A stretch of 61,818 nt of DNA, counting the filler, from Fonticula-like sp. SCN 57-25 (lineage: Eukaryota): NCBI GenBank assembly GCA_001724245.1. It is 4 parts of 4 records of this genome, joined end to end, with 100 filler letters (N's around TTAATTAATTAA, not from the genome) between each part and the next. Parts side by side here need not be neighbours in the genome. Positions count along the whole stretch, not along the records: positions 46,682 to 61,818 come from MEDX01000141.1; 3 more parts are not named here. The stretch is one strand, 5' to 3'. The position numbers and the translations under genes were made by a program. This document shows, piece after piece, positions 1-61,818 of the stretch (the first letter of the stretch is position 1; every line of letters begins with the position of its first letter). The notes under the pieces are model-generated. The model did no database searches. It was not told the origin of the DNA and saw only the letters and a program-made list of their open reading frames with translations.

Positions 1-228
1 ACTCCATAGCTGTCTGGCAGGACGCCCACGCCACTAGACGCCTCGCAGCCTATCTCCAACTGATCGAGCTTTTTACTTTGCTTCGTGTACGTACTTCTCT
101 TTGTTGTAAAATACAAGTTCTGACCCTCTGTTACATTTTAAATAGTACTCTCTTATGACGCCAAAGTAACACAAAGATATATACTCATTCATTGATATAG
201 CCAGTCTAAAACGACAAATCAACAGGTA

Positions 229-1795
229 CTATTTTAGCGCATTCTGCAAAAGCTGCATGCGATTCAATTGCTCCACCTCGTGATCAACAGCCCTGGTTAC
301 GAGCTCAAACAAAAGCTTGCGCGTATCCTGCACACGCTCCGCATCCACTCGAACAAGTTCGGTCCTCAGTGCCTCCGTTGTACTGTTGAAAGCATCGCGT
401 GCCTCTTGCTCCAATTTTTCGGCGTCTGCCAGAGCTGCCTCGGCACTTGCAAGCTGCTCCGCAGCCTTCTCAGAGGTCGATGCACGTGCGCGTTCTGTTG
501 CTTCACGTCGCTTTTTAACATTTTTGATTGCCATTTCGTATGCTGCGCTCAAATCCACGCGGTACTTTAACGCATCCTATACACGTAGCCCGTCAGATGG
601 AATAGTTCTCACAAAAAAAATCTTCGCACCTTGGTGGCTTGCAGAACATGATTGCTGTACGCAAAATGGTCGTCGAGGAGAGCCCCAACTGACGTCGCAT
701 TAGAAGATACCATCTCCGAAGAATGAACGAATGACTTTCCGACCACATGTAGTAGTCTACACCATGTTACTCGAAAGCACAAACAACGTATTAAGTCCGT
801 ACTCTGTCATCTCGGCGCCCGTGCTCGCTGTCGCACCCCACGATTCCAACTTTGCTGCAACTTCACCCTCCTTTGAAGACATGCCTTTAGCAATGGGTAA
901 GAAAACGCCCCTGAAGAGTGCACGACTTCGTACGACGACGCTCGTCGAAGAGAGTATCCGAGGCCTTTTGACAGGCGCGGACAGTAGTCGTCAGCTGCTG
1001 AATCTGGTCCTTTCGCTGCAAAAACACTTCATCATGTTCAACAACCTGGGACCCAGGTGCAAGACGCTTCAACTGAGCGGCAATGCCACGCTTCCTGCGC
1101 CGCACGCGCTCAATGTCTGTCCCCTGAACGAACGCCTGGACGACCAGCGACTGCGACAAACGAGGGTGCGTTGTAACCTTTTCAAGAAATCGCTGAACGT
1201 CTGCTTGAATCATCCCTACATCAACGTTGTTACTCACCCTGGTAGCCGCCAGCGCAGGAATGACGCAGTCCGGGAAATCAACCTGAAGCCGGGTCTGCAG
1301 GCCTAGGATGCTCGAAAACGTGAGTGTCGCCTCGAACGAGCCGGTTGAAAAGGACGTTGCGTCGGTCTGCAAAAGACCGTCAGCAGTAGGTAAAAAAAAG
1401 GCGGAAGCGTGCCTTTGTATGCAACTTGAACGTAACGTCCTTACCGTCACGGGTCGCGTCAGACACATTCACAGTGATAGCCACTTCGGGAAGGGTGGCT
1501 TGCTCATCCTGTAAGGGCCCGTTAGCAACAGCAAAGGCAAAGCTCTCCACATACCGAGAAAGGGATATGCTGCTCCCCGTCTTGCACGTCTTCCCCGTGG
1601 TCCTCATGAGCATCTTGGCTCTGTCGATTCACTAGTTAGCACTTGAGGCATGGGTGCAGTCCGGATTCGATACCCATTCCTCGTTCCACTGCTCGTCCTA
1701 AAACAAAATGAGAACATCGCAACAATCTGTCCAAAACGCACCTGTCCTGCATAGTCCGTCGCCCCGTTATCGGCGTTGTCGTCAATGTCAGCCAT
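229..1795 (-). CDS. PX-BAR sorting nexin, SNX5/SNX6-like (multi-exon)
   Basis: Spliced translation reads ITVNVSDATRDGKDVTFKLHTK|TDATSF..., like the SNX5/6 PX start (DISDALSERDKVKFTVHTK). It continues with FLEKVTTHPRL and a helical BAR-like C-terminus. ATG at 1795, TAG at 229-231. Confidence 0.75.
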
Positions 1796-1897
1796 TGTGG
1801 TCTTGTTGGTACAGCAGCTCTCGTACTCCTGACCGAAGTGCAGTTTTGTTTGGACCGGGCCTCAGCAATCCCACCTTATCCACGTGGCCAAAGGAAG

Positions 1898-2544
1898 ATG
1901 TCGTCGATCTCGGCGGTGGAGGATGTCGATGATGTCCCGGTTCCCGCGCCCGTTTCTAAAGGGCAGGTCCCTTCATTTGGGCGGTATGCGGTATACCTAT
2001 TTATGTAGGGGTGGACTAACCATGGGGGGTTCTTTAGGTGGGTGTGCGTCTATCCGGCCTACCTTAACAAGACGCTGAGCCTTGAGGGCGGTCGAAAGGT
2101 GAGCAAAGCTGTTGCAGTAGACAACCCGACTGCTAGGGAAATTGCTGTAGCTTGCCACACTTTGAAGTTTTCGGCAGTTCTTGAAGTACTTATTGTTATC
2201 CTGGAGGGGTTCATTGGCTAATTGATGTTAGGAGCGGAAACGGCATCCTCGTGACTTTTTCACCTTTGGCCGAGTTCGCGTGCAACTCTTTGAGGAGGAC
2301 GGCAAGACACCAAAGTACCCGTCCGTTACTTCCCGTACGGTTAGTGCCGCTGTATTGCTATTGCTTACATGCTTTATTTCCACGCAAAGGGAAATTGTTG
2401 TTGGAAGCGCTGTGCAAGTCCATGGCCGACCGCAGGGCCAGTGAAGTTGACGAGGTCAAGTCGTCGCCGACCTCGAACGTGGCTCAGTCGTCTGCTTCCA
2501 CGGAGAGCAGCTCGGGATCACGCAAGAAGAAGGGCGGAAGGTAA
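1898..2544 (+). CDS. SRP19: Signal recognition particle 19 kDa protein (4 exons)
   Basis: Spliced motifs RWVCVYPAYLNKTLSLEGGRKVSKAVAVDNPT and KRHPRDFFTFGRVRVQL, plus a basic C-terminal tail RKKKGGR. Confidence 0.92.
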
Positions 2545-2614
2545 AATGCAGAGTATTCATAGGAAGTTCCTTTTGCGAATTACATTTATACACACATAAT
2601 ACAGTACATGAACA

Positions 2615-3760
2615 TCATTTTCTCCGAATGTTTCTCTCGATTTTCCTCTTTTTGATAACAGCACCCACCTCCTCCTTCTCATCAACACCTGGTTCTCCAA
2701 CCGACTCTGCGAGGGAAACTACTGCTTGCTTCTCCTGAAACTTGAAGCTAGCTACCGCGTCCCCCGTCAGGTCGTCTTCATCGCTGTCCGGGTCGACGAG
2801 AGCCTTGGCAGAAGCAGCAGTATCCTCTTGCTTGGCTTCCACGAAGGGCTCGGCGGTAGGTTGCGCGGCAGGGACCGGGGCGTACGCAGGTGTCGAGCGC
2901 TGCCAGGAGCCGTAGGGGTGAAGCTCGAGGCCCTCACGCACACGAACTAGCTCCTCCCGCCGAGCCTCCTCCAGCTCTCGCTTCTTTTGCACAGCAAGTT
3001 CCTGCGCAGAAAAAGGTTGAGCCGGAGGCTCTGAGTCGGCTGGAAGGTCAGGAAGAGCATCGGCCGCCTCGCCAGATTCGTCATCCTCAGAGCTCTCGCT
3101 TTCACCACGCGAAGCGTCCTGCTGGGTTGGCAGCCGGGCACCACGTGCTGCCGCCGCCGCTTCCGCCTCTGCCGCCCAACGGCCCTTCCCAGAAACTCCT
3201 GCCATTCCAGTATAGTATCCCGCAGCAGTGGCCTGGGCACCAGGGTCCACCACCGATTGCCCGCTGCTGACATGCAGGTTCCACTGCGAAAAACCGTGCG
3301 CAGTGGCGGCAGCCAGCGCCCGCGCAGAGTCGTCCACAACAACGCCGTGCATGGACGCCTGAAGGTCTCGTGCGTGCGAACGGTGGGCGGCGGAATCGAT
3401 CTTTTGAAGCAGTCTGTTGACTCGAGCTTTCTCTGCCCTCTCAGCATCATTCTTGGAAGTAACCTGCGAAAGGTAGCGAGATATAGCCGACTTGTGCTGC
3501 GCACTGTTCTCGTGCTGCTGTCGAGTCTACAGCCACACTACCACATGAGCCACAAAGGCAAGGACAGCAAAGGCACGGACCACTTTGTTGTCGTTCATGT
3601 AAATGTTGCAGTGTGGGCACAGGTACCGCTGGTTGGTTTTGTACCTTGCGCGAGCATCAGACGCCGCTCTTTAACGGTTCAACAGTAAGAACCTTTCAAA
3701 AACAGCACAAAAGGAGCAGAGAGCGTCGTACGTGGCCCTCTGCGGCGGCGGTCGACTCAT
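2615..3760 (-). CDS. U1-type zinc-finger splicing factor, WBP4/FBP21-like (no WW domain seen)
   Basis: N-terminal YLCPHCNIYMNDN...QQHENSAQHK matrin/U1 finger, followed by the HPYGSWQ and FKFQEK...KKRK motifs typical of WBP4. Confidence 0.7.
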
Positions 3761-3881
3761 TTTGCTGTCCTGCCCTGCTCAACGTTTGGCGGGTCGCCAG
3801 TGAACAACCGTGAACGAGAAGGTGCAAATCAGTTTGCACTGTGTGGCAGGTGGTGCAGCAGGTGGCAATAGGGTGGCAAGC

Positions 3882-5278
3882 ATGTCGGCGCTGTCGCTCG
3901 AGGTCGTAGCCAGGTGCACCACAACCCGTGCCCGAGCCACAATATTACGCTTGCCACATGCGTCAGTTGACACACCAGTATTCATGCCCGTGGGCACGCA
4001 GGGCACGATGAAAGGCCTTACCCCGCAGCAGGTCAAAGATGTTGGTTGCAACCTGATCTTGGGCAATACTTACCACCTTGGAAACCGGCCTGGTCCCGAA
4101 GTGCTATCTGAGTTTGGCGGCCTGCACCGCTTCATGGACTGGGATCGTGCACTTCTTACCGATAGCGGAGGGTTTCAAATGGTGTCGCTTTTGAGGCTGG
4201 CCGAGATTACTGAGGTACGCAGCCCGATCGATGTCTGTCACATGGGTTAACAGTGTGGCCCAGGATGGCGTCGAGTTCGAGTCGCCTCATGATGGGAGCC
4301 GGCTGATGCTTACGCCCGAAAAGTCCATTGAGTTACAGAACACGATTGGCGCCGACATTTTGATGCAACTGGACGACGTGGTAAACCCCATGTCTACTCC
4401 AGAGCGTATCGAGGAGGCCATGCATCGCTCCATCCGGTGGCTGGATCGCTGGTGCGACGATTTCTTGTTTCAAACTGAGCAAGCCTAGCTGACTGCTCTT
4501 TTCCACAGCATTGCTGCTCACAGTCGGCCCACGGAGCAAAATCTATTCGCGATTATCCAGGGCGGCCTCAATTTTGACCTTCGCGCGCAATGCGCCCGCG
4601 AAATGGTGGCTCGCGATCTGCCCGGCTACGCCATTGGAGGGCTCAGCGGAGGCGAGGACAAGGATGCATTTTGGCGTGTTGTTCATTTTACGGCGCCTCT
4701 ACTACCCGAGAACAAGCCTCGGTATTGCATGGGCGTCGGGTACGTGAAGAGATCGGTGCCTTTCCTTGCTGATTCATGATTGCGTTAGGTTTGCGGTTGA
4801 TCTGGTTGTCTGTGTAGCCATGGGCGTGGATATGTTTGACTGTGTGTTTCCAACACGCACCGCTCGGTTTGGAACCGCTCTCGTGCCCTGGGGAAATATG
4901 GCGCTCAAGCAGGCGCGCTACGCCGCTGACATGCGACCAATTGACGAGGACTGCTCGTGCCTCACATGCCGCACCTGTACGCGTGCCTACCTTCATAGCA
5001 TAGTGACAAGAGAGACTGCCTCGTGCCATCTTCTTTCAATCCACAACATCGCCTACCAGATGCGTCTTATGAAGGGCATGCGCGAAGCCATCCTTGCGGA
5101 CAAGTACGAATCCGCATCGCCATTCATGCCGCTAAACGCAGCACGTTCTAGGTTTCCCGCATATGTTCGGACGTTTATGGAGACGATGTTTGCCGACTCG
5201 CCTTACCCACAATGGGCTGTTAACGCACTCGGCGCCGTGGGAATTTTGCTACCTCGGTCGGCAACCGAGTCTGCATAG
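3882..5278 (+). CDS. QTRT1: Queuine tRNA-ribosyltransferase catalytic subunit
   Basis: Motifs [40 protein letters not shown] and a CxCxxC...H zinc site. Canonical GT-AG introns. Confidence 0.96.
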
Positions 5279-5363
5279 ACGTAGTCTGGTCTCATTCATG
5301 TTAAAATATACTACAACCCGAAGCGTGGGAATGAACTCGAGCAGCATAGACAGACAAATGATA

Positions 5364-5768
5364 TTACAACTCGTCGCGAACAGGAGTACAGACGCAGGCT
5401 GCTGACCTAAGAGCCGTGAAGTCTTCACAGCCCCCTTGGGACTTGAACCAAGACATGAACCTGTCTATTTCCTTAAAGCATGACTGGTCTGCTTTGCAAG
5501 CGTTCATGCTACACAGCGCAAACTGCTGGTCACATTGCTCTTTACCCGTTGTGCACTGAAAATAGCACGTCCGAAGTGCTTCGCAGCACGGATGTTGGCA
5601 AAGGGGCATGTGCTGAACGAGCTCGGAAAAATTAGGTAGACCGTCTATCCTCACTGCTCGGGGCTCTGTCCCTTCATCGCACCTCCAATCGCAAACAGCT
5701 GATTCGCTCGCATGTTTCGTGAATAGAGTTGCCAACAGTACGAGCCACAGCAACGACGAAATGCGCAT
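5364..5768 (-). CDS. Group XII secretory PLA2-like protein, probably catalytically dead, with C-terminal RDEL
   Basis: Signal peptide, then Cys pattern CC----CY--C---K--CD--F--C----C and terminal AACVC as in PLA2G12. The HD dyad is replaced by LR. Confidence 0.7.
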   Translation of the reverse strand: MRISSLLWLVLLATLFTKHASESAVCDWRCDEGTEPRAVRIDGLPNFSELVQHMPLCQHPCCEALRTCYFQCTTGKEQCDQQFALCSMNACKADQSCFKEIDRFMSWFKSQGGCEDFTALRSAACVCTPVRDEL

Positions 5769-5969
5769 GGTTATTGGGCGCGGGCGAGCGAGTCAGAGGC
5801 GAGTGCAGAACAAGTGGAGTCGCCGGTGCGCCGATGCGCCGATGGTCCAAGCTACCCCCAACTATGCGCAAGTCACCCCCAATAATTGACGAATCAAAAG
5901 GTCGGTTTCAGTCGGTCAGCGCTTTTGTGTCGTTCCTCCAATCTACGCACATCGTCGCGCGTCGGGAGG

Positions 5970-6848
5970 ATGGTACGCCATCTCTCTGCAGGTTATGTTT
6001 CCTTGCGTTCATGGCTAAACGCGTTTTGGTTACCATTTTGTTTTTTGAATTTGTCATTTTAGAGCATTACCGAATATAATGGTGCGGCCATGATTGCCAT
6101 GGTCGGCGACGGCTGCGTCGCGATTGCCGCCGACCGTCGCCTTGGCGTGCAGGGCCAGACACTCAGCACAGACTTCCAGAAGATCTTCCGCATCCACGAC
6201 CAACTTTATATTGGCCTTGCGGGTCTTGCTACCGACGTGCAGACTTTGTGCGCGCCGTTTTCGCTTACTTTCATCAGCGTCTATTAACACGCCGGTCCTT
6301 TCCCTCTTATTTGTTTCTTTCCATCGCGTTCGGTCTGTTACTCTGCCCGTATCAGGATGGAGACGTTCCGCGCTCGCACAAACATGTACAAGCTTCGTGA
6401 GGAGCGCGATATCCGCCCCGAGACGTTCATTCACTTAGTTTCGTCGACTCTTTATGAGCGGAGGTTTGGGCCGTGGTTTGTGGATCCCCTCGTTGCCGGA
6501 ATTGATCAGCAGACCAAGAAGCCTTTCATTGGTTCAACTGACCTTATTGGCTGCATTAACTTTGCGGAGGACTTTGTGGTGGCGGGTACCTGCTCGCCTA
6601 ACCTTTACGGCATGTGCGAGGCACTCTGGCGTCCCAACCTCGGGCCGGAAGATCTTTTTGAGACCATCTCCCAGGCCCTCATCAATGCATTTGACCGCGA
6701 TGCTCTCAGTGGCTGGGGTGCCGTTGTTCATATCATGTACGCATTTACTGGAGCTGGTGAGCCGTAATTAACCTTTTTTTTGCTTTCATTTTTGCATAGT
6801 ACGCCGACCGAGGTCATCACGCGGACACTCAAAACACGCATGGATTAA
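5970..6848 (+). CDS. PSMB3: Proteasome subunit beta type-3 (first coding exon is ATG only)
   Basis: [16 protein letters not shown]..., [26 protein letters not shown] and C-terminal TRTLKTRMD*. Confidence 0.96.
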
Positions 6849-7203
6849 CAAACGAGTTGGTATGATATGAGTATTGCGTTTTAGTTTGACGAAAGCGGCA
6901 ATTTTAATTGCTTTTCAATAAATTCATTCGTTTAATCAGCACCCACGGGCCCCTGTGAGTTTTTGTGAATCGCGCAACATGGTGATGGTTTGAAGTAAAA
7001 GTTCGTGTTGCGTACATTAGGCCTTACTTTTTTTTAAAGGTCCTTAAGCACTGTGCTGTGCTCACAGTTCAGGAGCACAGTTCAGGATGATGTAATTGGC
7101 CTAAATCGAGTCCATGAACCATTGTGTATGGCTTTAGCTTTGTGACGTACATGCGCACAGTACATGTTTATATAGAAATATTTGACAGTGTAACTATATC
7201 GAC

Positions 7204-7277
7204 GGCCGCGTGGCCAAATTGGATAAGGCGCCTGACTACGGATCAGGAGATTCTGCGTTCGAGTCGCAGCGTGGTCG
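7204..7277 (+). tRNA. tRNA-Arg(ACG)
   Basis: GGCCGCG/CGTGGTC acceptor stem, anticodon arm CCTGA-CTACGGA-TCAGG, T-loop GTTCGAGT and a downstream oligo-T Pol III terminator. Confidence 0.95.
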
Positions 7278-7450
7278 ATATTTTTTGATTCTTTTTGAAT
7301 GATCACGTGACCACTATGAAATGATAGCGATGTAGAGGAGTACTGCTATACGCGGTGTGTACATTCCAAATGGTACCCATACCAGTATAGTAGTGTAGAA
7401 TGCAATTTATTTTGAGTTTTACTCATTTTTACAGGAAAGCGAAACCGTTT

Positions 7451-9872
7451 TCATTTGCGTCTGCCACCACGTTCCTTGTGGACGAGCTGAATGCGTACAT
7501 GAGAAGGCATATTAAGAGCGGCCATTGTCTGCGCATCCTTGAGGAATCCAAGAGCGTCGTGCTTGAGATTGAACTTGTTGGCTGCAAGGCCGACCCGTTG
7601 GCTGAGCGTTTCTTTTACCGAACCGACGCTTGCCGTGAGGGGCACGGTCACCATCTCAACAGTCCCCGCGGCACCCTCGGTGGCCGACGGTACAGCTACC
7701 TCAATGTTAACCGAGTGCTTATTGGCAGCAAGGAAATCCGCTTCAGAGATGAGCGCCGCTGGCTCATCCATGCGCTGGCGCTTGGCGTCGGGCTGTCCCA
7801 TCGGCGGCGGCGGCATCATTCCGGGCATGAGCGGAGGAGCGCCAGGCAGCATGAGCGGCATTCCCTGCGCGGACATTCCTTGCTGCTGCGGCATCACCGG
7901 CATCATGCCTGGCATAATGCCTCCAGGTGCCATTCCGGGGAACTGCAATCCCATCGGGGGAGCCGGCGGGAGGAAAGTGTTCGCTCCCCAGTTTGCGGTC
8001 GGAACTGCGGGCACGGGCATCGGGAACGCAGGCGCAGCATACGGCTGGCTTGTCGGGACGCCGAGGCGCGGGCCAGCGATGGGCTGCTCCGGTTCGGCTG
8101 CTCGCGGACGCGCCATCTCCTCCATTGCGCGCTGCTGAGCGAGAGCAGTCACCTTATCAACCGAATCGCTGTGGCCGTCCCACGCACGAACTGCCTTGGC
8201 CTCGGTGCTCTCGCCATCGGACGGCGCCGTGACAGTGGTGCCGCCACCAAAAATGTCCTTGCGCTTCTCGGCAAAGCGCGCCAGGTTGGCGCTCACATCG
8301 ATCTCTGAATCACCGCGCGTTAATATGCAATAGCGGCCCGAAAAAGTGCGTACGCGGGCCTGCAAGTGCTTCCTTGTTCCGCTGCAGCATGAGCTCGCGC
8401 TGCTCCTTCCACTTGGAATCCAAAAGCTCAATGCGCAAATGCTTGTTGGCTTCTTCCGCAGATACAGTTTCTCCACGGAACACAAACGACGGCTGCTCTG
8501 CTTTTCCAGCGCCTCCCTGCATAGCTACAAATCAAACAAGTGTCAGCGAATAGTGAAGATAATAACAAGGTCGGTAGTACCCTTGGGCACGTAGTCCTTT
8601 CGAATCTTGATGGCCGTCGACCCCGGCGCCGACGGCTCGGCAGCCTGCTCACCCGGAGGAGGCTTGCTGACGTCTTCATCGACGTCCATTTCGGCCTCCT
8701 CCTGCTCGTCACCTGCGGAAGCGGATGCTGTCGTAGTCGCAGCGCCAGGAGCAACGGCGGGAAGTGCCGCCAGGCGCTTCTCCGCCATACTGCGCAAACG
8801 GAGCTGTTCCACTGTCGCGGGGGTGGGGAGCTCGGTCTGATCATCTTCCGGCGTAAAAGTAATGGCACCCGCAACAACAAAGTCCTGCCAATCAATTGAC
8901 AAAAACGCCTCTACAACACGCAAAGTAAGCAAAAAAACCTGGTAAAACCACCTGAAGCTACGCACGCCGCTCCTTCTCAGCTTCAATCTCCGACTGTGCC
9001 CTCTCCTTCTCCTTCAGCTGCAACCACGCGACACGCTGCGTAACACGGTCCAAAATCTACAACAAAATTAATAAACAACAAAGACGCACACCAGCCACGC
9101 ACTGCTGTTCTGTTTGCGACGTTTTCGCGAAGGCGCTCCTTGGTCGCCTTTGACGGAACAAGTACTTTGGTGTAGTGCTCCACGAGCTTTGTAAAGTACC
9201 CAAAGAGCGAGTGATTCTGGCGCAAAAAGTCAAATTGATGGTTCTTTCCCTCCATGCGGGCAAGTGTAGCAAGGAACTGACGGCCGTTACGAGCCACAAA
9301 CTGAGCCGTCAGGCGAACAACGTCACTGATCGGCAAACACATGTTAGAATAGCGAAATACCAAGGAAAGGCTACGAGACGCACAGGTCCGCGGCGGATAT
9401 CACAGGAAGCTCTGTCAAAAACTCCCACGGCGGTGGCTCGCGCACTACTGCCGCGGGTCCCGCTGCTTGTGCCTGAGCACCTTTGATGGCGGCGGCGGGA
9501 GATCCAGTGGTCGTGGCACTGGCTGGTGCAGACTCTGCTACCGGTGCCCCAGCTTCAGCAAGCAGTTGCTGAAGACGTTGACGGTAATACGCGTGATACG
9601 CGTCCGTCGGGTTCAGAAAGCTAAACTTTGCGTTATTGCGCTCGTTGTCCCGGATGCGCATCTCGAACGCGGGTCCATTTCGAGCAACAAAGGTGGCGGC
9701 CTTGTCAACGATGACTACAGCAGCATCAGTACAAAGCCAGTAAAACCGAATGGTCAGTTAGATTTCGTTCATGCACACCTTTCATTTCCGGTGGTGGAAT
9801 AATAACACCGGTAAAACCGCCGTCGGCAGGCCCCATGGGCGACGCGCCCATCGCTTCCTCGACGGTGGCCAT
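7451..9872 (-). CDS. SF3A1: Splicing factor 3A subunit 1 (Prp21)
   Basis: GVIIPPPE start, two SURP domains (FSFLNPTDAYHAYY; VRLTAQFVARNG...FDFL), IDWQDFVV, a Pro-rich region and a C-terminal ubiquitin-like domain ending KERGGRRK. Confidence 0.95.
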
Positions 9873-10010
9873 CGCGCTGTCTAGAAACCGTCTCTGAACG
9901 ATGGTGATTCTCACTTTAGAGTCGATTTTGACGAGTCGCAAGCCGCAGTCCAGGAGGTGCTGGCAAGCATACAACCTAGGCGCAGCAGGACAGCAGGCCA
10001 CTGGGCAAGG

Positions 10011-10498
10011 ATGCTGCCCGCAACAACTGTCGTTCAGCTGCAGCCAGGCTTGTGCGGGGTCTCGCTCAACGTCAGGGTGTTTGAGGTAGCGGGAAAGGCA
10101 AAGGTTACGACGAGTACGGCTGCTGCTCCCGACGGTCGCAAACTAACCACAGGAACGTAGAGTCCACAAACGATGAGCATACTTCAGCTACTTTTCTGGT
10201 TGGGGACGGAACCGCAACCATATCGCTTTTTGGAGAGAACAGTGCGTCACTCGCTCATAGTGATAGTTGCCATGTCTCATCGAATAATTTAGAAAATGTA
10301 GACATTCTCGAGGATGCGGTTGGCGGGTGGGTCAACCTGACAGGAGTGCACACCTATATTTTTCGTAGAAGGATGTATGCTGCGCTACTTTCAAACGCAA
10401 CGATAGAAAAAGTGGATGAGAGCAGAGAGGTGGAGTTTGGGGTTGACATGTCCGCTCGTGAGTATGAGCTTCGGCCGGCACGTTCTATGTTGTACTAA
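10011..10498 (+). CDS. Small OB-fold ssDNA/RNA-binding protein (SSB1/At4g28440-like), 3 exons, about 129 aa
   Basis: Exons 10011-10113, 10161-10241 and 10293-10498 splice to VVQLQPGLCGVSLNVRV...FLVGDGTATISLFGEN...DMSAREYEL, matching the OB-fold pattern LKPG...CLVGDETG...NLSLVEYEL. Confidence 0.7.
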
Positions 10499-10791
10499 TA
10501 AGTGTGTGCGTATATTCATCTTGGTTATCATGTGAGCCGTGGTGATGTTGTACAGTATGTCATATAGCGATGTTATTATTATTTTTGTTATTTTTTTCCC
10601 CGATGAACAATCATATAGGAAAGAAATCGAAACCAAACGCACGAAACCAAAAGAAACCATTGCACGTCAACAGGCAGGCCTGTGGGTATGGGTGGAAATC
10701 AAAAGTGCACCAGACAAAGCACCGCACACACGCACACACTTTAATACAACTACTACTGATTCACCGTCATGAACTTTGACGAAAAGGGCGT

Positions 10792-11703
<912 letters not shown>

Positions 11704-11820
11704 CTAACAAACGCAAGTAAGCCAAAGCCATGAATGGAAAAAGGTCGCCGTCTGCAGAAAAGATGGCGTACGGGAGCACAAAAGTTCTCGACGGTGCGAC
11801 GAGCGACGAAAAGAACACAG

Positions 11821-11879
11821 CGCGCGCAAAGTAATTTTTCTTCGCGCCAAAAATTCGCGCCAAATCTAGTCGGTTTGAA
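11821..11879 (-). promoter_or_regulatory. Tandem E2F sites plus CHR-like element upstream of PCNA
   Basis: TTTGGCGCGAA occurs twice on the minus strand (11841-11851, 11854-11864). TTTGCGCGCG lies at 11821-11830 and TTTGAA at 11874-11879. Confidence 0.7.
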
Positions 11880-12043
11880 CCATACCAAATCTGTCAGATC
11901 ACAGTGTCAGATTTGACGATTTGACAGGATCATTTCGATTGGATTTTGATTCGGCTAGTAGCCCCTGCGGTACACACAAGTGTGACAAATAAAAGATCAG
12001 TAGTGTATTAAAAATTATCATTCTAAAATGAAACAGCCAAAGA

Positions 12044-13810
12044 TCATTGGCAAGCGTCCGCAACCAGCTTGACAACCATTTCCGACAGAGCCACCGCGTT
12101 CTCCTTTGTGTCGGCCTCCGCGTACACACGAACCACGTCCTCGGTACCCGACGGCCTCACGAACGAGCGTCCAAAGGGGTATTGTCTAACGGCTTCATTG
12201 ATCTTGTCCTGCAATCCAGAGGGAGTGACTAGCGTCGTCTCTGCGTTTGTTGTAGTGAATGCGCCGCGGTCAGGAACGACAACCTTGGCTAGCACATTCG
12301 GCAGGTCGTTGTACAACGCGTCCCACTCGGACGAGGTCATCTGGCGGCGCCAGAGAATGGCCTCCACCACAAGCATATCGCTCAGCGCATCGCCAACAGT
12401 TTGGTTGATGAGGCGCGAAAAATTGAGCAGTTCCACGGCCGGACCTGGGTCGTACGCGTCAGTAGAAGGGGTACCAGCGAGCGCATGACGCGTACCATTC
12501 ACCCCGCTCGCCACTTCCGCCTTGATGACTGCCGTGGCCGCATCAGAGAAAAGCACGGTACCATGGCCATTGGCTTCAAAGTAAATGCCAATGTCAAACT
12601 CGTGTGCGACGGCGTGAAGATACTTGACGCCCGTCTTGGCAAGCGCCGTTTTGACGTTGCTGGCACGAAGGAACTGAGTGGAGCTGCCGTTCGCGTACGC
12701 CGTCTGAACAACGCCAATAGAAAGCTTTGAGACATCCGCGCCTGACGTGCGCACCAGCTCGCCCAAGTGAAGTGCGATGAGCGCAGCAATCTTGTCGCCG
12801 TCCAGCAGGCGGAACTCGGAGCCGTCAGCACCGCCCCCGTAGTAGAATACTACGCGGTCGGCATCTCCATCAAACGAGGCAAATCGCATATTCTTTGATG
12901 CTGGCGGCCACTCGACGCCGAGCGCCGGCGCGCGCTGCCCAGTCTTGACAAAGTCAGCGCCGCAGCCCTCATTGAGGTTCTCACGAGCAGTGTTTACGAC
13001 CGTGGCGTTAATGCTCGGGAGCTGACCGGCAAAGTGAATCGCATTCGCCGCTCCAACGCCGTTGGCGGCGTCAATGACGAGCTTCACAGGGGTCGGCGGC
13101 GCAGGCCACGCGGCAGTGAGGCTGCGGAAGGCAGCCAGGAAGGCGTCCTTGTAGTGGGCATCCACCAGCCGAACGGGGTCGGCGCTGCTATTAATTCCCG
13201 CAACAAACGAATGCAGCTCAGGTGTGGTCACCTCGCCGGCGTCGAGGACCTCCGCACCGAGTGCCTTGACGCCGTCCATAAGCGCCTGCTGAAGCGAAGG
13301 GCTGCTCTTGCGGGTGTCGCGGCCAGCCAAAACAAGGCAAGCGGGCGCCTTTGACAATGCAATACCCAGCGTCACAGCAAGCTGTTCAAGGTACTGCAGA
13401 GCGGCTTGGGGGTCGGCCAGGTTGGCAAGCTTGGTGGCGTACTCTTCCCAGCTGGCCTCGAGCATCTCGCCCGTCGGGTCAATCACCTTGACGCCATTGT
13501 CCTGCTCAGTAGTAAGTCTCAGAAGCATGGTATACAATAAAGAAACGCACGGCTTCGGGGTTGTGGGACGCCGTGATCATGACACCGACAGCCTTGCCTG
13601 TGTAGATGGCACGCAGAACGGCCAATAGGCCCACACGCGTCATAACACCATCGAGCAAATCGGCCCTGGCAGTGAAAGAAGTTAGTGGTCTTATCTCATA
13701 GTTGAACAGAGCATAACGGCATACTTGGTACGGAAGCCTGCCGTTCCATAGGCAAAGGTAACGTTGCTGGGCAACGCGTGCTGTTCGCACGCAGCTCGGA
13801 CGGCCTCCAT
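12044..13810 (-). CDS. PGM3: Phosphoacetylglucosamine mutase
   Basis: Motifs [31 protein letters not shown] and [16 protein letters not shown]. Confidence 0.96.
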
Positions 13811-13909
13811 CGAAACCTGTCAAGTGAGGCAGAAGCCGGCAAATCTCAAAATGGTGTGTCACCTTCGCGACTGTCAAATTTCATCATATTTGTTGATCGT
13901 CGCACTGTC

Positions 13910-15677
13910 ATGACTAGGCACGCTGAGGCTGCGGCCGGGGCGGAGCTGCTTTCCGTGGGAAACCGTGTTGCGATAGACGGGTTCTATGGTACTGTTCAGT
14001 ACGTTGGGCCGGTAGACCCCTCCCGCCCGCTTGTCCTATATTACGGCATCGAGTGGGACGATCCAACGAGAGGCAAGCACAGCGGTGCGCACGGCGGCGT
14101 TCAGTACTTTGAGGCAAGGCGGCCGGGGTCTGCTTCATTTGTGCGTGCGCTTCCTGCGGCTCGTGGGCGGCGCGTCAGTTTAGCGGACGCTGTCATTGAA
14201 AAGTACACCGATCGACATGCGGCGACCGACGGCCATCGGCACTTGAAGGTGGACACGGACGCGCACCAGAACAAAGCCATCGAAATGGTGGGCTTTGAGG
14301 GCATCTACGAAAAGCAGAGGTTTGTTCTTGCCCTGATTTTGTTTTTATGGCTCACATTCTTGATATTGCACAGTCAACTGGGGCGGTTGTTGACGGTTGA
14401 AGTGCAGAACGCGCCCGTCGACAGTGCCGGCAGCATCGGTGAACTCGTTCCAAGTACGCTTTATCTGCGGCATTCTCCGGAGTAATTTAACATTGGCGCA
14501 TTAGATTTGCAGTTTTTGGACGTGTCGTTGACACTGCTAGATTCTTGGGCGACGGTGGTGTCCATTGCTCAGCAGCTTCCTCATCTCCAAGTCCTGCACC
14601 TCAATAGCCTACGGCTCTCCTCTCCGCACGTACTCGAAGAGGCAGATTTGCCGAATATTTTTCCTGTTCTCCGAAGTCTATACATAAACAACAACAATGT
14701 TTCCTGGGCTAATGTGCGCGCTGGCCGCCGTCACCACTATCCCGCTCTAACATGTGCTCGCGAGTAGGTGGCCGCCGCGCTGCGCGTCATGCCCGCGCTG
14801 ATCGAGCTGCATGCGTCCAACAACATGCTGGACGAGTGTATTCCTCCGGATTATTTGCATAACGTCACTTTTTTAAACCTTGACTCGAACCTCTTGACGT
14901 GGCCAGACGTGGCGCCGCTCGGTTCGCTACCTAATCTCTGCACGCTGCATCTGTCAAACAACCGCATTGATCGCATTGCGGTGCCCAAAGGCTCCTTTTC
15001 GCGACTAGAGTCTTTAGTTCTTTCCCGCAATTCTATATCTGATGTACGTATTCCTTTTGCGAGGACCGTTTTTTGTTCATCTGACGTGCGGCAGTGGGAC
15101 AGCATCGACGCCCTTGACGACCTGGGCGGTCTTCGCGACTTGCGCATTGGTTACAACCCTCTCGTCACCGATCCGCTCGTCTCAAGAGTAGCACGCGATC
15201 TTATCGTCGGGCGCGTTGCTGGCATAACGCAGCTCAACGGAAGCCAGGTGCGGAAGCGCTGTTTTGATATGTGCAACTGACTGCTGAGCAGATATCCGCC
15301 GAGGATCGCCGGCAGAACGAAATTTATCTTCTCGGATGGCTGGCGACCAATAGCGCCACCTGCAAGCGCCACGCCGACTTGATGCGAATTCACGACACAG
15401 TTCGCGCGAATGCGGCTGGTGCAGGGTTGGCACAGGCCGGGGGCGACAGAAACGCGCTCAGACGGCAGCTGATGACCGTGACGCTCGTTGAGGTGACCTC
15501 TGGCCAGTCGATCTCCCGCCATGTAGTTTGTACGTTTGCGTATTGGACTAGTTTGGTTTTTAACTTTTGCTCTCTGTTTTGCGTTTTGCAGCAAGCACGA
15601 CGGTCGCTGAGCTTCGCGGGATTGCAGCCCGGCTCTTTGGCATGCCTTACGTGCACCTCAAGATGGCCACCGACGAG
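13910..15677 (+). CDS. TBCE: Tubulin-specific chaperone E (CAP-Gly + LRR + start of UBL), 3' truncated at contig end
   Basis: CAP-Gly GIEWDDPTRGKHSG...YF, then IEMVGFE, leucine-rich repeats and LNGSQ|ISAEDRRQNEIY. Confidence 0.9.
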
Positions 15678-15777
15678 NNNNNNNNNNNNNNNNNNNNNNN
15701 NNNNNNNNNNNNNNNNNNNNNTTAATTAATTAANNNNNNNNNNNNNNNNNNNNNNNNNNNNNNNNNNNNNNNNNNNN
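15678..15777. other. Artificial contig spacer (N-run/TTAATTAATTAA/N-run)
   Basis: An identical 100-nt spacer occurs three times, with stops in all six frames. Genes are truncated on either side. Confidence 0.97.
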
Positions 15778-18700
15778 CCAATCACCCCCTCACACGAGCA
15801 CAGCCAGCACTCATCATTCAACACGGCAAGCACATCGACGCGCTCCCCCGCCAAAAACATGAGCTCGTCCTCTGTCATGGCGAGGTAATCCTGCGACGCT
15901 GCAAATATGTGCGTCGCGTCGCCCTTGCCCGACCGCTGAATCGCCTGGTGGATGAGCTCTGTGAGTGCCTCCAGCTCCTCGTTTGACACGTCGTCATCAA
16001 GCGCGTCAAGCGACGGGCTCGTCTTTTCAAGCGACATGCGCTTTGCCGACCGCGCAAAGCGCTTCACCGACTGCCGCTGCATCGACTCGATACGTTCAAG
16101 GAAAGACGTCCGCGCCGCATTCGAAGCGAATGCGATCTCGAGGCGACGCTCCGACCCGCGGATGCCCAGGCAGACACCAAACGGCGCAGAGTACAGCGCC
16201 TGCAAGTGCTGAAAGGCCTGCAGCTGCGCACGAAGCGTCTCGATGCGCCGCACAGTTTCCTCGTTCAACTCGCGCACCTGCTTGATAACGACCGACGAGC
16301 GGCGCACACTCGAGCCGCGCCGAGCAATGGGCATTAACGAATTGGAGCGCGAGTTGGCGGCGATCTTGTATGAGGCCGAGAGCATTTGTGTCTCTGCTTC
16401 GATGAGGCGCTGCACTTGACGGATCTTGCTGCCGAGGACGTCGGGGTCGGTGTCGCCCTGGCCGGGGGCGAGCTCAAAGGGGGTGACGACGATGAGGGGG
16501 ATGGGGAGGATCCACTCGAGGCGGAAGCGGATGCCTTCCAGCTGGGGAGTAGTAGCTAGGTAAAAGTCAGTGAAAAGTATGGATAGAGCATGGTAAAACA
16601 CAGAAGAATGATACACACTGAGACTGAAAACAACCAAAAACAGGCATAACAATGCCTACTATTCATTCAAATATCACACAAGAAACATGCCCAAATTCGT
16701 ACCCTGGGTGTTTGACATTGATGTCACGGTAGGCGAGCCGCACACAAGCGCATGATTGAGCAGAATCGCATGCACAATATTCCTATCACCGCCCGCAATC
16801 GACACGACATCCGCGTCCCACCTCACCGACAGCCCCTTCTTCGTCACTGCCTTTAACCCACGCCCCTTTATCCCAGTCGTCTTTCTAAGCAGTGCCGCGC
16901 CAGGATTGGGCGGCGCACCCGACGCGCGCGCCCGCCGCTCCAGCGTAAATGTGAGCTTTGTCATGCGTTCCATTCCGGGGACGGCCGTGACGGCCATGAC
17001 GGACGTGACGGACGCCTGCATGACATTGTCGGGCGCAATGTGCCACACGAGCGCCTGCTCGCCGGCGGATGTCAGCTCGAGCGACGAGCGCGAGATTGAG
17101 GGCTGGTGCGCCTCGTTCGAAAGGGCGGAAAGCGCGCGGAAAAAGGCGTCGCGCTCATCGGCTTGGGCAAACAAAATTGTTGTCCTAAAAGAAAAAAATG
17201 TGTCAGAAAAGGGAAAAATGACCATAAAGGCGTACATGAAGCCGCTGGCGGCGCCGCTCGTGACGTGAATTTGGATGCCGTATGTCTGGCTCTCGGTCGA
17301 GTGCACCAACTTGAGCGCATTGAGCTCCTTTGTGAGAGCGCTCAGCCGCCTTTTCGTGCAAATACACGCAGTTTAGCTATGATTCTCAAGACAACACGTG
17401 ATAATTGCGTACGATTCAGCCTCGTCAGCCTCGATCATTGCCCATCCCGAATGACTCGAGTCCCTATTGGCAAGGTACGCCTGGCTAATTGTGTGCGCAC
17501 TTGCAATCATCTTTTTTTCCACGCCACACTGCTTTTCGAGCCGTGCAATGTCGTCGGCGAGCTTGGTAGGGTCGCGCTTGCCGAGCACGCGGTCCTTGAG
17601 CGACACGCTCGTGATCTCGGTCAAGTCAAATGTCCACTCGAGCTCGACCGACGTCTCGTTGCTGATTGGCCGCTGCGACAGGTTTGACCGGTCCATCTTG
17701 ACGCACAAGAGCGAACGGCTAAAGAGAAAGACGGAGCGGGCGATGCGCGCCCCAGACACGTCCATCAGCACAATGTCGTGCTGCTTTTCGAGCGACTGCG
17801 ATTCGATACTCACAAAGTAGCCGTTCGCGCGGAGATTGTCCTGCAGAATAAGCACGTTTTGGCGGCGCTGCGCCTCGGACTGCTGGTCGTCGACGTAGGC
17901 GGACAACGAGCGGACTTCTTCGATGACCTCGTCGAGGGCGGCGCGGTCGGGGTGCTGCAAGGGCGTGTTGTCGCGAAGGCGAGAAAGAAGAAGAATGTAG
18001 TGGGGGAAGCGCTGAATTGGCATGATCAAAAGGTCTTGAAGCGCAAATTTGTTGAACGTTTTCCGCTGCGCTTCATGAAGGAACTGCATTGGCGCGCAGT
18101 GAGCAACAAAAGCACGGGACTGAAACTTCGCGCGTACCTTGGCAAAGTCTTCGCGCTCGGATTCGGTGCGCAGGATCGACATGGCCTCGCGGTAGGTATT
18201 GGCGTACACGACGTAGCAGCTGCGCATCTTTTGCGAGATGCCGAGGAAGACGTCAGAGATGCCCTGCAGCATGCTCCACCGGCTGACCTTGCTCGTCAGC
18301 GCCTTGAGGTTCTGATCGTGGCAGTCGAGGATATTGGGAAGCTCGGAAAACATAATGTCAATCTGCTGCTGGTTCAGCGGCGCAACTAGAGAAAAGGAAA
18401 TGTCAGCGATCGGCATGCAGCAGGCGGGCACGAACCCGTCTTTGACGTGAGCGACAGCTGGAAAAGTTGCCTCAGTGGCTGCTCATAGTGCTGCAGAAGC
18501 GATCTCAGGTTGTTCACGTAATGACGCTCCGTGTCGCACAGCTCTTCTACAATGAGGCGGCGCTTCTCCGAGTTCTGGCTCAGCGTCGACACCGTGCGGT
18601 ACCGCCGAATGTTTGACTGTTGTGCTGATTAGCATTCAGGGACCGAGAGAATGCAGGCGTACCTGAATGCGGACAATGAGGCGAATCTTGTCGCTCTGCT

Positions 18701-18794
18701 CGGCATCATCAAAAGGTTTATTCTTTGATGAAGGTGATACCGGCGTCCTGGGGGACGGCGGCATCGACCGCCGGCCATCGGGAGACGACTCCAT
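15778..18794 (-). CDS. Dbl-family RhoGEF: DH + two coiled-coil-split PH domains + SH3, 3' truncated
   Basis: DH motifs IVEELCDTERHYVNNL and LQDLLIMPIQRFPHYILLL. PH C-terminal helices ERDAFFRAL and ARTSFLERI. SH3 DYLAMTEDELMFLAGERV...W. Start codon tentative. Confidence 0.82.
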
Positions 18795-19079
18795 GCCTCT
18801 TGGCACCCTGGAACCACCGCGCAGATGACTTGCAATCTGACTGGCAGTTTGCATCAGGGGTGGAATGCAAGCAATGCAGAGGCGAACGTTCCCTACAGGT
18901 CTACCTGCAAAAAGCAACCGCTGCATGGTCCCTGGCATAAATATACCAACGCCAGTGTTATAATAGTATCGCAGTCCTGAGCAAGCCAAGTGCCCAAAAG
19001 CCCCTACCATGGAAGTCTTCTTTCACCTAGCTTTCACCGAGAGGTCGCCCTGTCAAACATGCAGTTTGCAGTTTGCAAC

Positions 19080-21756
19080 ATGGGTGGAGGCGGCCAGGCA
19101 GCAGGTGAGGATCCGCACGATGCGGCCAGCCGGATCCTGCTCGATATAGACCGCGGGCTCAGGAGTCCCGTTCCGTCCACGCAATTAGAGGCGCTCGCGC
19201 AGGTGGCGCCGTTGCTCGACCAGTACCCGATTCCCGTCATCGTGAACACGGCGCTGCTCAAGCTGGGCGATGTCTTCCATGGCGGGTGCGGGCTCTCTGT
19301 GCTCCTCGCGCCTGCTGACACTTTGGTAGGTCCAACCTGATGCGGTACTATATTCTGCGCGCCATGCAGCACTGTCAACAGCATGTTCACAAGGTTATAA
19401 ACAAGTCTGAAGTTGTGAAGCGTTTCGCCGGGACGCTTCTGAGCAACGATTCCGAGTCGCGCACCTTGACGCTTCGCACGCTCGCGACCATGTCAGGCAT
19501 CCTCTTGGAAGCCTTTGACGTCCACCAAGGCATCTTTGACGCGCTTGACGCGCCGCTCGTTCACGAAGTACACGCTGCTCTCGTGGCATCCCAGCTTCTC
19601 TGCGCGCAGTCGCGCCCCTTTGCCGAGCTTGTCGAGCCGCGCCTTAGCGTCCTCATCAGCGATCTCGCGCGCCCAACTCACCTGAAGATCGCCGCCCTGT
19701 CGGTCTTTCAGCATATGCACCACTCGGCTAAAATGGCGTCGCATGCGCGTCACGTGTGTCTTGCCTTTATGAAAAACTACCCGAGCGAACGGTGCGCTGT
19801 CGCCGCGCTCGACGCCACCAGCCGCCTCGCCAGCGAGTACGCGCCACATGCCGCTCCCCAGGCAACGCTACTGCTTGCCACACTTGCATCCGACCCGCGG
19901 CGCTCTGTGAGGCTTGGCTGCCTGCGCAACCTTGCTGTGCTGCTGAAGGGCCATGCCGCAGTCCCGCTGCAGCTCTCCCCCGTCCTCGACGCAGCAGGGC
20001 AGACCGCCGACACGCTGCTGCAAGCCCGTGCTATCGCGCTTTTGCTGCGTATTTCAAAGCTACCACTTGCCGGGCGTGCGCTTGCTGATGGCGTTGATGT
20101 GCTTTATGTGCTGCGCGCGGCGGCGCAGCAGAGCGGCTCGCCTGCGGCCCCAATGCTCGCGCGACTTCTCTTTAACATCGCCAACACATCAACGCTGCAC
20201 GACACTCCTGGGGCCGTTGCGGCCATTCTGTCGCATCTTTTAAAAGATGCGGACGTGTCCGTAATGCGCAGCGTTGCCGCTTTTGTGCGCCGTCACCCGC
20301 AGTTCTGCGCCGCTTTTTGTTCAAAGGCCGTTTCGCTACTGTCGTCTCACCGGCGCCCCGCTGATATTCTTTGTTTGCTGCGCTCGTTGGCGTTGGTTGC
20401 GCCCGAGGCCGCACTTGGTCCGCTGAGCCCTCTTTTAGAGGCCGACGCAACCAGTTTACAGCCGCTGCTTCCTGGCACGGTCGCCGCCGCACTACCGCTC
20501 GTTTCCGTAATGGAGCCATCAGCTGCATCGGCTTTTTTGAACCGTGTTGCTGTTGCGTTGCAGACGTCCGCGTCGCCGTCGAGCCAGTACGACACTGCTG
20601 TGCGTGCGATGCGCAATGGTGCTTTCGAGCTGTCGTCGGCGCTTCTTTCGCCGCTCGAAGCCCGCCTGGCGCACCACGAGTCGTACGCGTGGTGGCTGCG
20701 AGCGTGTGCGCTCCTTTCCAGTGGCGAGCAGCTTGCTCGTCGTGGCGAGATGGGTGCCGCAGGAGAGGCCTTTGCCGACGCCCTCGCTCGCCTACTCGCT
20801 GCCGAGCCCGCGCGCTTCTTCCAGGCGTCATACGTTACACTTCGACTCGAAATCACGGACGCTGCGCGCGCCGAGCTCGATGTTTTGCGCATGTGTGCGG
20901 CTCGGCCAGGTAGCATCCTTCTCCGTCGTCGCGTACGTTTCCTCTTTGGTCAATATGTAATGTAATTTTTGTTTTTTAACACGAACCACCTTTTTCTTAG
21001 CTTGGTGAGCTTGCCGACACGTGGACGGCGATTGCCGATAAGGCGGCATTTTTGCGCAAGAGTCACCTTGACATTGATGCGTCATCGGCGTCTTTGCTTG
21101 GCTCCCTTGAGGCAATGTGCCTTGTTCTGTCGGCCGCAACAGCGCCGCTTTCCAATGCCAACGCGGCGCCTTCCGCACGTCTCGCGCTCTTTGCGCGGTC
21201 GGCCCAGCATGGTGACACGACGCCACTCTCCCGCGCTGTCGGCAATGCTGCACAGATGCTCGTCGAAAATAGTGCATCGCCGCCCGCCGCCGCCGTTTCG
21301 CACCTTATTTCTTTGCTGATTTCCCTTCCTGTGCCCGTCCCGCGCTACTTTTTCGTATCCGCACCCGCATGCAATGTCGAGCTGTCGCTGCGTTCGAGCC
21401 CGCGCGGCAACGGCGACGCCCGCCCGAGCGTCACAATAGAAGGCATTGTCCGCGGTCGTCCCCACGTGGGTATCGCAGGCGCCGAAATCGTCTTTAAAAC
21501 TGTCGCTGCCGGTCATGGTAAAGAGCTGAATAGCGCCGTGCTTGAGCGACGTCTCGAGCTGCGTAGTTGGTTGGCCGCGCCGCCCGCGCCGCGCACGAAA
21601 GAAACAAGTGTCAGTGAAGGTTACTTTGAGGCGACTGTGCTTCTGGATGCTCCGCGCGATGACAGCGCTGTTGTTGGGTATGTGCGCATTGTGGACGTTG
21701 ATGGGCGCGCATGGGAGTGCGGGCCGGAATTCAGCGTGTCATTCCAAAAGACATGA
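19080..21756 (+). CDS. INTS7: Integrator complex subunit 7
   Basis: LLDIDRGLRS...QYPIPVIVNTALLKLGDVF...SNDSESRTLTLRTL matches the INTS7 N-terminus. DPRRSVR and C-terminal PVPRYFF are also present. Confidence 0.88.
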
Positions 21757-22093
21757 AAGCATTCATTTTATGGATTTGTATTGTAATTTATGCCAGTTAG
21801 GTGCACTTTTTTGTGGACACCTTTGACTGAAATTGAGATATTGATGTAAAAATATAATAGTATCAAACTGATACACGCTTTGCCTTCCGTGCGTACTTTT
21901 TTATTAGGCTCAAAATGCGGTTGCAATATACTGCGGAACTCGGGCACTGTACATAATTCTCGGGCAGGCAAAGCGGCGTCAGCGCCACCTTCCTCCCTTT
22001 TGCTAAACATAATTCGAAACATGCTGAAAAACTGATACAATAATGCCTTGCTAAACTGCGAATGCTGAATGCGAAAGAGAAGCGTGCAGCCAA

Positions 22094-24130
22094 TCAGGAA
22101 AGTCCCCTGCCCGCGTCCTGCTGCGACACGCTCGTGTACGACATTGGCACCTTGAAGAGCGACTCTTGCGGCACTTCTGCATCATACTTGCGGAACGTCA
22201 CAAGTACGCTCAAGATGGGCAGCACAGGTACCTCTGAAAAAGTCGTCAGAAATCAGCAAAAATAGCATAAAAAGGCATAAAAACGTACCAAATTGGACAG
22301 GAAATCCAGGCGGCAAATCAAGCGAAAGCGTCTCTGTCAACTTGCTAAAGACAACACTTGACCGCTCGAGTGTCTGCAACACTGGCAAAATGTCCTTTAG
22401 CGCAATCGGGTACTCGTCGCTCATCCACATCTTTCCCTTGAACGTCCTGCTCTTTGACTTTACCCGCTGCGGCCGCCCAAGCGGGCCAATCGGGCCCGAG
22501 CTGAGGTCAAAGTAGGCCTCGGGCGTGACGGCCGTCGGCGGCGGCGGTCCAAGCGGCATCGACGCCGATCCCGATCGAGACGCTTTTTACACAAAATTAG
22601 ACCAAAATTAGACCAAAATAGCCTTTAAAAAGCACATGAAAAGATGAAAAACGTACAGTGATTGGTGTGCTCTGGCATTGACCCACCGAGCTGCTTGTTT
22701 TCCTGAAGCGCCTCTTCCATCTTGCGCGCCTCCTCTTCCCAATTGACATCATTCTCGCCATCGCTGTCGCCGCCATCATCACTTTCCCGCCTGCTGCTGC
22801 TGCTCCCCGCCGCCCCAGCATCACTCTCGCCGCCCTCAATATGCTCCGTGCGCACTTTGGTGACAAACCTAATGCCCTGCGCCTCGTACACGCGCGCGGG
22901 AAAGTCGCCGATCTGCTCGACCTTTTCGGCGCCCCAGCCGAGAAAGCCGCCACGAACAGGACGGCAGGTAAAGTTGATGCGGTTCAGCTCGGAAGTTGTC
23001 TTTGGCTGAGTCATCATAATGTTCATCATGGACTCGAATTCTTCAAAGCTGTCGGGGTCGTCGGTGATGGTCATGTACTGCTTCTGGTCATGGCGGACCA
23101 TCACAAGCTTACCGGCTGGGGCCAAAAAGGTCAGAAAAACTGATAGAAAGAATACAAAATATGTTTAAAAGACGCACTGACAGAGTTGTGAAGGGTCATT
23201 TCGGCAGACTTGACGCGCATTGCCTTGCTTAGGAGGTCGGGCTTTTCGATGCAGTCTTGGTGGGAGAAGCCGCGGTCGGTGAGGAAGGCCTTGAGCTCGC
23301 TCACGCTGCGCTGCTTGAGACTCAGAACGTCATCTAAAAAGCGCCCAATATAAGTAAAAGTGAATATAAAGCGCGTGAAATTACGGACTTTGCTGCGGGC
23401 CGAGCATCATAAAACTGATGTTGCCCCTGACCCACTTCATGCGCTCAAAGCCGGCGATCGTCGTGTCGAGGCGCACCGACGACCCGCGCTTGTATATCGT
23501 GTTCACGTCGGTCGGGCACAGCTTGGACAGGAAGGGGATCCAGCTGCGGAACTCCCTATTGAAAAGCGGCATCGGGTTAGATGCCGCGTACGTGGCACGT
23601 CATCACGCACCAGTGCATCTCGATGGTGAAGTCGGGCAGCTTGGCAAGGTTCTCAAAGAGCGACGGCAGCTGCTCTTGCAGGATCCGCCGCGACTGCTCA
23701 ATGCGTTTAAGGTAGACGTAGCGCAAAAGGTCGACATTGGCGAGGCTGATGGCCTCGGCCAGCGGCGACCATCCCTCGCTGTTCCTAAACCATGTGTCAG
23801 CAACAAAGCACTAGAAAATTCTCCGCGCACTTTAGGCGGCAGTCCGGGTTGCCGTGCTCCAGCAGCATTCTGAGGCACTCTTGCCTGTTGAGCATAATGG
23901 CAAGATGCAGCGGGGCATTGCCGCGCAGATCAAGCTCGTCAATGTGACCCTTCTTGCCCACCGGCAGCGCGCTACCAAACCGGGATTAGCACAAGCAGGT
24001 CATCCATCGCAATCACGTACGAAACCACAGGGTCTTTTATAAGCTTTTCCAGCGTTACTACGTCATTCTCCCATACGGCTAGGTGCCACGGGTACCGCTC
24101 GCGAGCCCATGCCAGCTCCGAGGACGGCAT
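22094..24130 (-). CDS. ANKRD13-family protein (ankyrin repeats + ANKRD13/GPCR-chaperone domain) with an extra SAP-like exon
   Basis: YPWHLAVWEND, GNAPLHLA, SWIPFLSKLCPTD...YKRGSSVRLDTTIAGF, KGKMWMSDEYP and LPPGFPVQ. Start could alternatively be 24211. Confidence 0.85.
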
Positions 24131-24273
24131 CCCGGTGACGAGCCTGGGGCCAAAGCTTGGCCGAAGTTCGAAGTGGGATGATCCCGCCGTATCCACGTGG
24201 CCGCGATTCATATGATCGTGTTGCTATGTGTCACCATTGTCACCATGGGTGAGGGCATCGGCACGCCGCACGC

Positions 24274-24912
24274 ATGGCAACGAGTTGCATCGCGAAAGGG
24301 GATCCCGCGAGCGTCGCTGGGCAAGGGGCGGCGTTTAGCCAAGTAGAGCATGCTGGTTTGGAGCCGCAACATTTGAAGGGGGCGTCCTCGATTTCGCTGG
24401 ATTTCGCGGGTGGTGTCGCAGATGACCACGGCGCGGCCGACTGCGGGCCTGCAGCCATCGGCAAGGGTGAAACGCAAGAAGCCGACGCTAACGAACACAA
24501 CCCTCTCCTACACATTTTCCCGCACCTTAGGGACTCTACAAGGGAAGACTATTATGATATGGCCAAGCGCCACGGCGACAAGGAGCTCAAAGCTTTCCTG
24601 GACGCCAACCCTGAATGGCAACCATCGTGCCGAGTAGAGTCTGCAGGTTTGGAACCGCAAAATTTGAAAGGGACGACCACGATTTCGCTGGATTTCGCAG
24701 GCGGTGTCGCCGACGATCTCAGCGCGGCCGACTGCGCAATCGGCCATAGTGAAACGCAAGAAGCCGGTTCTAACGAACGCATGCCTCTCCCCGGCGTTTT
24801 CGCGCACTTTAGGCGCAGTACAAGGGAAGACTATTATGAAATGGCTGAGCGCCACTGCCACGAGGAGCTCAAAGCTTTCCTAGACGCCAACCCGTCATGG
24901 CAACCATCGTAG
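24274..24912 (+). CDS. Hypothetical 212-aa protein built from two ~95-aa tandem repeats
   Basis: Intronless ORF with a direct duplication (about 24343-24627 and 24633-24909). Both units end ELKAFLDANPxWQPS. Confidence 0.5.
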   Translation: MATSCIAKGDPASVAGQGAAFSQVEHAGLEPQHLKGASSISLDFAGGVADDHGAADCGPAAIGKGETQEADANEHNPLLHIFPHLRDSTREDYYDMAKRHGDKELKAFLDANPEWQPSCRVESAGLEPQNLKGTTTISLDFAGGVADDLSAADCAIGHSETQEAGSNERMPLPGVFAHFRRSTREDYYEMAERHCHEELKAFLDANPSWQPS

Positions 24913-25177
24913 GCGTGCATTTTCGTACTGTATCGTACACACCACGATCAAATATACTTTTATAATTGTGGCATTGGTGTGAGTATGTGCTGAGCACATG
25001 GAAATGTTATCTAAAAGTGACAGACTACGCCGATATATTCAACATAACAAGGCAAAAAACTCAAAAGGTATTCACAATAATTATGCAAAATTGTAGCCAA
25101 AACACGCCAAAACCGCATAAAAAACAATAATAATCACAACTCAAAGACATAATTATACAGCAGCAATATTGCTGCTA

Positions 25178-26927
25178 CTATAACTTGTCGAGAGCAGCCT
25201 TGGCCTCGAGCGTGGCAAAGTGCTTGGGCCCGTAGCACATGGTCCTGATCTCTGCCGCGCGGCTGTAGCACTCGCGCTCCTCCTGCCTGTACCTCGCCAT
25301 GACCGCCGGCGACGCTCCGCCGCGCGACACAAGCTTGCTAAACGTCTCGCCCAGATTCCAGTAAAAATCGCCCTTTTCCGGGTGGTGCTCTGCGATGGCC
25401 GGGTTGTTTTCCATAATCTTGACGAGGCGGCGGAGCGCGGCGGCCGACTGCGGCAGCTGGTCCGTGCGGCGGTAGCAGTTGACGAGCGGCGCGTAGATGC
25501 CAAAGATGAGCACGTACGACGCGTGGATGAGCTTGGCCTTTTCGTAGGTCTTGACGATGCGCTCAAAGACGCTCGCGGCCTCGGCGAAGCGGCGGTGCTG
25601 GTAGAGCTCGTCGGCGTCGCGAATCATCTGCGCGCACTCAACGAGCGGCTCTTCAACATCATCGGCATCAATGAGCGTCTTGCAGTCGCTGCAGTGGTAC
25701 GCTAAGAGATAGAAAGACAAAAACTATCAGTAAAAATGAACCAAAATCATGCTGTTCATGCGCGTACCCTTGACGCGGCGGTCGTCCTGGCGGAGCATGT
25801 CGTCGGCGAGCGAGCCGCTGTCCGGCTCGTCGTCCTCGTTAAAGTACTCTTCCGGGATAGCAACCTCCTGCGTGCAGCGCGGGCACAGCGGAAAGTCGAG
25901 GAAGCGGTCCTGCGGGAAGGCGGCGTACGCCTCGTCGGTGCAGCGCGCGCACTGGCACATAAAGTGCTTGGTCTGGAAGAGCTCCATGCGGCGCTGCTGG
26001 CGGCTCTGGAAGAGGTCGACATACGACACGGCGATCTCGCCGTTCGCCTTGATCGGGCGGATCGCGCGCAGCGCCATGCGGCCGTGGCCGATGGACGAGA
26101 AGACGGCGTTGGGCACGCAGCTGTGCGACAGCAGGCCAAAGATCGGGAAGAGGCCCGCGCCAAAGTTGCTGTTGCGGCCCTCCATGTCGGGCAGGCCAAA
26201 CGACGTCAGGTTGATGCGCAGCGCAGTCTTGAGCAGCTGATCGACGTCGTAGCCGGCGAACGAGCCTTCCGCGTCCTCCGCGAGAACAGCCGCGGGCAGG
26301 TGCTTGCGCGCGGCCTCGATGAGGCCCTCGCCGCCGCGGCGGATGCCAAAGTGCCACTCGGACGGGAACGCGTCGGCGTCGGCGTGCAGCGTGCCAATGG
26401 CCTTGAGCGCGAGGGCGCGGCGGGCAAGGCGGGCGGCGGCGGCGGCATCGAGCGAGTCGGGCTGCGCGCCGCGCACCTCGGCGGCGGCGAGCATCACTTG
26501 CAAAAGAATGCGAAGCATGTTGACGTCGGTTCCCGCGCTTTTGGCGACGGCGGGCAGCTCGGCAAAGAGCGCACAGCGACCCTGGTGGTGATCGCGCAGC
26601 TTGGCGCGAGCGCATCCCGCGCACACCGACCACAGCTGGCATCCCTTGCAGTTGATCATCTTGTCGTGAGGCATGAAGCACTCGTGGCAGTAGCTCGCAG
26701 TCATGTCGGTGTCAGCCAAAACCACGGGGATCCCCTCATCTTCAACGATCAGATCGCCAACGGCAAAGGCTGAAACGGCGCGCAGGATACGACCCTTGCC
26801 GTCCGCATGACCGACCTGTGCGCGCGGGCGGTCGTGAGCGGCGGCAGACGAAAGAGAACAAAAAAGATCGTACCGTCACCTTCCACTCGCCGAAAATTTC
26901 GTTGGGGTACTCTTCGTTGATCTTCAT
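25178..26927 (-). CDS. SMYD-family SET-MYND-TPR protein, paralog A
   Basis: GKGRILRA, a MYND-like Cys cluster, GAGLFP..LLSHSCVPN, EIAVSYVD, post-SET HFMCQCARC and a TPR-like tail. Confidence 0.88.
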
Positions 26928-27528
26928 CGTGGCCGCTGCGCGATTACTGAACAGTGCCACGTCGGCACATCGCCGCGATTTATTTCTGCCCTATATCCAT
27001 GCAAGCCCGATCGTCTGAAAGAGCCAAAATTCCCATATATGGTAAAGTATGACAAACGCAGATTTCCTTTTTAGGGTATTTTGCACTTGTTGCCACGTCG
27101 ACAATCCGAGGTCCACGTGGATGAAGACCAACAGGCCGTGCATGGACGGAAGAAATTCCGAGGCCGCGCCCTTGAGGCTGCGAGCCGCGAAACCACGGGA
27201 TAGCTTCGCATTGTCAAGCTATTTTGAATAGCAAGTTGGTCAAAAATGTTTAATATTGGACGATCTCTGATTTGCGTGAACGATTTGCTCGGATGGCCTG
27301 ATCGTGACAGAGCAGTTTCAAGAATCAGCTCGCGCTGCATTCACAGATCCCGAAGAGACAGCTCGATATGCTGACACACTTTGCGTGAGCCCACCTGCGA
27401 TTACATTCTTCTGTGACTACTTTAAGACGGTCCTTGGCCAATCATTGTCGCTAAAAAAGCATGTATTACACGGAGATCATGAGGTGTGAGGAGCCTAAAA
27501 CATATTTATATACCGCCAGACAGCGGCC

Positions 27529-29553
27529 TCAGACGCTGTTCATGGCCTTGAGCGCCTCGGCCGTCGACGCGTCATCGGCACCAAAGCACACAGTGCGAAT
27601 AGCCGCCGCCTTGGAATACGCCTCGCGCGCATCCTGGCGGTACCGCATCTTTGCCGACTTTGGCGTGCGATCATTGCTGCGCTCGTACAGCATCTGGTAC
27701 GTCTGGCCAAGATTCCACAAAAAGTCGGCCTTTTCCGGGTGGTGCTCTGCAATGGCCGGGTTCGTATCAAGAATATCGAGGATGGAGCGCAGCATGGCGG
27801 CCGACTGCGGCAGCTGGTCCATGCGGCGGTAGCAGTTGACGAGCGGCGCGTAGACACTGTAGACCAAAAAGTAGGTCGCGTGGATCTGCTTGCCCTTTTC
27901 GTACGTCCTGAGGATGTGCTCAAAGACGCGCGCGGCCTCGGCAAACTTGCGCTGGTGGTAGAAACCTTGGGCGGAGCGCATTTCCTGCGCGCAGTCACGG
28001 AGGGGGCGCTCGACAATGGCGCCGTCAAACTTGGCCTCGCAACCAATGCAGGCATACGCTGCGGTAAAAGAGTTAGTAAAAGAGGGTGAAGAGAGCTTGT
28101 GTGCGTACACTTGACGCGCCGCCCGTCTTGACGAAGCATGTCACCATCGTGGTCATGGTTGCAGCTGCCGCCGTCGCCGTGCGAGTGGCCATGATCGCCA
28201 TGCGAGTGACCATGATCATCATGATCACCATGCGAATGTCCATGATCTCCATGAGAGTGGCCATGATCACCATGAGAGTGACCATGATCGCCATGGGAGT
28301 GACCATGATCTCCGTGATCACCATGGGAATGACCGTGATCACCGTGGGAATGACCATGATCGCCATGAGAATGGCCATGATCACCATGCGAGTGGCTGTG
28401 ATCACCATGCGAGTGTCCATGATCACCATGACCATGATCATCGGTGCACGCGTCCTCACCATGACCCTCCTCCTCCTCTTCAAGGAATGACTCAGGGAAG
28501 GCGACGTCCGCCTTGCACTTGGGGCACAGCGGGTAGTCGAGGAAGCGATCCTGCGGGAAGACGTCGTACTGCTCGTCATCGCAGCGCGGGCACTCGCACA
28601 CAACGTGCTTGGTCTGCATGAGGTCGTCGCGGCGCTGCTGGCGGCTCTGGAAAATGTCGACGAACGCGGCGGTGATGCGATCGCCGGCGTCGATGGGGCG
28701 GAGTGCGCGCAGCGCCATGCGGCCATTGTCGAGCGACGAAAAGACGGTATTGGGAAGGCAGCTGTGCGTCAAGATGCCGAGAATGGGGAAAAGGCCGACG
28801 CCAAAGTTGCTGCCGGGCGCGTCCTTGTCGGCGAGCCCAAACGATGTCAGGTTGATGCTGATCGCCGTCTGGACGAGCAGCGCCACATCGTAGCCGGCAA
28901 ACGTGCTCTCGGCGTCGTCGGGCTGGACGAGGTCGGCAAGCTGCTTGCGGGCGAGCTGGATGAGCGCCGAGCACGCGAGGTGCATGCCGCGGTACCAGGT
29001 CGGCGGGTACGCATCGGCATCCGCCTGGAGGCACTGGAACGCCTTGAGGGCCAGCGCGCGGCGGGCGAGGCGGGCAGCTGCATCGGCATCGGCGGGCTGG
29101 GCGGGCGCGCGGCGCACTTCGGCCGAGGCGAGCATGACGTTCAAAAGGAAGCGCAGGAGGTTGGGGTCGGTGCGGCACTTTTCCGCGAGCGCGGGGAGGT
29201 CAGCGTAGATGCGGCAGTGGGACTGGTGATCGCGGAGCGTGGAGCGGGCGCATCCGGCGCACGCCGACCACATCTTGCAGCCCTTGCAGTTGATCATCTT
29301 GGCGTGGGGCATGAGGCACACATGGCAGTAGCGATCGGCAGAGTCGGGGCCCGTCAGCACGATCGAGATGCCCTCGTCCTCCACAATCAGGTCACCAATG
29401 CCAAAGACGTCGGTGGCGCGCAGCGAGTAGCCCTTTTCCTCCTCATACACCACCTGAAAAGAGGTGGTGTAAGCGACAGTCGGGCGGGTTGAAGTACAGT
29501 ACCTTCAGGTTCTTTCCCTCCAAGATCGCTTCGGGGTACGCGCCCTCGGCCAT
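27529..29553 (-). CDS. SMYD-family SET-MYND-TPR protein, paralog B, with His-rich insertion
   Basis: Collinear tandem paralog of 25178-26927, with LTHSCLPN, ITAAFVD, CECPRC and a (GDHGHSH)n insertion. Confidence 0.88.
28143..28443 (-). repeat. Coding 21-bp tandem repeat encoding (GDHGHSH) about 11 times
   Basis: Directly visible in the ORF 27540..29453 translation. The units have synonymous codon variation. Confidence 0.95.
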
Positions 29554-29914
29554 GTTTGGCACACACGCGCACACGGAATCGCGGGCTATCAAATTACGTC
29601 TCTGCCATCCTCAGATCAAATAGTCGCTGATAGGAAAATCATAATTGAACTGGTTACTATTGTGAGACGATTCTGGGCTTGAAGATCAGAGTGAACTCTT
29701 GCACAGATCAGACATATTATATTTAGCTGCGCCTATAACCGCACACGTCTCTGCTGCTATAGCCAACGCCTCAAAGCGGAAAAAAAAGCGGTACCTGCAC
29801 GAGCAAGCCCCCTTTGGTTCCTCGGCCGGTCCCCTTCTCCCCTGTCCGACACAAGGTCACCACCGCCTCGTCACCTGTGACAGCAGTGTGCACACGCCGC
29901 CATCGCTCGACAAG

Positions 29915-31102
29915 ATGCGGTCGTTGATCGACCTGATCAGCCTGAGCTCAACCAGCGATAGGGCCCGGGTACGCTGCATTTGAGAAGCATTTACATGACT
30001 AGAGCTAACAACTATACATGCGTATTTAGTTTGTTTTGCTGCGCGGCAATGGAGAGCCCAACACTGTTCGGTTCAAGCTCGATCCTGGCGAGCGCACTCA
30101 GCCCGTTCTGTGGATCAACTATGCAGAGGATAAGCCGTGCGTCCCCGGGATCTCGCAATTCCATACGTAAAACTAACATGTTAAATAGATTTGATCGCCA
30201 CTCTTACACCAAGCACGAGTTTACGCTGAGCGAAGACGGCACGGCGGTCACCGACGTGATCTTTACGTCGCCCGGCGTCTTCCGCTTCTATGTCACGTCG
30301 AGATCCGGCGATGGCGGAGGCGAGTCCCACGAAGGCCACTGCATCGTCCCCCCTCAGTACGCCATTTTCTCGGTTAATGCACTTTTCCGCTTGCTGATGC
30401 CCTTGTCTCGCATCAGGCTCACCATCAGGGGCACGCTCCTGCCTCTCGAGGGAATCAACCTCATGACGGTCATCCCCAAGTGCCTCGGCACCATCGACCA
30501 ATGGCCCGACCAGTTCCGCGAGCTCGGCCGCGTCGGCTACAACATGATTCACTTTGCACCTCTTCAGGAGCGGTACGATCCGACGCACGTGTGCCATTCT
30601 TTCTGATTTCGATCCCCTGCAGCGGCCTGTCCGACTCGCCCTACTCGATCTACGACCAGCACTCGCTCGACAGCAGCTTTTTCACCCACCTTCCTTCAGT
30701 TCCCGACAGCCGCACGCGCCTCAACCTCATGGGCCAAGTACGTCCTTTTTCTTTCTTTTTTCATGTCATTTTCTGACGCGCTTTCCTAGATGGTCGAGCA
30801 GCTTGAAGAAGAGTGCGGCCTTTTGAGCATGGTCGACATGGTCTTCAACCACACCGCCGCCAACTCTGCGTGGCTCTCTGAGCACCCCGAAGCCGGCTAC
30901 AGCCTCGCGAACCACCCGCACCTCAAGCCCGCCTTTGCGGTCGACGAGGCCATCCGCCACTTTTCGGCGCGCCTCGACCGCGAGTTTGGCCACCTCGCCG
31001 ACATCCAGACACCCGACGACATTTCTAAAGTACTTGAGTTGTTTGAACATGAGGCGCTTCGCCCGCTGCGTCTTTGGGAATATCACATGATCGACGTTGA
31101 AT
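29915..31102 (+). CDS. AGL: Glycogen debranching enzyme, 5' part (truncated at contig end)
   Basis: GYNMIHFAPLQER|GLSDSPYSIYDQ, DMVFNHTAANSAWLSEHPEAGY and LRLWEYH. Start codon tentative. Confidence 0.9.
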
Positions 31103-31105
31103 GTA

Positions 31106-31289
31106 CGCATTTTCATGATGTTGTTCTTATGACACTTTTGTGCATTTTCATGATATTGTCCCTGAAACTGCCACTTTGTCTGTGCATTTTCATGATATTG
31201 TCCTTAAACTGACACTTTTTATGTGCATTTTCTTGATATTGTTTTTAAATTTGACACTTTTTTCTGTGCATTCTCATGATATTGTCCTT
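31106..31289 (+). repeat. Intronic ~41-bp minisatellite (TGCATTTTCATGATATTGTCC...), about 5 copies running into the gap
   Basis: The core GCATTTTCATGATATTGT recurs with a ~35-42 nt period. Confidence 0.85.
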
Positions 31290-31389
31290 NNNNNNNNNNN
31301 NNNNNNNNNNNNNNNNNNNNNNNNNNNNNNNNNTTAATTAATTAANNNNNNNNNNNNNNNNNNNNNNNNNNNNNNNNNNNNNNNNNNNN
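31290..31389. other. Artificial contig spacer
   Basis: Same N/TTAATTAATTAA/N structure as 15678-15777. Confidence 0.97.
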
Positions 31390-32034
31390 CGCAGGGGCGG
31401 AAGTGGCCGTCGCCGCCGCAGATGGAGCTGCAAGCAGGCGCAGATCGGTAAAGTAAAAGGCCGGCGCTGAATGCGTGCGTGAGACGCGGCAGGAGTGGAA
31501 CAGGCAATGTACCGTCGGGAGCGTCGACGCGGGTCATGTCGACGAGGCAGACTTCGCTGTGGTTGGCGAGCGGCGTCTTGACACCTTTCTGGAGCGCAAC
31601 GCCGTTCACAAATGTGCCGTTCGTGGAGTGATCCTCAATGAAAACCGCGTCGCCCTCGCGCACGAAGCGCACATGCTGAGGAACGTGGTCAGCGAACTTT
31701 ATGAAATCAGCGCACGAACCTTGTTGCTGATGAGCTTGGACGGGAGCCGGTATGCGGCATCGAGCTCTATTATACAGTTGGTTAGTCAAAAAAGGACACT
31801 TATGCCGCGTACCCTTGCTGCGGCCAAGCCAAACAGAGTCTTCCGACAGCGTAATGTTTGGAAACTGCCCGCTGTTGACAGCAAGCAGGCGGCCCCATGC
31901 GTTGTTTGGCGAAGGGGAAGCGCGAGGCCCCTGATCTGAATGGCACAAAAGGTGAGAACAGCAGAAAATATAGTCAACGAAAGAGTATACGCACTGCGCT
32001 CTAGCACAATTGTCTGGTCGAGATCGCCTCCCAT
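31390..32034 (-). CDS. FHA-domain protein 5' part (Chk2/CHFR-like), truncated
   Basis: AWGRL...VWLGR, IEDHSTNGTFVNG and AFYFTDLR. No downstream domain lies in the contig to decide between kinase and RING. Confidence 0.8.
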
Positions 32035-32257
32035 GGCGGCGGTGGCGCAACGGTACAGGGCAGTCCGATTAACGTTGTGTCAGCATAACTCCCGCCAGTT
32101 TGCTCCGAGTTTGCTGAGGGGGATCGCACGTAACGCACTCTCTGCCACATCTTGAGAAGCTGTGACCATTTTATTCGTCACAAGCAGAGCAGAAGCGGGG
32201 GGTGAGCGCGCGCGGTATTTAGCCTTGTTTATTATACTTTAATTTTCTTTTTTGTGA

Positions 32258-32590
32258 ATGGAGGAGATCACCAAGGTCATCGGGGTGCGGCTGGTGGAGG
32301 AGGCGAACGAGATCGAGGTCCTTGTATTGGATGAGTACGTCTCATTCGAATTTGCATGTGTTTCTGACGTGCTCGAGTGCAGCGAAGGAAATAGGCAGTG
32401 GCTTCCGTCGAGTATGGTGGCCGCGTATGCGCCCATCCTTCTATTGGAATTCTACGAGAGCAAGTGCGTGTTCGAGTCCAGCTTAACGGACGATGCGCTC
32501 GCCAAAGTACGTGCCGAGTACTCCAAGCATGTTTCTTCGTCTGCTTTTCCATTGTCGATTCCCTCGTCGCAGTCATCCGAATCGCCGTAG
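32258..32590 (+). CDS. Stand-alone chromo-shadow-domain-like protein
   Basis: After removing the in-frame intron 32335-32382: TKVIGVR...IEVLVLDD...WLPSSMVAAYAPILLLEFYESKCVF, resembling the HP1 CSD (EKIIGA...LVPA...CPQVVISFYEERLTW). Confidence 0.65.
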   Translation: MEEITKVIGVRLVEEANEIEVLVLDEYVSFEFACVSDVLECSEGNRQWLPSSMVAAYAPILLLEFYESKCVFESSLTDDALAKVRAEYSKHVSSSAFPLSIPSSQSSESP

Positions 32591-32937
32591 GCATCGCGCG
32601 TCATGCGGCCAGTTGGCGCGCTTTCTGTGCATCGGTCTCATGCCGAGCCGACTTTTGTGTATTAGTACTAAATTATCTTTGTGCCATTGAATAAGAATGC
32701 AACGCATCTCGATTTGTGCTTATCTTTTGGTATAACTATGTGCCGTATGTTCCAGACAACTCCTGTATTGCTGGTGTTCACAAAACCGAACCACATATCA
32801 AGCGATTGAGACAGCGGCGAGGATGACACGGAGAAGTAAAATTTCCACATCGCGCAAATCACCCAACAACACAAAGAGAAAAAACTTCATACATATTACA
32901 TTTTGATGCAGATGCCTCGGCCAAGAGCGGCGTCTAT

Positions 32938-33562
32938 CTAATAGGCGCTCGACTGGCGGTCGTAGTTGGCACCCATGGCCTTCTTGAGCTGCTTGACGAG
33001 CTCGTCCTCCTTGAGCTCATCAGCGCTGTCGACACCGACCTGGACGGCAAAGTCCTATGCATGGGCGTGAGTATTGGGTACGGTAAAATATGTCCGAGGC
33101 GCTGCAACAGCGTACCTTGACGATGCGCTTGACATCGGCGACGTGCACGCTAAGGCGGGCCTTGCGGAGAACCTTGATGTTCGGGCCGGTGTAGGTCACA
33201 AAGAGGAACTTGGCGCGCTGGCTGAGCTCGTCGTTGCCGATCATGAAGCGGAGGTAGCCATAGGCAGCCTATCGACGCACGAGGGTTAGGCACACGCCAA
33301 GAGCGATCATATGAAAATGCGCACGGTCGAGTTCTCAAGGGCAGCCTTGAAGCCCTCGAGGCCGTCCGAGCCGGTGGCAGCAACACGGATGGTGTTGGAG
33401 GTCTCATCGACGTAGTCGAGGAGGAGCCTAGCGGGAATGGCGGCTGATTAGCATCGCACGAGCAAGCGAGAAGCGGCAAAGGACGAACCAGTTGGTCTCC
33501 GTCTTGTCGTCACGGACATCGGCGTAAGCCTGAGCGATCGCGGCATCAGAAACGTCGGCCAT
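32938..33562 (-). CDS. Coactosin-like ADF-H protein
   Basis: AYADVRDDKTETNW, YGYLRF..GNDELSQRAKF, VLRKARLSVH and KKAMGANYD. Confidence 0.92.
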
Positions 33563-33985
33563 TGTGTCTAGGTTTTTCCTGCGGTGGTGGAGGGTCAGAC
33601 TGTGTGTTTTTTTTTTTCTTTCTTACTTTTAAAGACTCTGGCAAGGCCGAGAATCGTCTCAATTCATTTGGAGTTTTCCGAGATCCATTGAGAAACTAGT
33701 ACTAATGAAATCGGCATTTGAGACGATTCAAAGAATGCAACCAAGGTGATCTTTGACAGACCAATCAAAACTGTTGCATGCAGAACCAGAGCCAATCGCA
33801 ATCAACGACCGCCCACTGTTTGGTGCGGAATCTAGGGTGCACGGAATGCACCCGCAAACCGGTGGGCGGGCAGCCCACCCGCGCGGCGGGCTATACTTTA
33901 GACATGGCAAATGCACGAAAAGAGCGCAGGGGCAAACGAAAATCATATCAATTGAATAGCTTGAATACACTGGGTCGAACTTTGT

Positions 33986-34626
33986 CTATTGGCTGTCGTC
34001 GACTTCGACAATCATGGAGGCCTCCACCGCGCAATTGAGCGGCAGGTTGGAATACCCCGCGGCGACGCGCGTGTGCTTGCCGGCCTCGCCGAGCACGCTT
34101 ACCAAAAGGTCGGACACGCCGTTGATAACCGCCGGGTGCTGCGAAAACTCTGCTGGGCTGTTCACCAAGCCGGTCACCTGCACGACGCGCTTAATGCGGT
34201 CCAGGTCGCCGAGTTCGTGCTTGATGGTGGCAAGCAGGCCGAGTCCAATGCGCGCAGCCGCCACGTACGCCTGCTCGACCGTAAGGTCCTTGCCCACCTG
34301 TATCCGTGTGAGGCCACACGCATTTTGGGGCTGAGATCGCGCACCTTGCCCGTGATCAGCGTGCCAGCCTCGTCATAAGGAAGGTGACCCGACAGAAACA
34401 TCAGGTTGCCCGTGCGCACTGCCGACACATAGTTACCTACAAGCGTGTGAGCCTCGGAACTGGGGGTAGCTTGTTGCAGCGCACCTTTGGCGGGCGTCAC
34501 CGCCGGCAGACGGAGCCCCTTCTCGGTGATGCGTGCCTCGACGTGCACATACCGGCGAGTGGGCGCGACCACCACTACTGGCCTCAACGCCTGGCTGCTC
34601 CTCGCGCTCAGCATACGCAGTGCCAT
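33986..34626 (-). CDS. RidA/YjgF/UK114-family protein with mitochondrial-type presequence
   Basis: GNYV..VRTGNLMFLSGHLP, HPAVINGVSDLL and GKHTRVAAG..NLP..CAVE. The N-terminus is Arg/Ser-rich. Confidence 0.9.
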
Positions 34627-34795
34627 TCGACTGGATCGACCGTGGGACCCTGTTGTCGGTGTTGACAGGGCGGAATCACAGGCGATTTTACCGCAGACTC
34701 GCAGTCAGCCTCCATCCACGTGGCCCTTGTTCGGTTCGGTTCACGCGGATCTGTGCTTTTGACTACTGGAGTATCAAAGGCCGCGTCCGACAAAC

Positions 34796-36128
34796 ATGCA
34801 GCTTGCGTCTCGTCGCCTTGTTGCGGGTCTGCGCGCCCATGCAGGTTCGCATTTGCTTTGCCTCATTTGATTGACTCATCGCGCTCTTTTTTTTCATCTG
34901 AACAGCTGCGCCCGTCCGCTTTGCCTCGGCCTCCGCTGCTGCCGCCCCCACGCAGGCGGAAAAGGTTCAGGCCGTCGTCTACCCCGAGAATTACGAGGCG
35001 ACCCTTAGCACGGTTGCCGCGCGTGTCAATCTTCCCGCGACGAACCTGCCGACGCTGAAGCAGGCGCTCACGCACAAGTCGTTCCACCATGGCGTCCTCC
35101 CCCACAACGAGCGCATGGTTATCCTTGGTACGTTCCGTGTGCGACGGGTGCACTTTATGTTGCCTGTCTGTTGCCTGCGCTTTTCGGATGCTGACAATGC
35201 GATGCAGGCCAGTCGATGCTCCGCATGATTGTGATCGAGCATCTGTACAACAAGTACCCCAAGTTGCCCGCCGAGGCGCTCCACAGCGCGCTCGAGATGT
35301 ACGCCGGCCCGGAGAGCTCGGCTCAGATCGCCCGGTCTCTCGGCCTCAACCACGTCACCCTTTGGGCCCCTATTGTGCGCTTTTGCCCGCTGCCCGCTGC
35401 ATCTCGCGTGGCTGACCATTTCTATAGGGCACCGAGGAGGAGCAGCGCAAGGCGGAGACGAAAATTCTTATGAACGCCGTTCGCGGTGTCGTCGCCGCCA
35501 TCTACCACGAGCGGGTACGGCGCCCGCCTTTGCCAGTCACCGGTTCTCACCCGCTGCGTAGGGAACGGCCGGCGTGCGGGAGTTTGTCCACGGCCACGTG
35601 CTCTCACGGGCGATCGACGCCGGAGCCGCGCTCGAGCTGGGTGAGCCCAAGCGCCTTCTTACCGCGCTTCTGAAGCGCCAGAACCGCGCGCCCGCGCAGT
35701 CAAGGTGCGGCGCGGTGTGCGCGAAATGCCTTATCTAACCGTTTCGTGTGCAGGATACTCAAGGAGACTGGTCGCAACTCGCACGCTGCCATGTTCCTTG
35801 TCGGCGTCTTTTCTGGCGAGGAGCAGCTCGCGACTGGTGCGATATCTTGTTTTTTTTAAGCTTGAAACTAAACAATACGCGATATTTGTAGGCTCTGGAC
35901 AGAGCATCAAGGTCGCTGAGACAGTGGTGCGTGCATCAATTTGCAAATGCTCTCGTGATATCTGACCTTTTTGCCCTTCTTTTTCTTCTTCTTTTCCTCT
36001 TTTTTCTTTTGCAGGCTGCCAAGAATGCTCTTCAGGCTCACTTTTTGAAGACGATTGACAACCCCCTCCAAATTGAGGAGGATAGCTTCGCCTCCGCGCC
36101 GCCGCAGGACACGCCGCCGGTCGTCTAA
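34796..36128 (+). CDS. MRPL44: Mitochondrial ribosomal protein mL44-like (RNase III-like + dsRBD)
   Basis: QALTHKSF...HNERMVILG, EPKRLLTALL, ILKETGRNSH..MFLVGVFSG and GSGQSIKVAE..AAKNAL. Confidence 0.82.
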
Positions 36129-36404
36129 GCATGAAACGCAAAACAACAAAAACTACATATTGGTGGAGCGCGGGAGGTCTCTGACAACAACCCCTTTTCT
36201 ATTCTTCTACTTGATTCATTGAATAAATCCGACATAGCTATCCGTATCGCCTCCATGTTAGAAATCACCATCAGAAAGGTTTTGAAAAACGCTGTGCGCA
36301 GAAATTAAAACCACAAAAAGGAGGAGAGCATAGTGTATAGCAGGTTGTATTTATATTTTAGCTAATGTGTAAAAGAAACAAAATTATGTCGCTTCAACAC
36401 ACGT

Positions 36405-36755
36405 TTACTCCTTCAAGGGCGCTACAGAGAAATCACGATTAAAAATCGGTCAAAGAATCGAGATGGAGCGTACCGTTGGTGCCCTGCTTGCCGTTCTCCC
36501 ACTTGGCGAAACGGAGCGACTGGCCATCGCGACGGAGAGCAGCAGCGCGGAACTGCTCCTTCACCGAGTTGCGGGTGATCTGTGCGCAGATGTTCGCGTA
36601 CTGGACGTAGCTGGAGGCAAAAACAATCATCATTAGTATGTCTTTTCTTCCTGTGCCTCTTCTCCTTTCCCTCTTTTTTTCGGTCTCCGCGCTACCCCCA
36701 ACCCAAAGAATAGCGGAACGTACTTGAGTCCGGCAAAGCGCCACGCAGCAGCCAT
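36405..36755 (-). CDS. ATP5F1E: Mitochondrial ATP synthase epsilon subunit (3 exons)
   Basis: MAAAWRFAGL.YVQYANICAQITRNSVKEQFRAAA...KWENGK. Confidence 0.92.
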
Positions 36756-36991
36756 CTTGATTAGCACGTTGGGAGCTCAAAGGACAAGGTCGAAAAGGCC
36801 GGCAAACCAAGTGAAAAGGCGAGCCGAAATGCCCAAATCCGGTCATTTTAGCCATAAATGGCAATTTTCTTGAAATCTGGGCCAGAGTCGCAGTTTGGTG
36901 ACTGTAGGCGCCGCTGCAGGAGCCTCACATCGGGCATCCGGCATCCATCCGCAGCCGCTGAGCGTTTGCAGGGGTCATCCGGCAGAGCACC

Positions 36992-37432
36992 ATGGCTGAA
37001 ATCGGTGCTGCGTTCGTGCAGCACTACTACACGACATTCGATGCCAACCGCGAGAATCTCGTGAGTCTCTATGCGGATTCGTCGATGATGACCTTCGAGG
37101 GCACCCAGTGCCTGGGCGCCGCCGCCATCGTCGAAAAGTTCAAGGTACGATTTCCGCGATTTTACTCTATGCTGGTACAGTGGCTTACGCAAACCGTTTG
37201 CTCTGTTGCGTTTCTTTAGTCTCTTGGCTTTAAGAAGATCATCCACCACATTTTGACGCAGGACGTGCAGCCGGGCCCTGCCAACACGCTCGTCATCCTG
37301 GTGACTGGGCAGTTTGTCGTTGACGAGGACCTCGACAAGCCTTTCTTCTTCACCCAGCTCTTTACCCTTGTTTCGAGCGGGTCGAGCTACTATGTTCAGA
37401 ATGACGTTTTCCGTCGCGTGTCGATCACGTAA
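36992..37432 (+). CDS. NTF2: Nuclear transport factor 2 family protein
   Basis: IGAAFVQHYYTTFDANR...MMTFEG...DVQP...VTG...FTQLF...YYVQNDVFR. Confidence 0.9.
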
Positions 37433-37664
37433 ATGGTGGTAGGCGTGCAGCCGACGCTTTATTGTTTGCGTCAGCTTGCAATGTTTGCTATATTTCCGTG
37501 CCGCTTTGTTTTCGTCCAGTCCGTTCGTTGGGCGACCTTTTCTATTTCGAACGATTCTACATGTAAATCAATGGGCTGCGATATCCCTCCGTTTTATAAA
37601 TTACTGTTGTTGTGACCTTCTATTGCATACATACTCAAACACACCTATGAAAAGTGAATGCGAC

Positions 37665-40600
37665 TCACGGGTAGTCGCCGGCGTCCTGCGAGAGCAGCAC
37701 ATCGCTCTGGCTGTAGGGCTCGATGGAGTCCTGCGACAGCTGGCTGTAGCTCGACATGGCCTGTGACGCGGGCCCGCCGACGCTCGACGTCTGCGAAAAG
37801 TCCTGCGAGAACGCCTGCGACTGCGGCTGCTGCCCACCCTGCTTGGTTCCGCGGCGCGACCTGTGGAGGTGACTGTCAGCTCCCACATTCACGAAAAGAA
37901 AAAAGCGCACTTTTTGGCCGTGCTTGACGATGCCGCAAAGCTGTCCCGCTGAGAAAACCCGCTACCGGGCATTGATACTTGCGAAAGCGACGCGCGGCTG
38001 TCGATGCTGCTGAGAGGGTCAAAGTGATGCACTGCACGGTCATCGCGCATCAGTAAACCGCACTGAAAACAAGCAAAGAGACGCACCATTGTCGCCGGCG
38101 GCGAGATTGGCGCGCGAGTGGCGCGGCAGGTTGATGGCGGGCGAGTCGCTCGACATCATCGGCATGGACGTGCCCCACAGCGGAAAGTGCTTCTTGCGCT
38201 CAAACTTTGCCGGCGGCGCAAAGCGCACCGTCGACTGCTTGAGGTTGTTGAGCGGGCCTTCCACGAGGAGGTCCTTGTCGCGGAAAAAGGCCAACAGGTG
38301 GCGCCACACGGACGTCTATTCCGAGCGTTAGTAAAAGGAAAATGACCCCCACATGTTTACGCACCTCTGAAAGGAGCGGCGCGTGTCCGATGACGACAAG
38401 GCCAAACTTTGCACGCGTCAGGGCGACGTTGAGGCGGCGCGCGTCGCTGAGGAAACCAATCGACTTGGTGCGCACGCACGAAAAGATAATGTAGTCCTTC
38501 TCGCGGCCCTGGAAGGCGTCGACGCTGGCCACCTCGATCTCCTTATAGAGTTCCTTGCGCATGCTGCCGGCAAACTGCATGTAGCTGACGATGTAGGCGC
38601 GCTGCCCCTCGTACGGCGTAATGATGCCAATCTGGTCGGGCGTCACGCCGGCCTTGAAGAGCCGCGTGACAATCTTTTCGCAGTGGCTCGCCTCGGCGCT
38701 GCGGGTGGCAGCGGTGTTAGCGGTCAGTCAGGCAGGACGTGCGCGGCGCGTACCGGTTGAGGAAGGAGGTGCCAGATGGCGAGTACTCCTCCTGCCCCGA
38801 TGTTGTGTAAAACATCATCGGCATGGTTGGCTTGGGCCACGGAAAGTCCACGTTCTTGCGGATGCGCTCCTGCGCAGTGACGCCGTTCTGGAGCGTACCC
38901 TCGTAAAAGCACGCGGACGGGAACTCGGAGAGGCACGGGTGCATGCGGTACTGCACCTGGAGGCGGACGGGCTTGAACCCGAGGTAGACGAGGCGCTCAA
39001 AGAGGGAGCGCTGGAGGCCGGCGCGCACGCACTTGGGCTGCATGATGACCGGGCCGAGCTGCTGGTGGTCGCCGACAAGCACGGCCTGCTTGACGCCCAT
39101 AACGAGCGGGATCAGCGACTCTGGCTCGGTCGCCTGCGTCGCCTCGTCGATGAGGACCGTGCGGAAGCGCATGTGGGACAGGCGCGGGTCGCCGGCGCCG
39201 ACGCATGTGCAGCAGACAACGTCGGCCAGCTGCAGCAGCTCCGACTCGGCGCTGCGCATCAGCTGGCGCAGGCGGTGCTCGTCGGCGCCCGACAGTTCGC
39301 CGCGGTCCTCCTTGAGCTGGAACAGCTTCTGCAGCTCGGGGTACGCGTCGCTCATCCTCACCTGCTCGGTGAGACCGAGGAACTTGACGGGCGAGTCGAG
39401 CTCCTCGCGGCTGCGCGGGAATACGCGCACGACCTTGAGGTTCGCCTGGTGCAGCTTGTCCGCGAGATGGTCCACGGCAACGTTGGACGGCGCGCACACA
39501 AGCACCTGGCCCGCGTTCATCTTGACAAGGTGGTACACCAGCGACGCCGACGTGACCGTCTTACCCGTACCGGGCGGACCCTGCACAACTATCGTGAGTC
39601 ACGGCAAAAGAGTCATTTAAATGCGCACCTGGATAAGGCTAAAGGGCTTTTGCAGCACCGCCGAGATGGCGCTGACCTGCGAGTGGTTGAGCTCGGGCAG
39701 GCCCGGCACGTTGAACCGCTTCGGGAGCGTCACCTTGGAGGGCGTCGGCTCCACCTCGTGGCCGAGCAGGCGGTGGTAAATGTACGCCGACATGGACTGC
39801 TCGTTCACGGCAAACGACTTTAGCGCCTCCGTCATGCGCTCAAACGGCCGCGGGTTCCACAAAAAGTCGACGCTAAAGTTGGTCGTGCAGTCGGTGGGCG
39901 CGTTGTCGTTCAGGCCAAGCTCGAGCGTGATCTCGTTCGATTGGTCTATTCGGGCAAACAGCGAGGGTCAGCACACACTTTAAAAGCAGCAGTCATGAGG
40001 CGGTCATACGCGTGTTGGGCGCCTTGATGACGCGGCCGCGGCAGCTCCACGTCCGCTTGCCGTCGCGCTCGCCAAACCGAAGCATCATCTCATCACCCAA
40101 AGCGATGCGCGAATCTGTACGAGGGACGTTAACATATGATGCTGCCAGCTCCAGCGCTGCGTACCTGAGTAATCCGCCGGGAGGGCAAACGTCGCCAAGC
40201 GCTTCTTGTTGAGGGCGACGCCCCAGCGCACGGTGATATTGTCCCTCGACTGCGCGGCGGGTTAGCGCGCGCCCTAGCACATATCGAGCAGCGTACCTGC
40301 GCCTCCTTGAGCTTGCGGTCGTACTCTGCCTCGATGGAAATGAGCGGGGCAAGGATGTTTTGGTACTGGTACGCGTCCTCGTAGCGGGGCAGCGTCGGCT
40401 CGGGCTCGTCGTCGAGGCCGGGCTGTGAAAGGTCCTGCAGCTTGGCGTTGGCATTGTCCTTCCAGAGCTCCTCAAGCTTGATGATCTGCGCGGCAGAAAT
40501 TTGGCGCGCGCGCGCCTGCTCCTGCTCGGTCGGGATGCGGAGAAGCCACGTCAAAAACTGGCGGTCCTCAATGAGGGGTGTCCAGCTGGCGGTGTCCCAC

Positions 40601-41267
40601 GGAAGGTCCTTGCTCGCGACGACCGAGGAGGCGCACGGCTGGCGGCAAAGAATAATAACAGTGGCCTCCTCCTTCAAGGGAATGAAGCCGAGGAGGAACA
40701 CATTACGGCAGCCGCAGTTGTAGCACTCGAGATGCGCAGCCTCGCCCATGAGGCCCTGCGCGTGAAGCATCACCTCCTTGTGCTTGGAGCGCACAAGATG
40801 ATGCACAATGTGCGAGCCGGGCGCGTGGCCGCGCGCATTGCAAAACCACTTTTTGCAGATGGTGCACTGTGCGACGCTCGCGGGCTGGTGAATGCCGCAG
40901 TACCTTTTGTGCAAAGCATGTCAGCGACAAGGGAAAGGCGCAAACACGCAGGAAAACACGCACTGGCACGCGTGCTCGGGCAGCTCTGCAACCTCATTCG
41001 TAGCAGCGTCCCCAAACTCACCGTCAATGAAACTCAGCTGGCTCATGCCGCTCACAACACTACCAAAGTCGCCATCCTGCGCGCATCGTCGTCGCGTTAG
41101 CACCGCGCGCGAGCACCAGCGACAATGCCGCGTACCCGCTGCGACTGCGACGAGTCAAAGCTGTCGCTCGCCATACTCTGTGACGCCAGCGAAAAGTCGC
41201 TGTGTTCATAGTCGCTGCGCTGTGTGTCCACGACCACATCCTCAAAGGCTAGGTCGCCGCCGTCCAT
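37665..41267 (-). CDS. UPF1: Regulator of nonsense transcripts 1 (SF1 RNA helicase)
   Basis: CH zinc domain (LPEHAC.YCGIH..KKWFCN), [32 protein letters not shown] and an SQ-rich tail. Confidence 0.97.
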
Positions 41268-41478
41268 GGCTGATGCGCAGACAGCTGTGCAGTGATGATG
41301 TCCACGTGGCCGAGTTGGCAAGTTGATCAATTTGATAAGGGCCATTGGACTCTTCGACAAAGCAAGGAAATATCCTGTTGGTTACTGCATTGAAAGGTCA
41401 TACAAACTCGGCAAAGCTAATTGTATAGAACTGGCATACTCACTTTTAATCAATGCGATATTATATTAAACTCTCTTT

Positions 41479-44400
41479 TTACTCCCGCGGAGGCATGCTG
41501 TTCGGCAGGAGGTACGAAATGTCGTCCCACGGGTGGCGGTAGAGGCCCTGCTTGAGCCGCTTCTGGTCCAAAAAGTGCGCCACGAAACCAATGCTGCGGC
41601 CGACAATGAAAAGGCCGTTCAGCACGCCAATCTCCGAGTATTCCTAGATGCACTCTGTCAGATTGCTAAAAATCAAAAGCATGCTGCGTACGTCCGCCTC
41701 CTCGCGCGAAAAGGCACCGCAATTGCGCATGAGGTCAACAAAACTGCACGCGATGGCGCCGTCCACGTTCAAGATGAGGTTCTCCTTCTTTGCGGTGGTA
41801 ATCTTTGCATCGCACGTTAGTATTGACTCACACAAGCACACTTTGGCCGCACCTTTTCCACCTCGAGGGCGTAGTCGAGGATCGGCGTGAGCGGAAAGTT
41901 CTTCTTGACAAAGTCCTTGATGATTGTGACGCGGAGGTCCGGGTTGTGCTTGCTCTTGATGCGGTGCCCGATGCCGTGGATGAGCTGGCCGCTCTTGCGC
42001 ATCTCCTCGACAAACTCGTGCGGCAGGAGCCCCTTGTCGTACGCCTGCGAAAACTGCGTGGCCGCGCCGTCGAGCGCACCTCCAAAGCGGTCGCCGATTG
42101 TGAGCAGCCCCGAGCACAGGGACGAGATGAGGTCCTTGCCCGCGCGCGCGGCCACGATGGTGTTGTGCGCGCCCGAGACGGCCGGGCCGTGGTCGGCCGT
42201 GAGCATGAGGATCATCTCGATGAACTTGCACGCGTAGTCGGGCAGGCGGCGCTTGAACCACAGCAGCGACACGACGCCGCCGATGCCAATGTTCTCCTTG
42301 AACACGGCCGAAATGGGCATGCCCGCGTAGAGCAGCTCCTGGCCGCGGTCGTCCACGATCGTCGACACAAAGTTGGCCGGCTTGCGCACGAGGCCAAGCT
42401 CCTGCGCCCACGAGTAGTCGATCGGGATCTTGGGCGTCTCAGGCTCCTCGCTGAGCACGATCGTGCCCTCCTGGACGAGGCGCTGGTAGACGTTCTCGAG
42501 CGCGGCGGGGAACTCTTCAAAGGTGGGGGGGACAATGGCGCCCGCGTTGCGCAGGCTCGCGTTCTTGTAGTCGGCCGTCTCCATGTCGCTGTTGGCGAGC
42601 GCGCCGGCGTGGCCAAACTGGACCTCTGTGGTGAACATCTTGGCGCACGTGCCGATGCACCACGCGACGAGCGGCTTGGTAATCACGCCGCTCTTGATGG
42701 CCTGCGCGATTTTCACCTCCTCGGTGCCACCCACCTCGCCGAGCAACACAATGAGCTTGCACTCGGGGTCCTTTTCAAAGCGCAGAATGTGGTCAAGGAA
42801 GGTGGTGCCGGGGTAGCGGTCGCCGCCAATCGCAATTCCCTATTTATCGGTCAGTACAATCAGTCAAATAAAAGTTAGCGCGCGCGTACCTCGTAGACGC
42901 CGTTCGTGTGGCGCGAAATGATATTGTTGAGCTCGTTGGACATGCCGCCCGACTTGGAGACGTACGCCACGCTTCCCGGGCGGTAGAGCTTCGAGTCGAT
43001 GATGTTGTCCATCATGCCGCCCGTGTTGCCGATCTTGAAGCAGCCGGGCTTGATGCCGCCGACGGTTGCCGGGCCGATAATGATCACGCCCTGCTCCTCG
43101 GCGCGCTGGACAATCTGCTTTGTGCGGCGCTCCGGGACGCCCTCGGCGATGATGGCGATCGAACGGATGGACGGGTACTGCAGCAAGTCCATCGTGCTCT
43201 CGTAGACGGAGCGGAACGACGCAAAGTTGACGACGTGGTCCACGGCGGGGAACTTGTTCACGGCATCAGCGACCTTGGTAAACACAGGGATGAGGATCTC
43301 CTGCGTGCCCCAGTAAAACTTTTGCACGTGGCCGCCGCCAAAGGGGTAGATCATGCCGGCGACGGACGGCACGGCGCGCTTGCACATAAAGTCAAAGTCG
43401 AGCATGCCCTGCACGGCGCGCGGCTGCATGCCATAGATGAACGCCTGCGATGTCTTTGAAAAGAGCGCGTAGCCACGCTCGTTCTTGCCGGCGGCGCCCT
43501 TGCCCTGCGCGGCCGCCTCCGCAGTGGGCTTCTCGGGCGGGTTCGTCTCGTCCTCGGGGTTGAGGTACTGGTAGCGCGCCTCGCTCGAGGTCGAGTAGCG
43601 GCGCTCGGTCTCGCTCATGGCCTCAAAGGACGTCACGCGCTTCATCTCCGAGATCTGGCCGAGCGCCATCGGCACAATAGCCGTGATGAACGTCTCCGGC
43701 CCATGCACGTGGATCGGGACGCCGAGCGACTCGCCGAGGGCGCGCATGGCGCGCAGGCCCTCCTGGTAGTTGGGCCCGCCGCGGCGGATCCAGATCTGCA
43801 CCTTGTGCGCGACGAGCTGGTGCTTGTACTGCGTCAAGGCGCGGATGATGCCCTTGAAGGTGGCGGCCACGTTGGTAAAGTTGGCGATGCCGCCGCCGAT
43901 GAGCAACACCTTGCCGTCGGGGTGTTGGTGGCGCGTCATCAGGTCGAGGATCGTCTTGGAGTACTCGTACGTCTGCTCCTCGTTGGGCGCGCCAGAGTAC
44001 TCGCCATAGTTGGCGAGCTCGCTCAGGAAGCCGTGCGCCGCGATGGCGTCGCTGTACACGACGGATGCACCGCCGCCCGCAACCATCGTCCAGATGCGGC
44101 CGCGCTCGTTGAGGATGGTGAGCTTGAGGGAGGCGCCCGTCTTGCTGTCAAGCTCGGCAATGTACGCCTCCTCGGGGTAGCTCGCGCGACCAAAGGGGCT
44201 GGGGAACTCGATCTTGCCCCAGTAGCGCGCGCACTCAAACTCGCTCGTCTGGTCAAGCTTGGCGGCAAGGTCGAGGTAGTAGACGTGCTCGCCGACGACC
44301 ACGAACGGGTTGATCTCGAGGTACGTAAAGTTGAGCTTGACATACACCTCGTAGAGCGCGAGCATAAAGCGGGCAATCAGATCGCGGCGCTCCGCCGGCG

Positions 44401-44929
44401 CCTTGACGAGCAGCTTCTTCTGAATGGTTTCAATGCTGAGCGTGTCGTTGGTCTGAACCGTGAAGCGCTCTGCCTTGGCATCCACATCGCCAATGTCCAC
44501 GCCGCCCTCGTGATAGAAAAAGATCTCGTCGCCGTTGCGGACGCTCTGGATGCACACGTAATACTCGTCCGAGGCGGCGTGCGGCACAAACGGCTCCACA
44601 ATGAAGCAGTTGAGGATGCCGCTGAGCGAAGCGACCACCGTCTCCTTGTTCATCCTCTCGTCGATCCACGCCTTGGCGTCGGCCCACGTCGCGTTGAGCA
44701 GGATCAGCCCGCTCTTTCCGCGGCGCTTGAGGAGCTGGTCGGGCTTGACCACAAGCTTTTCGGTAAGCAGCCAGGGGTGCGCGGCGACGAGCGCCTCAAT
44801 GTTCGACTGCGCATTCACTTGCACGACGCGCGCCGGCGGCATGAACGAGGCTGGCCGGCCATCGGCACCCGAGAGATGCCGAGCGAGCAGATTCTTTCCG
44901 TCAAACTCGCGGATCGCCTTCGCCGACAT
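41479..44929 (-). CDS. ACLY: ATP-citrate lyase, single-chain (animal-type fusion)
   Basis: [35 protein letters not shown] (phospho-His), ADHGPAVSG and [11 protein letters not shown]. Confidence 0.98.
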
Positions 44930-45610
44930 GACGGTAGTAGTATCACACTGTCAGGCAACACGTTAGCACTGACGACGACAACGCCCGCTTCCGCAAAACG
45001 ACATGACGCACCCAAGGATCGGCAAGGGGAAAGCTGACGTTTACTCTCGTTTGCTATCAGCCGAGCTGTGAAAATTGTCACGACAACGCGTATTTTCGTC
45101 TCACACCTTTGGAAAAGCGTCAAGTAAATAGTATTGATTAATATCGTAATCGATGGTACATGAGAGACGAAATCCGTCGCACCAATCATCGTTTAGGGCC
45201 GAAACGCCCCAAGTGATGCGCTATGCAAGTGACGGGTGGCGTGACCAAGGGCTCTGGGGAACCGCCGGTATTGGGGCGACGCCACAGTTGCCAAGCAGCG
45301 ACATTGTTTATGTTGTCTACGCAGCAAATTTGCACAACAGAGCATGATAATACGCAAGGAAACTGCCCAAAAGGATAGGTCTGGGACAGGGGCAATAGAA
45401 AGGTTTCATTGATATGTGCCAAATATGAGACCCCGGATCCTAGCGCTCACCAAAGAACCAATGTATGTAGTCTAGTACTGTATGGTATGTTGTATTCGTA
45501 CGAATGAGAAAATGCTCTTGTAATTGCTCCAGTGAGGACTCTGCTAGTGCGCATTTTGCGTCAAATTGTGGTTCCGATGAGATGCAGAGTCACCGTTATA
45601 TCACGTGCCC

Positions 45611-46581
45611 ATGGACGAGGTGGAGCTTGCGCCAGGGCGCGAGCAGGATGACGCTCCCCTGCTTCAGCGCTTGACCAACCGTGTCAATGAGGCGACCACG
45701 CGCACCATTACCACCGTTAGTGATACTGCGTTGGTATACATTAACATACTTCGAGTGTGGGCGCTTCGCCTCATCGTCCTTTTCGCCATCGTCGGCGTCA
45801 TGGTTGCGATTGCGACGCTCATATACAGCGTCTTCTACGCCTTTTACGTCCCCGTCCGGTCGCAGCATCGCCCCGTATACTTTCAGTTTTAGTACGACGT
45901 TGAGCTTGCGCCTTGCCTCTGCTAACGCGCACTTTAGTCCAGGAAGCACGCGGAATCCAAGCGGCCTCGTGGAACTCACCCAGGACGGCCGTGCTGTACG
46001 CCTCGACCGCGTTCAGCCGGACATCCCTCTGACTTTTTCGTTTGATAGTTCCTCTACCGCAACCAGGCGTATGATATTTCGGTTGATCTTGTTGTCCCAG
46101 AGAGCGAGGTGAACCGCAAGCTGGGGATGGTCATGATGACGGTCGATCTGCTGTCGATCACCAACCGGACCATTCACCGCTCCTCGCGACCCGTACGCAC
46201 CCTGCCGTCGCCTGCTCGACATTATTTTGCATTCTCACTCGGCGACGCTGTTCTAGTTTACGCTGCAGTACCAGAACTCTCTGCTTGAGACAATGTCGAC
46301 GCTGGCGTACGGGATCCCGCTCCTGCTCGGCCTCTCGGAGCAGGCGCAGCATCTTCACGTCCCCATGATGGAGAGCGTGCGCGATACCGAATACTCGCAG
46401 GACCCCATTGCCTCCATTTTTGTGACGCTGTCCCGAAACGACTTTGAGGTGTACCGCGCGCAGGTCAACGTTGTCGCCCAGCTGTCTGGCCTTAGGTACG
46501 CAGTTGGGCTTGTGTACATGCGCCGCTTACCCTGCGTGTAGGTACATCATGCACAACTGGTTTGTCCTTTCGTCCTTTGTT
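45611..46581 (+). CDS. BSCL2: Seipin (BSCL2/SEI1) 5' part, truncated
   Basis: First TM helix followed by Y..FY..YVP, then QAYDISVDL.VPESEVNRKLGM and LSGLRYIMHNWF. Confidence 0.88.
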
Positions 46582-46681
46582 NNNNNNNNNNNNNNNNNNN
46601 NNNNNNNNNNNNNNNNNNNNNNNNNTTAATTAATTAANNNNNNNNNNNNNNNNNNNNNNNNNNNNNNNNNNNNNNNNNNNN
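46582..46681. other. Artificial contig spacer
   Basis: Same N/TTAATTAATTAA/N structure as 15678-15777. Confidence 0.97.
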
Positions 46682-46867
46682 ATGCCACGTGTCATTGAAG
46701 CATCGAAAGGAAGACTGACCGCGGCTGACGCAATCAAGTTTATCGGATTAGTTAGGAATATTAGAAGCGAAACGGATGGTGACAAGGCCACGTGGGTGGT
46801 GAAATGGAGTGGGGCGAATACGATTGACAATCAAGCTGCGCAACATGAGGGTGAGGATGATATCTGA
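46682..46867 (+). CDS. 3' end of a tandem-SAM family paralog (copy 1, truncated)
   Basis: PRVIEASKGRLTAADAIKFIGLVRNIRSETDGDKATWVVKWSG aligns with the C-termini of the copies at 58277 and 61130. Confidence 0.8.
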   Translation: MPRVIEASKGRLTAADAIKFIGLVRNIRSETDGDKATWVVKWSGANTIDNQAAQHEGEDDI

Positions 46868-47683
46868 ATAATGTACATGTGACATAAAATGTAGTAATGC
46901 AAATAAAACATGTCTTTAAATAATATAGTTTTTGGCCATTTATTACATACTTGAATGTGTTTTTGTTGCTTTGCTTCATATGTAACTGCTCATTGTTCTC
47001 TCACGAGCTAAGCCAAAAAAGCACAAAAATTGTCTACTTTAACAGCAACTTACCAGGAGGGTGTACAAGGAACCACTGACGGTAGTTGCCCAAACTAAGG
47101 TAAACTCAAAAAGTGCGAATATTAAAACAAAACACACATAAATGAAAAAGCAACAAAATATAGTATATAGTCTATTTGTTTTTGTTGTTGAATTCGCAAA
47201 ACTGAGCTCTCTACAGACAAATTAAATAAAAATACGATTTTTAAACCAATCAGAATCGTCGGATTGTTGAGCGCGCGAATCAGCATCGCGCGACAAAAAT
47301 GAAAATTTCTCGCTCATTAGCATACATAAAAGCATTGTTCAAACGCTTAATGCAATCATTATACACTACTTTACACCCTCTTTTAATTATTCATGTTTTA
47401 TTTAGGTCTACTTGGCGCTCACCAATGATCGACTCGAAGCGTGTCATTATGTCAGCCGTTATATGGTTGGGTAGCCAATTTTTTACCACCCACTCATCAA
47501 GGTAGATCAAACTGTTCTACCCAGTAACTTTGAGATTGTTTCATCCTTTTCAAGGTAGCAATTTATTACCACCCCACTATATATATGGTGTGCACCCCAC
47601 TTCAATTGATTCGTTATTTTTGAACCGTCCTGCGTATCATCGCCAGATCCCGCGTCGCACATCTAGACGCGCCTCTGCCAAGC

Positions 47684-49903
47684 ATGGAGGGGAGCTCGCC
47701 GACCAAGAAGCGCGTAAAGGTGCGCTTTCACTCCATTTTCCCTTGCCTTTCAACGCTCTGTGTTTTTGTAAACTGACGCGAACCTGTGATTGAATCCGCC
47801 TTTAGCATTCTGATCCGCCGTCCTCGTCGCCTCCCTCTAGTCCGTCCCCAGTCAAGCGGCCTCGCACAGTTCGTCTCTCTTTCTCATTTTCATATCCACT
47901 TTTGCTCACTTTTGCCCACTTGCGCTCTTTTTCTTTTCGTTGATCTACTTTGCCCGTCTTTAGCAACTTGCTGCTGATGGCACACCGACCACCAAGGTAC
48001 GCGGGGATCCCTCTTCACTCCCGAACCCCGTCCACATAGCTAACCTTTCTGTGTCCAGACTGCGCGCTCTCTCTTCCCTGACGAGTACGAATAATTGTCT
48101 TTGTTTTGGCGGGATGATGGCGGGATGGGCATCATGCCCAATGGGCTTGGTGATGATGGCGATGACCAGGGTGGGGATTCGTGTGCAAGAAGATGATGGC
48201 CGTGATGGCGAGACATCTTAATATTACGCACTTTTCCCTTTCTTTAATGTCCCTTTTCCTTTCTTTCTTTTTCCTTTCCCTCTCTCTTTCCCTTCCCACC
48301 CTAACTCGCCATCATCTTTCAGGAAACCGCCTCTTCCACCCTCCTCCCGCGCATCCTCCAGCCGCATCTCTCTGACGTCATCTCTGACGTCATCACCATC
48401 CGCACCACGTGGCCGTTCCCGCTCTCTTTCAAAGTCGTCCTCGGATGTGCCCATTTTGAATTTGACATCGGCTCAGGATGATGCCGCGTACGCACAATTG
48501 GGCAGGGATCGTGTGGGTGAAAGGGAAGCATTGGAATGAAAGAAAAGCGGAAAAAGGGAGAAAAGTGGGTAATTGGAACAGGAAAAGAGGGGAAAAGTGT
48601 TATAAAAGTGAAATAGAAAACTAGAGGGAATAGTCATGTATGTTGTACATTTGTGTTATGATACAGTGAATTCAATATGGGACCCATATTGAACATCATA
48701 TACAATCACTCTTTTTTTTCTTTCTTTTATGTATTTTTACTCACTTTTACTCTCTTTTCTTTCCTTTTACTCACTTTTTTCTCACTTTTACTCACTAATT
48801 CTCTTTCTATAAATAGCCCCGCACTTCCCGCGTCATTTCCCGCGCGCGCCCGCCACTTTCTTTCCTCCCCCCTCGTGCAGCGCTGGTGCCGCTTCGAGTT
48901 CTTCTACTCTCCTATTGACGCGGTTCTATTGAGGGAAAGTGAGTTTGCAGTTTGCTTATCTGAGGCTGGCCTCGAAAATGTACGTACATTTCTTTCTATA
49001 TATGATGATATTACTATATGGTGATAGTGGGAATGGTAATTGTGTGTGTAATGGTCAGTGTGTGAAATGTTCAGATATATGATGATCACGTGATACTGTC
49101 TTATTATTATCACGTGATAATTTCATTGATATCTCTCATGTGACCACACACACTTTCTTGTTTCCCTCCCTTGTGCCCACACTCTCATGTATCCATCTTA
49201 TGATGTGCATCACTCTCACGTGACCACATATCCATCATTCTCACGTGATCACACATACTTGTATCTCTTCATCACTCTCACGTGACCACATACAAACTTG
49301 TCTCTTATGTCTCTTATATCTCTTATATCTCTTATGTCTCTTATGTCTCTTATGTATCTTATCTTACTTATGTCTCTTATCTTACTTATGTCTCTTATAT
49401 CTCTTATGTCACTTTATTCACTCATTCACTCATTATTCCCTCATTATTCACCCTTTCTCTTTCCTTCCACTTTCACTCACTTTCACTTTCCCCTCCCCAT
49501 AGATTTCTTCCCTCTCCTTTGCCCAGTGGTCCTCCCTCCGCTCCCGCTGGCGCCCCCGCCGCTTCTCCCCCTCCTTCCTCTCCCTCGAGCGACGCCATCT
49601 AGAAGAACGACGCAGACGCATACGTCACGTGCAGTTCAATAATGGGTTTATGTCTGCGGGTGATCCCGATCAGGGGGTGAGTATTCCTGGGTGGGTGCCG
49701 ATCAAGTTTGTGGTGGGGGCGGGGGTGACCGTTAGAGACAAGAAAGAGTACGTGAAGGAATGAGTGGGTTATATATGATGAGATATTGTATGATATATTG
49801 TATGATGTATGGTGTATGATGTATGGTATTGTGTATGGTATTGTATCTATCTGTCTATCAATGATACTGCTCTATGTATCTGTGTATCTATCAGTGTATA
49901 CAC

Positions 49904-49935
<32 letters not shown>

Positions 49936-52900
49936 ATATCTATCTATCTATCAGTGTATCAGTGTATCAGTATTTATATTCTATCTATCTATCTATCTAT
50001 CAGTGTATACATACACTCTATCTATCAGTGCATCAGTCTATCTATCAGTGATATCTATCTATCTATCTATACACTCTATCAGTCTATACACTCTATCTAT
50101 CATACTACTCTATCTATACATATACTCTATCTATACCCACTCTATACCATGATTACCACACTTTCTCTCTCTCTTCCCATACTAACCCTTCCCTTTTTCC
50201 TCTCTTCCCATATTAACCCATTCCACTTATTCTTCAATAGATCTTCCTCTGGCTTTAGTGTCGGTACTGTTATCGCCTCAGACACCCTCGCAGGCATATA
50301 TAGAGTACAACTCGCATCTGGCGGCGCAATAAAGTCATTCCGTGACTATGATATGATGGTACATATGATCACGTGATGATATGATGACACATGCTAATTA
50401 TGATGATTGTAGCCTGAAGTGCCAGAGGAGCTGATGGCGGTGATGCCGGCGGATAGTAGGGCGATGTCGGCGGCGTATGCGGCATTCGGGCATCACGTGA
50501 CGGTGCGTGGAAGGAGAAGTGGAAAGTGGGGGGATCTTGTGATCTGATGTGCATCATCTGATGGGTGATGTGATGTGTGATGTGATGTGTGATGTCAGAT
50601 GAGTGATGTTGAGTGTATCATGTGATCATATGGTCATGTGATCATATGAGTGTATTGTTCATGTGTGTGTGTGATCGTGTGTGTGATCATGTGTGTGATC
50701 ATGTGTGTGATCGTGTGAGTGATCATGTGTGTGATCATGTAGGGTGGTATCATGTGTATAGTGGATCACTCATGTGGTCATGTGATACAAGGTCATGTGA
50801 TTAATTGGTCATGTGATCATATGAGTGTATTATTCATTCATTCATGTGTGTGATCATGTGCATCATTCACTCATGGATCATGTGTGTCATCTTGATGCTG
50901 ATGGTGATGTGATGCAGGATCAGCCGTCCATGTTGCTTCATCACCCTGCTCGTCCCCCGCCAGCCACAGTCACCACAAGCATGAATGTCAAGTCTACTTC
51001 TACTTCAGCATCAGGATCGACATCGACATCAGCATCAGCATCGACATCGGCATCGGCATCGACATCGGCATCAGGATCAGGATCGACATCAGGATTCCGC
51101 ATCTCATCAGCCATAATATCACGTGACCATGAAGATGTTGCTGCGACTGCTGCGGCAGGTGGCGTGCTTGCGCTGACAGCCAATAGGAGTGGAGATCAGA
51201 GTGTGACGTCATCACCGCAGGGGAATGCGCGTAGTCGGATTGCGTCAATGATGCAGGATGCTGCCCGTACGCGCATTTGGGCAGAGGAAAGTGGGGATTA
51301 TGGTCACGTGATGGAAGTGACATGTGAATATTGTGTGTCTACATGGTGTATGTATCACGTGATGCTGTGCATCATGTGATAGAGTACAGTGTATATAGAG
51401 GGAAAGTATGGGTATTAGCACTGTGTGCATCACGTGACACACATAGTGACATACATCATCACGTGATCATATGCACTACGCTTTCACTCTTCTCTCACTC
51501 TTCTTCTCTCATTCTTCTTCTTTCCTTCTTCACCTCTAACCACGTGACCACTCAATATGGTGAAAATAGCAGCCTTCCATTCCACTCTTACTTCACTCGA
51601 CCCCCCCCTTCTACCCCGTCCCGAAATAGTATCAAGTATATCTGCACTAACAAAGTTGGTGCGCGTAAAGCAGTTTCTGATTGATCAGCTGCAAAAGTTG
51701 AATGATGAGGCAGAGTCAGCGGTGCGAGTTGGGGGTGGAATCAGGGGTGGATTATTGGGAAAGTATGGGAAATAGAGGGAAATAGAGGTAGAGTATATGA
51801 ATGTATGTATGTATATGAGTGTATGTATGATTGATGTATGTATGAGTATATGTAGTATCATTGTATGTGTATGTATGTGTGTATGTATGTATGTATGTGT
51901 ATGTATGTATGTATGTGTGTATATGATTGTATATGATAGTGTGCGTATGATAGTTTATGTATGTATGTATGATTAAATATGATTGTATATGATTGTATGT
52001 ATGTATGAGTATCATTGTATGTATGTATATATGATAGTGTATGTATGTATGTATGTGTATGATTGTATGTGTATGTATGATGTGTATATGATTGTATGTG
52101 TGTATGTATACAATGTATATGTGCTTATACTGTACAGTGTTTATCTTGATATTTCCAATAGGTCTATTACATATCATTACCGTAATCATTACCGTAATGA
52201 CTACCTTTCATTATTATCTCATTCTCCTCCTAATTACTGACCAATCTCAGGCCTCCTCGCAATCCACCGCCCAATGGGAATGGTCCACGTCATTCCGCAT
52301 GCAATACGCATACGCAGTCATGCTACTTGATTACGTCAACCGACACATTCCACATGGCATGTCTGTCGTTGATAGGTCACTGAAATTCCTATTGGAGGAA
52401 GATGGCACTGGAGGGGCAGGGACTGAGGATGATGATGATGGCCACGTGGATGGTGGGTATTCAGTGAAGGAGATGGCTGAAAAGATATTTGATGACGTCA
52501 TGCGTCGTGGTGCTAGTTCCATGGTGGTACGCAGACGAAGGGTTTATATGTGGGAAGAATGGGGAAGAGTGGGGGAAGAGTGAACATGAGTCAATATGGG
52601 AGGGTGAGAGTGAATATAACAAGTGTGTGTATGAGTGTATATGAGTGTATATTGGAGTGAGTATGAGTGTATATGGGTGTATATGGGATATGAGTGTGTA
52701 TGAGAGTGAGTAGTGTAGAGTGAACATGAGTGAACATGAGTGTGTATATGAGTGTATGTATGAGTGTATATATGAGTGTGAGTATGAGTGTACATGAATG
52801 AGTAGTGTATATGAGTGTGTATATGTCTATGAGTATGAGTGTATGAGTATTAGTGTGTATGAGTGTGTATATGACTGAGTATGAGTGTGTGTATGGGTGA

Positions 52901-53934
52901 GTAGTGTATATGAGTGTAACAGTGTATATTGTGCATATGAGTGACTGTAAGTGTACATGAGTGAGTGTATATATGAGTGTATGTATGATTGTATATGACT
53001 TTACATGAGTGTATATACATCTCTATCACCCCATACACTATTCTACTTTCCCTTCTCTTTCCCTTCTCTCCCTTATCTCTTCTAATTCCCTTCTATTCTC
53101 ACCCCTTTCCCTCTACACCAATAGGAACCCGCCCACCTCCTCGCCCAAGTCCGCCAAAAACAAGGTGACGCAGCCACTGCACTAACACTACTCGCATCTC
53201 CACTCCCATTGGTCAATTCATCATCTATGACGTCATCATCATCTTCTGCTAATATGACGTCATCATCTTCTACTTCTGCTAATATGACGTCATCAACTGT
53301 TAATATGGCGTCGTCGTCGTTGGCACAGAGTCCGACGGATGCGTCATTGGAACAGGCGATTGCAGTGTCACGTGACCGCACGTATAGGTTGATTGGGTCG
53401 TGTATTGCGTTGTTGATTGCTTTGAAAGAGGGAAAGTCAAGGGTGGAGTCTGGGGTGGATATGGGTAATATTGGTAATATGGGTAACATTGGTAATATGG
53501 GTAGTATGGGTGGTGATACGAGTACTAGTACTATTGGTCAATCTACTACTACTACTACTACTAGTGGAAATGTCACTGGTAATGTTGGTAATGTTACCGG
53601 TAATCTTGGTAATGATACCAGTATTGTTACCAATGTTGGTAATGAAACTACTACTAGTGCTCCCACTGGTGAAAATGACACTTTTACCACATCCACAACA
53701 ACATCTTCCGGAACCATATCTTCCGGAACCACATCTTCCGGAACATCCCTTTCCTATCTCTTTAACCCCCCCTCTTCCTCTTCTCCCATTGGTCCCCTTG
53801 AATCCTACCTATCTGCTATTCGCCCTCCTATTGGAAGTGCCAATGCTGGCCTATATAGGGAAGTGGAGGCGCAGGTGGAGCATATTGCGAGGACGATGAG
53901 GGGGGCGAGTTTGCCGGGATTTCTTGCTGTTTAG
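47684..53934 (+). CDS. LIN9: LIN9/ALWAYS EARLY homolog (DIRP + Tudor-like; MuvB/DREAM core), long repeat-filled introns
   Basis: DIRP RWCRFEFFYSPID..L..SEF..CL (48816-48979), WSSLRSRWRPRRFSPSFLSLERRHL (49504+), Tudor-like GIYRVQL...DYDMM and KLVRVKQFLIDQLQKLNDEAE. Exact exon set tentative. Confidence 0.82.
49298..49410 (+). repeat. Intronic 9-bp tandem repeat (TCTTATGTC-like)
   Basis: Directly visible. Confidence 0.9.
49835..50140 (+). repeat. Intronic degenerate (TCTA)n microsatellite
   Basis: Directly visible. Confidence 0.9.
50560..50915 (+). repeat. Intronic TGTGA/GATCATGTGT low-complexity repeat
   Basis: Recurrent GTGATCATGTGT units. Confidence 0.85.
51795..52120 (+). repeat. Intronic degenerate (TGTA)n microsatellite
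   Basis: Directly visible. Confidence 0.9.
52575..53015 (+). repeat. Intronic degenerate (TATGAGTG)-type repeat
   Basis: Directly visible. Confidence 0.85.
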
Positions 53935-54400
53935 GGTTGAAAGAAGGGAAAGAGAGTGTAAAAGATAATAAAGAAAGAAAGAAAGAAAGAAGAACAAGTA
54001 GAAAGGGAATATGAAGTAGTAGTATGTAGTAGATGATACTGTAGATGATACTGTAGTAGATGATACTGTAGAGATGACACTGTAGTATGTAGTATGTTGT
54101 GTGTAGTTTGTTGTTGTAGTATGGGTACATGGATCATTATTATGTACAATCATATCAGAGCATATCAGTGTATGTATGACAGTGTCGCTGTATGGATGAA
54201 AAGTGATGATAGTGGAAGAGTGCAAATTGGATTCAGTTTGCATCAATTACAGCTACATTCACCCACGTGGCCATGAATGTGCTCCATCTACTCACAATTA
54301 ACTCTTCCAATTGAACTCTTCCTATTGAACTCTTCCTATTGAACCAAACATGTACAAACAGCTCTAAATGATCACCTCAATCTCCACCCCCAACTCCACC

Positions 54401-55349
54401 CTAGATTCCACTCCCGACTCCACCCTCTCGCAGCGCAATATGCATAAAGTTGTCTGGGTAGCTGAGGTGATCCGCCAGCCACGTGATCGGCGCATCGAGT
54501 GGCGGGCTGACGCCATGCAGAAGAAGGCGCGATCGACCTGCGGGCATCAGCATTTAAATCAACCACGTGGCCAATGTCGTACCTTCGAGAATGTTGTCCA
54601 CGTGGGCAGGAACAGTTTTCTTGATGAGATCGAGGAGGGTGGTGTCGCGGCCGGATGCGGCATCGAGTGGCGGCACGAGATCCTGCTCGTAGGATCCGTC
54701 GTCAAAGTAGATGCGGAAGGGGACGGCGCGGCAGTCGCTCGTGTTGCCGACGGACATTGTGGTGTTTACGGCGAAAAAGCGGTCGTGATTGCGCTGCTGA
54801 AGGCCCTGCCAGAGCTGGACGGAATCGACCTTGCTCAGATTCATGACTTTTTTGGTCGAGCCGTTTTTGACGGCATCGGCTTGCTTGAGCATCTGCATGA
54901 AGAGGACTTGGACAGTGTCGTCAGAGGGGCAGCGCTGAAGCGTGTCGGAAGGGAAGGATTTAAAGTGGGCGGTGAGATGCCAGGGGAGGCCGACGAGGGG
55001 ATCGCAGTGCAGATCAAAGAGAAGGCCAATGGGGAGATGCCAGCGAAGAGGGATCGCGGCGGAGGAGGAAGAAGAAGAGCATGAAAGCCAGAATTCGTCG
55101 TCGGGATGAGACGCGACAAAGGGAGAAAAGTGGTCAATCATGGCGCGCCATTGAAGCGGCAGGTACGTCGTCCGATCAAGCATCGCCTGATTCATTGAAT
55201 CACGTCAGTGGGCAATGACAAAATAGAAGTGTGCGCACGTAAAAGGGCTCGGGGGAGGACCCGCCCTGCTGGTCAGAGGGCGCCAGGCGAACAGTTACCG
55301 GGATCTTGCCCTGCCATACGGCCTTGGTGGCCTGCTTGTTCACCGTCAT
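54401..55349 (-). CDS. ATG5: Autophagy protein 5
   Basis: VWQGKIP, PLRWHLPIGLLFD, LPWHLTAHF, LKQADAVKNG, VPFRIY and HGVSPPLDAPITWL..HLSYPDNFMHI. Confidence 0.95.
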
Positions 55350-55884
55350 CGCCGCCGCCGCCGACGCGCACAAACAGGGACGAGGGAATTGACCAATGGC
55401 AGGCGAGAGAGGGCAATTTTGGACCAATCAGGAGAATTGGACGTTTAATTCGCGAAATGGCAAATTTGCAAGCTCGGCTCGACCAATCAAATCGCTTATC
55501 GGAGCGCTAATCGGCCAGTCATAATGCGGGAAAATTCTCAAAACATAAAAATTTTTACCCACAAGAGAAAGCAAAATTATAACAGTAAAAACGGATTCAG
55601 CGTCATTTACTCTACCTCCTACATACATAGATTATTACCTTTCCCTTCCTTAAAAGCGTGCCACCCTCCAATAGTTCAACCCCAGACTCCACTCCAGATG
55701 ATCCTGATGACCATCACCATCCTGATGACCATCACACGCACCAATCAGGTCATTGTTGCCAATTCATCCACCAATCAAATCGCTCCAAATTCCTCATTCC
55801 ACCGACGGTTCCGGTCAGAGCGGCGCCCATTCTCCTTGCTACGTGTCGACATCCCCACAGGATTGCCCGACATTTGCCTCAGCA

Positions 55885-57727
55885 ATGATGCCTCGATGGG
55901 TTCCCAGTAGCGTGGGCGCTCTCTCTGTTGCGCTTCTTCTATGCGCCGCTTCGGTCGGCGTCTCTGCCGACGCCCAATGTCATATTGATATGGCGTGCGC
56001 CGAGATTTATGCCCCGGTCTGCGGCAGTGATGGCGTGACGTATTCGAATGCCTGCGAGTTTAACCGCGCGTCCGTGTGCGGTCTCAATGGCGGATTGACC
56101 TCTACCGATGGCGAATGTGCTCGCAACTGTACGTACATTTTTTCTTGCTCTTTTTTGATATGAAATCAACTGACCATGACGATTTCCAGTCGAGTGCCCT
56201 GCCATGTGCCCTCTCATGTATGCCCCCATGTGCGGCTCTGATGGCAACACCTACGGCAATCTCTGCGCGCTCATCTCTTCCCGCTGCGCCGCCTCGCGCA
56301 ACGGCGCCTCCCTCCACGATCTCGTGCGCGTCAAGCATGCCGGCGAGTGCGGCGCCATCATGTGCCCGTCCGCCTTTGATCCCGTCTGCGCCGACAATGG
56401 CGAGACGTTTTCCAACGAATGCGAGATGACGCGCGCGGCACGTGACCGCGGCCTTTCCCTCAAGGTGGCGCGCAAGGGCGAGTGCGCCATCGCCGATGAC
56501 GATGCCGACGAGTGCGAGACCATGTGCACCGACATGATCGACCCCGTGTGCGGCACCAACGGCGTCACTTACATGAACGAGTGCAAACTGCAAACTGAGA
56601 GGTGCCGTGAGCGTTCTGCCTTTTTGAAGGTTGCCTTCAAGGGCGCGTGCAAGGGTACGAATCTGGGGTGGATTACTGGGATCTTGTAGTGGGAATGTAT
56701 ATTGGATATTGGTTATGTGTATGGCGTAGATGGGCGTTAATGTGTTATTATGGTCATATTGGCATTTAATGAGTCAGCATATATTATCGTTTAAATATGA
56801 ACTTTTGTCATCATGTTCTGTTATATCATATCATATCATGTCATATCATGTCATATCATATCATATCATATCATATCATGTCATATGTCATATCATTATT
56901 TATCTCTTATTTCCTTCTCTTTTCCTTCTATTACCTTCCATTGACTTCCTCTTCCCTTCTAACTCTTTCCTTTAGAAATGTGCGACTCTGCCTGCCTTGC
57001 CTCCTACACCCCCCTCTGCGCCTCAACTGGCCGCACTTTCTCTTCCCTATGCGATTTCATCCAATCAACACTCTGCAACAACGATGACGTCAGCAACGAC
57101 GATGACGTCAGCCACATTGACGTCATCACCCCTGTGATTGTCTCGTCTGGCGAGTGTCCTTTTGACGGCCCCATCACGATCGACCCTATTGGCCCGATTG
57201 AGCAGGACGACACTCCGATTGGTCCGATTGACCCGGCCACGTGTCCGACCAAGTGTGACAAGTCGCTTCGTCCTATTTGCGGCACTGATGGCAAGACGTA
57301 CCCTAATGAGTGCCTGCTTTCCCTGTTGGTCTGCCGCGGACGCACGACGGCCACAAAGAAGCATGACGGCCCGTGTGACGTCACGAGTGACGATGATGAC
57401 GTCAGTGATGACGACACTGATCCTTGTGCTGTTGTCATGTGCCCTATGAACAGTGTGTGTGTGCCTGAGCGCCAGGAATGTTTCGCGCCGCCGTGCGATC
57501 AGTTCAAGTGCGTGCCATTGGCTGACGATGTTGTCGTGGCGGACGCTGAGGGCGAGGCGACCAATGAAAGTGGCCCGAGTGCGGACGATGTCGTCATGTG
57601 GGCGCTCGTGGCTGCGGGTGTGGTTGGGTTCGTGGCGGCGGTGGGCGTGATCGCGATCAGGGCGAGGGGTGCGAGATCGGCTGATGCGGCGGGTGCTGAG
57701 CCGCTGCTCGCCGAGTCAAGTGCTTGA
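55885..57727 (+). CDS. Type I membrane protein with six Kazal-type domains and a follistatin-N-like module
   Basis: Signal peptide, six PVCGxDGxTYxNxC-type units, DPCAVVMCPMNSVC, a TM segment VVMWALVAAGVVGFVAAVGVIAI and a short tail. Three exons. Confidence 0.88.
56815..56895 (+). repeat. Intronic (TCATA)n microsatellite
   Basis: Directly visible. Confidence 0.9.
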
Positions 57728-58276
57728 GGTGTGCAAACTGGATTGAGTTTGCGGGTTTGGTTTAAGATCATGCGGGATCTGATCTTGGGATCTGGTCCTG
57801 GATCGCATCCCGGATCGTGATCTGAATCTGAACGCAAATTGGGTTTAGGTTTGTGACTGTGTGCAAACTGATTTTTTAGTTTGCGTATTTTATTTGCAGT
57901 GTGCAAACTGATTGTGAGTTTGCATTCATAGTTCTTTTTTCCTTTGTAGTTTAGCAAACGCGCCTCTTTTCTTTGTTTTTTCAGTGTCGATCCCCGCGGG
58001 CCCGATCGAGGCGGCGATCTCTTCAGTGATTTGCCGCGGTTTATTTGTTGTTGTTTGTTGAGTGTTTTAGTGTGGGATTTGTAGGCGGGGCTGATGCTGA
58101 TCGCCTCTTTTTATTGTGGGTGCGGGATGGCGATGCTGGTTATGGCGATCGTTGTCTGATCTTAATATACCCTTTTCAAAAGTAATCTATCTATTAATTG
58201 AACATGTCCAGAACAGATAACATGCAGATAATACGCATGATTAGTGATTTATTCAATATAAAATATAGGCATAAAA

Positions 58277-60401
58277 TTATGTACCTATACTGTATTCATC
58301 ATACCAGTATGGCCATACTAGTAAGCCTGATTGATTCCCAATGCAAATTGATCCCGTCCACGTGGTCACCCACGGGTCCTTGTCGCCATCTGTTTCTCTT
58401 CTAAGTGCCTTTACAAGTCCAATGAACTTTACCGCATCGGGTATCTTGAGTGCTCCATTGGATGCTTCAATGACACGTGGCACTGACAGAGAACATAAGG
58501 CGGCACCATGCCAGCCAATAGAGGAAAGTGAAGAGTAAGGAGCATTAAGTGTCTTGATCCAGTTTGCAGTTTGCCATTTGTCCCATGCCAATAAACTGCC
58601 ACGTGGCGGGGTAAATGCTCTGTCATCACTCGGCTTGTAGTGTGCAATGTAGCCACGAAGTTGAAGTGCGGCGGCATCATTGAAGGTGACGTCATCGTTA
58701 ATGTCAATCACGTGTTCAACATTGAGCATTGTCAATGTGTTGCCATCAATGCCTTTCAATGTAGTTTGCAGTTTGCACATGCCAATGTCACATAGCCATT
58801 CCTTGAAGGCTTCACCACGCAAATCCTCCAATCCGGACACAGATAGGCAATCTGTCAAGCTGTCAAGTGTCTGCGTGCAAACATGAATGATGCCAAGTAG
58901 TTCATTATGGCGCTCCATCAGCTTAGTCAAATCACGTGATTGTGCAATATACTCGGGAGTTTGCATTTCCTCTAGTGTCTTTTTCACACTCGCCACTAAC
59001 ATATTGTGTTGGTATATAATAGACAATCATATGTGCGTACATTGGGCCTCGAGGTCGGCAATTGAGCGCTTCAGTTTTAACTCACGTGAAATTTTCTGAC
59101 GTAATCCACTGTCTGCCTTTTCAAGCGATGCTTGAATATGCTTCACTTGTGTCTGCGCCTCGGCCAGTCGCTCGCGGACGCATTCATGGGAGGGCACGTG
59201 ACCAAGAGGATCAAATAGCCACATTTCAACTTGACCATCACCAAGAGCAACTGCGATGTTGCCAGACGCAGCGTGATAGGACAATGACATCACCTATATA
59301 ACAAGGGTGAGCGATATAAATGGACAAAGCGTGACACACCATTCCACCACATTGATAGTTTGCAGTTTGCACTCCATCAGAGGTGCGCCAAATAAGGAGG
59401 GATTTATCTCCCGACCCAGTGATCACGTGCGACTCGTCACCGAGAAAGGCGCCACCACTGACATATTCCGTATGTCCCTTGAGTGTCACGTGGGGAGTGG
59501 ATGACCACGTGGCATTGGATGGAACATTCCAGATGGAAGAAGTCATGTCTTGACTTGTGACCAATAGCATGCGGCCAGAGGGACTGAAGCAGAGTGAAGT
59601 GATCTAGTAATAATTAGCAATGTGAACATATAGGCAACTATCATACTTGATAAGAATGATGCTCGTTATCTGATACTTGCGCCCACTTGCCATTGGTCAG
59701 TCCATAAATGTACACGTGGCCATCATGACATCCCGCGGCAAGAAGATTTCCATCGGGTGAAAATGCGAGAGAATTCACCTGCATGAACTATTGTGAGCAA
59801 CTGCAAATAGTCATTGAATAACGTACAAGAACAGCCAATCCAGTTAAGAATGTTTGAATGACTGAATAGTTGTTGGACGGGTCCAAGAGTGTCACTGCTT
59901 TATCAAATCCACCGATGGCAAGGATCCCACTGGGACTGAACGCGCATCCAGCCAACTAGACAAAAGATGAGCAACGAAGGAGCGGCAAACATGACGCGTA
60001 CACGCTCGTTGATCTTGTACACGGTCGAGTGCGCATTGTTGTTAGTGACTTGGATGACAACGCCATCATTTGTCACGGCGACAAGACGCGTCCCATCGGG
60101 CGACCACGCGACATCATGCACCTTGATGGGGCGTCAGAACAAACAAGGGCAGGTGGGCGTTAGGAACGTACCCAACTACCGCACTTCACAGTGTACACTT
60201 TTGCCTGCGTGGCAATACTGGTGATGCAGAGTGTATAGTCCCAACTGCCAGTTGCAAGCAAAGTGCCGTCGGAGGAAATCGCACACGCGCACACCTGCAA
60301 ACACAATCAGCATCAGACCAGCAGCACATCAAAAGCAAAGAATGACGTACGTTACTCGTGTGCGGTTTACTAGCCGCTTTCTTGACCAGTTGATGCGCCA
60401 T
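58277..60401 (-). CDS. WD40 (7 blades) - coiled coil - SAM - SAM protein (copy 2, complete, 8 exons)
   Basis: WD motifs AISSDGTLLATGSWD, VAWSPDG, AFSPSG, LAFSPDG, LCFSPSG and LKGHTEYV..TGSGDKSLLIW, then a heptad region. SAM-like EWLCDIGM..IDGNTL and LAWDKWQTANWIKTL..GAALCSL follow. Confidence 0.8.
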
Positions 60402-61129
60402 TGCGTCCACCACTCTTGACTCTTCTACACTCGCTAGTCCGCTTTGCGCTCGGCAGACGCAGATGCAGATGGGCAAAGAGCAGACACTCCGTCACACTCG
60501 TCGTGCTGCTGCAAAGTCGGCCACGTGGTGATGACATTTACATGTCACGTGATTTGAGCTCGGAGAGCAACCCGCCATGATCCCGGGATTCTGTCGCGTC
60601 GATCGCCTCTGCGAGCATGCGACGGCCATTGTGCGCCCACTCGCGCCCACATGTTCAATCAAGCACCGCTCGTTGTTTTCCGCGCACAAATGACATCATC
60701 TTTGATTCGATACGTTGGACGTGGCCGGCATCGCGAGATGATCGGCGATGCCATCGCAAGCGCCATGCCGCGGATGGTCCGCTCGTGATCGCAGTCGCGC
60801 GCGGCATCACCAAGACCCGCACACGGAATGACCAATTGACCGTCATCAGACGCCGTCACCAAAGTGGCATGGACGGCAGACGGGTGGCTTTCGATGTTCT
60901 TTCGGTGAGGGGCAGCATGTACATGGTGCAAATAGTAATCGATAAACACCACTGGAATATTCATGTATTATGGGCAGTGAGAGGAAAAGAAAAGATGTAA
61001 TTTGAAAGAAAGAGGAAACTGAAAAGGCAAAAGTCACGTGATCATCTGCAGAGAAAACGAAAGAGAAAACAGACCACAAGATACAGTACGCTACACCTGG
61101 TAAGGAGTATGGCAGGAATGGATACCATA

Positions 61130-61794
61130 CTAAGCCTGATTCCCAATAGGAATTGATCCCGTCCACGTGGTCACCCACGGTTCCTTTTCGCCGTCCGTTT
61201 CTCTTCTCAGTGCCTTGACAAGTCCAATGAACTTTACCGCATCGGGTATCTTGAGTGCTCCCTTGGATGCTTCAATGACACGTGGCGGCGAAAGTGAACA
61301 TAGTGCAGGGCCATGCCAACCAATAGAGGAAAGAGAAGAGTATGGAGCATTAAGAGAAGCAATCCAGTTTGCAGTTTGCTCGTCAGTCCATGACAATACA
61401 CTGTCACGTGGCGGGGCAAATGCGCTGTCATCACTTAGCTTGTAGTGCGCAATATAACCAGACAGCTGAAGAGCAGCAGCATCGTTGAATGACACACCAT
61501 TCTCCATCACGTGTTCAACGTGGAGCATTGTCAATGTGTTGCCATCAAAGCCTTTCAATGCAGTTTGCAGTTTGCCCATTCCAATGTCACAGAGCCATTC
61601 GTTAAAGGCGTCCCCACGAAGGTCCTCCAATCCAGAAACAGCAAGGCAGTCTGTCAAGCTGTCAAGTGTCTGCGTGCAAACATGAATAATGCCAAGCAGT
61701 TCATTGTGGCGCTCAATCTTCTTGGTCAAATCACGTGATTCTGCAATATACTCGGGAGTTTGCAGTTCCTCAAGTGCCTTTCTCTCGCTCGCCA
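61130..61794 (-). CDS. Last exon (coiled coil + SAM-SAM) of family copy 3; 5' part beyond window
   Basis: Highly similar to 58277-58995 and preceded by an acceptor at the same position and phase (TAG|TG GCG). Confidence 0.82.
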
Positions 61795-61818
61795 CTATGA
61801 CATATTAGTACTATACTG

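Follow-up and report, generated by a model that had tools for sequence, protein, structure and literature searches.

The window considered here, the whole stretch of 61,818 nucleotides that was analyzed, consists of four contigs with N spacers between them, and the genes in question lie on the last of these, contig C141 (positions 46682 to 61818; 15,137 bp). As claimed in the original prediction, this contig carries three paralogous C-termini, located at 46682 to 46867 on the plus strand and at 58277 to 58995 and 61130 to 61794 on the minus strand. The complete family gene occupies 58277 to 60401 on the minus strand, and its eight exons (60401-60351, 60294-60172, 60121-60002, 59955-59827, 59778-59647, 59603-59340, 59293-59041, and 58995-58277) encode a 597-amino-acid protein with seven WD40 repeats, a coiled coil, and two consecutive SAM domains. 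The exons are spliced into one open frame across seven GT-AG introns of 43 to 56 nt, every one of which has a counterpart at its position in 42 to 47 paralogous models. The spliced frame, Pfam matches, the alignment of paralogues, and an AlphaFold2 model all agree with the architecture anticipated for this copy, namely, a seven-blade WD40 propeller leading into a coiled coil and then a pair of SAM folds.

The propeller (residues 1 to 301; 59210 to 60401, minus strand) is supported by Pfam, by alignment, and by the codon models described below. Its blade starts coincide with the sites of six phase-0 introns, with blades 5 and 6 sharing one exon. Pfam WD40 matches at an E value of ≤0.001 were obtained for exons 2, 5, and 6, i.e., three of the six propeller exons tested, while the seven-repeat pattern was read from the sequence and is kept across 39 paralogues. 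The coiled-coil region (approximately residues 313 to 411; 58835 to 59176, minus strand) is interrupted by a phase-1 intron at 59040 to 58996; its exon-8 part forms one long helix in the AlphaFold2 model and matches coiled coils in structure alignment, and its exon-7 part (approximately residues 313 to 357) comes from sequence reading only. SAM domain 1 (residues 417 to 478; 58634 to 58819) and SAM domain 2 (residues 490 to 562; 58382 to 58600), both on the minus strand, were delimited by structure alignment of the model. The gene ends about 35 residues past SAM2, with no C-terminal U-box; ARM and TIR domains are absent from the gene model, as is a NACHT domain, the other domains accounting for all 597 amino acids. 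The coiled coil and the two SAM domains had been described as a single exon entered at a common phase-1 acceptor. Copies 2 and 3 do share this acceptor, and the intron is present in 44 gene models, but the coiled coil already starts in exon 7, and only the second half of it falls in the last exon.

The sequence at 61130 to 61794 (minus strand) is the last exon of the upstream tandem copy, with 220 amino acids that are 83% identical to the complete copy and propeller exons that fall off the contig; it is preceded by the 3′ remnant of the phase-1 intron with its AG acceptor (61795 to 61818, minus strand), which is cut by the contig end. The third copy is represented at 46682 to 46867 (plus strand) by its C-terminal 61 codons (60% identity by tblastn). 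Contig C297 carries three copies in tandem, the last of which is a full gene with a WD40 head, and the fragment forms the tail of this gene, since the end of C297 and the start of C141 overlap by 99 identical bases and are bridged by the metagenome contig L090. Beside the WD40 gene, one or more Kazal-repeat proteins are encoded at 55888 to 57727 (plus strand), with an apparent N-terminal signal and an apparent C-terminal membrane segment. The third spacer contains a 12-base AT-only linker inside the N-run (46626 to 46637), which is an assembly artifact and not biology.

The genome searched, which is possibly incomplete, comprises 749 contigs with a total of 9.5 Mb. In a tree of ATP-citrate lyase (one gene, quick search; 45 rows chosen from 120 listed matches), the organism is sister to fungi with an SH-aLRT of 94, which suggests a deep-branching opisthokont, with low confidence as to its exact place. 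Chitin synthase was not matched in the genome, which is uninformative given its incompleteness.

Fold of the C-terminal region

The last exon was modeled with AlphaFold2 from an alignment of 47 last-exon rows. The resulting model (pLDDT 93.7, pTM 0.83) consists of a 41-residue helix followed by two helical domains, and structure alignment bears out the proposal that the region adopts two SAM folds. In VIA-align, SAM1 superposes on the tankyrase SAM 5jti_A (Z 6.1, rmsd 1.3 Å, 61 residues) and SAM2 on the SAM chain 3bs5_B of the CNK2/Hyphen complex (Z 6.8, rmsd 1.9 Å, 71 residues), and the best match to the whole pair is liprin-beta (PDB 3tad; Z 7.2, rmsd 4.9 Å, 136 residues). These Z-scores are modest. 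The best sequence match was also to the SAM domains of liprin-beta (E 4e-5), in a profile search that is independent of the model, liprins being proteins that carry three SAM domains. The weak tail of a representative sequence search consisted mostly of SAM proteins. In Pfam, neither SAM domain of the window copies reached the cutoff (best E 0.08), Foldseek returned zero matches for the last exon at an E value of ≤0.001, and no usable match to it was found in the ESM Atlas. The SAM assignment is thus based on the predicted model, on VIA-align, and on the profile match to liprin-beta.

An analogy with SARM1 had also been drawn. The top Foldseek rows are indeed the tandem SAMs of SARM1, at a nonsignificant E value of 0.04, and both proteins have consecutive SAMs (PDB 6o0s and 6qwv for SARM1). 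However, only one SARM1 SAM can be superposed at a time (71 residues), the rmsd over the pair being about 11 Å, the SAM-SAM geometry appears to differ from that of the SARM1 tandem, which forms an octameric ring, and the window family has neither ARM nor TIR. The analogy is therefore weak. Liprin-beta likewise resembles the family in its consecutive SAMs, and liprins differ from it in having no WD40 domain.

An expanded family with a diversifying propeller

The family is expanded, as had been proposed. A tblastn search of the assembly with the last exon gave 67 matching places in 9.5 Mb, 59 of them at an identity of at least 42% and 8 at 26 to 33%. Three pairs of matches are halves of single genes, separated by one frameshift and by two 99-base contig overlaps, and therefore the genome holds about 56 loci, mostly in tandem. 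Sixty places were modeled with a custom spliced aligner, of which 39 gave intact full-length models; the other 21 were dropped because of contig-end cuts, divergence, or breakage, and a frameshift or stop was found in 6 of the 60. Among the 55 well-scoring models, 38 lie on the same retrieved locus as another copy, and median tail identity among paralogues is 68%. The family takes up 102 kb of the 9.5 Mb assembly, or about 1%. Metagenome assemblies contributed 30 loci, 10 of which match copies of the genome almost exactly along much of their sequence; all ten outside relatives whose source was looked up belong to environmental assemblies. The remaining 20 loci, which include one further tandem array, do not match in this way, and the true family is therefore probably larger than the genome count.

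The N-terminal sensor, described as variable in the original prediction, is within the expanded clade always the same seven-blade WD40 propeller, which varies by substitution. A WD40 head was present on every copy for which upstream sequence was available, which rules out domain-swapped heads inside the clade, and other head types occur only on distant single-copy relatives. Shuffling of blades between positions is ruled out as well, since all of the blades (273 of 273) have the corresponding blade of another gene as their best match; there was no sign of concerted evolution or exchange of WD repeats of the kind known in the HNWD genes. Two loci look like double-propeller fusions: in C61 (L053:4096-7514, minus strand), a propeller and half a coiled coil run in frame into the first exon of the next copy, and a similar arrangement in C661 (L050:1050-4696, minus strand) has N at the junction. 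Third-position GC in the family coding sequence is 54%, against 89% in ATP-citrate lyase (window positions 42878 to 44929) and 68 to 74% in ATG5 and two of the U-box relatives described below.

Selection was analyzed with codon site models (custom code, region-specific trees) on 31 genes, i.e., the 39 intact models minus 8 long-branch ones. For the propeller, the comparison of M8 with M8a gave a 2dlnL of 620, with an omega of 3.9 at 13% of 293 sites, while the same comparison for the tail gave 2.3, which is not significant. Two other tests of the tail are nominally significant (M7 versus M8, 19.9; M1a versus M2a, 12.5), and its mean omega of 0.28 to 0.39 by region indicates moderate constraint only. 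All strongly selected sites lie inside the propeller. The WD and tail trees reject each other (2,000 replicates, flagged as too few), and the test was therefore repeated on per-exon trees: the six propeller-bearing segments were all significant, with values of 62 to 173, and the three last-exon segments gave 0, 4.1, and 1.0. None of the null simulations (n = 4, two with mixed trees) exceeded 7.0, and an omega of 3.9 was regained in the single positive simulation. The codon models thus bear out the notion of a family that diversifies at the top face of its WD40 domain and conserves its tail. Purifying selection is not uniform along the gene, there are about 56 loci, the tail models as SAM folds, and the family does not map to a known housekeeping orthogroup; the original prediction is thus partly supported.

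The selected sites follow a known pattern. In fungal HET-E, as far as the accessible text of PMC1805685 goes, selection acts on codons 7, 9, 25, and 27 of the repeat, which lie on the top face of the propeller. When this spacing was placed on the seven blades after the selected sites were known, anchored at blade starts and with blade 3 shifted by one, 24 of the 28 HET-E-equivalent positions proved to be selected, versus 12 of the 265 others. At these 28 sites all 39 genes differ from each other, with a median pairwise identity of 18%. Two metagenome paralogues from outside the model set behave in the same way: compared with its nearest genome copy, one has amino acid changes at 30 of 37 hot codons and at 35 of 263 other WD codons, and the second has them at 26 of 36 hot codons versus 34 of 259 others. 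Allelic hypervariability was not detected in eight near-identical contig pairs, where hot codons were no more variable than others (3 amino acid changes in 124 hot codons). The differences between such pairs are grouped in tracts, mostly in the last exon, and could reflect recombinants or misassemblies, since stretches of up to 92 bases are identical between paralogues; these differences were therefore left out of the evidence. Six metagenome contigs (L075, L078, L084, L085, L086, and L099) are identical to a genome copy over 0.7 to 2.2 kb and then switch abruptly to another paralogue within the last exons, L075 connecting gene 1 to gene 2 of C175; these too are either recombinants or misassemblies.

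U-box proteins carrying the same SAM pair

A Pfam search for the U-box gave three matches in the genome, on C31, C169, and C26, a count that is a lower bound given an incomplete genome and an exon-by-exon search, and all three lie on proteins that bear the family SAM pair. C31 encodes a WD40-coiled coil-SAM-SAM-U-box protein that aligns to residues 12 to 574 of the window protein (E 3e-54, 29% identity). The gene has three introns, which coincide with family positions 99, approximately 186, and 358 and agree with them in phase. The model of C31 is confident over the SAM pair and weaker over the U-box, for which U-boxes of plants and of CHIP head the fold matches, all of them at E values above 0.001. 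C169 encodes SAM-SAM-U-box, with no head seen. C26 (L104:2814-4601, plus strand) joins a macrodomain, a divergent SAM pair, a proline-rich linker, and a U-box in one open frame; its SAM region scored an E value of 0.002 with a family-only profile and 9e-13 with a wider one, and the protein is possibly a ubiquitin ligase that reads ADP-ribose. SAM identity between the family and these U-box relatives is about 25 to 35%. When longer relatives of the U-box member were sought, the only match was one unrelated kinase-U-box protein.

The SAM pair also occurs in other single-copy genes, most of whose heads were read from open frames and not from full gene models. WD40 heads were seen on C66, C36, C5, C112, C391, and C39, and a longer propeller-like region on C174; on C209, no clear head was seen. 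In C37 (L064:5198-7272, plus strand), a multipass membrane region, to which Pfam and the ESM Atlas gave no matches, is joined to the SAM pair via a proline-rich linker and one predicted intron. In a quick tree of 51 rows, the expanded genes form one clade (97) that includes four outside proteins, and the U-box members all fall outside it, the deep branches being unresolved. Elsewhere in the genome, two related genes, C523 (L121) and C693 (L122), encode a C-terminal TIR domain behind a region that looks Roc-COR-like by eye, without Pfam support. NACHT matches number three, all outside family genes, and C124 (L123:2395-4965, minus strand) appears to combine an F-box, a NACHT-like ATPase, and TPR repeats in one nephrocystin-3-like gene.

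Given the U-boxes on the family SAM pair and a relative, C31, that aligns over the whole length and shares three introns, the expanded clade is best read as a putative ligase-less branch of a WDSUB1-like E3 family. WDSUB1 had been set aside in the original prediction, too quickly in our opinion, since a homologous WD40-coiled coil-SAM-SAM-U-box gene is present in the same genome. The common layout is seven WD40 repeats, then SAM, then U-box, the last being found in C31. However, animal WDSUB1 has one SAM, whereas the window family has two and a long coiled coil, and the expanded clade consists of dozens of positively selected copies without a U-box as opposed to one conserved gene. Sequence searches with the family did not return WDSUB1, and the likeness is one of domain layout. 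According to PMC3087547, whose data date from 2010 and whose accessible text we rely on, WD40-SAM-U-box proteins are found in animals only, and Monosiga has a gene with two SAMs and a U-box, the same arrangement as in C169, which has no WD40 domain.

Proposed recognition by the propeller and its possible coupling to U-box relatives

We propose that the family is a lineage-specific repertoire of cytosolic recognition proteins, a ligase-less branch of WDSUB1-like genes that possibly feeds its U-box relatives via SAM contacts, a reading to which we give a probability of roughly 0.45. The genome contains about 56 loci, most of them intact and many in tandem, and by statistical test the propeller top face diversifies while the coiled coil and SAM pair are under purifying selection. 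Each copy would have its own ligand, one that changes over time, and the likeliest ligands are viral proteins or those of parasites living inside the cell; that the propellers bind changing foreign proteins is, judging from the pattern of selection, probable. The U-box sits on the same SAM pair in three single-copy relatives and may be ancestral, having been lost prior to the expansion, although repeated gain is the alternative. Ligand-bound copies would then cluster via coiled coil and SAMs and recruit a U-box relative, whereupon the target would be ubiquitinated and destroyed, in the way that nematode F-box and MATH-BTB adaptors work for cullin ligases. Even granting the binding of foreign proteins, this last step is rather tentative. 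A prediction of the complex between the window last exon and the coiled coil-SAM-SAM part of C31, made without alignments, gave a median of 0.27 against the mark of 0.34, a value that speaks neither for nor against such a contact. What is said here of SAM polymerization and of U-box function is general background; for this family, polymerization and an immune or allorecognition role are matters that we infer. Carried further, the proposal describes a cullin-free modular E3 system, in which a small number of U-box hubs would receive, via the tandem SAM, more than 50 catalytically empty, positively selected WD40 sensors, and the hub with the macrodomain could read ADP-ribose; in this extended form we hold it to be doubtful.

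The main rival does without a ligase altogether. The proteins may be stand-alone restriction factors, trapping foreign protein in a SAM-driven homo-oligomer, or decoys that soak up parasite effectors, in the decoy version those aimed at the U-box relative. The selection signal fits this equally well, and the U-box is missing from the entire expanded clade. The moderate constraint on the tail and its median identity of 68% among paralogues weigh against the adaptor reading, as does the SAM identity to the U-box relatives, which is low for a common docking surface and also speaks for the trap or decoy. A tail that remains under purifying selection after loss of the catalytic domain, on the other hand, fits a retained partner at least equally, and we regard the stand-alone explanation as a minority possibility. 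Lower still ranks the view that the pattern of selection, which would be equally expected from the parasite side, marks the proteins as effectors with which a parasite binds variable proteins of its host. Parasites do occur among the lineages near the fungal base, but in exon 1, which encodes only 17 residues, most of them polar, sequence reading revealed neither a signal peptide nor a membrane segment, and such a role seems improbable. We are equally skeptical of a SARM1-like sensor, whose tandem-SAM ring would activate a separate signaling enzyme, for example a TIR protein. SARM1 heads the nonsignificant Foldseek rows and the genome has two TIR genes, yet liprin-beta is the better whole-pair match, and profile searches found no such SAM pair in the DNA around both TIR genes.

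Allorecognition or kin discrimination, in which the propellers would read polymorphic self proteins after contact or fusion as in Podospora het-d/het-e, draws on the HET-E spacing of the selected positions and on a position of the organism next to fungi in the ATP-citrate lyase tree (one gene, quick search). Against it, the genes have no NACHT or HET domain, the blades show no concerted evolution, variation lies among paralogues and is not evident among near-identical copies, and a multicellular or fusing stage is not known for the organism; we consider it unlikely. A neutral process of gene birth and death, in which the loops were under relaxed constraint, could account for the broken models, and the conflict between WD and tail trees suggests recombination, which can inflate codon tests. 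An omega of about 4 at structurally specific positions, which holds with per-exon trees and against null simulations with mixed trees, nevertheless largely refutes this reading and leaves it very improbable.

Among known systems, the HNWD genes HET-D and HET-E of Podospora anserina are likewise a multigene family with a WD40 sensor positively selected at two position pairs per repeat, which the accessible text of PMC1805685 places in the d-a loop and the b-c turn with a spacing of 2-16-2. The window family differs in lacking NACHT and HET, in its fixed seven blades split by introns, and in showing no concerted evolution or change of repeat number within the propeller; it is like the HNWD propellers in its mode of diversification but is not an NLR. 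The F-box and MATH-BTB adaptors of Caenorhabditis, according to a summary in PMC4334554, expanded by gene birth and death, and positive selection in them affects the domain that binds the substrate and not the docking domain. By our codon models the window family shares this division, with a variable putative substrate domain and a conserved putative docking domain, although its docking module would be coiled coil-SAM-SAM and its partner a homologous U-box protein instead of a cullin. The brown-algal ROCO-LRR candidate immune genes, in the accessible text of PMC11378527, also encode each repeat in an exon of its own and are selected at the face that binds, but their exons shuffle, whereas the blades of the window family keep their positions.

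A description of a WD40-coiled coil-SAM-SAM family was not found in the mostly open-access literature searched. The family is real and strongly selected, with an architecture for which those searches gave no description and a proposed function. The residues under selection parallel those of HET-E in fungi, while the accompanying domains are different, and this suggests that the WD40 top face has been used convergently in an arms race. Compared with the restriction to animals in the accessible text of PMC3087547 (2010 data), the U-box relatives place the WD40-SAM-U-box layout outside animals. Their presence in the same genome also makes the vague idea of a sensor testable. To our knowledge, little is known of how unicellular opisthokonts recognize parasites. 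If the proposal is true in its extended form, the family would represent cell-autonomous immunity with an adaptor repertoire, built from one self-assembling protein family, in a unicellular relative of fungi.
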